Shown: in pieces, positions 1-64,000 of the stretch
How the letters are laid out: each line of letters opens with the position of its first letter
How positions within the stretch are numbered: position 1 is the first letter of the stretch
DNA from: an uncultured Candidatus Binatia bacterium
Lineage (GTDB): Bacteria; Desulfobacterota; Binatia; UBA9968; JAJDTQ01
Direction: 5' to 3'
Length of the DNA stretch: 64,000 bases
Assembly (NCBI GenBank): GCA_965242525.1
Contig: OZ251459.1
Location: 1,888,001 to 1,952,000, forward strand
Made by a program: the position numbers and the translations under genes
Notes under the pieces: model-generated
The model's input: the letters and a program-made list of their open reading frames with translations, nothing else
Told to the model about the DNA's origin: nothing
Database searches by the model: none

Positions 1-1425
1 CGCTACGCCCGGCTGGCCCACGTGGGCGACCGCACCGGCCTGGAGATGATCCGCACCTTGCAGCAGCGCACGGTGGCCCTGGGCATCGACGTGCACATGG
101 AATGCAACGTCCAGCACCTGCTGGTGCGCGACGGCAAGGTCGGCGGTGTGGTGGGCTACTGGCGGGAGAGCGGCGACCTGGTGGCGTTCCACGCCAAGGC
201 GGTGGTGCTGGCCACCGGCGGCTCCGGGAAGTGCTGGCAGGTGACCTCCAACTCCTGGGAATACAGCGGCGACGGCATGGGCATGGCGCTGGAAGTGGGC
301 GCGGACCTCATCGACATGGAGAAGGTCCAGTTCCATCCCACCGGGATGGTGTGGCCGCCCAGCGTCCGGGGCATACTGGTGACCGAGGGGGTGCGCGGGG
401 ATGGCGGGACCCTGAGGAACTCCGCGGGCGAGCGCTTCATGTTCCACTACATCCCGGAGTTCTTCAAGGCCGAGACCGCGGACAACGAGGCCGAAGCCGA
501 CGCCTGGTACCAGGACAAGAAGAACAACCGGCGCACGCCGGACCTGCTGCCCCGGGACGAGGTGGCCCGGGCCATCAACGCCGAAGTCAAGGCCGGCCGG
601 GGCACGGAGCACGGCGGCGTGCTGCTGGACATCGCCACCCGCCGGGACGCGGAATACATCATGCGGCGGCTCCCGTCCATGTACCACCAGTTCAAGGAAC
701 TGGCGGACGTGGACATCACCCGGGAGGCCATGGAGGTGGGACCCACCTGCCACTACATCATGGGAGGCGTGCGGGTGGATGCCGACACCTCGGCCACCAC
801 CGTGCCGGGGCTCTACGCCGCGGGCGAAGTGGCCGGAGGCCTGCACGGGGCCAACCGACTGGGGGGCAACTCCCTGTCGGACCTGCTGGTGTTCGGGCGC
901 ATCGCCGGGCAGTCGGCCGCGGAATACGCCCTGGGCGTTGACGCCGCGGCCGCGCCGGACCCCGCGGAAGTGGACCGGCTCGCCGACCGGATGCTGGCGC
1001 CGTTCGCCAACCGGGGCAGCGAGAACCCCTACGCCATCCACGGGGACCTCCAGCGCGCCATGCACGACCTGGTGGGGATCATCCGGACGGAGAGCGAGCT
1101 GCTGCAGGCCATGGAGGAGATCGCGGCGCTCAAGGACCGGGCCGCCCGGGTCAAGGTGGAGGGCGGCCGGCGCTTCAACCCCGGCTGGCACCTGGCGCTG
1201 GACCTGGGGTCGCTGCTCGCCGTGGCCGAGGCCGCCACCCTGTCGGCCATCGAGTGCAGGGAAAGCCGGGGCGGGCACACCCGGGACGACTACCCGGATC
1301 CGGACCCCGAGTTCGGCAAGGTCAACGTGGTGACGCGGAAGAAGGACGGGGCCATCTCCGTCTCCCTGGAGCCGTTGCCGGAGATGCCCGAAGAGCTCAG
1401 GAAGATCGTCGAGGAGCCAGTCTGA
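1..1425 (+). CDS. sdhA: Succinate dehydrogenase/fumarate reductase flavoprotein subunit (5'-truncated by window)
   Basis: Motifs VQFHPTG, LVTEGVRGDGG, HYIMGG, HGANRLGGNSL, RESRGGH; frame is open from base 1. Confidence 0.95.
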   Translation, partial: RYARLAHVGDRTGLEMIRTLQQRTVALGIDVHMECNVQHLLVRDGKVGGVVGYWRESGDLVAFHAKAVVLATGGSGKCWQVTSNSWEYSGDGMGMALEVGADLIDMEKVQFHPTGMVWPPSVRGILVTEGVRGDGGTLRNSAGERFMFHYIPEFFKAETADNEAEADAWYQDKKNNRRTPDLLPRDEVARAINAEVKAGRGTEHGGVLLDIATRRDAEYIMRRLPSMYHQFKELADVDITREAMEVGPTCHYIMGGVRVDADTSATTVPGLYAAGEVAGGLHGANRLGGNSLSDLLVFGRIAGQSAAEYALGVDAAAAPDPAEVDRLADRMLAPFANRGSENPYAIHGDLQRAMHDLVGIIRTESELLQAMEEIAALKDRAARVKVEGGRRFNPGWHLALDLGSLLAVAEAATLSAIECRESRGGHTRDDYPDPDPEFGKVNVVTRKKDGAISVSLEPLPEMPEELRKIVEEPV

Positions 1426-2201
1426 TGCCTGAAGTTGCCGGTGCGGGAAACGGGGCGGAAGCCAGGATGCGGGTCTGGCGCGGCGACGCCGGAGGCGGAG
1501 AGTTCCGGGACTACACGGTGCCGATCCAGGAGGGCATGGTGGTGCTGGACGTGATCCACAGCATCCAGGCCATGCACGCCGGCGACCTCGCGGTGCGCTG
1601 GAACTGCAAGGCCGGCAAGTGCGGGTCGTGCAGCGCCGAGATCAACGGCAAGCCGCGGCTCATGTGCATGACGCGCATGAACACGTTCCCCCCGGGCGAC
1701 ACCATCACCGTGGCGCCCATCAAGACCTTCCCGATCATCCGCGACTTGGTGACCGACGTGTCCTACAACTACGAGAAGGCCAAGCGCATCCCGCCCTTCA
1801 AGCCCAGGCCCAGGGAAGCGGACGGGACCCGGCGCATGTACCAGAAGGACATCGACCGGGTGCAGGAGTTCCACAAGTGCATCGAGTGCTTCCTGTGCCA
1901 GGACGTCTGCCACGTGATCCGCGACCACGACGAGAACAAGCCGAGCTTCGCCGGACCGCGTTTCTTCGTGCGGGTGGCGAGCCTGGAGATGCACCCCCTG
2001 GACACGGACGACCGGCTGGAGTTCCTCCGCAACGAAGAGGGGCTGGGCTTCTGCAACATCACCAAGTGCTGCACCGAAGTCTGTCCCGAACACATCAAGA
2101 TCACAGACAACGCCATCATCCCCATGAAGGAGCGCGTGGTGACGCGGTTCTACGACCCCATCGCGCGGCTGCTCGGGGCGCTGGGCGGGAAGCGCTCCTG
2201 A
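1425..2201 (+). CDS. sdhB: Succinate dehydrogenase/fumarate reductase iron-sulfur subunit
   Basis: CKAGKCGSC (2Fe-2S), CIECFLCQDVC and CNITKCCTEVCP; ATG at 1425 overlaps the sdhA stop (TGATG). Confidence 0.93.
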   Translation: MPEVAGAGNGAEARMRVWRGDAGGGEFRDYTVPIQEGMVVLDVIHSIQAMHAGDLAVRWNCKAGKCGSCSAEINGKPRLMCMTRMNTFPPGDTITVAPIKTFPIIRDLVTDVSYNYEKAKRIPPFKPRPREADGTRRMYQKDIDRVQEFHKCIECFLCQDVCHVIRDHDENKPSFAGPRFFVRVASLEMHPLDTDDRLEFLRNEEGLGFCNITKCCTEVCPEHIKITDNAIIPMKERVVTRFYDPIARLLGALGGKRS

Positions 2202-2237
2202 CGCGGGCGGCCCGGTTCGCCCATCCGTCCGCACCGC

Positions 2238-3014
2238 ATGGAACTGTCGGGAAGACTGGCCCTGGTCACGGGCGGGGGCACGGGCATCGGCAAGGCCGTG
2301 GCCCGGGCCATGGCGCAGGAGGGCGCCCGGGTCGTCATCGCCGCGCGCAACGGGCCGAGGCTCGAAGCCGCAGCCGAGGAATTGCGGGGGGAGGGCCACG
2401 CGGTGACGCCCGTGCCCGTGGACGTGAGGGACAAAGCCGGTGTCCGCGACTGCGTAAGCCGGGTCCGGGAACACGGGGGGCGCCTCCACGTATTGGTGAA
2501 CAACGCCGGGGCGTCGGGCATGACGCCCATGGACGGCGGCGACGACGGCCTGTGGCATACCATCGTCGATACCAACCTCACGGGCGTCTATCTGCTGACC
2601 CGGGAAGCACTGGGCGTCATGAGCAGGGACGGCGACGGCCGGATCATCAACATGTCATCGGTACTGGGCAAGTTCGGGGTTCCCGGCTATGCCGCCTACT
2701 GCGCCAGCAAGCACGGTCTCATCGGCTTCACCCGGGCGCTGGCGCTGGAGCTGGCGCCCCGGGGCATCACCGTCAACGCCATGTGCCCCGGATGGGTCGA
2801 TACGGAGATGTCCCGCGCCGGCATCGAGCAGATGGCCGCGCAACAGGGAACGGAGCCCGAGTCCTTCCGGCAGCAGGCGCTTGCCTCGGTGCCCATCCGG
2901 CGGATGCTGGACCCGGATGAGATCGCCCGGTTCGCTGTGTACTTGGCGTCGGACAAGGCCGCGGGCATCACCGGCCAAGCCATCAACGTGTGCGGCGGAC
3001 AGACCATGGTGTAG
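2238..3014 (+). CDS. Short-chain dehydrogenase/reductase (SDR)
   Basis: TGGGTGIG, NNAG, YCASK, PGWVDT. Confidence 0.92.
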   Translation: MELSGRLALVTGGGTGIGKAVARAMAQEGARVVIAARNGPRLEAAAEELRGEGHAVTPVPVDVRDKAGVRDCVSRVREHGGRLHVLVNNAGASGMTPMDGGDDGLWHTIVDTNLTGVYLLTREALGVMSRDGDGRIINMSSVLGKFGVPGYAAYCASKHGLIGFTRALALELAPRGITVNAMCPGWVDTEMSRAGIEQMAAQQGTEPESFRQQALASVPIRRMLDPDEIARFAVYLASDKAAGITGQAINVCGGQTMV

Positions 3015-3017
3015 CTC

Positions 3018-3839
3018 GTGACGATCCCGGAACTCCAGGCCATCGCCAAAGACATCCGAGTCGATGTGATCCGCATGCTGGTGGAAGCGGGCTCCGGCCA
3101 TCCCGGCGGGTCCCTGTCCTGCGCCGACATCGTGACGGCCCTGTACTTCCACCAGATGCGCCACCGGCCGCACGAACCGGACTGGCCGGACCGGGACCGT
3201 TTCGTGCTTTCCAAGGGCCACTGCGTGCCCGCGGTCTATGCCGCCCTGGCCCGGGCCGGCTATTTCCCGCGGGAGGAACTGCTCAGCCTGCGCAAGCTCG
3301 ACAGCCGGATGCAGGGCCACCCGGACCGCTACCGCTTCCCCTACATCGAAGCCTCCACCGGCTCCCTGGGGCAGGGGCTGTCCGTGGCCCTCGGCATGGC
3401 GCTGGCGGGCAAGACCGGCGCGGACGCCCGGGATTACCGGGTCTATTGCGTCATCAGCGACGGGGAATGCCAAGCCGGGCAGATATGGGAGGCGGCCATG
3501 GCCGCGCCCCGGTTCAGGCTCGACAACCTCTGCGTGCTCATGGACTACAACCATATCCAGTTGAGCGGCGGGGTGGATGAGATCATGAGCCTGGAGCCCC
3601 TGCTGGACAAGTGGCGCGCCTTCAACTGGAACACCCTGGAGATCGACGGCCACGACTTCCCCGCCATCCTGAAGGCGCTGGAGGCCGCAGGGCGGCATGG
3701 GGACGGCCCCACCATCATCGTCTGCCAGACCGTCAAGGGCAAGGGCGTCAGCTTCATGGAAAACCGATGGGAGTGGCACGGCAAGGCTCCCACCACCGAG
3801 GAAGGAGAACGCGCCATCCATGAGATCCGCAACGCCTGA
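3018..3839 (+). CDS. Transketolase, N-terminal (TPP-binding) subunit
   Basis: SGHPGGSLS, RDRFVLSKGH, GSLGQG, SDGE...N motif. Confidence 0.93.
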   Translation: MTIPELQAIAKDIRVDVIRMLVEAGSGHPGGSLSCADIVTALYFHQMRHRPHEPDWPDRDRFVLSKGHCVPAVYAALARAGYFPREELLSLRKLDSRMQGHPDRYRFPYIEASTGSLGQGLSVALGMALAGKTGADARDYRVYCVISDGECQAGQIWEAAMAAPRFRLDNLCVLMDYNHIQLSGGVDEIMSLEPLLDKWRAFNWNTLEIDGHDFPAILKALEAAGRHGDGPTIIVCQTVKGKGVSFMENRWEWHGKAPTTEEGERAIHEIRNA

Positions 3840-3875
3840 GCGCGGTTCTTCCGCGCCCCGGAAACGGCCATCCCC

Positions 3876-4799
3876 ATGACTGCCACCGCCACCCGCGTCA
3901 CCTTCGGCGAGACCGTCACCCGCTTGGCGGAGTCCAACCCGGACATCGTGGTCCTCGACGCCGACCTGCGGAAATCCACCATGACCGACGCCTTCGCCCA
4001 GAGGTATCCGGAGCGGTTCTTCGACGTGGGCATCGCCGAAGGAAACATGGTGGGGGTCGGCGCAGGCATGGCCCTGGCCGGCAAGGTCCCCTTCATTTGC
4101 AGCTTCGCCTGCTTCGTGGCGGGCCGCTTCGAGCAGATCCGCATGGCCGTGGCCTACAACCGGGCCAACGTCAAGATCGTCGGCACCCACGCCGGCATCG
4201 GCATCGGCGAAGACGGCTACAGCCAGATGGCCACGGAAGACGTGGGACTCATGCGCACCCTGCCCAACATGGCGGTGGTGCAGCCCGCAGACGCCGTGGA
4301 GACCCGCGGCGCGGTGGAATACATCGCACGACACGAGGGACCGGTATTCCTGAGACTGACCCGCCAGAAAGTGCCCGACATCAACGGTGAGGGCTACGAG
4401 TTCCGCTTCGGCAAAGCCGTGGTGCTGCGGCAGGGCGCGGACGTGTCCCTGCTGGGAACCGGCGCCGTCATGGAAAACGTCCTCAAGGCGGCAGACCTCC
4501 TGGCCGCCAAGGGCGTCGCGGCCCAGGTGGTGAACGTCCACACCCTCAAGCCCCTGGACACGGAGTTCATCGAATCCATCGCATCCGGGCACGGCAAGAT
4601 CGTCACCGTCGAGGACCACGGCATCTCCGGCGGACTCGGCAGCGCCGTCTCCGAAGCCGTAGCCGAACTCGGCCGAGGCCGGGTCAAGCGGGTTGGCGTG
4701 CGGGAGTTTGCCGAGTCGGGGGACACCCGGGGGCTCTACGAGAAGTACGGGCTGTCGGCGGAGCAGGTGAGCGACGCGGCCCTGGAGCTGCTCGCTTAG
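3876..4799 (+). CDS. Transketolase, C-terminal subunit
   Basis: DADL..ST, GIAEGNM, GEDGYSQ, TVEDH..GGLGSAV. Confidence 0.92.
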   Translation: MTATATRVTFGETVTRLAESNPDIVVLDADLRKSTMTDAFAQRYPERFFDVGIAEGNMVGVGAGMALAGKVPFICSFACFVAGRFEQIRMAVAYNRANVKIVGTHAGIGIGEDGYSQMATEDVGLMRTLPNMAVVQPADAVETRGAVEYIARHEGPVFLRLTRQKVPDINGEGYEFRFGKAVVLRQGADVSLLGTGAVMENVLKAADLLAAKGVAAQVVNVHTLKPLDTEFIESIASGHGKIVTVEDHGISGGLGSAVSEAVAELGRGRVKRVGVREFAESGDTRGLYEKYGLSAEQVSDAALELLA

Positions 4800-4843
4800 A
4801 TGCAGGGTCGCATGCCTGACTTGGCCAGCAGGGACGGGGAAGG

Positions 4844-5587
4844 ATGAGGAGTCAAGTACCGGATTACATTGAGAGACGAATTCGCTGCCCGGTTCCAGCC
4901 GATTCGCGAGTGATCCCCGGCACAACGCCGGTTGTTGCCTTTGGTGACGTTAGTCAGGCCCGTGTTGCCACCCTTGGCATCAACCCTAGCCTGGCTGAAT
5001 TTCTTCGACAGGGAAAGGAACTAATTGCTTGCGACCGCCGGTTGGCTACGCACCGATCCTTGGGCGTTTCTGACTTGGAAAAGGCACCGGCAGCAGCTAT
5101 TGAGCAAGTGTTGGCGGATTGCAATGGTTACTTCCAGCGCAATCCCTACCGTGGCTGGTTTGACCAATTGGAGCCGGTTCTTAAAGCTTGCGGCGCATCC
5201 TATTACGATGGGACTGCTTGCCACCTGGATTTGGTGCAATGGGCCACCGATCCAGCCTGGAGCAAGCTACCTATCGAAGTTAAGCGCCGCCTGCTCCGGG
5301 ACGATGTTCCTTTTCTGTTCGAACAACTTACCAATGAGAACATTGAGATACTCCTTCTGAATGGGCAAATGGTTGTATCCGCCATCACAAGAGATTGGAA
5401 TGTCAAACTTGATAAATCTGCTCCAATTGCTGGCTTGGCGCGCCAAGATACCCGTTTGTTTGCCGGGATGATTTTGGATAGAGTTCAAACTGTCGGATGG
5501 AGTACCAATCTGCAATCATCTCGTGGCGTAACCAGCAAATTGAAAAAAGCGCTTGCCGATAGAGTTGGAGAACTGGTCGGTAAATAG
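4844..5587 (+). CDS. Hypothetical protein, probable uracil-DNA-glycosylase-like fold
   Basis: 247-aa ORF in visibly AT-richer DNA; FGD....VATLGINP resembles UDG motif A; later HLDLVQWAT and ILLLNG strands. Confidence 0.55.
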   Translation: MRSQVPDYIERRIRCPVPADSRVIPGTTPVVAFGDVSQARVATLGINPSLAEFLRQGKELIACDRRLATHRSLGVSDLEKAPAAAIEQVLADCNGYFQRNPYRGWFDQLEPVLKACGASYYDGTACHLDLVQWATDPAWSKLPIEVKRRLLRDDVPFLFEQLTNENIEILLLNGQMVVSAITRDWNVKLDKSAPIAGLARQDTRLFAGMILDRVQTVGWSTNLQSSRGVTSKLKKALADRVGELVGK

Positions 5588-5672
5588 CTGGAATTCTCAG
5601 CTCTTCCGGCTTTCGTGTGGGCAAGGTAGGAGGGAAAGGATCATGCGGTCATTGCTCCGCAGACACTTGCCC

Positions 5673-5699
5673 TGTCATTCCCGCGAAAGCGGGAATCCA
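5673..5699 (+). repeat. REP-like palindromic repeat, left arm of a 27-bp inverted repeat
   Basis: TGTCATTCCCGCGAAAGCGGGAATCCA, with internal hairpin ATTCCCGC-GAAA-GCGGGAAT. Confidence 0.9.
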
Positions 5700-5715
5700 G
5701 TCCAGTTTCATCGCT

Positions 5716-5860
5716 CTCGTTGCACAAACCTCTTCAGCTCGGATTACCTTTCTCGTTCCGCTCAGTCTTCCTTGCCCGATTCCACTTCCTGACCACCTTT
5801 TCTCTCTGGATGGCGCTTTCCATGGATTCAGGAACCTCGTATCCAATCAACTGGCGCACA
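5716..5860 (-). pseudogene. GIY-YIG nuclease C-terminal remnant
   Basis: Translates as LIGYEVPESMESAIQREKVVRKWNRARKTERNEKGNPS*RGL, matching the small GIY-YIG C-terminal consensus (LVxYE...AIxREKxxKxW.R.WK..LIE..NP.WRDL); TGA replaces the Trp codon; N-terminus is missing. Confidence 0.7.
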
Positions 5861-5894
5861 GTGATGCAGGGCGCCTTGGGTTGGGTCGGAAGGA

Positions 5895-5921
5895 TGGATT
5901 CCCGCTTTCGCGGGAATGACA
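5895..5921 (-). repeat. REP-like palindromic repeat, right arm of the 27-bp inverted repeat
   Basis: TGGATTCCCGCTTTCGCGGGAATGACA is the exact reverse complement of 5673-5699. Confidence 0.9.
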
Positions 5922-6060
5922 GAGTGAGGCGTCCGCGACGCCAAACCGAGGACGGCATGATCGGAATGAGAGGGAAGCCGATCTCATTACGTGGGTGGGG
6001 AATATCACCACCCACATGAATTCCTGAAGAGCCAATTCAAATGCCTGAACCAAAAGCGGG

Positions 6061-6426
6061 CTACTGCAAACGTTCCATTTCCGGCCACCTTGTAAAAGCC
6101 ATTCCCTGGCAAAGAAGCGGTGATTTCAGAGTCAGAGAATCAACGACTTTTCCAGAATTGATGACAAAGGAGGTCCGTTGAAGACCTGTATAGCCACCCA
6201 TTCTGTTTTTTGCATTGGCCTCCAGACATACAATCCAGCCCAAGGGGCCTTTTAGCGGTCCCGCTATTGAAACGTTGCGGAGGGAGTACGGGTCGAAAAA
6301 TGAACGCTCAATATGTGCCTTGACGATATTCCGATAGTTCGTCGGGTAAGGGCCAATTTCGACCGGGCCGACCGTCATGCATCCGGCTATCGCCAGGATT
6401 CCGATAATAGCTATCAAGGTCTTCAT
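6061..6426 (-). CDS. Hypothetical lipoprotein
   Basis: Signal peptide with lipobox IAGC; DPYS and NAKNRMGGYTG motifs; AT-richer DNA. Confidence 0.7.
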   Translation of the reverse strand: MKTLIAIIGILAIAGCMTVGPVEIGPYPTNYRNIVKAHIERSFFDPYSLRNVSIAGPLKGPLGWIVCLEANAKNRMGGYTGLQRTSFVINSGKVVDSLTLKSPLLCQGMAFTRWPEMERLQ

Positions 6427-6480
6427 GGAATGACTCCTATAGTAGAGCTACTCGATTGACTCTACCATGAAACTGCGCAA

Positions 6481-6702
6481 TCACGCCACTTCGCGCATCG
6501 GCTTGGTCATCGATTTCGGCAACGTGCGCCCGGACGCCTGGAAAGAGGCCAGTACATCATCCACCACTTCGCAAAGTTCCCGGTACAACCGTATGGGGTC
6601 GCTGCCGTGTATCCCGGTGATGACGTCGGGACAACGCCCGAGGTAGGCGTTGTCCTCGTCGCTCCACTCGATCCATTTGTGGTATCCATCACTCGGCCTC
6701 AT
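6481..6702 (-). CDS. HicB-like antitoxin (orphan)
   Basis: YHKWIEWSDEDNAYLGRCPD...HG...L.EVV...GRTLP matches the HicB partial RNase H fold. Confidence 0.75.
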   Translation of the reverse strand: MRPSDGYHKWIEWSDEDNAYLGRCPDVITGIHGSDPIRLYRELCEVVDDVLASFQASGRTLPKSMTKPMREVA

Positions 6703-6742
6703 CGGCCGCCACCTCATTGGCAAAGCGTGAACGCACCCGGTT

Positions 6743-7273
6743 TCATTCTTCCGTCCCCTTCTCTTGAACGGGGGAAGGTTCGTCGGACGGCGCTTCCGAC
6801 GGCGCCTCTGCCTCGGCGGCCGGCTCCCCGCCTTCCGGCGCTACCTTGACCTTGACGGTTGGCGTGACTTCCGGGCCGAGGCGGACGGGGACGTCGTATT
6901 CGCCTACGGTCTTGATGGGGGCGTCCAGGACGATCTTTCGGCGATCGACTTCGAAGCCTTGCGCCTTCAGGGCCTTTTCGATGTCGAGGTTGGTGACGGA
7001 GCCGAAGAGCCTGCCTTCCTCGCCGACCTTGGCGGCGAACTCCAGGGAGACCTGCGCCAGCTTCTCGCCGAAGCTGCGGGCTTCCCTGGTCAGGCGCTCC
7101 CGCCGTTGGGCGATCATGCGCTGCTCGTGCTCCAGGGCCTTCAGGTTCTTCTTGTCGGCAAGGACCACCAGGCCTCGGGGCAGGAGGTAGTTCCGGGCGT
7201 AACCGTCCTTGACCCGCACCACGTCGCCCATGCTGCCCAGGTTCTCAATGTCTTCTCTCAACACGACTTCCAT
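6743..7273 (-). CDS. rplI: 50S ribosomal protein L9
   Basis: MEVVLREDIENLG..GDVVRVKDGYARNYLLP, GRLFGSVT. Confidence 0.97.
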   Translation of the reverse strand: MEVVLREDIENLGSMGDVVRVKDGYARNYLLPRGLVVLADKKNLKALEHEQRMIAQRRERLTREARSFGEKLAQVSLEFAAKVGEEGRLFGSVTNLDIEKALKAQGFEVDRRKIVLDAPIKTVGEYDVPVRLGPEVTPTVKVKVAPEGGEPAAEAEAPSEAPSDEPSPVQEKGTEE

Positions 7274-7283
7274 GGAAACTCCT

Positions 7284-8228
7284 TCAGGTCACGCCCGTGG
7301 TGCGCCGTTCCAGGCGACGGAAGTCGCCCCAGAGGTCGAAGAACCCCAGGCCGATGACCAGGACCGTGAGGAACTGCTCGAACACGATGAGCAGGTATCC
7401 CAGGACACGAAAGAACATCGGGACTCTCTTGTGATGAAAGTAGTAGGCGACGATGGCCAGGCCCTGCAAGAAGTAGAACAGCAGGCAAACGAAGACCACG
7501 TTCACCGCCACCGCGCGCACCTGCCACCCAAGCGGCAGAAAGAGCGCCAAGCTGGGCGCCAGCAGCAGCCATACCAGCCGGTCGGGGGACTTCCACTCCC
7601 GGAGGTCCCCGGACTGGAAGAAGAACGAGCGGTACTGCGGGAACTGCCATGACAGCAACGCCAGGTTGGCCAGGACCACCACCGCCATGGCGAAGAACAG
7701 CATGCCCGGAAGCATCCGGACGAACAGCGCCGCCATCTGTCCGGCATGGTCCCTGAGGTAGTCGATGGTCTCGCCCGACAGCCCGATGCGCTCATACACT
7801 TGCAGGGTCAGGAGGACCTGTTCCCGGACGCCGGCGTGCAGGGCCTGCCACAGGGTGGAGAAGGACCCCGCGAACGCCAACGCCGCCAGCCCCATGACCG
7901 CACACTGGAAGAGGGCGCTGCCGCTCACCACCGCGGTGATGGACCAACCCCGTCCGAAGCAATGGAACAGCGCGTAAGCCACCAGCGCGAACGCGAGGTA
8001 GATGGCCGCGGCCTCGAGCCCGGCCAGCGCGTAGATGCAGGCGGCAGCGGCAGCGGGCAGCAGTTGCCCTGCTTCCCTCCCTGCCCTGACGCCCACGAAC
8101 AGGGCCGGAAAGACCGCCAGGGGCAGCGCCGCCAAGCCGAGGAACGGCACCCTCAACCCTGCGAGGAAGAGCAGGAGAGTGGCGGCCAACCCAAGCCCGA
8201 ACACCTTGAGAGTTTCAGGCCCTTTCAT
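7284..8228 (-). CDS. DUF2232/YybS family membrane protein
   Basis: Multiple TM segments, LQGLAI and GLGFFDLWGDFR C-terminus; located between rpsR and rplI. Confidence 0.85.
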   Translation of the reverse strand: MKGPETLKVFGLGLAATLLLFLAGLRVPFLGLAALPLAVFPALFVGVRAGREAGQLLPAAAAACIYALAGLEAAAIYLAFALVAYALFHCFGRGWSITAVVSGSALFQCAVMGLAALAFAGSFSTLWQALHAGVREQVLLTLQVYERIGLSGETIDYLRDHAGQMAALFVRMLPGMLFFAMAVVVLANLALLSWQFPQYRSFFFQSGDLREWKSPDRLVWLLLAPSLALFLPLGWQVRAVAVNVVFVCLLFYFLQGLAIVAYYFHHKRVPMFFRVLGYLLIVFEQFLTVLVIGLGFFDLWGDFRRLERRTTGVT

Positions 8229-8261
8229 AAGCCGACCTGTGGGGGCGAGGAAGGTACGGGG

Positions 8262-8543
8262 TCAGAGCTTTACGGTGGTGTAGGGGAGCAACGCTACCAG
8301 ACGGGCCCGCTTGATCGCCCTGGCCAAGCGCCGTTGACACCAGCAACACGTCCCGGTGATGCGGCTCGGCGTGATCTTGCCCCGCTCCGTCATGAACCCG
8401 GTGAGGAGCCGGGTATCCTTGTAGTCGAAGCGAAGGTCCTTGTTGGCGCAGAAGCGACAGACCTTCCGGCGCGACATGCCGCGCCGGCGAGGCGGCGAAT
8501 CATGATGGTCGTCCGAGCCTCTTCTTCCGCGATATTCCGCCAT
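8262..8543 (-). CDS. rpsR: 30S ribosomal protein S18
   Basis: KVCRFC...DYKD...[12 protein letters not shown]...[17 protein letters not shown]. Confidence 0.97.
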
Positions 8544-8563
8544 CGTTCGTCAACCGTCTCCCG

Positions 8564-8983
8564 CTACGCCGTCCCTGCGTCCTGCGCTTCGGAGCCTTCC
8601 CGGACTTCTTCCGCGGCCTCCTGCGGCGCCGGTTCCGGCTCCGGGGCCGGTTCCGGCGCAGGCTCCTCGGTCCGGGCCAGGGAGCGCACGTCGTCGTCCA
8701 GCACCACGGTCATGCACCGCATGACCTCGTCGCTCAACCGCATCAACCGCTCCAACTCCCGGCTGGTGCCGGCCGACGCCTGGTACTGGACCAGGTTGTA
8801 GAACCCCTTGCCCTGCTTCTCGATGGGGTAGGACAAGTCGCGCATGCCCCATTCCTCGAAGTGCGTAACGGTTGCGCCCTCGCCTTCCAGGACTCCCCGA
8901 AAGCGCTCGCAGAGTTCCTTGTTCCTGCCGGCGTGAACCGGGTGGACGATGAACAGCGTCTCGTAATGGATGTTCTCAGCCAT
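8564..8983 (-). CDS. rpsF: 30S ribosomal protein S6
   Basis: YETLFIVHP, EEWGMRDLSYPIEK; acidic Pro/Glu-rich tail. Confidence 0.95.
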   Translation of the reverse strand: MAENIHYETLFIVHPVHAGRNKELCERFRGVLEGEGATVTHFEEWGMRDLSYPIEKQGKGFYNLVQYQASAGTSRELERLMRLSDEVMRCMTVVLDDDVRSLARTEEPAPEPAPEPEPAPQEAAEEVREGSEAQDAGTA

Positions 8984-9029
8984 GGTCCGTCGAAAGATGT
9001 AACACAGGGACCCTTCCTTTACAACCGCG

Positions 9030-11078
<2,049 letters not shown>

Positions 11079-11088
11079 AACCCCTCCT

Positions 11089-11694
11089 CTATCGAACTCG
11101 ATTGAAGTTTTCCATGGCCCAGACCGGGCCTTTCGACGCGATGGCTTCCACCGCCTCCGCGGCCCTCGACAACACGCCGTCCCGCTCTTGCAACCCTTCC
11201 CACTCCTCGGACGAGAACCGGCTCAGCACGTACTCCACCGCGTCCACCCCCGCGGGCGGACGACCGATGCCCATGCGGACGCGGACGAAGTCACGGTCCG
11301 CCAGATGGTGCAGCACCGACGCCAGTCCCCGGTGGCCGCCGGCCGACCCGCCGCAGCGGATCCGCAGCCGCCCGAAGGGCAGGTCCAGGTCGTCATAGGC
11401 CACCACCAGGTCCGAGCCCCGGGCGCCGAAGCGCTTGACCAGGGCGGCTGCGGCCACGCCGCTGTGGTTCATGTAGGTCTGCGGCTTGGCGAGCACCAGG
11501 GGATCTCGCCCCTCCGCGGCCACCGGGGTCCACTCCCGTTCCCGCTGCCCCACCAGGGACTCGCACCTTTCCTTCGTCACGGACACGCCGGAGTCGTCGG
11601 CGATCCTGTCGATGAGCAGAAAGCCCAGGTTGTGCCGCGAGCGTTCGTACCGCCTGCCCGGGTTGCCCAGGCCCATGACGACCTTGGCGCTCAC
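11089..11694 (-). CDS. pth: Peptidyl-tRNA hydrolase
   Basis: GLGNPG, RHNLGF, KPQTYMN.SG, DDLDL, GGHRG. Confidence 0.96.
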
Positions 11695-11737
11695 GCGGGT
11701 CTCCCGAAGGGTCCATGCGCATGGCCCACGCGCGGCA

Positions 11738-12385
11738 TCACTCGCCGGTCTGTTCCCCGGTCGACTCGGCCTTGGCCGCGGCGTCCTCCGCGGCTTCGCC
11801 CTCGGCCGCTTCCTCTTCCTTGGTGGAGACGGTGGGCGCCAGCACCGAGACCAGGGCCAGGTCCGGCGTGTGGTTGGCCACGTTGGGCGGCAGGGTGATG
11901 TCGCCGGCCTTGAGCCCGTGGCCGATCTGCAGCGACGACACGTCCACCTCCAACTGCGCCGGGATGTCCAGGGGCAGGCACTCCACCTCCAGCTCCCGCA
12001 CGATGGGCTGCAACACCCCGCCCTGGACCACTCCCTCGGCCCGCCCCACGAAATGGAGGCCCACCATCACGGTGATCTTCCGCGACACGTCCACCTCGTA
12101 GAAGTCGATGTGGGCGATGGCGTGGGTGACCGGGTGGTACTGGACCTCCTTGACGAGGACCAGCCTGCCGTCGAGTTGGTCGGAAGCGGACTTGAACCGG
12201 AGCAGGTGGGAGCCCTCCAGCCTGCCCACGCGGCTGCTGAGCTCCCGGTGGTCCACCTGCATGGCCACGCCGTCGGTCCCCCGACCGTAAACGACCCCCG
12301 GCAGCTTGCCGTTGCGGCGCAAGCGGCCGGCGTCGCGCTTGTTGCCCACTCGTCTCGACTCTACCGAAACCTCGACCGTTTCCAA
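11738..12385 (-). CDS. rplY: 50S ribosomal protein L25 (Ctc-type)
   Basis: RLRRNGKLPGVVYG, QYHPV...HIDFY; TTG start at 12385 downstream of an AGGAGG RBS. Confidence 0.93.
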   Translation of the reverse strand: METVEVSVESRRVGNKRDAGRLRRNGKLPGVVYGRGTDGVAMQVDHRELSSRVGRLEGSHLLRFKSASDQLDGRLVLVKEVQYHPVTHAIAHIDFYEVDVSRKITVMVGLHFVGRAEGVVQGGVLQPIVRELEVECLPLDIPAQLEVDVSSLQIGHGLKAGDITLPPNVANHTPDLALVSVLAPTVSTKEEEAAEGEAAEDAAAKAESTGEQTGE

Positions 12386-12414
12386 AACCGGAACCTCCTG
12401 ACTCGATGTGCGGA

Positions 12415-13365
12415 TCAGAAAAGGGAACTGATGGACCTTTCCAGATGGGTCCTGCGGATGGCTTCCCCGATCAGGTGCGCTACCGACAAGGGCTTGATCT
12501 TGCTGCACGCGGCCATCTTGTCGCTCAGGGGAATGGTGTCGGTGACCACCATCTCCTTCATGGGCGACTCGTTGATCCTGTCCAGGGCCTTCCCCGAAAG
12601 GATGGCGTGGGTGCAGCAGCCGATGACCCCCTTGGCGCCGGCCCGCACCAGGGCTTCCGCGGCCATGGCGATGGTCCCCGCGGTGTCCACCATGTCGTCG
12701 ATGAGGATGGTGGTCTTGCCTTCCACCTCGCCGATGATGTTCATCTCTTCCACCACGTTGGCGTCGGCCCGGCGCTTGTCGATGACCGCCAGGGACACGT
12801 TCAGCTTGGTGGCGAAGGCCCGGGCCCGTTGGGCGCCGCCCGCGTCCGGGGACACGACGATGAGCTCGTCCGGGCCGATACGCTCGCCCATGTACTCCAG
12901 CAGCACCGGCGAGGCGTAGAGGTTGTCCACCGGGATGTTGAAGAAGCCCTGTATCTGGCCCGAATGGAGGTCCATGGTGAGCATGCGCGAGGCGCCCGCG
13001 GTGGTGATGAGGTCCGCCACCAGCTTGGCGCTGATGGGCACCCGGGGAGCCACCTTGCGGTCCTGCCGGGCGTAGCCGTAGTACGGCACCACCGCGGTGA
13101 TCCTCTTTGCCGACGCACGCTTGAATGCGTCCAGCATGATGAGCAGCTCCATCAGGTTGTCGTTGCCCGGGGCGCACGTGGACTGGATCACGAAGACGTC
13201 GCAACCGCGCACGTTCTCCTTGATCTCCACCTTGCTTTCCCCGTCGCTGAAGGTCTCCACCACCGCCTCCCCCAGCGGGACTTCGAGGTCCTGGCAGATG
13301 GCCTGGGCCAGCGGGAGGTTGGAGTTGCCCGCGAAGACCCTCATTCCGTTGTGTGGCGATCCCAT
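12415..13365 (-). CDS. prs: Ribose-phosphate pyrophosphokinase
   Basis: FSDGE, PYYGYARQDRK, DLHSGQIQGFF, DDMVDTAGT. Confidence 0.97.
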   Translation of the reverse strand: MGSPHNGMRVFAGNSNLPLAQAICQDLEVPLGEAVVETFSDGESKVEIKENVRGCDVFVIQSTCAPGNDNLMELLIMLDAFKRASAKRITAVVPYYGYARQDRKVAPRVPISAKLVADLITTAGASRMLTMDLHSGQIQGFFNIPVDNLYASPVLLEYMGERIGPDELIVVSPDAGGAQRARAFATKLNVSLAVIDKRRADANVVEEMNIIGEVEGKTTILIDDMVDTAGTIAMAAEALVRAGAKGVIGCCTHAILSGKALDRINESPMKEMVVTDTIPLSDKMAACSKIKPLSVAHLIGEAIRRTHLERSISSLF

Positions 13366-13436
13366 GTCCCTACCTGCTTCGCTGAAGGGGAAGCGCCGGC
13401 GGCGTTCCGCTCACCGGCCCGTCCGGGGAGAGGGGT

Positions 13437-13511
13437 TGGCTGGGCGGGAAGGATTCGAACCTTCGAATACCGGATCCAAAATCCGGGGCCTTACCACTTG
13501 GCGACCGCCCA
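13437..13511 (-). tRNA. tRNA-Gln (TTG)
   Basis: TGGGCGGTCGCCAAGTGGTAAGGC-CCGGA-TTTTGGA-TCCGG...GGTTCGAATCC...CCGCCCAGCCA; typical position between ispE and prs. Confidence 0.95.
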
Positions 13512-13536
13512 TCCCGACCAGCGATGGCATGCGCCC

Positions 13537-14406
13537 TTACGTCAGCGAGAAAACCAGATGCGCACGAACGTCCTTTTCGCCCTCCAGCCCGGCGAACGCC
13601 GTCCTGGCGGCCGCCTCGTCGGCGAACAGCCCAAAGACCGCGGAACCGCTGCCGGACATGAGGCTGCCGAGGGCGCCCTCTTCGTCCAGCCGGCCCTTCA
13701 GTCGCGCAATGCGCGGATAGCGGCCGACGGTTACCGTTTCGAGGTCGTTGACCATGACCCGGGCGACTTCGCGAGGAGTGTCCAGATTTCCGGTCAAGTT
13801 ATTATTGTCCGACGGTTTTGTCAACTTGAGCGGGTAGTTGCGGTAAACCCAGGCGGTGGAGACCGGGAAATTCGGGAACAGCACCACCATCCAGAGCTTC
13901 GGCAGCGGACCCGCAGGGCCCAGCCGCTCGCCGATTCCCCCGGCCCGGGCGGCCCCGCCCCGGACGAAGAAGGGCGCGTCGGCGCCCACCGAGGCCGCCA
14001 GCTCCAGGAGGTCGTCGTCGGACAGGCCGGCCCCGAGCAGGCGGTTCATGCCCCGCAACGCAGCCGCGGCGTCGGTGCTGCCGCCTCCGAGTCCTGCGCC
14101 CACCGGGATGCGTTTCCGAATCTCCACCGCAACGGGGTCCCGGCGGCCCGTCCTCTTGCGGAACGCCAGGGCGGCGCGATGGACGGTGTTCTCCGGCCCC
14201 GGCGGGACCTCCGGGTGGTCCGCCCGCACCGTGGTGGACCCAGGGGGCCCGTCCGCCCGGGAGACCTCCACATCGTCCCCCAGGCTGATGGGCGCCATCA
14301 GGGTGTCCAGCAGGTGGTAGCCGTCCTCGCGTCGGCCCGTGACCCGGAGGTAGAGGTTCACCTTGGCGGGAGCGAACAGCCTCAGCGCCCCGGGCCGCCC
14401 GGTCAC
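13537..14406 (-). CDS. ispE: 4-diphosphocytidyl-2-C-methyl-D-erythritol kinase
   Basis: APAKVNLYL...GYH, IPVGAGLGGGSTDAA, MSGSGS; GTG start overlaps the upstream stop. Confidence 0.95.
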   Translation of the reverse strand: MTGRPGALRLFAPAKVNLYLRVTGRREDGYHLLDTLMAPISLGDDVEVSRADGPPGSTTVRADHPEVPPGPENTVHRAALAFRKRTGRRDPVAVEIRKRIPVGAGLGGGSTDAAAALRGMNRLLGAGLSDDDLLELAASVGADAPFFVRGGAARAGGIGERLGPAGPLPKLWMVVLFPNFPVSTAWVYRNYPLKLTKPSDNNNLTGNLDTPREVARVMVNDLETVTVGRYPRIARLKGRLDEEGALGSLMSGSGSAVFGLFADEAAARTAFAGLEGEKDVRAHLVFSLT

Positions 14407-15491
14407 GGCTTGATCAGCGCCTTGGTGGGGAACAGCTCCGGCACCTCGCCGCCCACCGCCTGGATGCACCGCTCGGTCTCGTCCAGCGAGAAGACGTGGC
14501 TCACCATCTCCTCCACCGGGAACCGGGTGGCCTCCATCAACCGGAGGGTGGCGTCCACCGCGTCGTTGTCGCCCGTGTACGCTCCCTGGACGCAGATCTC
14601 GCCCCACACGAGCCTGTCCATGAGCATGGGGGTGAGGGTCTTGTCACCCGTCAGTCCGCCGAGCACCAGCTTGCCCTGCCGTCGGAGGCATTCCACGGAG
14701 GCGCAGATGGCCGCAGGGTTGCCGGACACGTCCACCGCCACGTCCGCCATGGCGCCGCCGGTCTCCTCCCGTATGACGTCCACCACGTCCTCTTCCTCCA
14801 CGTTGATGGTGCGATGCGCGCCGAACCGTCGGGCCGCTTCCAGCCGGCTCTCGTCCCGGCCGACGCCGGTGACGAATATGCGGGCCGCCCCCGCGTGGCT
14901 CGATGCGAACGTGCAGGCCAGTCCCTGCTGGCCGGGTCCCTGGACCAGCACGTAGTCGCCCATCTTGACGCCGCCGTGCCGCAGCGCCCACTGGAAGCCG
15001 TTGGCCATGACCGATCCCACGAGGGCCGCGGCCTCCGCGGGCAGGCGGTCGCCGATGCGGGTCAGCAAGGCGGCGGGCGTGATGTACAGGTACTCGGCGA
15101 AACCGCCGAACAGGTGCGGCGGGGCCTCCGAGGACATCCTCGAGCCGTAGGCGGAGCGTCGCTTGCAGAACCGGTCGCCGCCGCGGCGGCAGTCCGCGCA
15201 GCGGCCGCACCCCAGCGACCCCTTGATGATGACCCGGTCGCCTTCCCGGACGCGGTGGATCGCCGCGGCCCTGGCCCCGAGCTTCTCCACCCGGCCGAGG
15301 ATCTCGTGTCCCAGGATGATGGGCATGGGCAGGTCCAGCTTGCCCGTGTAGTATTTGTAGTCCGTCCCGCACACCCCGCCCATCTCCACCTTCAGGAGTC
15401 CTCCGTCGGGCGGAACCTCCGGTATGGGGTACTCGCGGACCTCGATCTTCCCCGGCGCCACCAGGGTGGCCGCCCTGCAGGTTTCGCTCAC
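14403..15491 (-). CDS. Zinc-binding alcohol dehydrogenase (MDR), paralogue 1
   Basis: GVCGTD, GHE, CGRCADC...C, GPGQQG. Confidence 0.92.
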   Translation of the reverse strand: MSETCRAATLVAPGKIEVREYPIPEVPPDGGLLKVEMGGVCGTDYKYYTGKLDLPMPIILGHEILGRVEKLGARAAAIHRVREGDRVIIKGSLGCGRCADCRRGGDRFCKRRSAYGSRMSSEAPPHLFGGFAEYLYITPAALLTRIGDRLPAEAAALVGSVMANGFQWALRHGGVKMGDYVLVQGPGQQGLACTFASSHAGAARIFVTGVGRDESRLEAARRFGAHRTINVEEEDVVDVIREETGGAMADVAVDVSGNPAAICASVECLRRQGKLVLGGLTGDKTLTPMLMDRLVWGEICVQGAYTGDNDAVDATLRLMEATRFPVEEMVSHVFSLDETERCIQAVGGEVPELFPTKALIKP

Positions 15492-15570
15492 GAGTCGTCT
15501 CCGCCAGGCCGCCGGCCTCGGCGGCCGAAAGCCTGCTGCAACGGGGCAAGGCCCCGCGGCGCTGCCCCGG

Positions 15571-16659
15571 TCACGGCTTGATCAGCGCCTTGGTGGGGAA
15601 CAGCTCCGGCACCTCGCCGCCCACCGCCTGGATGCACCGCTCGGTCTCTTCCAGCGAGAAGACGTGGCTCACCATCTCCTCCACCGGGAACCGGGTGGCC
15701 TCGATGAGCCGCATGGTGGCCTCCACCGCGTCGTTGTCGCCGGTGAAGCAGCCCTGGAGCTTGATCTCGCCCCACACGAGCTTGTCCATGTGGACCTCGG
15801 TGACGGTGGCGTCGCCGGTGAGCCCGGCCAGCACCAGGGTCCCCTGCCGGCGCAGGCAGTCGATGGAGGCCAGGATGGCCTTGGGGTTGCCGGACACGTC
15901 CACCACCACGTCCACCATGGCGCCGTCGGTCTCTTCCCGTATGACGTCCACCACGTCCTCTTCCTCCACGTTGATGATCCGGTGGGCGCCCCACTTCTTC
16001 GCCAACTCCAGCCGCGGCTTGTCCCGGCCGATCCCCGACACGAAGATCCGCGCCGCGCCCGCCTGCTTCGAGGCGAAGGTGCACGCCAGGCCCTGCTGGC
16101 CGGGACCCTGGATCAGCACGTAGTCGCCCATCTTGACGCCGCCCCGGCGGAGCGCCCACTGGAAGCCGTTGGCCATGACCGAGCCGATCAGCGCCGCGGC
16201 CTCCGGCGGAAGCTCGTCGCTGATGGGGGTCATCAGCACGTCGGGCGCCAGGTAGAGGTAGTCCGCGAAGCCGCCGAACAGGTGGGGAGGGTCGGCGCAG
16301 GTGGTGCGGCCGCCGTAGTTGGTGCGGTTCCTGCAGAACCGCTGGGCGTTGCGGCGGCAGTCGGCGCAACGGCCGCAGCCGATGGCGCCCTTGAGGATCA
16401 CCCGGTCGCCTTCCTTGACGCCGTGGATCTTCTCGGCCTTGGCCCCGAGCTTGGCCACCCGGCCGAGGATCTCGTGTCCCAGGATGATGGGCAACGGCAG
16501 GTTGATGCGCCCGTGGTAGTACTTCACGTCGGAGCCGCACACCCCGCCCATCTCCACCTGCAACAGTCCGCCGTCGTCCGGGATGTCGGGTATGGGGTAT
16601 TCCCGGATCTCCAGTTGGTTGGGCCCCACCAGAGTCGCCGCCCTGCTGGTCTGTGCCAT
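15571..16659 (-). CDS. Zinc-binding alcohol dehydrogenase (MDR), paralogue 2
   Basis: Same motifs; ATG at 16659 after GGAGG; 362 aa, as is paralogue 1. Confidence 0.92.
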   Translation of the reverse strand: MAQTSRAATLVGPNQLEIREYPIPDIPDDGGLLQVEMGGVCGSDVKYYHGRINLPLPIILGHEILGRVAKLGAKAEKIHGVKEGDRVILKGAIGCGRCADCRRNAQRFCRNRTNYGGRTTCADPPHLFGGFADYLYLAPDVLMTPISDELPPEAAALIGSVMANGFQWALRRGGVKMGDYVLIQGPGQQGLACTFASKQAGAARIFVSGIGRDKPRLELAKKWGAHRIINVEEEDVVDVIREETDGAMVDVVVDVSGNPKAILASIDCLRRQGTLVLAGLTGDATVTEVHMDKLVWGEIKLQGCFTGDNDAVEATMRLIEATRFPVEEMVSHVFSLEETERCIQAVGGEVPELFPTKALIKP

Positions 16660-16734
16660 CGTGGACCTCCTTGCTCTGCCTTGCGGAACCTCTGATCGAT
16701 TCCGGCTCGATGCGCTTCTCCTACGGAAAAGCGC

Positions 16735-16823
16735 GTCCTTCGACTTCGCTTCGCTACGCTCAGGACGAACGGGACCATCGTTCAGGGTTTCCTTGCGAAC
16801 TTCCCTCCGCTTTGCGAACTTCC
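16735..16823. repeat. Intergenic REP-like element plus short direct repeat
   Basis: GTCCTTCGACTTCGCTTCGCTACGCTCAGGACGAACGG imperfect palindrome (16735-16772) and TTGCGAACTTCC twice (16793, 16812). Confidence 0.55.
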
Positions 16824-16886
16824 GAGTTCCGTGGCGCTCCACGCGCCGCGGACGCGCGTTCGTCGGGGTTCCGGTCCCGTCGCGGT

Positions 16887-18242
16887 TCACCCCACGTAGT
16901 CTTCCAGCCGCACCCTTTCGCGGACCTCCCTGGGCACGTCGAGCCTCTTGGGGAAGTCGCTCCTCTTCTTGGTGGCGTCGATCACCATCTTGGCCGTCAG
17001 CCCTCCCGGACCGCTCGACGGGTCGGTCTCCGACCCCTGGCAACGGGGGATGACCAGGGTGTCGGCGTCCGCCTGCACCCGGTTGGCCACCGCCCACATG
17101 ACGTCCCGGTCGTTGTAGACGTCCACGTCCCCGTCCACGACGATCACGAGCTTCAGGTAGAGGTCCGTGGCCATGGCCGCCATGACCGCGTTGCGGACCT
17201 CGCCGTCGCTGCGCTTGTCCAGGGCGATGTAGCAATGGAAACGCGAGCACCCCGACGGCGGCATGTGGACCGCGCGCGTGCCCGCGGCCACCGCCTTCAC
17301 CGCCTCGAAGAGCGCGGCCTCCCGCGGGATGGAGCCCATGAGCCGCTGCTCGGAGTGGCCCGTGAAGATGTCCTGGTAGAGCGGCTTCTCCCGGAACGTG
17401 ACGCCGGTGACCTCGGCCACGTGGTTCTTGCGCACGCCCACCGCGTGGCCGGTGAACTCGCCGAAGGGCCCCTCTTCCTCGCGCACGTGGGGCAGGATGC
17501 GCCCCTCCAGCACCATTTCCGCATGGGCCGGCGCTTCGAGCCCCACGGTCTCGCACCGGGTCAGCGCCACCGGCTCCTGCAACATGCCGCCGATGACGTC
17601 GTACTCGTCCACGTCGAAGGGCGCCAGCGACAACGCGCCGATGGCGAAGGCGGGATGGACCCCCACGATGACGGCCACCTCCAGGGGCTCGCCCCGTTCC
17701 TCGGCGTTGCGCTGGCAGCGCCGGAGGTGCATGCCCGGGGCCAGGTGCAGGCGCAGCCGGTTCCGCTCCACCATCATGGCGCGGTTGAAGCTCAGGTTGC
17801 GCACGCCGCTCAGGGGGTCCCGCGCCACCACGATGCCCGCGGTCACGTAGGGGGCGGTGCTCACGTCGAAGTGGGTCAGCAGCGGGAGCTCTCCCAGATC
17901 GACTTCCGCGCCCGTGCGCACCACCTCCTTCACCGGACCGTCCCGGGCGGGCTCCGGGGCCACGGGGTTGCCTTCCCGCCTGCGGTACTCCTCCACGAGG
18001 TCGTCGGCGTCCACGTCCAGGGCCATGGCTAGGCGCCGGCGGGTGGCGTGGAGGTTGGTGACCACCGGCATGGAGGAGCCTTCGACCTCGTGGAAGAACA
18101 GCGTCGGGAACCTGCCGGAGGACTCCAGTTCCATGAGCAGGCCGGTCACCTCGTGTTCGCGCCGCACCGCCTTCCTCACGTGCAGCAGCTCTTCGGGTCC
18201 TTCGGTTTCCAGACGGTCCATGAACGACCGCAGGTCCTTCAT
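16887..18242 (-). CDS. UbiD family (prFMN-dependent) decarboxylase
   Basis: RNLSFNR, EEGPFGEFTGH, VIVVDGDVDV...V.WA. Confidence 0.93.
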   Translation of the reverse strand: MKDLRSFMDRLETEGPEELLHVRKAVRREHEVTGLLMELESSGRFPTLFFHEVEGSSMPVVTNLHATRRRLAMALDVDADDLVEEYRRREGNPVAPEPARDGPVKEVVRTGAEVDLGELPLLTHFDVSTAPYVTAGIVVARDPLSGVRNLSFNRAMMVERNRLRLHLAPGMHLRRCQRNAEERGEPLEVAVIVGVHPAFAIGALSLAPFDVDEYDVIGGMLQEPVALTRCETVGLEAPAHAEMVLEGRILPHVREEEGPFGEFTGHAVGVRKNHVAEVTGVTFREKPLYQDIFTGHSEQRLMGSIPREAALFEAVKAVAAGTRAVHMPPSGCSRFHCYIALDKRSDGEVRNAVMAAMATDLYLKLVIVVDGDVDVYNDRDVMWAVANRVQADADTLVIPRCQGSETDPSSGPGGLTAKMVIDATKKRSDFPKRLDVPREVRERVRLEDYVG

Positions 18243-18294
18243 GCGGTTCCTCCCTCGTCCCGGGGTCCGTCCCTGCTTCCCCGCGGGCGCCCCG

Positions 18295-19290
18295 TCAGCG
18301 CGCGCCGAAGAGCCGCTCCGCGTTGCCGCCGAGGATCCTGTCCCGGTCCGCCCGGTCGAGACGCAGCTTTTCCACGATCTCCGTGGGGTTGGGGTCGCCG
18401 ATGCCGAACGGGCAGTCGCTGCCCAGGAGGACGTGGTCGGCGCCCGCCTCCGCCACCAGGAACTCCAGCACGTCCGGCTCGAACACGATGGTGTCGTAGT
18501 AGAACCAGCGCAGCACGTCCCGCCCCATGAGGGCGGTGGACTTCCGGATCTCCGGCTGGATCTCCCGGCCCCGGGTCATGCGGCCGAACTGGTAGGGCAG
18601 GAAGCCGCCGCCGTGGCAAAGGATGACCTTGAGGTCCGGGAACCGGTCCAGCACGCCGCCGAAGTAGAGGCAGGCCACGCCTACGGTGGTGTCGGCCAGG
18701 AGGCCCACGATATGGGTCAGGAAATAGGAACCCAGGCGTTCGATGCCCAGGGGGTTCAGCGGGTGGATGATGAGCGGGACCCCCAGGCGCTCCGCGGCCT
18801 TCCAGAAGGGGTCCAGGGACGGGTCGTCGAGGTTGGCGCCGTCGATGTTGGAGCCGATCATGGCGCCGATGAGGCCGCATTCGGTGACCGCGAACTCCAG
18901 CTCCTCGGCCGCGCGCGCGCCGTCCTGCAACGGCACGGTGGCGGTGCCGCGGAACAGGCCGTCCGCGGAGGCCAGCGCCTCCCCCATGGACTCGTTCAAC
19001 ATGCGGCTCCACCGGACCGCCTCGTCCACCGGCAGCGAGTAGCCCACGATGTCCATCCAGGCGGACAGGACCTGCCGGTCCACGCGGCTCTCCCGCAAGG
19101 TTTCCCGGCGCTTGGGAAGGTCCGTGGCCGGGGCCAGGATGGGCCGGGCCAGGGGCCTCCCCTGCCCCAAGCGCAGGCGCGGCCCCTGGGGCGTGTCCTC
19201 CCCCACCTCCACTCCGAACGAAGGCCCGTCCTTCCGCAGCCGTTCCAGCACGGCCGGCGGCACGTAATGGGCGTGGCAGTCGATATTCAT
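18295..19290 (-). CDS. Amidohydrolase family protein (ACMSD/LigW-like decarboxylase)
   Basis: IDCHAH, IIHP, CHGGG.LP, LLGSDCPF. Confidence 0.88.
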   Translation of the reverse strand: MNIDCHAHYVPPAVLERLRKDGPSFGVEVGEDTPQGPRLRLGQGRPLARPILAPATDLPKRRETLRESRVDRQVLSAWMDIVGYSLPVDEAVRWSRMLNESMGEALASADGLFRGTATVPLQDGARAAEELEFAVTECGLIGAMIGSNIDGANLDDPSLDPFWKAAERLGVPLIIHPLNPLGIERLGSYFLTHIVGLLADTTVGVACLYFGGVLDRFPDLKVILCHGGGFLPYQFGRMTRGREIQPEIRKSTALMGRDVLRWFYYDTIVFEPDVLEFLVAEAGADHVLLGSDCPFGIGDPNPTEIVEKLRLDRADRDRILGGNAERLFGAR

Positions 19291-19344
19291 GGGGCTTCGA
19301 ATACCACTTTTTGCGGAAATGCTGCTAGTAAGGGTTCGATTTTA

Positions 19345-20232
19345 GTTGCCATACAACGGTGTTCCGCTGGCTGGCGTTGTACCGCAGCGGGGGATGGGGG
19401 AAGCTGGACGCCCGCAAGCGAGGGGGACGGCCTCCGAAGCTGGATGCGAAGGCGCTGAAATGGCTTTATGACACGGTGGTGGAGAAGAACCCGTTGCAGT
19501 TGCGGTTCCCGTTTGCGCTGTGGACGGCGAAGATGGTGCAGGAGTTGATCGACAGGCGATGGGGGGTGCGGCTGAGTCACAGTACGGTGTGCCGGTTGCT
19601 GGGGCAGATGGGATTGAGCGTGCAGCGGCCTGTTTGGCGTGCCTATCAACAGGACCCGGAGGCGGCCCGTCATTGGCGGGAGGAGGAATATCCGAAGCTG
19701 CATGACCGGGCGAAGCGTGTGGGGGCGCAGACCTTCTTCGGAGACGAGGCGGGGGTTCGTTCGGACAGTCATTGGGGCACGACCTGGGGGCTTCGGGGGC
19801 ATACTCCGGTGGTGTCGGGCACGGGGGCGCGGTTTGGGGCGAACCTCATCTCTGCCATCAGCGCCCGTGGGCATCTTCGCTTCATGGTGACTCCGGGGCG
19901 AGTGACGGCGCCGGTGTTCATCGGATTTCTCCGACGCCTGATGGTGAATGCGACCTCTCCCATTTTCCTGATTGTGGACGGCCACCCGGTCCATCGGGCC
20001 AAGTCGGTGAGGCGTTTCGTGGCGGAACAGGAAGGGATGCTCGAGTTGCATTACCTGCCGCCGTACTCGCCGGAACTCAACCCGGACGAACTGGTGTGAA
20101 CAACTTGAAGAACCAGGCGTTGGGGCGCAAGCGGATCACATCCCGGGAAACCTTGCGAGCCATGACCATGTCTCACCTGCGTCGGATGCAACGACTGCCT
20201 GCCTTGATCCGGAGTTTCTCCCATGCTCCATC
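19345..20232 (+). mobile_element. IS630-family transposase relic (5'-truncated, frameshifted)
   Basis: FFGDE, LIVDGHPVH, YLPPYSPELNPDE; GTG TGA ACA AC at ~20097 is consistent with a 1-bp deletion from GTG TGG AAC AAC, with the C-terminus (NNLKNQALGRK...RSF) in another frame. Confidence 0.88.
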
Positions 20233-20251
20233 ATTGGGAAACTCAATAACA

Positions 20252-20746
20252 TCACGGCCTCAACCCCATGTTTCGGCAGACGAATTTCAAGCCCCTGTCT
20301 AATCCTCTTCTAAACGAAACGACGATGGTGGCCGGACCAGCTGCTGCAACCGATCCCAAAGTAGTCACTTGAACCCCCCTTGTTTCTGTAGTTATCGTAA
20401 CGTTGACGATTTGCTTCCATCCGTATTCTAAAACGATAGAATCGTTTTCCCGATAAAGTTTGTAGAAGGCTAGATCACCTGACCTGTAGTATTCTGAGTA
20501 TTCTGACGGTGCAATAATTACTGCCTCGTCATTTTCCCAGTCGATGCGTGGAATCCCATCCTTCATGTTCCAGCCTGCACTCCGCAACACTTCCTTCATT
20601 CTCTCTTCGGTTGTGACTCCTTCGCATGGGAAACTATCTCCTTCCTGCGTGGACTCATTCCAATACCCTGTGTGTTCCGACGCATGGGCAACTGTTGCAA
20701 AGGCAACCAAAAGAAAGAGTAGGAGCTTGCAGTCAAATATTTTCAT
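20252..20746 (-). CDS. Hypothetical secreted protein
   Basis: N-terminal signal peptide (AHA cleavage site); AT-rich; ATGA overlap with upstream gene. Confidence 0.65.
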   Translation of the reverse strand: MKIFDCKLLLFLLVAFATVAHASEHTGYWNESTQEGDSFPCEGVTTEERMKEVLRSAGWNMKDGIPRIDWENDEAVIIAPSEYSEYYRSGDLAFYKLYRENDSIVLEYGWKQIVNVTITTETRGVQVTTLGSVAAAGPATIVVSFRRGLDRGLKFVCRNMGLRP

Positions 20747-21273
20747 TTCTTTCTCCTTACGGTCGTTTCAGGAGCACCGACAGGCTTCATTGATCTCGAT
20801 GGTTTTTGACTTGGCCTGATTTCTTGAGGCGATTCTAGTCCTTGACGATCATATGAAACGTATGTTTTAGTTGAGAGTACAAACATAGTTAAAAGGACTC
20901 CCAACGTCACCATGACGAGTCCAGGAGAAGTCATTGACAAGGCGGCTTTGAAATCAGCATTCTCCGCCTTCAATTCGAAATTTGTTTCTCCAGCCCTAAG
21001 GACATACAGTGCACCTGTGAAGATAAGCACATATGAGAGGAATATAGCGGATGTCTTGACCACGGCAAAGTCCCACGCTCGCGAATACGCGATCACACTT
21101 GCATGGTCAATATATTTCGGATCAGCTAATGCAAATCCAATCCCTTCCCTGTAGTTGGAGTACTGGATGGAAAGATTGGCAACCAGAAGGACTATTAGAG
21201 TGATGAGAAGTACTGCAACAGCTACGAATATTGCAGCATCGAGTCGATTTGTTAATTTTGGATCGGACATCAA
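20743..21273 (-). CDS. Hypothetical membrane protein (about 3 TM)
   Basis: Three hydrophobic segments; AT-rich DNA. Confidence 0.7.
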   Translation of the reverse strand: MMSDPKLTNRLDAAIFVAVAVLLITLIVLLVANLSIQYSNYREGIGFALADPKYIDHASVIAYSRAWDFAVVKTSAIFLSYVLIFTGALYVLRAGETNFELKAENADFKAALSMTSPGLVMVTLGVLLTMFVLSTKTYVSYDRQGLESPQEIRPSQKPSRSMKPVGAPETTVRRKK

Positions 21274-21320
21274 TATGTCTCTAGGTTGGTGACGGATCCG
21301 ATAAGACAGTTTCCCCGAGA

Positions 21321-22079
21321 CTAATTCGTCAAGTCAACGATTATGTTGAAGTCTTTATGCGCAGGCGGTCCTTCGGTATCCGTCGCCTCAACACGCCACC
21401 TTACCGTACCTGCTGCGACCCCGATCATCGTCACCACGCTGCCGGAAACGGTGACCGTAGCCGCGGAGGGGTTCTCCCCTAATATGTTGTCGGGTGCAAT
21501 GCTAACACTGTAGGTCAACCTGTCGCCATTCGGATCCGTGAAATACGGCTCCACGTCCAATATCCGCGTGAAGCCCACATCCACCCTCTGGTCGGGGATG
21601 GCGCCGCCTTGCGCCATAGGAGGAGCAGGCGCAGGAGGCGGGGCCACAGGGGAGGAAGGGGGAGGAGCAGCGGCCACGGCTTCGACTCGTACGGTGAAAT
21701 CCTGATCCGCGGTCAATCCTTCGGGATCCGTCGCCGTGACACGCACCTCCGCCGTGCCCGCTGCGATCCCGCGAATCGTCACCACGCTGCCGGAAACCGT
21801 GACCGTCGCCGCGGAGGCGTTCCCGGATGCGACGCTGTAGGTCAAACTTTCGCTATCCGGATCCGTGAAATACGGCTCCACGTCCAACGTCTCCGTGGCG
21901 CCCTCGTCCAACCTCTGGCCGGGGATGGCGCCTTGCGCCACGGGGGCCATGGGGGGTTGGATCTGCATCATGGGCCGCTTGCCGACGTAGCCGCCGTCGC
22001 AGAAGCCGAGTCCCGCGAAACCCGCGAAAGCGAGACAGCAGAGCAGAACCAGCGTCAGTTTGTTCGTTGACGATTGCAT
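21321..22079 (-). CDS. Secreted protein with two Ig/cadherin-like repeats
   Basis: Signal-like N-terminus; duplicated IPxQ...LDVEPYFTDP...LTYSV...AATVTVSGSVVT...V.ATD.EG units joined by a Pro-rich linker. Confidence 0.8.
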   Translation of the reverse strand: MQSSTNKLTLVLLCCLAFAGFAGLGFCDGGYVGKRPMMQIQPPMAPVAQGAIPGQRLDEGATETLDVEPYFTDPDSESLTYSVASGNASAATVTVSGSVVTIRGIAAGTAEVRVTATDPEGLTADQDFTVRVEAVAAAPPPSSPVAPPPAPAPPMAQGGAIPDQRVDVGFTRILDVEPYFTDPNGDRLTYSVSIAPDNILGENPSAATVTVSGSVVTMIGVAAGTVRWRVEATDTEGPPAHKDFNIIVDLTN

Positions 22080-22128
22080 GGGCGTTATCGGGGTCCTCCT
22101 CGGGGGTCGCATCGTTCGCCTTGCCGGC

Positions 22129-23511
22129 TCAGGCCGCGGGAGAGACCTCCGCGGAAAGGCTGCGGGCCTCCTGCATGGCGGGGTTCGCAAGCAACCGGAT
22201 CCTGGCCCGCGCCGTGGTCGCTCCCGCCCGGATCGTCACCTCCGTGGGCTCGTCCACGTAATCCACCCCCGGGACCGCGGGGTTGGCCCCGTCTCCGGGC
22301 GCGAGCCTCACTTCGAGCCGGAGGTCCGACGACAAGGGCGCCGCAATGTACACCTCGACCCCGATCTCCGCTCCGCTCGCAGCCCCCGACTGGAGGAACC
22401 GCACACCGGCGCTGCCCGCGGCAACCAGTTCCGTGGCCGCCACTTCGCGTTCGATGGTCTCCAGCCGCTCCACGTTCTCCACCGGACGCCAGACGTCCGC
22501 GGTAGCCTGCGAACCCCCCGCGACTCCCAGCCATTCCCAGGACGGCGCCTTGCGCTGCGGCACGCCCCCGAAGGGGATCCGCAACGCCGCGGTGACCGAA
22601 CCCGAATCGTCGGCGGAGCCGATCCCCGCGAACCCTCCCCGCAGGCGCAGCCACGGATGCGGACGCCAGCCCAGGCCGATGCGACCGTCCGTTTCCCGCC
22701 TGCCCGGGCGGCTCGTCTCCCATTCGGCCACCGACGCGTCCAGCGATACCGTCGTGGTCAGGTGGAGCCGCGCCCCGAGCCTCGTGCCCCCGCGGGGGCG
22801 CTCCACGTAGCCGAACCGACTCGGCTGCCAATCCGTGGCAGGAACGAACTGCTGGAGCCAGGCCCGGCCCCACCGTCCGGCATAGTCGATGCCGGCCACC
22901 ACCCGCCGATGGCCCCGCTCCACGTTCTCCTGCACCAGGGTCGAGAGGCCGAACACGTTCGCTCCGGGTTCCCCCAACAGCGAGAAGCGGTACGCGGCGC
23001 CGTAGCGCAGGTCGTTGCGCCGCCGTCCCCGGCCGTCGGTCCAGCGCGTGGCGCCCTGCTGGAAGAAGAACGCGCCGGTATTCAGCACCGCGGGACCGCT
23101 GCCCGGTTTCGCGCTGAACGAGGCCACCGGCAGGACCGTGTCCATGTTCCCGTTGAGACCCTCGCCGTAGGGCGACCAGGACAGGCTCTGGACGAAGCGG
23201 AAGTTGGGACCGAACAGGGCCCGGCCCCGCTCGTTCACGAAACTCGACGTCCGTTCCATCACCAAGTCGCCGAGGCGACCGGACAGGCAGCGCCAGCCGG
23301 AACGGGTGGATTGCTCGAAGTCGTTCCCGCAGTGGACCGCTCCGCTCAACCAGGAAGGGAAGGCATGCCGGTCCACGGGAGTATCGGGCGTGGCGGGAGT
23401 TCCCCCGTCCACCGCGTGGGCCGCTCCGCCCAGTGCGACAGCGAGGAAACCGGCGACCGCCAGCGCCGCGGCAAGGCGACCGAAAGTCAAGGAGATGGGA
23501 ACGAACATCAT
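22129..23511 (-). CDS. Inverse-autotransporter (intimin/invasin-like) beta-barrel protein with one C-terminal Calx-beta-like domain
   Basis: Signal peptide; DTVLP, GAAYRF, NVFG...RGHRRVVAGIDY, ATDW...ERP.GG, WRPVE resemble the invasin beta-domain; C-terminal A.PGVDY...VTI.AG.T resembles Calx-beta. Confidence 0.6.
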   Translation of the reverse strand: MMFVPISLTFGRLAAALAVAGFLAVALGGAAHAVDGGTPATPDTPVDRHAFPSWLSGAVHCGNDFEQSTRSGWRCLSGRLGDLVMERTSSFVNERGRALFGPNFRFVQSLSWSPYGEGLNGNMDTVLPVASFSAKPGSGPAVLNTGAFFFQQGATRWTDGRGRRRNDLRYGAAYRFSLLGEPGANVFGLSTLVQENVERGHRRVVAGIDYAGRWGRAWLQQFVPATDWQPSRFGYVERPRGGTRLGARLHLTTTVSLDASVAEWETSRPGRRETDGRIGLGWRPHPWLRLRGGFAGIGSADDSGSVTAALRIPFGGVPQRKAPSWEWLGVAGGSQATADVWRPVENVERLETIEREVAATELVAAGSAGVRFLQSGAASGAEIGVEVYIAAPLSSDLRLEVRLAPGDGANPAVPGVDYVDEPTEVTIRAGATTARARIRLLANPAMQEARSLSAEVSPAA

Positions 23512-23746
23512 GCACGTCTCCTGAGATTAGACAGGTTGCCCTGAATATCACTTTTGCGGCCCCGCGTCAACCGCCGGGCGCCGGAGCTTTTCCGCAAAGC
23601 CGCTCCGGGGAGCGCGGACATCCTGCCCGCATCCTTCCGTCGGGTCCCGCGTTGTTGGCCGGGTCTCGGCGTGGTAAAGGTAGATTCGGGGACTGGAACT
23701 GCTTCCGGGCCGGTGCGGACAAGGCAGTGTCCCAGGAGTTCGTCAG

Positions 23747-24640
23747 GTGAAACGACCCTTCTTGACCACCTCCCACGGAGTGCTCTTCGACGCCGATTGT
23801 CTCCAGGTGCTCGGCGGCATGAAGTCGGGGGTCATCGACACGGTCTTTGCCGATCCCCCGTTCAACATCGGCAAGGACTACAGGAACGGCTACAACGACG
23901 CCGCGGCCCAGGCCGAATACCTGCGCTGGTGTCGTCGCTGGATCCTCGAATGTTGCCGCATCCTGAAGCCCGGGGGAGCGTTCTTCCTCTACGCCACGCC
24001 GGAACTGGCGGTCCGGTTCGCCCCCATCATGGGCGAGAAGCTGGATTTCCGCCACTGGATTGCGTTGACCATGAAAGGCACCTATCCCCGGGGCAAGAAA
24101 CTCTACCCGGCCCACTACGCCCTCCTCTACTACACCCGGGGCACGCCGCGCACCTTCAACAGACTCCGTCTGCCCATCGAGACCTGTCGTCACTGCGGCA
24201 GGGAAATCCGGGACTACGGCGGCCACCGCAACAAGATGAACCGCGAAGGCGTGAACCTGACCGACTTCTGGACCGACACCTCCCCCAATCGTCACACGAA
24301 ATTCAAGGTCCGGCCGGGCGTGAACGAGCTGAAGCCGATGATACCCGAACGGGCCATACTCATCTCGACCCAACCTGGCGACGTCGTGTTCGATCCGTTC
24401 GGCGGCGGAGGCTCCACGTTCCAGGCGGCCGAAAAGCTCCACCGCCACTGGGTCGGCGCCGAGCTTCATGACGCCGCGCACATCCGCAGACGCATGACGG
24501 AGAACGCTTCCCTCTTTCCCGCCCCGGCACGACGGTTCGACTACGAGGAACTGTTCACCCATGAAGATCGGCAAGATACGGTTCTACGGCGGATCGAGAG
24601 AGAAGGTGTGCCGTCTCGGACTGGCGCATCTCTTTCTTGA
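23747..24640 (+). CDS. Site-specific DNA methyltransferase (beta class, N4-C/N6-A)
   Basis: FADPPFN precedes VFDPFGGGGST. Confidence 0.92.
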   Translation: MKRPFLTTSHGVLFDADCLQVLGGMKSGVIDTVFADPPFNIGKDYRNGYNDAAAQAEYLRWCRRWILECCRILKPGGAFFLYATPELAVRFAPIMGEKLDFRHWIALTMKGTYPRGKKLYPAHYALLYYTRGTPRTFNRLRLPIETCRHCGREIRDYGGHRNKMNREGVNLTDFWTDTSPNRHTKFKVRPGVNELKPMIPERAILISTQPGDVVFDPFGGGGSTFQAAEKLHRHWVGAELHDAAHIRRRMTENASLFPAPARRFDYEELFTHEDRQDTVLRRIEREGVPSRTGASLS

Positions 24641-25124
24641 ATTGCTGGAAATCCTCGTTTCCACCGAGGTTCGCGTGCTCGACCGGAAGCAGGCGAACGG
24701 TGCAGCCCGTGTCCGGGAGATGATCGACGAACGATTCGGCGAGTACCCGGATTGGGTTCAGTCGAAGTCCGGCGACGTGGATTGGACCAAGAGGCTCCGG
24801 TACAACGAGACCATCGTATCGAGGATGGGAGTGGAGGTTCAGGTTTCGGGCAGGAGCGACCTGCTTGCCCGGGACATCGTCCACATCCGCAACAACCTCC
24901 AGGACAGCCATATCGACGTGGGCGTGATCGTCGTTCCGTCCGACGATCTCGAATTCCTGCTGACCGACCGCGTGGCCAACTTCAGCTACGCCGTCCGGTA
25001 CATCGAGCAGGAACTACGCGAGGCCAAGGACTACCCCATCGTGCTGTTGGCCGTGGAACATGACGGATACTCGTCGGTTCCTCTCCCGAAAAAGGTCACC
25101 AACCGAGGCAAGGTCAGTGGGTAG
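24561..25124 (+). CDS. Type II restriction endonuclease, BamHI/BglII/BstYI fold
   Basis: GDVDW...GVEVQ; LTDRVANF and EHDGYSSVPL resemble the BamHI C-terminal half; overlaps the MTase by 80 bp. Confidence 0.72.
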   Translation: MKIGKIRFYGGSREKVCRLGLAHLFLELLEILVSTEVRVLDRKQANGAARVREMIDERFGEYPDWVQSKSGDVDWTKRLRYNETIVSRMGVEVQVSGRSDLLARDIVHIRNNLQDSHIDVGVIVVPSDDLEFLLTDRVANFSYAVRYIEQELREAKDYPIVLLAVEHDGYSSVPLPKKVTNRGKVSG

Positions 25125-25200
25125 CGGCTGCCGGGCCGCTGCCGGCGGGACCCGCCGGACGACGGCAGCGGTCGCCCGTTCCCGAAGACAAGGAGTCGCC

Positions 25201-26124
25201 ATGTCGCCAAGCCCCATGTCGCCAAGCCGTCTCGTCCCGGAGGGGCGCGAGGTCTTCCTCGATCACGTGGGGCTGTTCGTCCCGGACTTCGACGCGTCCC
25301 CCCGAAGGCTCGAGGAACTGGGGTTCTCGCTCACGCCGTTCGTGGCCCACATGGCCAGCACCGAGCCGGGGGTGGAGGCCGCGCCCAGCGGCACGGGCAA
25401 CCGGTGCGCCATCTTCGGCCAGGGCTACCTGGAGATGCTCGGGCCTACGGCGGACACTCCCTTGTCGCGGCAGCTACGGGCGCAGCTCGCCCGCTACCCG
25501 GGATGGCACCTGATCGCGTTCGCCGCCAACCACCCGGAAGGGAACCACGAGCGCCTTGCCCGGGAGGGCTTCCGGCCGCTGCCGCTGGTGCGGCTGGCCC
25601 GCCCGGTGCCCACGGACGACGGCGAGGACACCGCCCGCTTCTCGGTCATCCGGGTCCCGCCGGAGGTGATGCCCGAGGGGCGCATCCAGACGGTCACGCA
25701 CCACACGCCGGAACTGGTGTGGCAGCGCCGCTACCAGCGCCAGCCCAACGGCGCCGCGGCCCTGACCGGGGTACGGGTGTGCGTGGACGACGCCCGGGAG
25801 GCGGCCGCCCGCTTCGGCCGGTTCCTCGGCGTGGAGGCGACCGCCACGAACGACGGGTGGGGGCTGGGGCTCCACCGGGGCCGCGTGGCCTTCGTCGAGG
25901 CCAGCCGTTTCCGCGAGCTCTACCCGGACCGGGAGCTCCCCTGCACGCCTTACATCGCCGAGGTCTCCTTGCGCACCGACGACCTCGCGGCCGCGCGCCG
26001 GTGCTTCGACGAGCGCGGCGTCCGGTACGAGACCCCGGACGACGACTCCCTGATGGTCCCCGGGGCCGAGGCCCTGGGGGCGTCGTTCCTGTTCCACCGG
26101 ACGCCGGAGGGAGGCATCCCGTGA
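25201..26124 (+). CDS. VOC/glyoxalase-like family protein
   Basis: LDHVG...LGF.LTP, GTGN.C..F..GYLE, Q..TPELVW, PNGA; AAGGAG RBS. Confidence 0.82.
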
Positions 26125-27491
26125 GCGCGGACACACGCTACGACTTCGACCTGTTCACCATCGGCGCGGGCTCCGGGGGCGTGCGGGCGAGCCGCATGGC
26201 GGCCGCCTACGGCGCCCGGGTGGCGGTGGCGGAGGAACGCTACCTGGGCGGCACCTGCGTCAACGTGGGCTGCATCCCCAAGAAGCTGCTGGTCCACGGC
26301 TCCCACTTCGCCGGCGACTTCGAGGACGCCCGCGGCTTCGGCTGGACCGTGGGCGAGAGCGCGTTCGACTGGCCCTCGCTGGTCCGCAACAAGGACCGGG
26401 AGATCGCGCGCCTCAACTCGATTTACCGCAAACTGCTGGAAGACAACGGAGTGACGTTGTTCGAGGCCCGGGCCCGGGTGGCGGACCCGCACACCGTGGA
26501 GGTGGGCGACCGGAAGGTCACCGCGGCGCACATCCTGGTGGCCACCGGCGGCTGGCCCACGGTCCCGGACGTCCCCGGAAGGGAGCACGCCATCACGTCC
26601 AACGAGGCGTTCCACCTGCCCCGCCTGCCCGGGCGCATGGTCATCGTCGGCGGCGGCTACATCGCGGTGGAGTTCGCCGGCATCTTCCACGGTCTCGGGG
26701 TCGATGTCACCGAGCTCTACCGGGGCCCGCTCTTCCTGCGCGGGTTCGACATGGACGTGAGGCGCACCCTCGCCGACGAGATGCGCAAGCAGGGCGTCCG
26801 CCTGCGGTTCGACGCGGACGTTGCCGGCATCCAACGGAGCGGACGGACACTGACGGCGACCCTGAAGGACGGCCGGCGCCTGGAGACCGACGCGGTGATG
26901 TTCGCCACCGGCCGACTGCCCAACACCCGCGGACTGGGGATACGGGAGGCGGGGGTCGAGCTCGCCCCCAACGGCGCGGTGGCGGTGGACGAGCGCTTCC
27001 GGACCAGCGTCCCGTCCATCTTCGCCCTCGGCGACGTGACCGACCGGGTCAAGCTCACCCCCGTGGCCATCGCCGAGGCCATGGTCTTCGCGCGGACGCT
27101 GTTCGGGGACGGCGCCGGCGCCATGGACTACGCGAACGTCCCGTCCGCGGTGTTCAGCCAGCCGCCGGTGGCCACGGTGGGATACACGGAAGAAGCGGCC
27201 CGGGAGGTCCACGGCGAGGTGGACGTGTACCGGACGGTCTTCACGCCCCTCAAGCACACCCTTTCCGGACGGGACGAGAAGACCATGATGAAGCTCGTGG
27301 TGGAGCGCGCCGGCGACCGGGTGGTGGGCTGCCACATGGTCGGCGCCGACGCCGGGGAGATCATCCAGGGGTTGGCCGTGGCCCTCGAGTGCAACGCCAC
27401 CAAGGCCGACTTCGACCGGACCATCGGCATCCATCCCACCGCCGCGGAAGAGTTCGTGACCATGCGCGAACCCGCAGTCGCGGCGGGTTAG
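26121..27491 (+). CDS. gor: Glutathione-disulfide reductase
   Basis: [41 protein letters not shown]. Confidence 0.95.
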
Positions 27492-27508
27492 CGCCGTTCC
27501 AGCGACCC

Positions 27509-27868
27509 GTGCGAACCTTGCGCAGACTCAAACCCGCCCCGGCGCTGTGCCTGGCGTTCGCCCTCGTCCTCACGAGCGCCTGCGGCGACAAGGGCGACGG
27601 TTCGCAGACGGTGAAAGGACCGGACCCGGACCGGGGGAGGCGTCTCTACATCGCCACGTGCATCGTCTGCCACAATGTCGATCCGAGCAAGGCAGGCTCC
27701 CTCGGTCCGGCCGTCGAAGGGGCGTCAGCAGAGTTGCTGGAGGCCAAGGTCCTGCACAAGCGGTATCCGCCGGGCTACCGGCCCAAACGGCCCACCAAGG
27801 CCATGCCCACGTATCCCCAACTGAGGAAGAGGATTCCCGATATTGCCGCCTACCTGGCGCAGCCGTAG
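27509..27868 (+). CDS. Monoheme cytochrome c lipoprotein
   Basis: Lipobox LTSAC; CIVCH heme motif; distal MP; start codon approximate. Confidence 0.8.
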   Translation: MRTLRRLKPAPALCLAFALVLTSACGDKGDGSQTVKGPDPDRGRRLYIATCIVCHNVDPSKAGSLGPAVEGASAELLEAKVLHKRYPPGYRPKRPTKAMPTYPQLRKRIPDIAAYLAQP

Positions 27869-27876
27869 CGGACCGC

Positions 27877-28584
27877 CTACGCCAACACCAGCAGCAACCA
27901 CAGGATGGCCGTGAGGACCAGGCCGCTCCAGATCACCCCCGGAATGGACGTCAGGAGTTTCTTGGTCCCTCCCTGGGCGTTGCCCGCCAACGCGTTCAAC
28001 TCGATGATGGCAATGATCGCAAGGCTGGCGATCCAGAAGACCGTGAGACCTCCGGGGCTGGGCTCGGAGGAATGCGGATAGTGCTTCGCCGCTCCCATCA
28101 TGAAAAGCATGGGGATGGAGAAGAGCGTGTTGGTGCGGGATGCGAAGCCGGCCCACTGGCCCTTGCTCGCCGCGTCCGGAAGCGCCTCGCCTCCCTCCGC
28201 GACCTTGTTGGCGGAGGCGATGACCACCTGCTGGTTGGGCCAGATCACCATCCACACGTTGAGGAACATGATCGTGCCCATGGTCCCGCCGATGGTGATG
28301 GCCATGCCGTAACCGGCGGTAAAGAAATAGTCCCCGCCCTGTTGTCCGAGCTCGATGAGGTACATCAGTATCCCGGCCAGGAAGGTGAACATGGCGCCCC
28401 AACGGAACCACCAGAGGGCGCGCGGCACGAGCTTCTGTATGGCGCCGCTACGGGTGCCGGCCTCGGTCTCGGCGAAGAACGGCGTCTGGACGAAGTTGAA
28501 GTAGTAGAGCAACCCGATCCATGTCACACCGGCCAGCAAATGCACCCACCGCAGCAAAAACTTCAAAAGCTCCAGATTCTCCAT
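27877..28584 (-). CDS. Urate hydroxylase PuuD-like (DUF989) membrane protein
   Basis: RWVHLLAGVTWIGLLYYFN, WWFRW, GTIMFLNVW.VIWPNQ, SRTNT. Confidence 0.85.
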   Translation of the reverse strand: MENLELLKFLLRWVHLLAGVTWIGLLYYFNFVQTPFFAETEAGTRSGAIQKLVPRALWWFRWGAMFTFLAGILMYLIELGQQGGDYFFTAGYGMAITIGGTMGTIMFLNVWMVIWPNQQVVIASANKVAEGGEALPDAASKGQWAGFASRTNTLFSIPMLFMMGAAKHYPHSSEPSPGGLTVFWIASLAIIAIIELNALAGNAQGGTKKLLTSIPGVIWSGLVLTAILWLLLVLA

Positions 28585-28716
28585 CGATGACCTCCTGTTT
28601 GCTGTTGCTCGAATGCTTGAACGCTGCCCATTAACGCTGCCCATTATATGCCGCAAAAGGCCGGATCGTCAATGAAAAGTCCGCAGGCCCCCGAACGACG
28701 GTCCGAGCCGCGGGGT

Positions 28717-30936
28717 TCAGTGGTCCTCCGCGACGAAGGGCCGGAACTTCTCGTAGAGGTCCTGGAGCCTCGCCCTGTAGTAGTCCAGGTTCTCGTCCGG
28801 CTCGGCCGGGTCCCATTCCGAGACGTGCTTGCAGTTCTCGTTCACCCGGACGCCGGCGCCCTGGCCGGTGACGTACCAGGAGACCTGGTCTCCCGGCAGG
28901 TGCCTCCGCTCCGACCGAAGCGCGACCTCGTACCCCGCCCGGGGCTGCTGCCTGCCGCCCTTGACCTTCATCTGGTAGTCGTCCAGCGGCTCGCGCAAGG
29001 TCTCGGTCCTCGCCAACAGCGGCAACCCGATCCGGTGCTCCCCGATGGCGTCCCGGTATCGCTGGTACAGGGCGGGGACCTCGTCCTTCCGCCCCCGGAG
29101 CAGGAGCAGGAGCATCTCGTCCAGCCACTTGCGCCGGTAGCGCTCCAGGCCGCGGGAGCTCAGGCCGGAGCCGCTGACGGAAAGGCCGCCTTCGTGGTCC
29201 AGCAGCGCGTGGCTGTCCGCGGCGATGCAGAACATGGCCCGGTAGCGCTCCAGTGGCAGGCGGACCGGCCAGGGCAGGCGCGACGAAGCCTCCGCCGCCA
29301 GCGCTTCCTCGTCCCCGGCCCCGACCGCGTCCGCGGGGGGAACGAAATAGACGCCGCCGGCGTCCACCGTCACCACCCGGGCCCGGAGCTCCTCCAGCCT
29401 TTCCGCCAACCCGCGCACCAGCGCTTCCCCCTCGCGGGTGACGCGGGCCGCGGCGTCGAAGTCGTTGAAGTGCGCCTCGGGGCAGGCCAGGTAGCCGAGG
29501 AAGGAATCCACCAGCGTCTTGAGTTCGGACCGGACCGTAGAGCGGAACCGGTGGGCGTCCCCTGCGGGAGCGGCGTCGGCCGTGGGGCCGGGCCGTTCCC
29601 ACAGGTCCCGGAACCCGCGCAGCAAGCCCGGAAAGACCCGGAGGCGGTCCTGCCCGGGAGCGAGGCCGCGGGCCAGCATGACGGCCGGATACAGCGGGGT
29701 GAGGTCGCAACGGAGCACCCGTTGCGAGACTCCCGCGACCTTGAGGGCCGCGTACTTCTCCGCCACCGGCGCCCCGGTCCCGGGCTCGGGAACGGAGCGG
29801 CCCCGGGCCAGGTACTCCCGGAGCATGAGCCGGTCGATCTTCTCGGTCTCGGCGGTGAGCGGCGTGTCCTGGTAACGGCACGGGAAGATCCGCGCCTGCA
29901 CGTAGCAGCCCGGGGAGAGGGCCGCGGATATGGCCCGGGTCTCCCGGACGTCGTCCATGGCGTAGCGGAACAGGGTGTCCGGGTCGTGGTCGAAGTACCA
30001 GCTCGCCTTTTCGCCCGGGAGGTAGGTCCGGTCCGGGGCCGCGACGCCGAAGTGCCGGGCCACGTCCTTGAGGCCGTTCTTCCTGAGCTCCCGGTGGGTG
30101 CGCATGTAGCGCTGGGCCAGGAACCACGTGTCCATGACGTGGCGCCCGTGGATGCGGTAGTTGCGGTACGGGATCACCCGGTCGCCCGCCTGGAACCGCG
30201 CCGGCCCGTGTCCGGGAAGGCTGCCGTCCCTGCCCAACCGGAGGTCCACGCCGAACCGCTTGGCGCGCTCCTCCATGTACGGGAGGTCGAAGCGGAAGAT
30301 GTTGTGCCCCTCGATGACGTCCGGGTCGCGCCCGCGCACCTCCGCGGCCATCTCCCGGAGCATCTCCCCTTCGTCGCGGTCCCTGCCCGAGATGAGCCGT
30401 TCCCAACCGCTGGTGTCCGACATGGCGATGGCGGTGATGCGGTCGCCCCGGCGGCGCGGGTTGGGAAACTCGAAGCCGTCCGTGCGGTACACCTCCAGGT
30501 CGATCTGCATGCGCGCGAGACGGTCGAAGCCCATGCCGAGGAAATGGGTCTCGCCGGACCATAGGAGGTACTGCTGCACCGGGTCCCGCAGCCACAGGTA
30601 CGGCGACCCCGGAGCGCCCATGCGCCTGCCGCTCTTGCGCTGGAGCCAGGACCGGGCCGATTCCAGCGCGTCGAGGTCCGGGAAGAAGGCCAGCCCGCGG
30701 AAGGCGCCGTCTCCCTCCAGCCGCTCCACCCGGCACTCCCCTTTCCATCCCGCGATCCGGTCCTCGGAGGAGAGCCAGAGGAACGGCTCGAACCGGACCG
30801 TGCGGGAACGCACCGCGGAAGCCTCCCTGGAGAAGATGCGGACCCGGTCCTTGCCTTCCATCTCCAGGCCCACCATGCGGGGAGTTGCGGCGCGGCCGAA
30901 GAGCGCCGGTTCGTGCTCGGGGATCAGTTCGGACAT
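28717..30936 (-). CDS. Family B DNA polymerase-like protein with degenerate polymerase active site
   Basis: Exonuclease motifs DLE, HNIFRFDLPY, YAMDD intact; polymerase motifs altered (DLTPLYP, KTLVDSFLG, VDAGG). Confidence 0.85.
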   Translation of the reverse strand: MSELIPEHEPALFGRAATPRMVGLEMEGKDRVRIFSREASAVRSRTVRFEPFLWLSSEDRIAGWKGECRVERLEGDGAFRGLAFFPDLDALESARSWLQRKSGRRMGAPGSPYLWLRDPVQQYLLWSGETHFLGMGFDRLARMQIDLEVYRTDGFEFPNPRRRGDRITAIAMSDTSGWERLISGRDRDEGEMLREMAAEVRGRDPDVIEGHNIFRFDLPYMEERAKRFGVDLRLGRDGSLPGHGPARFQAGDRVIPYRNYRIHGRHVMDTWFLAQRYMRTHRELRKNGLKDVARHFGVAAPDRTYLPGEKASWYFDHDPDTLFRYAMDDVRETRAISAALSPGCYVQARIFPCRYQDTPLTAETEKIDRLMLREYLARGRSVPEPGTGAPVAEKYAALKVAGVSQRVLRCDLTPLYPAVMLARGLAPGQDRLRVFPGLLRGFRDLWERPGPTADAAPAGDAHRFRSTVRSELKTLVDSFLGYLACPEAHFNDFDAAARVTREGEALVRGLAERLEELRARVVTVDAGGVYFVPPADAVGAGDEEALAAEASSRLPWPVRLPLERYRAMFCIAADSHALLDHEGGLSVSGSGLSSRGLERYRRKWLDEMLLLLLRGRKDEVPALYQRYRDAIGEHRIGLPLLARTETLREPLDDYQMKVKGGRQQPRAGYEVALRSERRHLPGDQVSWYVTGQGAGVRVNENCKHVSEWDPAEPDENLDYYRARLQDLYEKFRPFVAEDH

Positions 30937-31093
30937 GACGGGCCAGGGCAGCGGGGGATCATGGTTGACGGACGCCGGAGGCCGGGATTCCTACCAGATA
31001 CGGACGGTCATGGAAACGCAACCCGATGCGGGTCCACGGGCTGCCCTCCGCACAACGGGTGCGCGCACGAGGAATCCATGCTACATAAGGACC

Positions 31094-31879
31094 ATGGTTT
31101 CCGACGCCGTTTCCATCATCCGCCGGCCCCGTTTGCGGCAACCCTTCCTGATCCTGTCGTTCTCGGGATGGAGCGACGCCGGCTCTTCGGCCACGTCCGC
31201 GGTGCGCTACCTCATCGAGCAGCTCCTGGCCACGGAGCTGGCCAGGATCGACCCGGAAGACTATTACGACTTCTCCGTCCAACGGCCCCACGTGCGCCTG
31301 GTGTCGGGAGAGCGCGAGATCGAATGGCCCTTCTACGCCTTCCACTACTACAAGACCGGCAGCGAGCTGGACCGGGACTTCATCTTCGCCTCGGGGGCCG
31401 AGCCGCACCTCCACTGGAAGTCCTTCTCCGGCGCGGTGATGGAGCTTGCGCGAGAGTGGAAGGTGGCTCGCATCATCACCCTGGGGGCCCTCCTCGACGA
31501 GGTCCTCTACACCAAGCCCGTGCCCCTGAACGGGTTCTCGTCAGACCCGGCGCTGGTGAAGGAGTTGGACTTCGCCCCGTCCCGTTACCAGGGTCCCACC
31601 GGCATCGTCGGGGTATTGGGCGACACCTTCCGCAAGGAAGGCATGCCCCACGTGAGCCTGTGGGCGGCGCTGCCCCACTACCTGGCGCCGTCCCCCAACC
31701 CCCGGGGCACCCTGGCGCTGGTCCTTCGCCTGACCCAGTGGCTCGGCATCCGCATCGACACCAGCCCGCTGGAGCGGGCCGCGGGCGAGTTCCAGAGCAA
31801 GGTGAACGACGTGGTCAACAGCGACCCGAACCTGACGGCGCTGGTGCGGGAGCTCCAGAAGCACGAGTTCGAGCAGTAA
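31094..31879 (+). CDS. PAC2 (proteasome assembly chaperone) family protein
   Basis: FSGWSDAG, IDPEDYYDF..QRP, GAEP...W, YQGPTGIVG, LWAALPHY. Confidence 0.85.
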   Translation: MVSDAVSIIRRPRLRQPFLILSFSGWSDAGSSATSAVRYLIEQLLATELARIDPEDYYDFSVQRPHVRLVSGEREIEWPFYAFHYYKTGSELDRDFIFASGAEPHLHWKSFSGAVMELAREWKVARIITLGALLDEVLYTKPVPLNGFSSDPALVKELDFAPSRYQGPTGIVGVLGDTFRKEGMPHVSLWAALPHYLAPSPNPRGTLALVLRLTQWLGIRIDTSPLERAAGEFQSKVNDVVNSDPNLTALVRELQKHEFEQ

Positions 31880-31900
31880 CCATCGAAGGAGGCAGGGACC

Positions 31901-32353
31901 ATGCGCAAAGCATCGTGGACGTTCGCGCTGACGACCGGCGCGTTTCTCTTGATGGTCTCCACCGCCATGCCGGCGGGACCGTTCGACAAGGTCATCGAGG
32001 AACGCCATGACCTGATGCATGAAATCGGCGACGCCAACAAGGCCATGCGGAGCGCGGGGGACGCGGCCGCGGTGGCGGCCAACGCCGACAAGCTGGCGGA
32101 AGCGCTGGCCAAGATCAACGCCGACACCTTCCCCAAGGGGAGCTCGGACGGCTCCCGCGCGAAGCCGGAGATCTGGGAGCGGTGGGACGAGTTCACGGCG
32201 ATGGCCGAGGACGCGGTGGAGCTGGCCCGGAGCATCGCGTCCAGGGCCCGGGCCGGCGAGGCCGCGGCCGTGTCCGAGATGGTCAAGGAATTCGGCAGGA
32301 ACGCCTGCGGAAGCTGCCACCGGGCCTTCCGGAAACCCAAGGAAAGGAACTGA
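31901..32353 (+). CDS. Cytochrome c' (class II)
   Basis: Signal peptide, FPKGS, A.PEIW..WDEF, C-terminal CGSCH. Confidence 0.88.
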   Translation: MRKASWTFALTTGAFLLMVSTAMPAGPFDKVIEERHDLMHEIGDANKAMRSAGDAAAVAANADKLAEALAKINADTFPKGSSDGSRAKPEIWERWDEFTAMAEDAVELARSIASRARAGEAAAVSEMVKEFGRNACGSCHRAFRKPKERN

Positions 32354-32365
32354 CGGCCCCGGCGC

Positions 32366-32638
32366 ATGATTACCGCCCACGTGGGAGAGGCCGCGGTCCC
32401 GGACATCGAGGCCTGGGCCAACCGCATCATCCGCGGCGAGGACGACTCGGTGGAGGCCGCGGAGTCCTACCACGACGCGGACTCCAACACCTACGTCCTG
32501 CGCCTGGTCTCGGGCGCCCGCGTCCTGCTCTTCCGGCTCTCGGAAGCACAGGTGCACACGCCCGAACGCGAGCCCGAGTGCGAGAAGACCCTGCGGAACC
32601 GGGTAAGGGAAGTGCGCCGCCTGCTCCGCGGGCCGTGA
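32366..32638 (+). CDS. Hypothetical protein
   Basis: 90-aa ORF 12 bp after cytochrome c' with host-like codon usage. Confidence 0.6.
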   Translation: MITAHVGEAAVPDIEAWANRIIRGEDDSVEAAESYHDADSNTYVLRLVSGARVLLFRLSEAQVHTPEREPECEKTLRNRVREVRRLLRGP

Positions 32639-32683
32639 CCTCCTCCCCGGGACACGGGACCGCCGCCGGCCGCGCCGCAGCCC

Positions 32684-33652
32684 CTACAGCAACCTGGCCA
32701 TGTCCTTGGCGAAGTAGGTGAGGATCACGTCGGCCCCCGCCCGCTTGATGGACAGCAGCACCTCGGGCACCACCCGGCTCTCGTCGAGCCAGCCGTTCCG
32801 GGCAGCCGCCTTGATCATGGCGTACTCGCCGCTCACGTTGTAGGCCGCGGTGGGGAACCGGAAGCGCTGCTTGACCCGGGAGATGACGTCCAGGTACGGA
32901 AGCGCCGGCTTCACCATGACCATGTCCGCGCCCTCGGCGATGTCCGTCTCCACCTCCCGCAGGGCCTCGTCGCCGTTCCCCGGGTCCATCTGGTAGGAAC
33001 GCCGGTCGCCGAACTGCGGGGTCGATTCCGCGGCCTCGCGGAACGGTCCGTAGAACCCCGAGGCGTACTTGGCGGCGTAGGACAGGATGGCCACCTGCGG
33101 GAACCCGTCCCGGTCCAGCGCCGTCCGGATGGCGCCCACCCGCCCGTCCATCATGTCCGAGGGGGCCACCATGTCCGCGCCGGCCCGGGCGTGGGACAGG
33201 GCCTCCCGCGCCAGCAGTTCGAGGGTTCCGTCGTTGTCCACGTCGTTGTCCTCGACCACGCCGCAGTGGCCGTGGTCGGTGTACTCGCACAGGCAGACGT
33301 CGGTGACCACCAGCAGGTCCGGAACCCTGTCCTTGATGGCCCGGATCGCTTCCTGCACCACCCCGTGGTCGGCATAGGCCTCCGACCCCGCCGGGTCCTT
33401 GGCTTCCGGGATGCCGAACAGGATCACGCCGGGGATGCCGAGGCGTTGCACCGTCTCGGCCTCCTGGGCCGCCCGGTCCACAGAGAGCTGGGAGACCCCG
33501 GGCATGGAGCTCACCGGCTGCGCCCGGTCGCGCCCCGGACAGACGAACAGCGGATAGATGAAGTCCCGGGGACTCAACGCGGTCTCGCGCACCAGGTCGC
33601 GCAACGGCGCGGTCCGTCGAAGCCTCCGAGGACGGGTCGCAGGAAACGCCAT
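32684..33652 (-). CDS. hemB: Porphobilinogen synthase (Zn-dependent)
   Basis: [38 protein letters not shown]. Confidence 0.97.
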
Positions 33653-33666
33653 GAGGTCCCTCCCGG

Positions 33667-34488
33667 TTACGAACGGGCGTCCCGTTCCCGGACGCGCTCC
33701 ACCAGGGCCCGGATCAGGCCCGGCACGGTATATTCCCGGGCCACCGCGTCCACGCGCAAGCCGCGCCCGCGGGCCGCGTCCGTGGTGACCGGACCGATGC
33801 ACGCCACCCGGACCCCGGCGTCCGGGAAGCCTGCGCCCGCGGTTTCGAGCAGGTCCAGGAAGGCGTTCACGGTGCTGGGGCTCGTGAACGTCACCCAGTC
33901 CACCTGCTTCACGACTTCCGCCAGCCGCGGGGCGCCGGCCCGCACCGGCTCGTTTCGATAGGCCTCCACCACTTCCACCCGGGCGCCCCATTGGCGCAGG
34001 GTCTCGGGGAGCACGTCCCGGGCCCCCGCCACCCGCGCGAGCAGGAACCCGCGGCCGCGCGCCCGCTCCGGCCCCAGGGCCGCCAGGATGCCCTCGGCGC
34101 GGTACTCCTCGGGCACCAGGCTGACCGAAAGGCCCCGGTCCGCCAGCAGCCGGGCGGTCTGCGGGCCGATGGCGGCGATGCGGAGACGCATCAGGTCCTC
34201 CATGCGGCCGAGAGCTTCGCAGCGCGCCGCGAAGTAGCGCACGCCGTTGGCGCTGGTGAAGACCGCCCAATCCTGGCGGGGCAGGCCGCGGACGGCCTCG
34301 TCCAGGGCGCGTTGGTCATCCGGCGGCGCGATCTCCACCGTGGGGAACGCCACGGTCCGGGCCCCGAGGGCTTCCAGGCCGTTGGCCAAGGCCGCGGCCT
34401 GCCCCCGCGGGCGCGTGACCAGGACCCGCTGACCGGACAACGGGGCGCCGCCGGCCTCCACCGGGGCGGGCATGGCCGGATCTGTCAC
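33667..34488 (-). CDS. hemD: Uroporphyrinogen-III synthase
   Basis: VLVTRP, FTSANGV, AIGPQTA, FTSPSTV, CIGPVT. Confidence 0.92.
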
Positions 34489-35396
34489 CACCGGGACTCC
34501 CGCAGCACCGCGTCCGCCCCTTCCTCCATCAGCTTCTCGGCGAGCCGGGTCCCCAGGGCGGCTGCATCCGCGCAGGCGCCCGATATGTCCCCCCGGAAGA
34601 TCCGCCGGCCGGACCGGTCCGCCACCATGCCCGAAAGCGCGATCCGGTCCCGGGCCACCACCGCCCGCGCTCCCACGGGCGCCTGGCAGCCCCCTTCCAG
34701 GCGCCTCAGGAACGCCCGCTCGGACTCCACCTCCAACGCCGACGGCTCGTGGTTCAGGAAACGCACCCGCTCCGCGTCGCCGCGCCGGGTCTCCAGGCCC
34801 AGGGCGCCCTGGGCGACGGCCCCCAGCCAAGTCTCGGAAGGCAAGGGCTGGGTCGCCTCGCGCTCCCGGCCCAGACGCTTGAGCCCCGCCAGAGCGAGGA
34901 CCAGGGCTTCCACCTCGCCGGCCGCGAGTTTGGCCATGCGCGTGTCCACGTTTCCCCGTATGGGCGCCACCGCCAAGTCCGGACGGTGGTGCAGCACCTG
35001 GGCCTGCCGCCGGAGGCTGCCGGTGCCCACCCGGGCGCCGGCCGGCAACTCCGACAGGCGTCGGGCCACGCGGCTGACCATCACGTCCCTGGGGTCCTCG
35101 CGCTCCGGCACCGCGGCGATGGCCAGGCCTTCGGGGAGCTCGGTGGGCAGGTCCTTCATGGAGTGCACCGCCACGTCGATGCCGCCTTCCAGGAGCGCGT
35201 CCTCGATCTCCTTGATGAAGACCCCCTTGACCCCGATCCGGTCGATGGGGAGGTCCCGGAACCGGTCGCCGCTGGTGCGGATGGCCGCCACCTCCACCGC
35301 CAGCCGCGGGTAGCGGCGCTGCATGCGGTCCCGGACCCATTGCGCCTGGGCCAGCGCCAGCGCGCTCCGCCGCGTCCCGATGCGGATCCGGTCCAT
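34485..35396 (-). CDS. hemC: Hydroxymethylbilane synthase
   Basis: IGTRRSALA..Q, AVHSMKD, GTGSLRR, RGNVDTR, LEGGCQ.P. Confidence 0.97.
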   Translation of the reverse strand: MDRIRIGTRRSALALAQAQWVRDRMQRRYPRLAVEVAAIRTSGDRFRDLPIDRIGVKGVFIKEIEDALLEGGIDVAVHSMKDLPTELPEGLAIAAVPEREDPRDVMVSRVARRLSELPAGARVGTGSLRRQAQVLHHRPDLAVAPIRGNVDTRMAKLAAGEVEALVLALAGLKRLGREREATQPLPSETWLGAVAQGALGLETRRGDAERVRFLNHEPSALEVESERAFLRRLEGGCQAPVGARAVVARDRIALSGMVADRSGRRIFRGDISGACADAAALGTRLAEKLMEEGADAVLRESRW

Positions 35397-35408
35397 GGCG
35401 TCATCCGC

Positions 35409-36713
35409 TCACGGACCGTCCCGCCCCGGGTCCGGCTCGTCGTCCAGGTCGAAAAGCGCCCTCACCGCGTCGTGGTAGGCCGCGTCCCCGCCGGGACCCT
35501 CCTTGAGCCGGGTCAGCGGGCCGTGGAGGATCTTGTTGATCATGGCCGCGGTCAGGTCCTCGACGGCCTTGCGCTCCCGGTCGGAAACGTCCTTGAGGTT
35601 CGACTCCAGGGACTTCCGCAACTCGCCCTGGCGGATCTCTTCGAACCTCCGCTTCAGGGCGATGATGGTGGGAACCCGCTCCAGGGACGTGAGCCACCGG
35701 TAGAACGTCTCCACCTCCTGATCCACGATGAGTTCCCCCTTGTCGGCCTCGCTTTCCCTCCCCTTGAGGTTCTCCCGGGCCACGTCGGTCAAGTCGTCGA
35801 TGTGGTACAGGTACACGTTGTCCAGGCCGTGGATCAGGGGGTCGAAGTTCCGGGGCACGCCCAGGTCGATGAGGAACATGTTGCCCTGCTTCCGCTCCCG
35901 CAGCACTTCCGCGGCCATGTCACGGGTGATCAGCGCCCCTTCCGATTCCACCGAGCCGATGACCACGTCGGCAAGCGTGAGGTAGCGGGCGTAGTCCTCG
36001 AAACGGATGGGGCTGGCCCCGAAGCGGTCCGCCAGCGCCACCGCGGTCTCGAAGGTGCGGTTGGTGATCATCAGGCCCCGCACGCCGTTCTCCACCAGGT
36101 GCCGCACCAACGATTCGCCCATGGCGCCGGACCCGATGACCATCACGGTCTTCTCCCCCAGGTCGTCGAAGATCCGCCTGGCCAGGTCCACGGCCACGGA
36201 GCCCACGGAAACGGGCCGGTTGGCGATGCCCGTCCCCTGCCGCACCCGTTTGGCCACGGAGAAGGAGCGGTCGAAGAGACGGTGCAGGACGCTGCCGACG
36301 GCGCCGGCCTGCCGGGCGATGGAGTAGTGCTCCTTCAGTTGGCCGAGGATCTGGGGCTCGCCCACCACCATGGAGTCCAGGCTCGAGGCCACGCGGAAGA
36401 GGTGCCGCACCGCGTTCTTGCGGGCGTGGTGGTAGAGCCGGTCTTCCGCGGGGTCCAGGCGGACGCCGGGCCGGTTCCTGAGGAAGCCCCCGATCTCCGC
36501 AAAGCCGGCACGGCCGTCCCGGGCCACCGCCACCACCTCCACCCGGTTGCACGTGGACAGGATCACCCCTTCTTCCACCGAGGGGAGCGCCACCAGCTCC
36601 CGGAGGGAGCCGTCGAGCCCGTTGGACGGGAACGCGAGCTGCTCGCGGACTTCCACCGGCGCGGTACGGTGGTTCAGGCCCACCACGAGTATCTGTCGCC
36701 CCGCCTCACTCAA
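35409..36713 (-). CDS. hemA: Glutamyl-tRNA reductase
   Basis: GLNHRTAP, LSTCNRVE, SLDSMVVGEPQILGQ, IGSGAM. Confidence 0.97.
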   Translation of the reverse strand: MSEAGRQILVVGLNHRTAPVEVREQLAFPSNGLDGSLRELVALPSVEEGVILSTCNRVEVVAVARDGRAGFAEIGGFLRNRPGVRLDPAEDRLYHHARKNAVRHLFRVASSLDSMVVGEPQILGQLKEHYSIARQAGAVGSVLHRLFDRSFSVAKRVRQGTGIANRPVSVGSVAVDLARRIFDDLGEKTVMVIGSGAMGESLVRHLVENGVRGLMITNRTFETAVALADRFGASPIRFEDYARYLTLADVVIGSVESEGALITRDMAAEVLRERKQGNMFLIDLGVPRNFDPLIHGLDNVYLYHIDDLTDVARENLKGRESEADKGELIVDQEVETFYRWLTSLERVPTIIALKRRFEEIRQGELRKSLESNLKDVSDRERKAVEDLTAAMINKILHGPLTRLKEGPGGDAAYHDAVRALFDLDDEPDPGRDGP

Positions 36714-37527
36714 AGCGGCCCCCGTGACGGCTCAGGAACAACGCGTCCCCCCAGAGGAAGTAGCCCAGGACGATCATGAAACCCGTGATGGTCCAGACCG
36801 CGGCCTTCCTGCCCCGCCAGCCCGCGGTCAGGCGGCCGTGGAGCAGTATCCCGTACAGAGACCAGGTCAGGGCGGAGGTGATCTGGCGCGGGTCCCAGGA
36901 CCACCAGGTCCCCCAATACGCGTGGGCCCACACGCTGCCCGTAAGGATGCCAAGGGTCATGAACGGGAAGCCCCACACCAGGAAGACCTTGTTGAGACGG
37001 TCGAGGGTCTCCAGGGCGGGCAGGGCCTGGCTCCAACCGGCCACCCTCTTGTTCTTGAGCTGGCGCCGGAGCAGCAGATAGACCACGCTCACCGCGAAAG
37101 CCAGGGCGAACACCGCGTTCCCCAGCAACGCCAGGGTCACGTGCAGCGGCAGCCAATGGGTCAGCAAGGCCGGCGGCGTCTCCAGCCCGGGGTCCCCCAG
37201 GGCCACGGACCTCAGGGACATGAGGAAGGCCACCGGCGCCACGAAGCACCCCAGGATCGGAAGCCGATACTTGATCTGTACCGTAAGGTACACGCCCACC
37301 ATCAACCAGCCGTAGAAGGACTGGGTGGCAGGCGTCTGGGCGAGGGCCGGGAAGCCCGCGTCATGGAAGAGCAGCGCGAACCTTGCCGCGTGGCCGACGA
37401 AGCCCGCCAGCAGCAGGCCCTGGCCCGCACGGGAGAATGCCTCCCGCGGAGAGAACAGGTAGAGGATGAACGCGCCCGTGGCCAGGAGGTAGGATCCGGC
37501 CACGGCCAACTGAAGGCTCTCGTGCAT
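36706..37527 (-). CDS. ccsA: Cytochrome c biogenesis protein (CcsA/HemX-like)
   Basis: LTGSVWA...WG..WSWDP (WWD domain), GWRGRKAA. Confidence 0.88.
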   Translation of the reverse strand: MHESLQLAVAGSYLLATGAFILYLFSPREAFSRAGQGLLLAGFVGHAARFALLFHDAGFPALAQTPATQSFYGWLMVGVYLTVQIKYRLPILGCFVAPVAFLMSLRSVALGDPGLETPPALLTHWLPLHVTLALLGNAVFALAFAVSVVYLLLRRQLKNKRVAGWSQALPALETLDRLNKVFLVWGFPFMTLGILTGSVWAHAYWGTWWSWDPRQITSALTWSLYGILLHGRLTAGWRGRKAAVWTITGFMIVLGYFLWGDALFLSRHGGRFE

Positions 37528-37590
37528 GCGTCCGGGACATTATATCCCATCCGCGGGGGAAGCCCTAGCGTTTCCGGGTCCCCGAAGGGG

Positions 37591-39000
37591 TCAGGATTGG
37601 GCGCCGGGTATGCGGAGACGCTGGCCGGCCCGGATCCGGTGGACGTTCGAGATGTTGTTGGCCCGTTGGAGGGAGGCCACCGACACCCGGTAGCGTCCGG
37701 CGATGGTCGAGAGGGTCTCGCCCCGGCGCACGCGATGGTAGGACCCGGGCGCGGGCGCCGATGCCGTCCTCGGCTTGCGGTCGCGGAACGACTTGCCCGC
37801 GGGGATCTGGAGCCGCTGTCCCGCCCGCAGCCGGTGGATGCTGGCCATTCCGTTGACCGCCTGGATCTCGTACATGGACGCGCCATAGACCTGTGCGATA
37901 CGGGAAAGGGTCTCGCCCCTGGCCACCACGTGGTAGGGGAACGAAGGCGCGGACTCCATGCCCGCCAACGCCTTGCGGAGCCGCTGGCTTTGCAGTTGCG
38001 GCGCCTTCAGCCGGTAACCCTCCGGGATCCACCGGGCGCGGCGGCTCACCGCCGGGTTCCATTCGAGCAGGTCCGACCGGGACACCTTGCTCTGGCGCAA
38101 CAGCGAGGACACCGCCACGCGCCTGGCGAGGCGGATCTCTTCCAGGTGCAGCAGCGGGTCGTACCGGACGCCCGGCAGGTGCCGCTCGACTTCCCGCATG
38201 ACGTGCACCGCGGCGAGGAACTCCGCGTAGAAGTTCTTCGACGCGAACTTGAAGCTGCGTCCGCGATAGCGGCGGATGATCTTCACGATGTCCCGGGATC
38301 CCACTTGGCGCACCGCCCTCTTCATGCCGTTGCGTCCGTGGTTGTAGGCGGTGACCGCCAGCGGCCAGGTCCCGAGCTCCCGGTAGTTCTCCTGCAGCAG
38401 ACGGGCGGCCGCCCGGGTCGCTTCCATGGGGTCCCTGCGCTCGTCCAGGTGCCGCGTGACCCGCATGTACCGTCGTCCGGTGCCGGGCATGAACTGCCAC
38501 ATGCCCACCGCCCCGCGGAACGAACGCGCATCGTTCCGGAACGAGGACTCCACCAGCGGCAGGTAGGCCAACTCTTCCGGCAGTCCCCGGGCGGCGAAGA
38601 CCTTGCGCATGTGGCCCATGTAGCGGCCCGACCGCCGCACCCCGGCCGCGAAGGAATCGCTGATCCCCCGCTGCATCCGGATCCGGTGGGACGGGACGCC
38701 CCGCCGCTGTATCCGGCTGCGTGTGGAACGGAACACCCTGCGCACCTTGGCGTTCCGCCGGACCTTCACCACCTCGTATATCTTCGAGAAGTCCCGCGGG
38801 TCGAAGAACACCAGTTGCGTGGAGTCGTAACGGAGGAAGATCTTCTTCCAGAAGTCCACCGCCGGCTCCAGGCCGGAAGGAATGGTGAACGGGTCCGCGG
38901 CCGGTGCAACGGGGCCGCTTGCAAGCAACGACGGGGGCGCCGCAAACCCGCTGAAGAGGAAGACCAGCAGGCCGGCGATGGGGAGAAGTCTGCGTACCAT
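37591..39000 (-). CDS. Lytic transglycosylase with LysM domains (MltD-like)
   Basis: LPLVESSF, AVGMWQFM, AYNHG; two C-terminal LysM repeats (GETLS.IA). Confidence 0.92.
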   Translation of the reverse strand: MVRRLLPIAGLLVFLFSGFAAPPSLLASGPVAPAADPFTIPSGLEPAVDFWKKIFLRYDSTQLVFFDPRDFSKIYEVVKVRRNAKVRRVFRSTRSRIQRRGVPSHRIRMQRGISDSFAAGVRRSGRYMGHMRKVFAARGLPEELAYLPLVESSFRNDARSFRGAVGMWQFMPGTGRRYMRVTRHLDERRDPMEATRAAARLLQENYRELGTWPLAVTAYNHGRNGMKRAVRQVGSRDIVKIIRRYRGRSFKFASKNFYAEFLAAVHVMREVERHLPGVRYDPLLHLEEIRLARRVAVSSLLRQSKVSRSDLLEWNPAVSRRARWIPEGYRLKAPQLQSQRLRKALAGMESAPSFPYHVVARGETLSRIAQVYGASMYEIQAVNGMASIHRLRAGQRLQIPAGKSFRDRKPRTASAPAPGSYHRVRRGETLSTIAGRYRVSVASLQRANNISNVHRIRAGQRLRIPGAQS

Positions 39001-39114
39001 GCGGGATCTGTCAACGAAAACTTCGGGTTATCCTACAGCATGTGAGCCGCAATGTCAAGTTTTATCGACAACCCGTGGCGGAACGGGATGTTCCGCTCGT
39101 CCACGGCCCTGTGC

Positions 39115-39481
39115 GCAGCCCGATCATCTCCGGCGCCACCTCGAAGACGTATCGCAGGACGAACTCCCTGGTGGCGTTGTCCCGATTGGGCCGGGCCGAT
39201 GGCGCCCCCGGGCCTCGTACAACCGATCCTGGTCGCCTTCGCCCGACCGAAGGACCACCGCCAAGTCCGTATCCCGCCCCGGTCCCAGCGGGAACGGAAC
39301 CCCGTTTCGTAGGCGTACCGGAAAGCGAGGCGGTCGTCGAAGGGCATGAGGTCGAACCCGCGGTCCCGAACGCCCGCGAGAATCCCCTCCTCCAGCAGGA
39401 GACCATCCGGGTCGGCGACCAGGGTCAGCCTGAGACCGTGGGATCAAACTCCCGGAGAACGTGGTCTCGCCAGTCGCACAT
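39115..39481 (-). pseudogene. pglZ: BREX type 3 PglZ N-terminal fragment (frameshifted, internally deleted)
   Basis: Across three apparent 1-bp frameshifts it reads MCDWRDHVLREFDPTV/RLTLVADPDGLLLEEGILAGVRDRGFDLMPFDDRLAFRYAYETGFRSRWDRG/TDLAVVLRS...LYEA..RH.PG.IG/NATREFVLRYVFEVAPEMI, recognised as the BREX-3 PglZ N-terminus. Confidence 0.78.
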
Positions 39482-39567
39482 GTGCGAGTCCGGCGGCCCG
39501 GACCGCTGCGTCTCACCAACAGCGTGTGGAATGGGACTTCATCCAGCACCACTCCGGCAATCGTGCC

Positions 39568-39810
39568 TTAGCGCACCACTAGTCTGATCACATCCTCGAA
39601 TTCCGACACGGACCGGCCGACCTGTCGCTCATAACGCTCGACCTTGAACCTGTGCGCGAGGAGATCCGCAATTGCAAGCGCAAAATCTTCGTCTTCGACC
39701 AAAGGCAGCGCCCTGATCTCTCCGAGTGAAATCTCACCCCGATCGAGCAGCAACGCCGCCGCCAAACGAGTTGGAATCACTGAACGATTCGCCATTTCGC
39801 CTATGGACAT
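39568..39810 (-). CDS. Hypothetical 80-aa protein
   Basis: ORF overlapping or abutting the protease stop; alternative start at MANRS. Confidence 0.6.
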   Translation of the reverse strand: MSIGEMANRSVIPTRLAAALLLDRGEISLGEIRALPLVEDEDFALAIADLLAHRFKVERYERQVGRSVSEFEDVIRLVVR

Positions 39811-40760
39811 TTGATACTCCCGGACGTCCCTGTCGATGCCGAGGCATCGTTCGTTTTCGGATCATCCGCCATCACTCCCGGTGGTACGGTTTCCAGTAAT
39901 CCCGGGGGCAGGTCCTTCAGTTGTTCCCTTAGTTTCGCTTGCTCATCTTGATGCCTCAGGGCTTCCTTTTCCCTGTTGAGCTTATGGATATTCCAAACCA
40001 GATCCAAAACCGCTCCTTCGATCTCCTTTGCTTTCAGGCCCAATCCTTGTGCTTCCTCAATTGTAATGCACCAACTATGATCCGCATATCCGGTCGTCAG
40101 CACCTTGCCAATGTCTTCGGCCTTCGACTCATTTCCCTTGAGCATCCTGGAAGAGAGGAGTCGTTCGACATACTCCCTTCCAACGTCAAGCGACTTCTTG
40201 AAGCTTCCGAGCGTAAGAGGGAACTGCAACCTTTGCATGAGGCCTTCAGCCAATTGCGAATTGCCGCTTGAAAACTCCTCTCGAATGAGTTGAAGGGTTG
40301 ACTCTATATGGAGAGGGGAAAACCTTTCCACCCGCTGTTCCAATGGGTTCATCGCGGTGATCTGCGGATCCAGTGGCCCCAGTTCCGCCACAGGGGTCAT
40401 GAGGATTTCGTCACCAGCACATATCAACAGCGTCGCCGCGCTCTTCGCCCATCGTGGAATGATGAAAGTCAGCCTTTCTTTCCCATACCGACGAAACAGA
40501 AGGGCAAGGTTGTAGGCCGCATCAATATCCCCACCACCGGAATCAATAATCACGTCCAGGGATTTACAGTCGTATTTGCCGGTCCTCAGTTCATCATAGA
40601 CCCTATCGACCAAGGTGCTTCTTATGTCGGCCTCTCCAAGTAGCAACGGAAAGCACTCCGAATTACGAATTTCAGCGAGTTCCTTACATGTATCATCCGT
40701 CTCCTTTTCGATGGAAGAGATCGTTCTCTTCGATCTTCTTGTCGATTTGGAGATCGCCAT
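39801..40760 (-). CDS. SDH-family Clp-fold serine protease
   Basis: LDVIIDSGGG, IP..AKSAATL (Ser), LGPLDPQ (Asp), YADH (His); AT-richer DNA; AAGGAG RBS. Confidence 0.88.
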   Translation of the reverse strand: MAISKSTRRSKRTISSIEKETDDTCKELAEIRNSECFPLLLGEADIRSTLVDRVYDELRTGKYDCKSLDVIIDSGGGDIDAAYNLALLFRRYGKERLTFIIPRWAKSAATLLICAGDEILMTPVAELGPLDPQITAMNPLEQRVERFSPLHIESTLQLIREEFSSGNSQLAEGLMQRLQFPLTLGSFKKSLDVGREYVERLLSSRMLKGNESKAEDIGKVLTTGYADHSWCITIEEAQGLGLKAKEIEGAVLDLVWNIHKLNREKEALRHQDEQAKLREQLKDLPPGLLETVPPGVMADDPKTNDASASTGTSGSIKCP

Positions 40761-40779
40761 TCCGGTACTCCTTCTCTCT

Positions 40780-40862
40780 TCATCCCGTCCGGCTGCGTGT
40801 CACTGCATGTTCGTACCACGTAAGCAATTTCGGGTCCCCCTGGAGAACTCCCTTGAGGAAAT
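40780..40862 (-). pseudogene. BREX type 3 methyltransferase (PglXI) C-terminal remnant
   Basis: VLQGDPKLLTWYEHAVTR* resembles the VLQEDPKLLMWYDQAxTR terminus of BREX-3 methyltransferases. Confidence 0.6.
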
Positions 40863-40985
40863 GGCGGAGATGACCGACAGGAGCCGGGTCTTGCCCGAAC
40901 CGCTGTCGGCCACCACCAGGACGAGGCGGTTGTAAAGGGCGGCTGCCTCCTCGACCTTTTCGAGGAGGGTCTCTTTGGACAGGGT
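40863..40985 (-). pseudogene. brxF: BREX type 3 BrxF N-terminal remnant
   Basis: LLEKVEEAAALYNRLVLVVADSGSGKT resembles the BrxF N-terminus (AxxLYxRLvlvV + Walker A). Confidence 0.65.
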
Positions 40986-41044
40986 CGTCGTTTCCGGTCC
41001 CCGGTGACCCGCGTTCGTTCCGCCGTCCCCTCGGCGCGCGGGGG

Positions 41045-41674
41045 CTATTCCAGCTCGAACGGTATCTGCGTCGGGCCGTACCCCTGCCAGTACTTGCAGG
41101 TCTCGGGATCGTACCTGCCTTGCAGGAAGCCGCCGGGTTTCTCGGCCCGCACGATGATGGCCACGGTGCGCTCCTCCCCGCTCTCTTCGGCGTGGATCTG
41201 CCACGGGCGCACGAGGTCGATCTTGCCCGGCCCCACCTGGGCGTTCTCCGTCTTCCGCACCTCCGCATAGTCCGGCTTGGAGCAGTCGTCCAGGCGCTCG
41301 TAGCGCTCGATGGTCTCGTGCCCGTCCAGCACTCCGTAGAGGGTCCAGTTGTGGGCGTGGTCGTGGATGTTGGTGCGGGTTCCCGGCGCCTTGACCAGCC
41401 CGTTGATGACGAAGCCGTGGTCCGGGTCCTCGTAGAGCAGGAGGTTCTGGGCCCGCTGGCCGCCCTCGGAAAGGCCCCCCTGGTCACAGGCCGGCCACTT
41501 CTCCGACTGGGACTTCACGCCGGGGTCCTCCAGGAGCTCCGCCAGCAACGGCCCCATCTTCCGCCAGCGCGTGTCGGCGTCCGGCTCGTCCGCAAAGAGT
41601 CCGCGCGCCGCGGCGATGAACCGCCTGGCCGCGGACGGCTCCGTCTCCCGGGTCGGCATGGGTCGTGCGCTCAT
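41045..41674 (-). CDS. Cupin, cysteine-dioxygenase-like protein
   Basis: LLLYEDPDHGF, IHDH..NW..YGV..G.E, IHAE. Confidence 0.75.
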   Translation of the reverse strand: MSARPMPTRETEPSAARRFIAAARGLFADEPDADTRWRKMGPLLAELLEDPGVKSQSEKWPACDQGGLSEGGQRAQNLLLYEDPDHGFVINGLVKAPGTRTNIHDHAHNWTLYGVLDGHETIERYERLDDCSKPDYAEVRKTENAQVGPGKIDLVRPWQIHAEESGEERTVAIIVRAEKPGGFLQGRYDPETCKYWQGYGPTQIPFELE

Positions 41675-41759
41675 GATGTCTCCTCCCTTCGGTTCCGCTC
41701 CCGGCTGCTGCGGGCGCGGGTGGTTTGCTCCGCGGAATATCCGAGGACCCGGCGCCCTG

Positions 41760-42698
41760 TCAACCGGAGCCGGCGTCCTCCGCCGCGGCCTTGACCAGTT
41801 GGGACCGGGCGGTGTCCCGCAACTCGTCGAACCGCTCCCGGTCCACCTCGAAGTAATGGGGCCGCGCCGAGCTCTTGAGGATGTAGTGGTCGCCTTCCTC
41901 CGGGGACGCCACCGTATGCGTGACGGACGTTCCTTCCTTCAACTCGATCGTGTACTCCAGGACCCGCTCGCCCGCGTCGAAGAGCGCCTCGGCGTCCTCC
42001 CCGAGCACGTCCCGGAAGACCACTCCCGACACCCGCTCCACGAGCTTTCGGACCGCTTCCGCATCGGACTCTTCGTCCTCCCCGAGTCCTTCGACCTCGA
42101 AGACCCCTTCCTCCGCCCTCAACGCATAGGCCCCCATGTGGATGCGGGCGATGTGGTCCACCGCCGTCTTCAGGACCTCCGTGTCGTACCACCGGTCGGC
42201 GTCCACCGGGGCGTCGAAGGCGTTGAAGTCGATGGCGTAGGTGTGCTCGTCGCCGTCGAGGCGCGCGTGGACCTTGCGGAACCCCGGGGAAGAGCCCAGG
42301 AACAGGTCGCCCAGGACGTCCGCGCCCTGGAGGAACCGTATCCGCCGCTCGAAATGGTCCGGGACCACCTTGAGCCGTTTCGCCGCCGCCAGGGTCTTGC
42401 CCACCGGCCAGGACCTCTTCACGGTGAGCAGCTTCTCCTCGAACTGCTCGAACCTGGCCGGCGAGACCGGAAAGTCCCCGTGCCCGGGCAGGACCCAGCC
42501 GTCGCCCTTGCGCGTCATGCGCAGCCGCGGCTCCCCTGGCTGCTCGATGGTCACCGTATCCGCACCGGCTGCGCCCAGCGAAAGCAGCGGCTTGCCGGCT
42601 TCGACCACGCCCGCGTCGTCTCCGGGCAGGTTGACCCACACCGCCAGCCCCGCCTGGAGGATCAACGACAGCAGCAAGAGCTTGATGGTTCGGCCCAC
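41760..42698 (-). CDS. DUF4340 domain protein
   Basis: N-terminal membrane anchor; follows the GldG-like gene as is typical. Confidence 0.75.
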   Translation of the reverse strand: MGRTIKLLLLSLILQAGLAVWVNLPGDDAGVVEAGKPLLSLGAAGADTVTIEQPGEPRLRMTRKGDGWVLPGHGDFPVSPARFEQFEEKLLTVKRSWPVGKTLAAAKRLKVVPDHFERRIRFLQGADVLGDLFLGSSPGFRKVHARLDGDEHTYAIDFNAFDAPVDADRWYDTEVLKTAVDHIARIHMGAYALRAEEGVFEVEGLGEDEESDAEAVRKLVERVSGVVFRDVLGEDAEALFDAGERVLEYTIELKEGTSVTHTVASPEEGDHYILKSSARPHYFEVDRERFDELRDTARSQLVKAAAEDAGSG

Positions 42699-42732
42699 GC
42701 AGAGAACCTTTCCGTTTCGGGGGGCCCGGCCC

Positions 42733-45630
42733 TCAAGCCGCCAGCATCCCTTCGTAGCGCTCCTGGAGGCGGCGCAGGCGGTAGCGGTGCGCGCCGTAGA
42801 TCAAGAACAGGCCCAACAGGACCATGCCGTAGTTCAGGTACTCCCAGAACGCCTTCTGTTCCCGGGTCATGGGCACGAGGGTGCGCGCGAAATGGGCGCG
42901 GCTGCGGATGGACAGCAGGGCCCGGTCCTCCAACGACCAGTCCACCACGTTCTCCAGGAACTGCAACGAGTTGACGAACCGGTCGTTGGCCGCGGCGCGG
43001 GACAACTGGAGGGTCTGGTCGGTGAACGCTTCGTTGGACCCCACCAGGATGATGCGGGCGGACTCCGGGGACCTCTCGATCATGCCGGTGACCACCGGAG
43101 CGTCCTCCCCTGCCGGGGCGGCCCCCTCGGTCTCCCGTTCGGCCGGCGGCTGCTCCCCCTCCTCCCCGTCGTCCCGGGCCAGCAGCGGCGACTCCTTGTC
43201 CGCGTAGTAGGAGCGGAAGACGCCTTCCACCACCGCGGCCAGCACGTGGCCCTCGGGTTGCCCCTCCCTCTCGAAGCCGAGCTTCGGGTGGAGCTTGAAG
43301 TCTGGGTGCACCTTCAGGGATCCCGACGTCCAGGAGGCGTCGGAACTCGACAGCAGCGGAACCGCGCGGGTGGCGCCGGCCTCTTCCTCGGGAAGCGAAA
43401 GCGGCGACGCCCAACTCAGTGTCAACTGGGGCAGCCGGGCGGTAATGGGGTTGTCCCGGTTGAGCCCTTGGCCGCGCACGTCCACGAAATAGGGGTACGG
43501 CACGAACTGCAACTCGCGCACGGTGAAGGCGCCCGCGCGCCGGTTCACGTGGACCGGGAAAGGCTCGTTCTGCGGGTCCAGCACCAGGGTCTTCCGCAAC
43601 GCCACGCCGTAGTGCTCCAGCAGCGGCTCCAGGCCGGAAACGTGCCGGGCCGCGGCCAGGCCGGCCTCGGTCCGCCTCACCGTGTAGGGCGACGTGAGCA
43701 GGACCACGGAGCCGCCCTTCATGAGGAACTGGTCCACGGCGAACCGCTGCTTCGGCTCCAACCCCTCGGGCGCCGCCAGCAACAACAGGTCCACGTCCTC
43801 CGGCGCGAGGCCGGACTTCAGGTCCGCCCCGACCAGGTGGTAGTTCTCCCGCAGCTTCTGCTCCAGGAACCGGAACTGCCGGGCCTGGGGAGCGCCGCGC
43901 CGGGGCGGCTGCGGCGGCGGTCCATGGAACCCGATGGTCTTGATGAAGCCCGGCGCGAACCTCCGCAGGGCGGCTTCGATGCTCCGTCTGGCGGCCTCCC
44001 CGGTCAGCTTTCCGGGCAGGGGCACCTGCACCGTGGAGCCGTTGCTCTTCATGACCATGTAGAAGTAGAACCGCTTTGGGTCGAAGGGTCCCGCGGCCAT
44101 GGGGCGGAACCCGTACCGGTCGGCGAGCTGCCTGGCGACCTCCCCTCCCCCGGCCTCGGGATCCACGATGGCGTACCGGAACTTGCCGCCGGACTCCTCG
44201 CGCAGCGCGTCCAGGGATCTCGCCAGTTCCGTCCGGAAGGCCGCCATGGACCCGGGCAGCTTCTCTTCGGACGAGATGAAACCCTCGAACTCCACCGCTC
44301 GTTCGATACCGGCGAACAACGCTCCGATGTCCTGGAAGCCGTACAGCACCCTCTTGATGCTTCGGGCCAAGTCGTACTCCAGGTTCCGCAAACGCACTTC
44401 CGTGCCGCTCCGGCCTCCCTTGACCTCGATCAGGTCCGGGAACCGCAGCACTTCGTGCTTGTCGCCGTACTGGATCAGCAGGTCGAAGTAGGAATTGACC
44501 AGCGAGGTCTGGTAACGGTCCTCGGTGCGCAACGGGATCGGCCGTATGTCGTAGCGCTGGTTGGCTTCCTCCTCGACGTCGGGGTCTTCCCGCGGGTCCA
44601 CGAACTCGGCGCGCACCCGGCCCCCGCTGACGGTCTCGATCTCGCGGACCGTGTCCCGGATGCGGGGCGCCAGCGGCGCCAGCAACGGATGGGTGCGCGC
44701 GCTGAAATACCCCCGGATGAGCAGCGGCTCCTGCAACTGGGCGATGAGGTCGCGGGTGGCCTCGGAGATGGAGTAGTCCCTTCCTTCGGTGAGGTCCGCC
44801 CGCGCGGCCACGACCCGGTGGAGCCAGAAGTTGGCCAGGACGAAGTTGAGCGCCACCAGCGCCGTCACCGTCCGCCAGGCCCGGTGGCGCGGCCTCTGCC
44901 CCTCCCTCGACCATCGCAGCCGCTCCAGGGAGAAGACGTTCAGGGTGACGAAGACCCCGACGATGCTCAGGTAGTAATAGACGTCCCGGAGGTCGAGGAC
45001 GCCCCGGGTGATGGACTCGAAACGGACGCCCGTGGCCGCCAGGCCCAGGTATTCGGCCCAGCGGACCCCCACCAGTCCGCTCAGGGTATGGGCGCCCACC
45101 AGGTAGAAGGCGAAGCCCGCCAGAGTGGTGAGGATGAGGCTCGCGATCTGGCTCTCGTTCCGGGAACTGACGTAGAGGCCGATGGAGCAGTAGGCGGCCG
45201 CCAACAGCAGCGAAGCCGTGTAGGCCCCCAGCACCGGGCCCCAGTCCAGGTCGCCCATGAAGGAGACGGTCACCGGGACCCCCGCCGTCAGCGCCAGCGC
45301 CACCGCCACCAGGCCCAGGCATGCCAGGAATTTGCCCAGCACCAGGTGGAGGGTCTTCACCGGCATGGTGAAGAGGAACTCCAGGGTCTCCATGCGCCTT
45401 TCTTCGCTCCACATCCTCATGGTCAGGGCCGCGCTGAGGAAGATGAGCAGGATCGGCATCCACTCGAACAGCGGCCTCGCGTCCACGATGTTCCGCGCAA
45501 AGAACTGCTCGACCCAGAAGAAGAGGAACAGGCACACCGCGGAGAACGCCCCCAGGAAGATGAACGCCGCGGGGGACGAGAAATAGGTGGAAAGCTCCTT
45601 CCTTGCGATGCTCCAGACGCTACTCGACAT
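42733..45630 (-). CDS. Fused ABC-2 permease (GldF-like) and GldG-like substrate-binding protein
   Basis: IARKEL..YF.SP, MR.WSEE, LGKF; then DLT....YSIS, EYDL, DQFLMKGG, LLSIRSR. Confidence 0.88.
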   Translation of the reverse strand: MSSSVWSIARKELSTYFSSPAAFIFLGAFSAVCLFLFFWVEQFFARNIVDARPLFEWMPILLIFLSAALTMRMWSEERRMETLEFLFTMPVKTLHLVLGKFLACLGLVAVALALTAGVPVTVSFMGDLDWGPVLGAYTASLLLAAAYCSIGLYVSSRNESQIASLILTTLAGFAFYLVGAHTLSGLVGVRWAEYLGLAATGVRFESITRGVLDLRDVYYYLSIVGVFVTLNVFSLERLRWSREGQRPRHRAWRTVTALVALNFVLANFWLHRVVAARADLTEGRDYSISEATRDLIAQLQEPLLIRGYFSARTHPLLAPLAPRIRDTVREIETVSGGRVRAEFVDPREDPDVEEEANQRYDIRPIPLRTEDRYQTSLVNSYFDLLIQYGDKHEVLRFPDLIEVKGGRSGTEVRLRNLEYDLARSIKRVLYGFQDIGALFAGIERAVEFEGFISSEEKLPGSMAAFRTELARSLDALREESGGKFRYAIVDPEAGGGEVARQLADRYGFRPMAAGPFDPKRFYFYMVMKSNGSTVQVPLPGKLTGEAARRSIEAALRRFAPGFIKTIGFHGPPPQPPRRGAPQARQFRFLEQKLRENYHLVGADLKSGLAPEDVDLLLLAAPEGLEPKQRFAVDQFLMKGGSVVLLTSPYTVRRTEAGLAAARHVSGLEPLLEHYGVALRKTLVLDPQNEPFPVHVNRRAGAFTVRELQFVPYPYFVDVRGQGLNRDNPITARLPQLTLSWASPLSLPEEEAGATRAVPLLSSSDASWTSGSLKVHPDFKLHPKLGFEREGQPEGHVLAAVVEGVFRSYYADKESPLLARDDGEEGEQPPAERETEGAAPAGEDAPVVTGMIERSPESARIILVGSNEAFTDQTLQLSRAAANDRFVNSLQFLENVVDWSLEDRALLSIRSRAHFARTLVPMTREQKAFWEYLNYGMVLLGLFLIYGAHRYRLRRLQERYEGMLAA

Positions 45631-46552
45631 GGCCGCCCTGCTCTCCCGCTTCACGGAACACGGTTTCCAGCGTACGCGCCTCCTCGCTCATGCGATGCAG
45701 ATCCCAGCCCCGTTCCACCGCGGTCCGGGCAACCCCGGGCGCCACCTCGGCCGCGGGGGCGTCGAGATCCAGGCCGTAGCTCCCGGGGCCCGGCCCGTCC
45801 GCCGGGGTGACCCGGACCACTCCCGGGATCTCCCGGAGCCGCTCGGCCGCGTCGTCGGACGGGTTCCCGAGCCCCACCGCCAGCCGGTTGGACTGCCGCA
45901 GATCGCTCAGCCGGGCGTCCACCGCGATGCGTCCCCGGGCCATGATGATCACCCGTTCGCAGACCGCCTCCACCTCCTGGAGGATATGCGTGGAGACGAT
46001 GATGGTGGCGCCCTGGCTCAGGTCCCTCACCAGCGACCGCATCTGGAAGATCTGCGAAGGGTCCAGGCCGTTGGTGGGCTCGTCGAGGATCAGGATCTCC
46101 GGCTCGTGCACGATGGCCTGGGCCACCCCCAGCCTCTGCTTGTAGCCCTTGGAGAGCGTGCCCACCGGGTCCAGGGCCCGGTCGGCCAACCACGTCCGCT
46201 CCAGCGCCCGCCTGAGCGCCTCGGCCCGGCGGCCGTCCGGGACCCCGCGCAGGTCGGCGACGTACTCCAGGTAGCCCACCACCGACATGTCCGGGTAGAG
46301 CGGCACGTTCTCGGACAGGTAGCCCAGCTTGCGCTGGATGCGCAGGCGCGCTTCGGAGACCGCCATGCCGTCGATGGATATGGACCCCGCGGTAGGCTCC
46401 ATGTAGCCGGTGAGCAGGCGCATGACCGTGGTCTTTCCGGCGCCGTTGTGCCCCAGGAGACCCACCACCTCCCCCTTGCGGATGGAGAAGGAGACGTCGT
46501 CCACCGCGGTCAGGTCGCCGTACTTTCGGGTGAGGCCCGCTACCTCTATCAA
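45620..46552 (-). CDS. ABC transporter ATP-binding protein (GldA-like)
   Basis: [30 protein letters not shown]. Confidence 0.93.
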
Positions 46553-46809
46553 ACTGCGCCCTCCCGGCCCGCGCCGTTCATGGATCCTCCGAGATGGGTT
46601 CCCCGGGTTCCCGGAGCGAGACCGGGGATTTTAACAGATACGATGACGGGGGGCGAACTACGGAGGCGAACCGATGGCCGAACGGGGGGCGGGGAGGCCT
46701 TCGGCACGGCGGACCCGCCGCCTCCGGCCCTGCGGGCCGCAAGGAGCGCCATGCCAAAGATCGCACGGAAAACAGCCTCGACGGGAACTCCCTCCCCGGC
46801 CATCCTTCG

Positions 46810-47304
46810 TCAACGCAAGTTCCTGGGAAAGTCGAACAGCGCCTCGGCGCCGCGGGCGTACCCCACCGCGGGCCAGACGTCCGTCTCGAACCCCAGGTGC
46901 AGCACGCCGCAGGTGGGCAGGTTGGGGATCGGCCGCGGCCCCAGGTGGTTGGCGAGCTCGGTCAGCCCGGGGTTGTGGCCGAACAGCATCAACGTCGCCG
47001 CCGACTCGTCCACGCCGCGGACCACATGGAGCAGGTCGGCGACGCCGGCGCCGTAGAGACGTTCTTCCACCGCGATGCTCCCGTGCGCATAACCGAGTTT
47101 CCCGGCGATGATCCGCGCCGTCTCCAACGCCCGCACCGCAGGGCTCGACACGATCCGGTCGGGCCGGTACCCGCGCCGCGCAAGCCGGGTTCCCATCTCG
47201 GGCGCGTCCCGCTTCCCCCGTTCGTTGAGGGGCCTGTCACGGTCGTCCAGGGCAGCGTCCTTCCAGCTCGACTTGGCGTGCCGCACGAGGATCAACTCTT
47301 TCAT
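46810..47304 (-). CDS. SixA-like histidine phosphatase
   Basis: LVRHAKS, DRPL..RG, SSPA.RA, GHNP. Confidence 0.9.
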   Translation of the reverse strand: MKELILVRHAKSSWKDAALDDRDRPLNERGKRDAPEMGTRLARRGYRPDRIVSSPAVRALETARIIAGKLGYAHGSIAVEERLYGAGVADLLHVVRGVDESAATLMLFGHNPGLTELANHLGPRPIPNLPTCGVLHLGFETDVWPAVGYARGAEALFDFPRNLR

Positions 47305-47356
47305 ACGACCTCTGACGCTTCAGGAATTCGCGTGGGTTGTGACGCTCCCTCTCCCG

Positions 47357-48541
47357 TCATCCCCGCGAAAGCCTCGCCTCGTCATTCCCCGCGCCGCGCA
47401 ACGGCCGCTCCCACTGCGCAAGGTCGGCCTCGCCATCGAAACGATAGTCCTCGACGACCTCGGGATCCAGGGTAACCCCCAGCCCCGGCGCATCGGGAGG
47501 GCGCAGGAAGCCGTTGTCCGGCTCCAGGCGCTCCCTCAGCAGGCGGCTCCGGAGCGGGTTCTCGTTGTATTCGAACTCCATCACCGCCATGACGTCCAGG
47601 GCCGCGGCCAAGTGCAGGCTCGCGGCCAGGGCAACGCCGTCTCCATAGGTGTGGAGCGAGAGCGGAAGGCCCCGCCGGGCCGCGTCCGCGGCAATGGCGC
47701 GCACCTCGCTGACGCCGCCGGCCCGGGCCACGTCCGGCTGCAGGACGTCCACCGCGTCCCGCGCCATGAACGATTCGAACGCGAAACGGGTATGGAGGTT
47801 CTCCCCCAGGGCCACGGGCACTCCCGTACGGGCCTTGAGTTGCGCGTGGCCGTCCACGTCCTCCAGGAACAACGGCTCTTCCAGCCAACCCACGCCGAGG
47901 TCCTCGAAGGCGGACGCGGCCGCCAGGGCCGCGTCCAGGTCATACCCCATGTTGGCGTCGGTCATGAGCGGGAAATCGGCGCCCAGGGCCGACCTCACCG
48001 CGGCCACCCTCTCGATGTCCCGGGCGAGGTCGAAACCCACCTTGATCTTGATGCCGTGGAAACCCTGTCGGGCCAGGGTCTCGGCCTTCTCCACCGTCGC
48101 CGCGGTCTCTTCGGGGTACAGCGCGGTGGCATAGACCTCCACCCGGTCCCGGCGCTTGCCCCCCAGCAGCTCGTACAGCGGCGCTCCCTCCACCTTGCCC
48201 CGGATGTCCCACAGGGCCGTGTCCACGCCGCTGAGGGCCACCACCCCGACCCCTCTGGAGCCGAAGGCGCGGACGCCGGCGCCGAAATAGCCTTTGCGCC
48301 AGACCTCGTCGATGGCCAGCGGGTCCATGCCCACCAGAAGGGGCTTCAGCACCCGGGCGACGACGGTTTCCAGGAGGACGCCGTTGCCCGAGCACGAGCC
48401 CACTCCCGTGACCCCCTCGTCGGTATGGACCTCCACCAGCAACGCGTAGCGATGGGTGCGCACACCGGTGCGGCTCCGCACCTGACCGTGGACGGTCAGC
48501 GGCGCGCGCAGCCTCAGTGTCCTCACGTCCGTGATCTTCAT
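47357..48541 (-). CDS. Mandelate racemase/muconate lactonizing enzyme family protein
   Basis: SGVD.ALWD..GK, KIKVG, DAN, EEP, GEN, QPD..RAGG. Confidence 0.9.
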   Translation of the reverse strand: MKITDVRTLRLRAPLTVHGQVRSRTGVRTHRYALLVEVHTDEGVTGVGSCSGNGVLLETVVARVLKPLLVGMDPLAIDEVWRKGYFGAGVRAFGSRGVGVVALSGVDTALWDIRGKVEGAPLYELLGGKRRDRVEVYATALYPEETAATVEKAETLARQGFHGIKIKVGFDLARDIERVAAVRSALGADFPLMTDANMGYDLDAALAAASAFEDLGVGWLEEPLFLEDVDGHAQLKARTGVPVALGENLHTRFAFESFMARDAVDVLQPDVARAGGVSEVRAIAADAARRGLPLSLHTYGDGVALAASLHLAAALDVMAVMEFEYNENPLRSRLLRERLEPDNGFLRPPDAPGLGVTLDPEVVEDYRFDGEADLAQWERPLRGAGNDEARLSRG

Positions 48542-48655
48542 CCGGGTCCCCGCGGGCGGGGCCGCCCCCGCGCCTTGACACCCCCGCTCGGACGGCAGTA
48601 GATTTCCCGAAGGACGCCGCCCGACGGACGTCATTGAGCCACATTTGGAGTCGCC

Positions 48656-49681
48656 ATGCAAAGCAACAAGGTATGCATCCCGGCGCCGCACAAGCTCTCG
48701 GTGGGGCGGGACATGCTGGAGGAAGCGGGCTGCGAGCTCGTGCTGGGGATGGACCAGGACGAGTTCCCCAGGCACCGCTACACGGAAGACGAGCTGGTGG
48801 AGCTCATCGGCGACAGCGACGCCCTGTGGGCGGCCCAGCGGGACCTGTTCACCCGCCCGGTGCTGGCCCGGTGCCCCAGGCTGCGGGCGGTGGTCAAGGC
48901 CGCCATCGGCTACGAGACCATCGACGTGGACGCCGCCACCGAGCTCGGCATCCTGGTATGCAACAGCCCGGCCCGGGAGAACTTCACCGGCGTGGCGGAG
49001 GCCACGGTCGGGCTCATCTCCATGCTCTTCAAACGGCTGGCCCACAACCAGCAACTCCTGCGCGAGGGGCGCTGGAAGCGGAACGAGCACCGCGGCAGCC
49101 TCATGGCGGGACGCACCATCGGCATCGTCGGCCTGGGACGGGTGGGCAGGGAGACCGCCAAGCGCCTGGGCCCCTGGGAGATGCGGCTCATGGGCTGCGA
49201 CCCCTACATAACCCAAGAGTCCGTGCAGTCCCTGGGCGTGGAACTGGTCTCGCTGGACACGGTGCTCCGGAAATCCGACCTCGTGACCTTCCACGTGCCC
49301 CTGACCGAAGAGACGCGCCGCCTCGTCACCCTGACCGAGCTCCACAAGATGAAACCCACCGCCTACCTGGTGAACACGTCGCGGGGCGGCGTGATCAAGC
49401 AGGACGACCTGGTCCGGGCCCTGAACGACGGGGTCATCGCCGGCGCCGCCCTGGACGTCTTCGAGGAAGAGCCGCTGCCCATGTCGGACCCCCTCCGCGA
49501 AGTGGATCCCGAGCGGCTGATCATGACCCCGCACATCATCGGCACCAACCCCCAGTCCCAGGTCACGGGCGAGCGCATGGCGGCCCGGAGCATCCTCGCG
49601 GTGCTGGCGGGCCAAGCGCCCGAGACCGTGGTGAACCCCGAGTGCGTGGACGCTTGGCGGGAGCGGTTCGCCGCCTCTTGA
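48656..49681 (+). CDS. D-2-hydroxyacid dehydrogenase (SerA-like)
   Basis: GIVGLGRVG, LVNTSRG, ALDVFEEEP, TPH. Confidence 0.9.
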   Translation: MQSNKVCIPAPHKLSVGRDMLEEAGCELVLGMDQDEFPRHRYTEDELVELIGDSDALWAAQRDLFTRPVLARCPRLRAVVKAAIGYETIDVDAATELGILVCNSPARENFTGVAEATVGLISMLFKRLAHNQQLLREGRWKRNEHRGSLMAGRTIGIVGLGRVGRETAKRLGPWEMRLMGCDPYITQESVQSLGVELVSLDTVLRKSDLVTFHVPLTEETRRLVTLTELHKMKPTAYLVNTSRGGVIKQDDLVRALNDGVIAGAALDVFEEEPLPMSDPLREVDPERLIMTPHIIGTNPQSQVTGERMAARSILAVLAGQAPETVVNPECVDAWRERFAAS

Positions 49682-49757
49682 GCGCACGCTTTACCCACGT
49701 CGCATCAACCGCGGCCCCCGGGAAAAGGCGGGGACCGAGCAGGATTGGAGGAGGCCC

Positions 49758-50576
49758 GTGCCGGACAAGGAATGCATCATCGAGGAGATCTCCGAGGAGC
49801 AGGGCATCGCGTGGATCACCCTCAACCGCCCGGAGCGGAAGAACGCCCTGAGCCGGAAGCTGCTGCGCGAGTTGGCCGACAGTCTCGAGGCCCTGGCCGA
49901 CAACGGCGACATCCGCTGCATCGTCACCACCGGGGCCGGGAACGCCTACAGCTCGGGGCTGGACCTGTACGACCTGCGGACGGCTTGGCAGGGCAAGCGG
50001 CGGCTCTACGAAGGCGGCTCGGCGCGGGAGATCGTCACGCTGTTGCGCCAGTGCCCGCAGGTCACGGTGGCCGCGGTCAACGGCTGGGCCCTGGGGGGCG
50101 GGCTGGTGCTGGTGAACGGCCATGACCTGGCCATCGCCGCGGACACCGCGCAGTTCGGCATGCCGGAGATCATCCGCGGGAGCTACGGCGCCACCGCCAC
50201 GCCGACCCTCTTCCGCAGCGGCATCCCCTTCAAGAAGGCGTTCTACATCCAGCTCACCGGCGAGAACATCGCCGGGGTCGAGGCCGAGCGCCTCGGGCTG
50301 GTGTCCAGGACCGTGCCGGAGAAGGACCTGATCCCCTTCGTCCGGGACTTCGCCGCCACCATCGCCAGCCGCCACCCGGTGACCCTGGAGCACGCCAAGA
50401 TCGCCGCCTACACCGCCATGGACCTGGACAACCACCGCGGGCTGCTGGTGGACGAGATCATATCCCACCGCATGCGCGTCTATACCAACCCCCTGAACGA
50501 CGTGGAGGGCTACCTCCAGTCCCAGAAAGGCGGCGGCAACGCGGCCTACGAGAAGCCGGACGCGAAGAAGTCGTAG
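49758..50576 (+). CDS. Enoyl-CoA hydratase/isomerase family protein
   Basis: LNRPERKNA, SGLDL, AAVNG.ALGGG, FGMPE. Confidence 0.9.
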   Translation: MPDKECIIEEISEEQGIAWITLNRPERKNALSRKLLRELADSLEALADNGDIRCIVTTGAGNAYSSGLDLYDLRTAWQGKRRLYEGGSAREIVTLLRQCPQVTVAAVNGWALGGGLVLVNGHDLAIAADTAQFGMPEIIRGSYGATATPTLFRSGIPFKKAFYIQLTGENIAGVEAERLGLVSRTVPEKDLIPFVRDFAATIASRHPVTLEHAKIAAYTAMDLDNHRGLLVDEIISHRMRVYTNPLNDVEGYLQSQKGGGNAAYEKPDAKKS

Positions 50577-50584
50577 CCGTTGAC

Positions 50585-50977
50585 CTATGCAACCCCTTCC
50601 CTGGACGCCGCACTCGCCAGTTTCCTGTCGAGACCCACGAACCTTGCCCGCCGGCGTTTCGCCGTCTCCACGTAGGCTGCGTCGTAGGCGGTCAGGCCGT
50701 GACGCCTTGCCAGTACCGGTATCTCCCTGTCATCCTGGCGGTCGTCGGTGACGAACCGAAGGTTGCGGAGTCGGCCGAGGTGTGCTTCCGCCGCCTCTGC
50801 CTCGATCCGCTTCCTTCGTTCGGCAACGACCAGGACGTTGCGCATCTCGTGCCAGAAGATCCCGGGCACGACGGCCGTTTCGGTCCGCATTCGCTCGATC
50901 ATCCTGTCCGCAATGGCGATGCCTTCCGGCTCCCTCAGACACCAAGCCGCCGCCAACGAAGCATCCACCACGATCAT
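50585..50977 (-). CDS. vapC: VapC-type PIN-domain toxin
   Basis: VVDAS, VP..FWHE..N, LTAYDAAY, LDRKL; all four acidic PIN positions present. Confidence 0.92.
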   Translation of the reverse strand: MIVVDASLAAAWCLREPEGIAIADRMIERMRTETAVVPGIFWHEMRNVLVVAERRKRIEAEAAEAHLGRLRNLRFVTDDRQDDREIPVLARRHGLTAYDAAYVETAKRRRARFVGLDRKLASAASREGVA

Positions 50978-53826
50978 CGGGCTCGACCCTCGTCACGGGC
51001 CTGGCGGACTTCCTCGCTCGTCATGACGGTCCCGCGTCGGTCGCGTTCCCCAAGCATGGCGTTTCCGATGATCTCGACCACGAGATACCGGAAGGTGGGG
51101 CAGTCGGAACGAAACTCTGCCTGGTTTACACGTATGTAATGCCAGGGATTGCCCGTCGCGCCGCTCACCCGGCGGCACCATTCCTGCATGGCCGCGTCCT
51201 TCTCACTGGTGCCCTCCCACTCGCGGCCCTTGGTCTCGATGATCCAGTTCACTTCTTGGCCTTCCGTGTCGCGCTGGACGGCCACCCAGTCCGGGTAGTA
51301 GAACCCGACGGCGCCGCTCGGCTTCAGGTAATCGACGCGGAACGACGTGCCGGAAGCCCCCTGTTCCGTGGTGCCCAGCGCGGCGAAGCGCAGGACGTCG
51401 CCGGCGTTGTCCAGGAACTCCGCAAAGCGGCGCTCGAAATCGTTGTAGGTGGCCACGAAGTTGAAGACCGTCTTCCTCGCTTCCAGAGGCGGAAGGTTCC
51501 GCCGCCAGCCAAAGGGGTTCGTCTCGGACAGGTGGAAGTCCTGTCTGGCGAATTCGATCTCGCTGCGCTCGACGGTGAGCTCGGCGATCTTGCGGACAAG
51601 GTACTTGGCGATGCCTTCTCGTACCTCCAGTCGCGCCAGATGGGAGCGGAGGATGTCGTCATCCAGTTCGACCTCCCGGCCGAAACACCGATTCCCGATG
51701 TACTCCCGGGTCACCGGGTACAGCTCCGCAAAGCGATTGGTCAAACCCGCCTTGGCAGCCACCCGGTTGGTCACATCGGCCAGAAACTCCTGGACGGGAA
51801 GCAGGCCGCCGGAGATGTCGGCCTGGTGCACTTCGGTTTCGGTCGTGGCGAATTCCAGCTTCAACCTGATACGGAACCGCTCGTCGAGCTCTGCCTGGTC
51901 GAAGATCGGTTCGAGGGACTGCACGTCCAGTTCCGACAGTTTGCGATGGTCGTGCTTCAGGCTCGGCTTGGTGATGGGAATGGCGATGTCGTATTCCAGC
52001 CGTTCCTGCACCGGCCGGATGCTGACCGGCGGCGGCGGATCGGTCTCCGTGCTCGCTACACCTACGCCTTCGGCCTCCAGTTGTTCGCGCAGGACGTTGA
52101 GCAGGTTGCGCGTGCCGAGCACTTCCAGGGTCTGCGTCCGATCCGGGCTCACCTGCGTCATCAGGCGCAACCCGCGACCGACCACCTGCTCCGGGAGGAT
52201 TTCGGCCTTCGCGGTGAACGGCCGCAGCCCCAGCACCACCGTCACGTTGCGCACGTCCCACCCCTCGCGCAGCATCATCACGCTGACGATGGCCTTGACC
52301 CTGCTATCGGCCCGGTCGATGTCCCGCGCCGCCATACGGGCCTTCTTGAGTTCTTTCTCGTTCTTGATTTCCCCACTGTTGTTGGTGTGGATGACCAGCA
52401 CCTCGGACTGCTTGAAACCGAACTCCCCGGTCTTCCACAGATACTCGCCCAATGCGTCAGCGTAGTCGATCTTTTCCGCCATGATGAAGAGCACCGGCCT
52501 GATGCCCAGCTTACCGTACACCTTCCGATGCTCCTTCCAGCGTCGGACCGCGGCCTGTAGCCAGTAGCCGTACTTCTCCGCCACGTTGTCCCTGGTAATC
52601 CCGTCGGGATCTTCGGTTGGCTGATTCCTGTCGGCCTCCCTGGTGACGATGAGAGGCGCCTTGACGATCCGATCCTCAACGGCCTGCGCCAGCGGGTAGT
52701 CCACGACCGTCCAGGGAAAATACATGCGGTTCTGGTCCTGCGGCGTAGCCGAGAAGTCGAGCCAGGCGCCGAGGCCGCGCGGCAACGCTTCGTGGATGGC
52801 GAGAAGAGACCTGCTCCAGGCCAGGTCTTCACCGTGGACGTGGTGTGCTTCGTCGTTCAGCACCACGAGGTCCTTGAGCGACTTCACCCGTTCCAGCATG
52901 GAGCGTTGGCCGGATGACGCCAGGTTTTGCGCGTCCTTCCTGCCCAGAAGCGCTTCGACGGGGTTTTTCGGCGTCCACTCCTTCTCTCCTTCGTAGATCT
53001 GCTGGACATTGGTCAGAAAAAGGTTTCCCGATGGATCCGGTTCGGCCGCCTCTCCGGGGAGGATCACCTTTTGTGAGAATCCGGTCCGCCATTCCGGCGG
53101 AATGAGCGGAAGCTGATGGAATATCCGGTTGTTCGCGAAGTCCTTCTCCAATCGTTGATAGACGATGACGTTGGGCGCCACGATGAGGAAATTCGTCGAA
53201 AGCTCCGATCCCGGGACATGCTGTTTGTGAAGCCGCGACCAGACGACCGCCATTGCCATCACCCAGGTCTTGCCCGAACCGGTGGCCATCCTGAAGGCGA
53301 ACCGACGCAAGTTCTCGGGCGGCAGGTCCTGTACGCCGTCCGCTTCCAGCTCCGGCACGTAGCGGCGAAGCTGGCGCCTTCCGTCCATGGTCGTCTGGAA
53401 CTCGATATTCTTCGAGAGCAGGTCTTTCGGAAAGATCGTGGCCCGGGCTTCGATGAGCTCCTTGGCGTCTCGATGGCCGGAGATTTCCACAAGCCAGATC
53501 AGCGTCTCGATCGCTTCGCGCTGGCAAAAGTAATACCGGAAGGGTACGTCGAAACCGGCAACTTCATGATCCTCCTCGAACCAGTAATCCAGCAAGCGCC
53601 GAGTGACATCGGAAGCGCCTCGATAACCGCCATCGCGCCATGCGTCCACCGCATCGCGCACCTTCGGTACCAGCAACAAACGGCTCGGCCGGCGGCCGGA
53701 GTCGTCCTCGCGCCAGCCGGTCGGTGCGTCGGCATCCTTGACCAGGTGGGAAACGGGCCTCTCCCACGGACGGCGGCCCCGAATCTCCGGCAGATCCTTG
53801 TCATAGTCGATGACAGCCCTTGCCAT
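50974..53826 (-). CDS. res: Type III restriction enzyme Res subunit with VapB-like C-terminal tail
   Basis: MATGSGKT, NDEAHH, FSATP, LREGWD, EQVVGRGLR, YYPDW...IIETKG; ends MTSEEVRQARDEGRAR. Confidence 0.9.
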   Translation of the reverse strand: MARAVIDYDKDLPEIRGRRPWERPVSHLVKDADAPTGWREDDSGRRPSRLLLVPKVRDAVDAWRDGGYRGASDVTRRLLDYWFEEDHEVAGFDVPFRYYFCQREAIETLIWLVEISGHRDAKELIEARATIFPKDLLSKNIEFQTTMDGRRQLRRYVPELEADGVQDLPPENLRRFAFRMATGSGKTWVMAMAVVWSRLHKQHVPGSELSTNFLIVAPNVIVYQRLEKDFANNRIFHQLPLIPPEWRTGFSQKVILPGEAAEPDPSGNLFLTNVQQIYEGEKEWTPKNPVEALLGRKDAQNLASSGQRSMLERVKSLKDLVVLNDEAHHVHGEDLAWSRSLLAIHEALPRGLGAWLDFSATPQDQNRMYFPWTVVDYPLAQAVEDRIVKAPLIVTREADRNQPTEDPDGITRDNVAEKYGYWLQAAVRRWKEHRKVYGKLGIRPVLFIMAEKIDYADALGEYLWKTGEFGFKQSEVLVIHTNNSGEIKNEKELKKARMAARDIDRADSRVKAIVSVMMLREGWDVRNVTVVLGLRPFTAKAEILPEQVVGRGLRLMTQVSPDRTQTLEVLGTRNLLNVLREQLEAEGVGVASTETDPPPPVSIRPVQERLEYDIAIPITKPSLKHDHRKLSELDVQSLEPIFDQAELDERFRIRLKLEFATTETEVHQADISGGLLPVQEFLADVTNRVAAKAGLTNRFAELYPVTREYIGNRCFGREVELDDDILRSHLARLEVREGIAKYLVRKIAELTVERSEIEFARQDFHLSETNPFGWRRNLPPLEARKTVFNFVATYNDFERRFAEFLDNAGDVLRFAALGTTEQGASGTSFRVDYLKPSGAVGFYYPDWVAVQRDTEGQEVNWIIETKGREWEGTSEKDAAMQEWCRRVSGATGNPWHYIRVNQAEFRSDCPTFRYLVVEIIGNAMLGERDRRGTVMTSEEVRQARDEGRAR

Positions 53827-53880
53827 GATTACCTTATCTCCCGTCGAAGACAAAGACCCGTTTGAAGCGTCAGCATTGTC

Positions 53881-55911
53881 CTACACCTTGACGTCGTATG
53901 CTTGGGACGTGTCGTTGCCGAAGATGTCGATGACCTTGACCAGCACTCGATACTTGCCCGGCTTCTCATAGGTGTGCGCGTCGGACGCGAGGGCCAAGCT
54001 CCGGTCCTTGCGGGTGCGGTAGGCCACCCATCCCTGCATGAAGGTGTCGTTCCGGAAGTCCCAATCCACTGCCCAGTAGTCGATGTAGTCCGACCACTTC
54101 GTGACCTTGCTCCGCACGTCGTCCGGGATGAGGTTAGCGTTGGGGATCACGAAGTCCTTGAGCGCCACCGACACGGTGAGTTTCTTCGGTTTCCTGATCG
54201 CGGCGTCCAAGTAGGCCAGCTCGAAGAAGCGAACGTCACCCTTGTCCGCGGCCTGCTGCTCCATCACTTCACGAGGGATCTGCAACAAAAGGAGCTTGAC
54301 GCCTTCGCGTTTTGCTTCCTGGACCACGAGATTCTGAAGGCCCATTTCCCATTCCCAGCCGAGAACGTGCAGTTCCTTCTGCTTCACTTTGAGACATTCT
54401 TCTACCGAAGACTCGATTTCGCCGATGGTCACCGGGGCGTCCACTGCGCCAACGTGAACCATCGCCCTGCCCTTCTTGCCGTGCAGATGGATCAGGCCGA
54501 CCACGGGTTGGGAGCCATGGAGTTTCAGAATAAAGGCAAGATATTCATAAAGCGCCTGCTCCGCGATCGGCTTATCCCTTTTGCCGAAAGTCACATCCTG
54601 CCAGTACTGACGCTCATACCTGCCAAGATTCAGAACATCGAACGGTTTGCAGTTCCCCATACCGAGCAACCGTTTGCGAGTAATATGAATACCCCATCGT
54701 CCAAGGTCACAACCGATCCAGCGTCTGCCAAGGTTTTCAGCTACAGCGAGCGTCGTGCCGGAACCGCAAAAGAAATCTGCAACAAGGTCATTTGGCCGGC
54801 TAAGCCATGCAATTATACGGGCCAACAATTGTTCATGTTTCTGGGTGGCGTAAGCTTTGCGGTTTTCGTAAGTCTTGACGTCATCCCATACGGTGTCGCC
54901 GATCTTGTCGTCACTGGGGGCAAACCAGTTTTCTACGGTCCCGGTCTGCGACTTCCGAATGAACTCGAGATCCTCACCCGTGTCTCGCCAATATTTCACC
55001 AATGAACGTCCGCCACCTTCTTCGCAAAATTGATTGTAATTCTCAACTGCACGTAATGCTCGTTTCTTTTCCCATTTCCACTGGCCGTGAGTAGGCGTTT
55101 CAGAAAGCAATTCATATCGCATACTTGGCCGATCGGCGCCGCTCCAGAAACGGTGCCAATAGCCTTCAGGTGAAGACGTTTCGTACGGAACCAGAAGATT
55201 GGGAACCCTCGTATCCGGCTGCATGGAGTACCAAATCAATACGTCGTGACCTTGCGGAAGAGCTGTGATTACCTTGAATTGTCGTTGCAGGTTTTTCGTT
55301 ATCGGTCTATGAATCACTATTTCATTCCTGAAGTTTTCAACGCCAAATATCTCATCCAATATCAATCGAAGATGAGGGGTCACATTGGGAGCGACATGAA
55401 CAACAAGGTGGCCTTCTTGAGATATGAGAGACCGGATCAATGTCAAGCGCTCCCTCATCGTCTGCATGTAGCTGATGAGCCCGCGGCCCCAGGTGTCGCG
55501 ATAGGCTTTCTCCTCTACTACCGACGCCTCCTTGTCGAGTCGAACGCTTCCGTCACCGATCTCGGTCGTAAACGAAAAATCTGCTCCTGTGGCAAACGGC
55601 GGATCGATATAGATCAGATCGACCTTCCCTGCGAATTTCTCCAACAGCGACCCCATCACCAACAGGTTGTCACCCCAGATCAGCTTGTTCTTCCAACCAT
55701 CCTCGAAGGTGTCGCCCTCGCTGCCCTCGTAGACGTCGAACAGCGACCCCTGCACGCCGCCCTTCTTCGCCTCGCGCATGGCTCGGCTCTCGTTGACGGT
55801 CTCGATGATCTGGAACGGCAGGTTGACCCGCGGAACTTCCTTGAGCGTTCCGTTTTCGTCGTATTTGCCGGGCCAGATCAGCTCGGTCTTCGTGACGTCG
55901 ATCTTCGCCAT
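53881..55911 (-). CDS. mod: Type III R-M Mod subunit (beta-class adenine methyltransferase)
   Basis: NKLIWGDN, IYIDPPF, AYRDTW, Y.TQK.E.LL, DFFCGSGTT; C-terminal IDYWAVDW..KVIDIFGND. Confidence 0.92.
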   Translation of the reverse strand: MAKIDVTKTELIWPGKYDENGTLKEVPRVNLPFQIIETVNESRAMREAKKGGVQGSLFDVYEGSEGDTFEDGWKNKLIWGDNLLVMGSLLEKFAGKVDLIYIDPPFATGADFSFTTEIGDGSVRLDKEASVVEEKAYRDTWGRGLISYMQTMRERLTLIRSLISQEGHLVVHVAPNVTPHLRLILDEIFGVENFRNEIVIHRPITKNLQRQFKVITALPQGHDVLIWYSMQPDTRVPNLLVPYETSSPEGYWHRFWSGADRPSMRYELLSETPTHGQWKWEKKRALRAVENYNQFCEEGGGRSLVKYWRDTGEDLEFIRKSQTGTVENWFAPSDDKIGDTVWDDVKTYENRKAYATQKHEQLLARIIAWLSRPNDLVADFFCGSGTTLAVAENLGRRWIGCDLGRWGIHITRKRLLGMGNCKPFDVLNLGRYERQYWQDVTFGKRDKPIAEQALYEYLAFILKLHGSQPVVGLIHLHGKKGRAMVHVGAVDAPVTIGEIESSVEECLKVKQKELHVLGWEWEMGLQNLVVQEAKREGVKLLLLQIPREVMEQQAADKGDVRFFELAYLDAAIRKPKKLTVSVALKDFVIPNANLIPDDVRSKVTKWSDYIDYWAVDWDFRNDTFMQGWVAYRTRKDRSLALASDAHTYEKPGKYRVLVKVIDIFGNDTSQAYDVKV

Positions 55912-56426
55912 TACCGGGCTTCTCCGATTCGCTTCAGGTACTCGCTCCCCGCGGGTGTCAGGCGGTATCGCTGCCTGCTGCTGCGCGGCTTGTCCGGGAT
56001 GGTCATTTCGATCAGGCCGGACCCAAGGGCGGGCGCCAGATAGACTTCGTTGAAGTGGTCGCGGTGTTTCAGGCCAAGGGCTTCCTGGAGGCTCTGCCTG
56101 GTCATTTCACCAGACATCGCCCTCAGCAGTCGCACTTCCCCGGTGACTTCCCCGGTAACTTCCCCGGTGACTTGCCCGGTGACTTGCCCGGTAACTTGGG
56201 GGGTCACCCGACCATCCCCCGATACCTCCCGGACTTCCGGGTTCGGACGGAAAATGACGGTGACGAAGCGGTTGGCCTCGAACATCGCCTCCGATTCGCC
56301 GATGACACATCGATCCCGGCACAGCGCCCCCAGGACGATGTTGTGGGTCTTGCCGGAACCGGACCCCGCGGCTACCGGCAACGGCCCATCCGGGTAGTGC
56401 TTCAGGATGGCGGGCGCGATGCTCAC
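55911..56426 (-). pseudogene. Chimeric relic: UvrD-like helicase N-terminus fused to a C-terminal winged-helix module
   Basis: ILKHYPDGPL.V.AGSGSGKT (UvrD motif I) joined to TGQV/TGEV repeats and LGLKHR..F...YL.PAL..GLIEMTIPDKPRS..QRY. Confidence 0.62.
56134..56193. repeat. 12-bp tandem repeat x5 (ACTTSCCCGGTR), coding TGQV/TGEV
   Basis: Read directly from sequence; in frame. Confidence 0.9.
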
Positions 56427-57106
56427 AACAGTCCTGCCTTCCTGAAGCTGAAGGTCTCTTCCGGCGACACCACCAGGTGATCGACGACCCGGAGGCTGAC
56501 GGTCTCGGCGGCCAGCACGATGGCCCGCGTGAGCACCTTGTCGTGCTCGCTGGGCTCGACGTTGCCGTTGGGATGGTTGTGCGCCAGCACGAGCGCCGCG
56601 GCTTGGCGCTTGAGCGCGGCTTCCACGATGCTGCGGGGATACACCGCTGCACGATCGACCGTGCCTTCCTGGAGCGTCTCGACGCCGTTGCGCAGCAGCC
56701 GGCACGCGGAGTCCAGGTACGCCACGGCGAACACCTCGTGCCTGAGGGCGCCGATCTGCATGCGCCAGAAGTCGCCGAGGCGCCCGGAGTCCCGCAGCAC
56801 CTCCGCTCCCTCCGACGTTTCCCGCAGGTAGAGCGCCGCGGATTCGCGGACCACGTGCAGGGCGACCGCGGCGGCCTCGCCGATGCCTTCCACCGACTGC
56901 AACTCGGACAGCGGCGCGTCCAGGACTCCCCGCAGGCTGCCGAAGCGCTTGAGCAGCGCCTTGGCGGGCTGCTTCACGTCCGAGCGGGGGATGGCCAGGG
57001 TCAGCAGCAGCTCGATGACCTCGTGCTCCGCGAACCCCGCCAAACCGCTGTCGAGGAAACGTCCGCGGAGACGTTTGCGGTGGCCGTGGTAGTGCGGCTG
57101 TTCCAT
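56423..57106 (-). CDS. radC: RadC/JAB domain protein
   Basis: GHRKRLR.RF, HhH GIGE, AHNHPNG...PS..D, DHLVV. Confidence 0.93.
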   Translation of the reverse strand: MEQPHYHGHRKRLRGRFLDSGLAGFAEHEVIELLLTLAIPRSDVKQPAKALLKRFGSLRGVLDAPLSELQSVEGIGEAAAVALHVVRESAALYLRETSEGAEVLRDSGRLGDFWRMQIGALRHEVFAVAYLDSACRLLRNGVETLQEGTVDRAAVYPRSIVEAALKRQAAALVLAHNHPNGNVEPSEHDKVLTRAIVLAAETVSLRVVDHLVVSPEETFSFRKAGLL

Positions 57107-57258
57107 CCTCGAGCCGTCCCGTGGTCGTGGACCGGGCCTTGATGTTCTCCCATCCGGGCCGGGACACGGACCGCATCCTGCGGGAGGTCCTGGGCTACGA
57201 CCCTGCGCGCATCGAGCGGCTCCGGGAGGGCGGCGTCCCGGAGTAAGGCAGGTCCGGG

Positions 57259-58032
57259 CTACGGCTCGTACGACAACGAGGAACGGACCAGGTTGCTGAT
57301 GCGCCGGGACATGGGGTTGCGGAGCTCCTCGCCGATGTGGGCCATGGCTCCCAGGGTGCGGCCGATGAGGGCGAACGCCTTGGCCATCTGCCACTGGAGC
57401 CCCATGTCCGAGGCGATGGCGGCGATGGCGCCGGTGACGTTGATGGGGAGGCGCCGCTCGTGGCGCGCTTCCGCGGCCTTGGCGATCTCCTCCAGGAGTT
57501 CGGAGTAACGCCCGCGCACGCCCGTCTCCCTGGCGATCTCGTACAGCCGGTCGGCCCGGGGGTCGCCCTCGGAGTGGGTTGCGTGGCCGATGCCGGCCAC
57601 CCGCTGCTTGCGGTCGGCGTAGTCCTCCACCACGCCCGCGGCCACCGCGGCCAGGTCCGCGTCGCCGCGGTCCAGGGGCAGCGCGTCCTGGAGCATCTTG
57701 GCGCAGTACTCCGACGAGCCCAGGTGCACGCTGCCGGCCCCCAGCAGGGCCGCGGCCACCGCCCCCTGGATGGCTTCCGGCGCGGTGGACACGGTGAAGC
57801 GCGCCGCGATGATGTTGCCCACCATGCCGTGCTCCACCAGGACGTTCAGCAGCGCGTCGGTCATGCGCCCTTCGTCTTCGGTGGGCGTGCGCCCCACGAG
57901 CATCAGGAAGGTCATCTGCCCGAAGCTGAGCTTGCCGAGTATGTCCTGGGTCATGTCGATGTTGCGCACCAGCACCCGGTGCAACTCGGCCTTGCCCAAC
58001 CCCGTCACGATCTTCGTATTGTCGTCACTCAC
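57259..58032 (-). CDS. Citryl-CoA lyase-like (citrate synthase fold) protein
   Basis: LVEHG, GSVHLG, GIGH..H..GDPR, PINVTG, R..G..AH. Confidence 0.82.
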   Translation of the reverse strand: MSDDNTKIVTGLGKAELHRVLVRNIDMTQDILGKLSFGQMTFLMLVGRTPTEDEGRMTDALLNVLVEHGMVGNIIAARFTVSTAPEAIQGAVAAALLGAGSVHLGSSEYCAKMLQDALPLDRGDADLAAVAAGVVEDYADRKQRVAGIGHATHSEGDPRADRLYEIARETGVRGRYSELLEEIAKAAEARHERRLPINVTGAIAAIASDMGLQWQMAKAFALIGRTLGAMAHIGEELRNPMSRRISNLVRSSLSYEP

Positions 58033-58083
58033 TGGAGACTCCTTGCAGTCGTTCCGCCAACGGTCGAGGAAGCGCCCGCCCGC

Positions 58084-60309
58084 CTACACGTCGATACGGG
58101 TGTCCCACAGGATCGGATCGCCCCCCATGGGCGGGCAGAACAGGTCCACCTGCAACTGCACCTGGCAGCCCGGGCAACTGTACTCGTGGTACTCGCCGAT
58201 GTAGGGCTCGCCCGAGGGCAGGGCGTCGTCCATGTAGTCGTTCAGGTCCAGGACGCGCCGCAGCGCGTAGTTCTTGTAGTTCTCGTCGGGGCCGCAGAAT
58301 AGGTGGTTGCAGTGGACGCAGCGGATGGCGTGCCGGCCGTTCCTGCGCGCGACCTCCAGGCTCTCGTGGAAGCGCATGACCGAGCCGTATTCGTCCGCGG
58401 GGTCCCCGCCCAGCGCCGAGGTCTTGCCCGAAGGCGGTGTCCCCAGGCGCTTGCGCTCGTCGCGCACCCGCTGGCGCAGGCTTTGCGTGGCAGCAGCGTC
58501 CACCGACTTGCGGTCCGCGGCCAGGACCACGCCGTACACCTCTTCCGCCATCTTGAAGTCGAGCCAGCCCCGGACGTAGTCCCGCAGCACCATGGCGGGG
58601 TCGCGCTCCAAGGGGTCGCCGAAGCCGCCTCCGCCGGCCACGTAGTCGATGAGGAGGCTCCCTTCGGGCAACGCCACGCGCTCGGGAACCCCGTCCGGAT
58701 GGACCACCCGGCCCCAGGTCCCGTCCCGCATCCCGGCGCCGTTCGGGTACTCGCCCGCCTTGACCCGGTCCAGCAGCTCCATCCCAGCCTGCACCATGTA
58801 GCGCAGCACGCTCTTGCCCGTGGGATAGCCGCCGCACAACCCGTAGCCCCCTTGCGCAACGCCGCCGTAGGGCTTGTAATCGACGCTACAGTCCTGCGAA
58901 CCGTAGATCCAGTAGATGCGGTAGCTGCCGAGGCCGCCGCGGTACTTCCCGAAGCCGCTGCCGTCCGGGTTGTGCCCCCGGGTGAAGTAGAGGAACGGGT
59001 ACTGCATCTCGATGCGCTCGATGTCGCTGATGCCCGCGGAGGGGATGTTCATGTGGCCGCCGGTGTTGACCCCGTCCCGGGTGGGCGCGCCTCCCATGCC
59101 GGCGCCGTGGATGTCGTACAGCCCCTGCGCCACCCGGATGCCGTCCCGGGTATGGCCGCCGTAGAAGTAGCCCGGCCCTCCGGCGTAGGCCAGGTTGCCG
59201 GTGGTGGAAGCGTTGACGTCGTCCACGCGGCCGGCGGCGTAGAGCATCTTGGACACGCACTCGCAGATGGTGGAGACCAGGACGTTGCCCACCCGCGGGG
59301 CCGCGCCGCAGGCCGCGGGGTAGGTGCAGTTCAGGATCGAACCCTCCGGCACCTTGATGGTCACCGGCCTCATCTTGCCGTCGCTCCACGGCACGTCCCA
59401 GAAGAGCGCGTTGGTGAGGGCCAGGGTGATGTGGGCCGCGGTGCTGGGCAGGGTCGAGTTGTGGTCGGTGTCGGTCTGCGGGCTGGTCCCTTCCAGGTCG
59501 AACTCCAGCTCGTCGCCCTTCTTGGTCATGGTGCAGTAGAGCTGCTGGGCCACGGCCTTGCGCGACTTGCGGTCCAGGGTGGTGACGTACTCCCGGGACA
59601 CCCACGTGCCGTCCGGCAGCGAGCGCAGCTTGGCCCGGGCCTTGGCCTCGGAATCCTCGATCATGCGCCGCCCGGCCGCGGCCACGAAGTCCGCGCCGAA
59701 CTTCTCCACCAGCCCCAGGTACCGTTTGGCGCAGACGTTGTTGCCCGCGATCATGGCCTTCATGTCCAGTCCCACGTACTGCGGGTCCCGGCACATGCCG
59801 GTGAGGGTGCGGAACACGTCCTCCCGGAACTCGTCCTTCTCGACGATCTTGAGGCCGCTGATGCAGATGCCCTCGTGGTAGATCTCCAGGGCGCCTCCCC
59901 GCAGGACGCCGCCGGTGTCCGCGGTGTGCGTGCTGGTGGCGGTCCAGGCGATCAACTCGCCCTGGTGGAATATGGGCTTGATGACCATCATGTCGTAGGT
60001 GTGGGAGCCGGCCACGTAGGGGTCGTTGAAGAAGAACTGGTCGCCGTCGAAGAACCCCGGGGACTCCTCGAAGTACTCGATCATGTTCTTGATGGCCTGG
60101 GAGGTGGCGGCCGCGAACCGGAGGTGCCCGGAGCAGGCCAGCACCATGACCCCCCTGGCGTCGTAGAACGAGCTCATGCACTCGCCTCCCTGGGCCACGA
60201 TGGGCGACGCGGTGACGCGCTGCAACGTCATGCGCCCCTCTTCCCCAATGGCCCAGAGCCGGTGGAAGTACATCTCGTAACGAATGGGATCGACCGCTGC
60301 TGGTTCCAT
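58084..60309 (-). CDS. Hydantoinase B/oxoprolinase family protein with C-terminal acetone-carboxylase-gamma-like Cys domain
   Basis: FNDPY..GSH..D, H..D.GG, G.GKYRGG, GGGGFGDPLERD; C-terminal CVHC...NYK...EYSCPGC. Confidence 0.85.
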   Translation of the reverse strand: MEPAAVDPIRYEMYFHRLWAIGEEGRMTLQRVTASPIVAQGGECMSSFYDARGVMVLACSGHLRFAAATSQAIKNMIEYFEESPGFFDGDQFFFNDPYVAGSHTYDMMVIKPIFHQGELIAWTATSTHTADTGGVLRGGALEIYHEGICISGLKIVEKDEFREDVFRTLTGMCRDPQYVGLDMKAMIAGNNVCAKRYLGLVEKFGADFVAAAGRRMIEDSEAKARAKLRSLPDGTWVSREYVTTLDRKSRKAVAQQLYCTMTKKGDELEFDLEGTSPQTDTDHNSTLPSTAAHITLALTNALFWDVPWSDGKMRPVTIKVPEGSILNCTYPAACGAAPRVGNVLVSTICECVSKMLYAAGRVDDVNASTTGNLAYAGGPGYFYGGHTRDGIRVAQGLYDIHGAGMGGAPTRDGVNTGGHMNIPSAGISDIERIEMQYPFLYFTRGHNPDGSGFGKYRGGLGSYRIYWIYGSQDCSVDYKPYGGVAQGGYGLCGGYPTGKSVLRYMVQAGMELLDRVKAGEYPNGAGMRDGTWGRVVHPDGVPERVALPEGSLLIDYVAGGGGFGDPLERDPAMVLRDYVRGWLDFKMAEEVYGVVLAADRKSVDAAATQSLRQRVRDERKRLGTPPSGKTSALGGDPADEYGSVMRFHESLEVARRNGRHAIRCVHCNHLFCGPDENYKNYALRRVLDLNDYMDDALPSGEPYIGEYHEYSCPGCQVQLQVDLFCPPMGGDPILWDTRIDV

Positions 60310-60363
60310 CGCTCTCTCCTCGGTACTGCCGGACCTCGGCGCCGCCGGATTCGTTCCCCGGCC

Positions 60364-62472
60364 TCAGATCTCCATGACCAGGTTCAGGTAGGGGTCCACC
60401 GTGACGCGCGCTCCGGGGGGCACCGGGACGGTGGTGAAGGGGAGCTCCAGGATGGCCGGACCCGCGATCTCGTTGCCTGCCTTGAGAAGGGCGTCGTCAT
60501 ATACCGGGGTCTCGATGAACCGCCGTTCCGGCCGGGTGAAGTAAACGCCCCGCTTGCCCTTGACCGCCTGGGCGCCGTCGCCCTTCTCCACCGGCTGCGC
60601 CTTCAGTTCCGGCTTGGTCACCAACCCCACCGCGTCCACCCGGATGGCGCTGATCTCGATGCCGGCCTTGGTGTAGCCGGCGCCCACGCCGTAGAGCTCC
60701 TCGTATTTCTTCTCGAACATTTCCTGCAGCTCGTGCAGGCGCGCGTCCGTGAATCGGTCCCACGTCAACGGGATCTCCACGCCCGCGGTCTGCCGGCGGT
60801 AGCGCATGGTGAAGAACCGGCGGAACTCCACCTGGTCGGACGGGAAGCCCTCCGCGGTCATGGCCTCCCCCAACTCCTTCTCGATGGCGTCCAGCCTCTG
60901 GTTCGGTCCGGCAGGCTCGGTGGGCAGGATGTACTGGCAGGTCATGACGCGGGTGTGGATGACGTCGGCCGCAGCCACCCCGAAGGCCGAGAACACCGGC
61001 GAGGTGGGGAAGATGTAGATCTTGTGGATTCCCAGCTCGGCCGAGAAGCCTGCGGAATGGACCGGGCCGGCGCCGCCGAAGGCATAGATCACGAACTCCT
61101 CCGGCAGGTAACCGGTGCGCACCACCTGCTGGCGGATGAGGTCCGACATCTTGCTGTTGACGATGTCATAGACGCCCGCGGCCGCCTCCACGTTGCTCAG
61201 GCCCAACGGCTTGGCGATCTTCTCCTCCAGCACCTTGGCGGCCTTCTCCTTGTTGAGGGACTTGCGTCCGCCGAGGAAATAGTCGGGATCGATGATGCCC
61301 AGGATCAGGTCGCAGTCCGTCACCGTCACTTCCTCGCCGCCGGCGTCGTAGCAGACCGGCCCCGGGCTGGCGCCCGCGCTCTGGGGACCCACCAGGAGCC
61401 GGCCGGTCTCGTCGTCCACCCGGGCGATGGTGCCGCCGCCGGCGCCGATGGACTGGATGTCGATGATGGGTTGCAGCATCCGGAAACGCTCCACGATGGG
61501 CTCCGCGGCGTAACGCCAATAGCCTTCCGTGATGAGGCCCACGTCGAAGCTCGTGCCCCCCATGTCCGCGGTGATCACGTTGGGATGCCCCAGCAGACCG
61601 GCCACGTAGGCCGAAGCGATGGCGCCGCCGGCCGGACCGGACTGGAGGTTGGACACCGGGGTGGCGTGCATGCGGTGGGCCACGCCGCCGTTCCCCTGCA
61701 TGATCAGGAAGGGTCCCTCCAGGCCCCCCTCCTCCAACCGGGTCTGGAGGCCGCCGAGATAGCGGTCGACGGTGGGGCCCAGGAAGCTGTTGATGATGGC
61801 GGTGTTGGCGCGCGCGTACTCGCCGGCCACCTGGGCCAGCTCGCTGCCGAAGGACCAGAACACCTTGCGCGACGGGTCCGCCTCCAGGGCCAGCGCCCGC
61901 ACGTCGTCTTCGTGTTTCGAGTTGGCCCAGGCGTGGAGGAAGCTCACCGCGATGGCCTCGCAACCCTCTTCGTCCACGAGCTCGCGGATGGCGTCCATCA
62001 CGTCCTGCCGGGACAGGGGCACGATCACCTCGCCGCGGTAGTCGATGCGTTCGCGGACCCCCAGGACCCTCTCCCTGGGAACCAGCGGCTCGGGCTTGGT
62101 GACCCAGGTGGCGTGGCGGATCTCCTCTTCGGAGAGGCCGTCCACCCGCCCGATGGCGCGCATGATCTCCGTCGTGTCCTCGAACCCCCGGGTGGTGATG
62201 AAGCCCACCTTGACCCCCGTGCGGGTAATCAGGGCGTTGGTGGCGACGGTGCTGCCGTGCTTGAACAGGACCGCCTGTCCCAGGAGGTCGGAACGGTCCA
62301 CTTCCACCACGCGGGCGGCCTCGGTGAGGGCGTCCATGACGCCGCGGGAGAACTCGTCCGGCGTGGTCGAAGCCTTCGCGGTCCACACCTCCCCGCTCCG
62401 GGACATGACCACCACGTCGGTAAAGGTCCCGCCCGTGTCGATGCCGATGATGTACTCTTTCGCTTCCGCCAT
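60364..62472 (-). CDS. Hydantoinase A/oxoprolinase family protein
   Basis: IDTGGTFTD, HGSTVATNA, SGPAGG, DMGGTSFD, IGAGGG, SAGA.PGP.CY, AFGGAG. Confidence 0.92.
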   Translation of the reverse strand: MAEAKEYIIGIDTGGTFTDVVVMSRSGEVWTAKASTTPDEFSRGVMDALTEAARVVEVDRSDLLGQAVLFKHGSTVATNALITRTGVKVGFITTRGFEDTTEIMRAIGRVDGLSEEEIRHATWVTKPEPLVPRERVLGVRERIDYRGEVIVPLSRQDVMDAIRELVDEEGCEAIAVSFLHAWANSKHEDDVRALALEADPSRKVFWSFGSELAQVAGEYARANTAIINSFLGPTVDRYLGGLQTRLEEGGLEGPFLIMQGNGGVAHRMHATPVSNLQSGPAGGAIASAYVAGLLGHPNVITADMGGTSFDVGLITEGYWRYAAEPIVERFRMLQPIIDIQSIGAGGGTIARVDDETGRLLVGPQSAGASPGPVCYDAGGEEVTVTDCDLILGIIDPDYFLGGRKSLNKEKAAKVLEEKIAKPLGLSNVEAAAGVYDIVNSKMSDLIRQQVVRTGYLPEEFVIYAFGGAGPVHSAGFSAELGIHKIYIFPTSPVFSAFGVAAADVIHTRVMTCQYILPTEPAGPNQRLDAIEKELGEAMTAEGFPSDQVEFRRFFTMRYRRQTAGVEIPLTWDRFTDARLHELQEMFEKKYEELYGVGAGYTKAGIEISAIRVDAVGLVTKPELKAQPVEKGDGAQAVKGKRGVYFTRPERRFIETPVYDDALLKAGNEIAGPAILELPFTTVPVPPGARVTVDPYLNLVMEI

Positions 62473-62711
62473 GCCTTTCCTTCCTCCTGATCCCGAACTC
62501 GACCCCGTCACCCTGCGCCGCCCCGGCCGGGACGCGCCGAAGATACTAGCTAGCGCGTCCGGCCAGCGGATTCAAGGGGCGGCTTGGCGGTACAGGACGT
62601 CAAGGCCGAACGGACCGGCGAACGCCGGTCTTCGTCCGCGGCGTCAGCGGTTCGAGGCGTCCCGGGCGGCGTGCGGCGGACTGCGCCTGCCGGGGCTGGG
62701 CTGCCGCCACG

Positions 62712-63023
62712 TCAGACGGTCGCCGGGTCGCGCCGGCCGATGTCGGACTTGGAGATGAAGTGCAGGAGGGGCCAGCCAGCGTCTTGTTCCAGGTCAGCGT
62801 CAGCATCCAGCCCCGAATGCACGTCGTCCTTCACGAGCAACAGGCCGGCGGGGTTCAGTTGTTCGTACTTGCCCTTGTAGATGATTTTGATGTCAACGAT
62901 GGGGTCCTCGTCGATGCCCAACCCGGGCTTCACGTTGATCCTGACGATCTCGACGCTGCCGAAATGGCGCTTGAAGGCCTCTTCGGCAATCTTGCGTATC
63001 TTCTGTATTTTCGGTTCGTCCAT
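62712..63023 (-). CDS. Hypothetical protein
   Basis: 103-aa ORF with GGAGG RBS before MDEPK. Confidence 0.65.
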   Translation of the reverse strand: MDEPKIQKIRKIAEEAFKRHFGSVEIVRINVKPGLGIDEDPIVDIKIIYKGKYEQLNPAGLLLVKDDVHSGLDADADLEQDAGWPLLHFISKSDIGRRDPATV

Positions 63024-63165
63024 CTCGAACCTCCCATCATGGCCGTCGCTTGAAGAGCACATGGGCGGCGAAACTGCGCGGGCCTTGATATCCGCCTGCA
63101 TCGCTCGTCCGGCATGACGCTGTGCGGAGGATATGCCCTTACAACGCGATGGAAGCCAAGCAAGC

Positions 63166-63408
63166 TCAACGATACGCCTCCCGCCGGTGCAGTACGCGAA
63201 CGACAACGATGTCGTTTTCCTGTCGGAAGATTACCCGCCAGTTTCCCACCCGCAGTCGGAACCGGCCGCGCCATTGGCCGCCGAGGGCGCGCACGTCGCC
63301 CACGCCGCTCGCGGCAAAACGATCCACTGCATCCAGCACCCGTTTCCGGTCCTCGATCGGTAGGTCTTCCATGTCCTTGGCGGCGCGATGGGTGTAACGG
63401 GCCGTCAC
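63166..63408 (-). CDS. relE: RelE/ParE family toxin
   Basis: GDVRAL.G...FRLRVGNWRVIF...VLHRREAYR. Confidence 0.9.
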   Translation of the reverse strand: MTARYTHRAAKDMEDLPIEDRKRVLDAVDRFAASGVGDVRALGGQWRGRFRLRVGNWRVIFRQENDIVVVRVLHRREAYR

Positions 63409-63674
63409 AGTCCAAGGTGAGCACGAAGCTCGGCCGCGGTGACGGTCTGCCCGGCCTCGAAGTCGCGCTCCCCTTCCTCGATCGCTTCCGCTTCGCGAGC
63501 CGTGACCGGTTCATCGTCCGTCGGCGCCTTGGCCAGTGCCTCTGCTGCCGGCCCGGAACGCGACAGCGCGGACAATCCGGCGAGCACCCGGCCGGCCGTC
63601 TCCAACTCCTCGTCTGGCAGCATGTCCACTAGCTGGTGGATCTGTTCCCTTGCAGGCATGATCGTGTCCTCCAT
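63405..63674 (-). CDS. Putative antitoxin
   Basis: Acidic; IHQLVD.LP.EEL, DDEP.T..E..AI.EG; GTGA overlap with the toxin. Confidence 0.8.
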   Translation of the reverse strand: MEDTIMPAREQIHQLVDMLPDEELETAGRVLAGLSALSRSGPAAEALAKAPTDDEPVTAREAEAIEEGERDFEAGQTVTAAELRAHLGL

Positions 63675-63780
63675 GTCCGGGAACCCATTTCCATAGGGAA
63701 GCCGCGCAAGTCGCCATCAAACCGGGAGAACCTGCATTATACCCTTTTTCGGAGGGCATGACGCAACGGCCCGCAGCGCC

Positions 63781-64000
63781 TCAGTTCATCACCAGGCCGC
63801 CGTTGACGTGGAGGGTGTAGCCGGTGATGTAGGTGTTCTGCGGGCCCACCAGGAAGTAGAAACCTTCGGCGGCGTCCTCGGGCTGGCCGGTGCGGCCCAG
63901 GGGAATCAGCGGTTTCCATTTCTCGCGCTGTTCCGGGGTGGACTTGGCCAGCACCCGCGGCGTATCCGTGGGGCCCGGGGCCACGGCGTTGACGAGGATG
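63781..64000 (-). CDS. SDR family oxidoreductase (3' part only)
   Basis: VNAVAPGPTDT, IPLGR.G.PED, ITG..LHVNGG. Confidence 0.85.
   Translation of the reverse strand, partial: ILVNAVAPGPTDTPRVLAKSTPEQREKWKPLIPLGRTGQPEDAAEGFYFLVGPQNTYITGYTLHVNGGLVMN

Follow-up and report, generated by a model that had tools for sequence, protein, structure and literature searches.

A type III restriction-modification operon in the analysed window (the whole stretch of 64,000 nucleotides from an uncultured Candidatus Binatia bacterium) has probably absorbed a VapBC toxin-antitoxin pair. The C-terminal tail of its restriction subunit Res would hold the toxin VapC inactive and in this way tie RNase activity to the presence and integrity of Res. 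The locus contains the following features.

53881-55911, minus strand: mod, a 676-aa ORF for a type III DNA methyltransferase
50974-53853, minus strand: res, 959 aa from a TTG start, the type III restriction subunit with helicase, PD-ExK nuclease and an added C-terminal tail
50585-50977, minus strand: vapC, a 130-aa ORF for a PIN-domain toxin
51229-51294, minus strand: PD-(D/E)xK nuclease motif of Res, residues 854-875, with invariant columns in the homologue alignment
50977-51093, minus strand: Res tail, residues ~921-959, past the end of tail-less relatives and with homology to Phd/YefM antitoxins
50974-50977, minus strand: ATGA overlap of res stop and vapC start, for translational coupling
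55911-56420, minus strand: Fic-like_C fragment (Pfam Fic-like_C, E 1.6e-26), an upstream island gene
56423-57115, minus strand: radC (Pfam RadC, E 5.2e-34), an upstream island gene

The earlier note had described mod, res and vapC as co-oriented, with overlapping res stop and vapC start and no separate vapB gene. The ORF list places all three genes on the minus strand, and ATGA was read at 50977-50974, where the vapC ATG (50977-50975) overlaps the res TGA (50976-50974). The same -3/-4 stop/start overlap is found between canonical antitoxins and VapC relatives. A GAGGG motif 9 nt upstream of the vapC ATG lies within the D-E-G codons of the Res tail and is the putative ribosome-binding site of vapC. 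No small gene was found upstream of vapC in the ORF list. A vapB hidden in another frame was considered and rejected; besides res, the minus strand has just one ORF of at least 40 aa with its end close to the vapC start, and this ORF (50993-51181, 62 aa) is Arg/Pro-rich and lies off-frame inside res. The G+C content is ~48-65% over 50.4-56.6 kb versus ~67-73% in the flanks. The database copy of Res (P0001) has 950 aa, compared with 959 aa for the ORF.

Mod matched the Pfam family N6_N4_Mtase (E 1.9e-31) and the PADLOC family MTase_III (E 7.6e-116), and the motifs DPPF and FCGSGTT are present in its translation. Res matched Pfam ResIII (E 6.3e-15), weakly RE_endonuc, and PADLOC REase_III (E 2.5e-18). 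In an alignment of 33 Res homologues the Walker A motif (MATGSGKTW), DEAH and PDW...ETK were invariant. This includes P854, D855, W856, E873, T874 and K875 of the nuclease (33/33), which is thus intact as had been claimed from the first reading. The locus therefore combines a Mod of the type III kind with a Res that carries both helicase and PD-(D/E)xK nuclease and is encoded after mod on the same strand. ATP-dependent, Mod-requiring cleavage of unmethylated DNA is the predicted activity of mod-res. Against the NCBIfam restriction endonuclease equivalog BPTD_3080, Res reached 283 bits with a cut-off of 800, so it is a relative of that equivalog and not a member. Searches with Pfam and NCBIfam profiles did not find a Phd/YefM or other antitoxin domain in Res. 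A plasmid collection searched with the C-terminal 180 aa of Res gave no match.

VapC was identified by the Pfam PIN profile (E 2.8e-11). All 55 aligned relatives retain E44, D99 and D117, and at least 90% of them retain D5, which agrees with the proposal that the acidic catalytic residues are retained. Annotated VapC toxins on Rhizobiaceae plasmids share 45-47% identity with the window VapC. Among solved structures the matches were weak and confined to stand-alone PIN proteins (2fe1, 1v8o/1v8p), with no VapBC complex, and no PADLOC family matched VapC. The locus shares with VapBC modules a PIN domain with the acidic quartet and an antitoxin C-terminus of the type found in this clade, ending at the toxin start. 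The canonical relatives also have a distinct antitoxin gene upstream, of the type whose product autoregulates the operon and carries a DNA-binding domain (Phd/YefM, RHH or AbrB) at its N-terminus; no such gene is present here.

The antitoxin-derived segment comprises the last ~27-30 residues of Res, ...AMLGERDRRGTVMTSEEVRQARDEGRAR. The alignment to BPTD_3080 stops at Res residue 911 and leaves the tail outside, and the tail extends past the C-terminal end of the tail-less Res relatives. We compared it with Phd/YefM-type antitoxins of ~80-100 aa that precede VapC relatives elsewhere. Alignment of Res tails with the C-termini of these antitoxins by hhalign gave a probability of 95.6% (E 1.3e-8), end to end and in register with the C-terminus, and blastp also matched the tail to a Phd/YefM antitoxin C-terminus (E 3e-5). 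The earlier note had stated that antitoxins of this VapC subgroup usually end in such a segment, and real upstream neighbours of VapC relatives bear this out. On the Rhizobiaceae plasmids the genes in front of the relatives are annotated as prevent-host-death family antitoxins and encode ~80 aa; one of these antitoxins ends ...PVTQEEIRAWRDEGRA. In most of 80 metagenome loci with VapC relatives the upstream open frame has roughly 80-160 aa and ends ...EELLSARDEGRK, with its stop 3-4 nt before the inferred vapC start. Most of the signal in the tail matches came from 13-20 aligned residues of a short, charged, helical motif, and the tail profile also gave a score to P0260, an unrelated protein. 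When 67,213 six-frame ORFs of the genome were searched with a profile built from Res tails only, Res alone was found at E < 0.1; this profile was too narrow to detect the tail of the Nmad2 protein described below. Taken with the absence of a Phd/YefM domain in Res and the co-occurrence with vapC, the tail homology upholds the structural part of the original proposal. It is well supported by these comparisons that a VapB-type neutralising segment was grafted onto Res with its DNA-binding domain missing.

Synonymous exceeded non-synonymous diversity in the tail (pS > pN) in 21/21 pairs, which indicates that the tail is under purifying selection. Part of the conservation of D-E-G could reflect the ribosome-binding site of vapC rather than protein function. 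AlphaFold2 placed tail helices at residues 921-940 and 946-955; the full-length Res model was poor (mean pLDDT 54), of a quality that allows the secondary structure of the tail to be noted but neither its packing to be judged nor fold searches to be run. Complex predictions of VapC with Res 912-959 scored 0.16, 0.61 and 0.10 in separate runs, where the mark was 0.32, and so favour neither binding nor its absence.

The tail might also work mainly as a separate mini-antitoxin, translated from an internal start at M933 or M944 of res. The fusion to Res would then be incidental and Res would not regulate VapC. M933 is present in at least 90% of the 33 homologues, and two stand-alone proteins of 50-51 aa that contain little besides the tail (P0258 and P0259) suggest that a tail-sized peptide can be its own gene. 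However, the tail is in frame with Res in all of the best 120 of 1393 homologues (120/120) and, with no stop or spacer, in all 11 tail-bearing genome loci, and ribosomes on res would produce the fused form anyway. By eye, no obvious ribosome-binding site precedes M933. The stand-alone Phd-type antitoxin P0122 also has a methionine at what appears by eye to be the corresponding position (...EIRAMRQM...), so M933 need not be a start. We consider a predominantly internal product quite improbable. It is compatible with a Res-borne antidote, as the two are not exclusive.

For the co-occurrence of tail and toxin we used those related genome loci, 66 in all, in which at least 420 nt of DNA follow res. 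As predicted from the proposed coupling, vapC follows 9/11 tail-bearing res genes and 0/55 of the others, a contrast that overstates independence because the compared loci are related by descent. The fusion is not confined to the source genome, given its presence in the best 120 of the 1393 homologues and in several phyla; the tail together with an intact vapC was observed in Gamma- and Alphaproteobacteria and in Gemmatimonadota. The tree is compatible with one origin of the main tail type as well as with several. An intact module was not found in 27 other species of the genus. Overall, the three-gene module is small and widespread in environmental bacteria.

A tail without vapC is the exception (2/11 loci); this and the wide occurrence of the fusion decide two of the refuting conditions set in the earlier note in its favour. 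One of these loci, L068, is visibly decayed, with the tail present and only 8 vapC codons left, and the other, L006 from Acidobacteriota, has a tail-bearing and apparently intact res, which tells against the model. No intact vapC without a tail was seen among the loci examined. Where the tail was lost, vapC was broken: in G306 it lacks codons 1-11, D5 included, and in G310 it is broken into three frame pieces. In L039 and P0319 the cut falls at the tail junction; in L014 the tail is degenerate and vapC is missing. Such asymmetric decay, with the tail sometimes alone and vapC broken once the tail is gone, would be expected of a toxin and its antidote. We also found deletion chimeras, seen without genome context, that carry the tail in frame behind N-termini of RadC or Mod; one of them occurred on 10 contigs.

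Tail homology, translational coupling and co-occurrence would also be seen if the tail were a docking peptide through which VapC joins the restriction complex as an accessory nuclease, for example for cutting phage transcripts, with VapC not directed against the cell itself and no toxin-antitoxin or addiction logic. An accessory-effector slot is suggested by the other effector-like genes downstream of many tail-less Res relatives (TIR, SIR2, OLD-like ATPases and Schlafen). Among stand-alone proteins, however, those closest to VapC are annotated as toxins of toxin-antitoxin systems and have their own antitoxins, and the asymmetric decay is predicted for toxin and antidote but not for a harmless accessory. 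Recruitment of this kind thus appears unlikely.

The graft described here has counterparts. The Res relative L031 ends in a tail of a different kind, with homology to a further Phd VapB (E 6e-7), and is followed by a matching PIN toxin (47% identity); a Res relative 89% identical to L031 stops exactly at the tail junction. Within the source genome a related tail ends an Nmad2 protein encoded before a VapC paralogue; it was located from the PIN side. In 300 genomes of the phylum two other Nmad2 matches were obtained, both without the tail, and the Nmad2 graft may be unique to the source genome. By these comparisons the same kind of graft has arisen at least twice more. This also bears on the view that the fusion is an evolutionary relic, in which a deletion joined a vapB remnant to res and the product is carried neutrally beside an inactive or irrelevant vapC. 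Such a history would suit the frameshifted vapC variants found in nature (P0126, P0173 and P0179) and the decayed loci L068, G306 and G310. Against it stand the tail and intact vapC kept together in the three groups of bacteria named above, the conserved acidic residues of VapC, the purifying selection on the Res tail and the further grafts on L031 and Nmad2. A relic is strongly disfavoured and we give it hardly any weight.

For the Res-borne antidote we propose the following course. A type III restriction-modification operon would have absorbed a VapBC pair, the antitoxin would have lost its DNA-binding domain, and its toxin-binding C-terminal segment would have become the last ~30 residues of Res. 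Translation of vapC would be coupled to the end of res, and VapC would thus be made in step with full-length Res. VapC is presumably growth-inhibitory and neutralised through direct binding of the tail. Its RNase activity would consequently depend on Res being present and whole. Deletion, frameshift or nonsense mutation of res, or proteolysis or sequestration of Res, would remove the sole antidote and free VapC. A cell could then probably not lose or break Res without freeing the toxin. The outcome best supported is that res would be hard to lose, as an addiction or integrity lock. A second, plausible outcome would be a PrrC-like abortive-infection backup once a phage disables Res. The comparative data agree no less well with dependence or addiction than with a phage-triggered guard. 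The anatomy of the genes, the tail homology, the co-occurrence with vapC and the decay patterns are observed, whereas we infer the toxicity of VapC, its binding by the tail and the trigger of its release.

Compared with VapBC systems that have Phd/YefM antitoxins, the window system shares a PIN toxin with all four acidic residues, an antidote segment homologous to the VapB C-terminus and a toxin start that overlaps the stop of the antidote-bearing ORF. It differs in having neither a separate antitoxin gene nor a Phd/YefM DNA-binding domain, and therefore no antitoxin-mediated autoregulation. The neutralising segment sits here on a restriction enzyme of 959 aa, a stable carrier, whereas antitoxins of classical systems are labile, a difference that counts against the model. 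CapRel-type proteins are fused defence toxin-antitoxins. Fused mono-gene modules as such are known, and those presented in parts of PMC11980606 likewise draw the antitoxin function from a segment covalently joined to another protein; there the antitoxin is joined to its own toxin, whereas here its partner in the fusion is an unrelated defence enzyme, with the toxin left as a separate protein.

PrrC with the type IC system EcoprrI is called an 'RM guardian' in passages of PMC12707154, and both cases have an RNA-cutting toxin in or beside a restriction-modification operon that is presumed latent through the restriction enzyme. PrrC, an ABC-ATPase/anticodon nuclease, is embedded in a type I hsd operon, whereas the window toxin is a PIN protein of 130 aa with a type III system. 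No grafted antitoxin peptide is known to underlie PrrC latency; such a peptide is the predicted basis in the window system. PrrC is activated by a phage peptide; for the window VapC, phage activation would follow by analogy. No PrrC-like PADLOC match was found at the locus. With the appended defence genes in the sections of Payne et al. (bioRxiv 10.1101/2024.01.29.577857) that concern such arrangements, the locus shares a PIN/VapC-like effector attached to a larger defence operon, in a slot where tail-less Res relatives carry other effectors after res. Relative to those sections, the link here is an explicit VapB-derived peptide on Res. Literature searches of full article text found no account of an antitoxin segment carried by Res.

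A restriction enzyme is a costly possession that mutation easily removes, and phages encode proteins that disable such enzymes. If the last 30 residues of Res are the sole antidote, they would put a simple and testable mechanism behind two ideas that have long been discussed, namely that defence genes are made addictive and that immunity is coupled to cell suicide once the first defence is disabled. An antitoxin would then be reducible to a short peptide able to pass from one carrier protein to another. Such 'orphan' VapC toxins would look partner-less, which bears on the annotation of toxin-antitoxin partners. The Res tail suggests a small neutralising peptide that is directly testable, and the size of three genes should make laboratory testing easy.

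More tentatively, antitoxin C-terminal peptides could be portable 'dead-man's handles', repeatedly grafted onto the C-termini of defence or DNA-modification enzymes and each travelling with its cognate VapC; this generalisation is possible but doubtful. The tail peptide is translated last, so only complete enzyme molecules would carry the antidote and the toxin would report on the integrity or availability of the enzyme. Costly defence genes would become addictive, and abortive infection would follow whenever a phage factor degraded, clipped or sequestered Res. The cases at hand are two different tails on type III Res proteins and one on Nmad2. At the level of the complex, a VapC dimer with two bound tails might bridge two Res-Mod complexes.

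The window encodes a type III restriction operon whose restriction enzyme, Res, ends in an antitoxin-like tail directly in front of vapC. The operon consists of three genes:

53881-55911, minus strand: mod, ORF of 676 aa
50974-53853, minus strand: res, ORF of 959 aa with a TTG start
50585-50977, minus strand: vapC, ORF of 130 aa

The res stop overlaps the vapC start in an ATGA at 50977-50974 (minus strand). The database copy of Res has 950 aa and starts nine codons later than the 959-aa TTG version. Mod is an N6/N4 methyltransferase and matched the PADLOC type III methyltransferase model (E 7.6e-116). In Res, Pfam recognized a ResIII helicase domain together with a weak RE_endonuc match, and the Walker A, DEAH and PD...ExK residues were invariant in 33 homologues. 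VapC is a PIN protein (Pfam); among 55 relatives, E44, D99 and D117 were invariant and D5 was kept in at least 90%. An NCBIfam profile for a related family of restriction endonucleases aligned no further than Res residue 911. The last ~40 residues of Res are therefore extra.

The tail was compared with antitoxin C-termini. Rhizobiaceae plasmids carry relatives of 45-47% identity that are annotated as VapC toxins, each preceded by a gene for an annotated prevent-host-death family antitoxin of ~80 aa. One such antitoxin has a PhdYeFM domain and ends in ...AEIRAMRQMAKPVTQEEIRAWRDEGRA; the window tail matched the plasmid antitoxin end to end (10/15 identical, E 3e-5). VapC relatives of 38-56% identity were also examined at 80 metagenome loci. 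Most of these had an upstream open frame of ~80-160 aa that ended in ...EELLSARDEGRK or a close variant and whose stop preceded the inferred vapC start by 3-4 nt; five of the 80 had no upstream DNA and a few had other frames. At L092, the locus of the closest metagenome relative (56%), a 962-aa Res with tail was found. In a profile-profile comparison, 11 Res tails matched 29 antitoxin C-termini along the final 20 columns (95.6% probability, E 1.3e-8). As a control, a Res-tail profile was run against the genome's six-frame ORFs (67,213), and only Res scored below E 0.1.

Against 1.84 billion representative proteins, a tail profile gave 19 matches at E <= 0.001, of which 17 were inspected. Nine of these 17 were Res C-terminal fragments and one, P0260, was unrelated. 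The others are listed here, with chimera N-termini judged by eye against translations of the window ORFs:

P0243, P0247: RadC-like N-terminus (by eye) fused to the tail
P0245, P0249: Mod N-terminus (by eye) fused to the Res C-terminus or tail
P0250: nucleotidyltransferase-like fragment (by eye) fused to the tail
P0258, P0259: stand-alone tails of 50-51 aa

The P0245 chimera (261 aa) had 10 members on 10 contigs, and there are also 91-aa Res remnants whose tail is intact. P0260 is a 283-aa membrane-type protein with the ...EIRAWIAEGRAN... motif twice; its score (E 9e-5) is a reminder that a short charged motif can occur again outside antitoxins.

With Res residues 780-959 as query, 1393 proteins were found at E <= 0.001. 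The tail was at the C-terminus in 120/120 of the best matches, which is not a prevalence estimate, as the ranking by this query favours tail-bearers. A simple anchor pattern fitted 118 of these 120 tails; the remaining two read ...GEGRA and ...VEGRP. Proteins listed from a search with a tail-less-like relative mostly ended 18-37 residues past the conserved VNQ motif. In tail codons, pS (0.11-0.78) exceeded pN (0.07-0.44) in 21/21 pairs.

GTDB species genomes contained 575 stretches encoding Res relatives, of which the best 80 were taken. The C-terminus was present in 78, and 11 of these had the tail. At least 420 nt of downstream DNA were available at 66 loci, the 12 dropped for short downstream DNA being all non-tail. 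By tblastn, vapC directly followed res at 9/11 loci with tail versus 0/55 others, a contrast that overstates independence because the compared loci are related. Pfam also recognized PIN at eight of the nine; the ninth, L058, came from tblastn. The two tail-bearing loci without a vapC hit are decayed or simplified: at L068, res has an internal deletion and eight codons of vapC remain, and at L006 vapC was not found downstream of res. In a tree of 60 rows, excluding partial or frame-broken loci, eight tail rows formed one clade with L039, which ends at the exact point where the tail would start. Three more tail rows fell within an unresolved long-branch group. In L014, a neighbour of the main tail clade, the tail is degenerate (...REQVQWRAAGH...) and vapC is missing. 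The slot after tail-less res (L004-L083) held varied defence-type genes: TIR (L041, L072), SIR2 (L056), Schlafen AlbA_2 (L063), OLD-like AAA_15/TOPRIM (L038; of these domains, only the ATPase ones at L014), HicAB (L046), RadC (L080), DruA-like (L028) and ABC-3C CTD9 (L066).

The intact module was found in 0/27 other species searched in the genus, and relics in two. G306 keeps no tail; its vapC, which has lost codons 1-11 and with them D5, is attached to pieces of res. G310 retains a small remnant of the tail's end, and the vapC behind it is split into three frame pieces. Given these patterns and those of L068 and L006, the tail was seen without vapC, but intact vapC was never seen without the tail among the loci examined. 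Natural vapC variants P0126, P0173 and P0179 carry a frameshift partway through the gene, two being ~90-98% identical to the window vapC and one belonging to a lineage further away. Thus vapC does at times become inactivated in the wild.

Two further tails are grafts independent of the main Res tail. At L031 (3501-6815), a Res relative has an antitoxin-type tail, ...SLKELLLAPNPRTDELAPP...EFE, that is longer than and different from the main one and matches the C-terminus of another Phd/YefM antitoxin, encoded in the window's genome (E 6e-7). The FitB-like PIN protein after this res is 47% identical to the VapC of the matched antitoxin. This tail type is common to only three close clusters among the matches listed; one relative, at 89% identity, stops right at the tail junction. 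Further down L031 (~6850-7245) there is another PIN homologue, in convergent orientation. The other is a 262-aa Nmad2 protein (domain residues 9-208; G000:C1:3044987-3046167, L002 707-1911), a candidate second enzyme-borne antidote in the window's genome. It ends in ...LSVRQMVEEGRRY directly before a VapC paralogue. Its tail matched (E 1e-4) the C-terminal end of a canonical antitoxin, and that antitoxin's own VapC shares 40% identity with the paralogue. Across 300 genomes of the phylum, no other Nmad2 match carried the tail. Elsewhere in this genome (G000:C1:1418983-1422687, L087 484-4188), a 1087-aa PLD-like and SNF2 helicase protein, with no obvious antitoxin-like tail at its C-terminus, is encoded 12 nt ahead of a PIN_3 protein.

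In type II antitoxins of the Phd/YefM type, the N-terminal domain binds DNA and the C-terminal segment folds onto the toxin and neutralises it. The Res tail would neutralise VapC in the same way, and the ATGA coupling would make VapC synthesis depend on Res being completed. The tail is the last part to be translated, so res mutations that truncate the protein would take away the antidote. Such a loss would fit the decay patterns, which suggest an addiction or integrity lock. The wiring would also be compatible with a guard set off by phage, after the pattern of PrrC, the RNA-cutting toxin of the EcoprrI system. Both VapBC pairs and restriction-linked toxins are known, and mod-res-vapC can be seen as a variation on these two. 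Full-text literature searches, covering article main texts, turned up no account of a restriction enzyme that bears an antitoxin segment. Nor was one found in passages of a restriction-modification review (PMC12707154), which names PrrC and PARIS as guardians of restriction systems, or in those of an embedded-defences paper (bioRxiv 10.1101/2024.01.29.577857), a fused toxin-antitoxin paper (PMC11980606) and a 2009 type II toxin-antitoxin census.

The operon lies in an island, comprising mod, res, vapC, upstream radC and a Fic-like_C fragment, with metabolic genes on both sides and a G+C of ~48-65% versus ~67-73% in the flanks. The fragment, a 169-aa ORF at 55911-56420 (minus strand), contains VTGQ/VTGE repeats in a row, and its sole domain is a Fic-like C-terminal one; its end is the mod start, and it looks like a truncated gene. 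At 54400-55800, the 5' half of mod, G+C is 48-53%, far under the remaining island and the genome. The target-recognition part of mod may have a separate origin.
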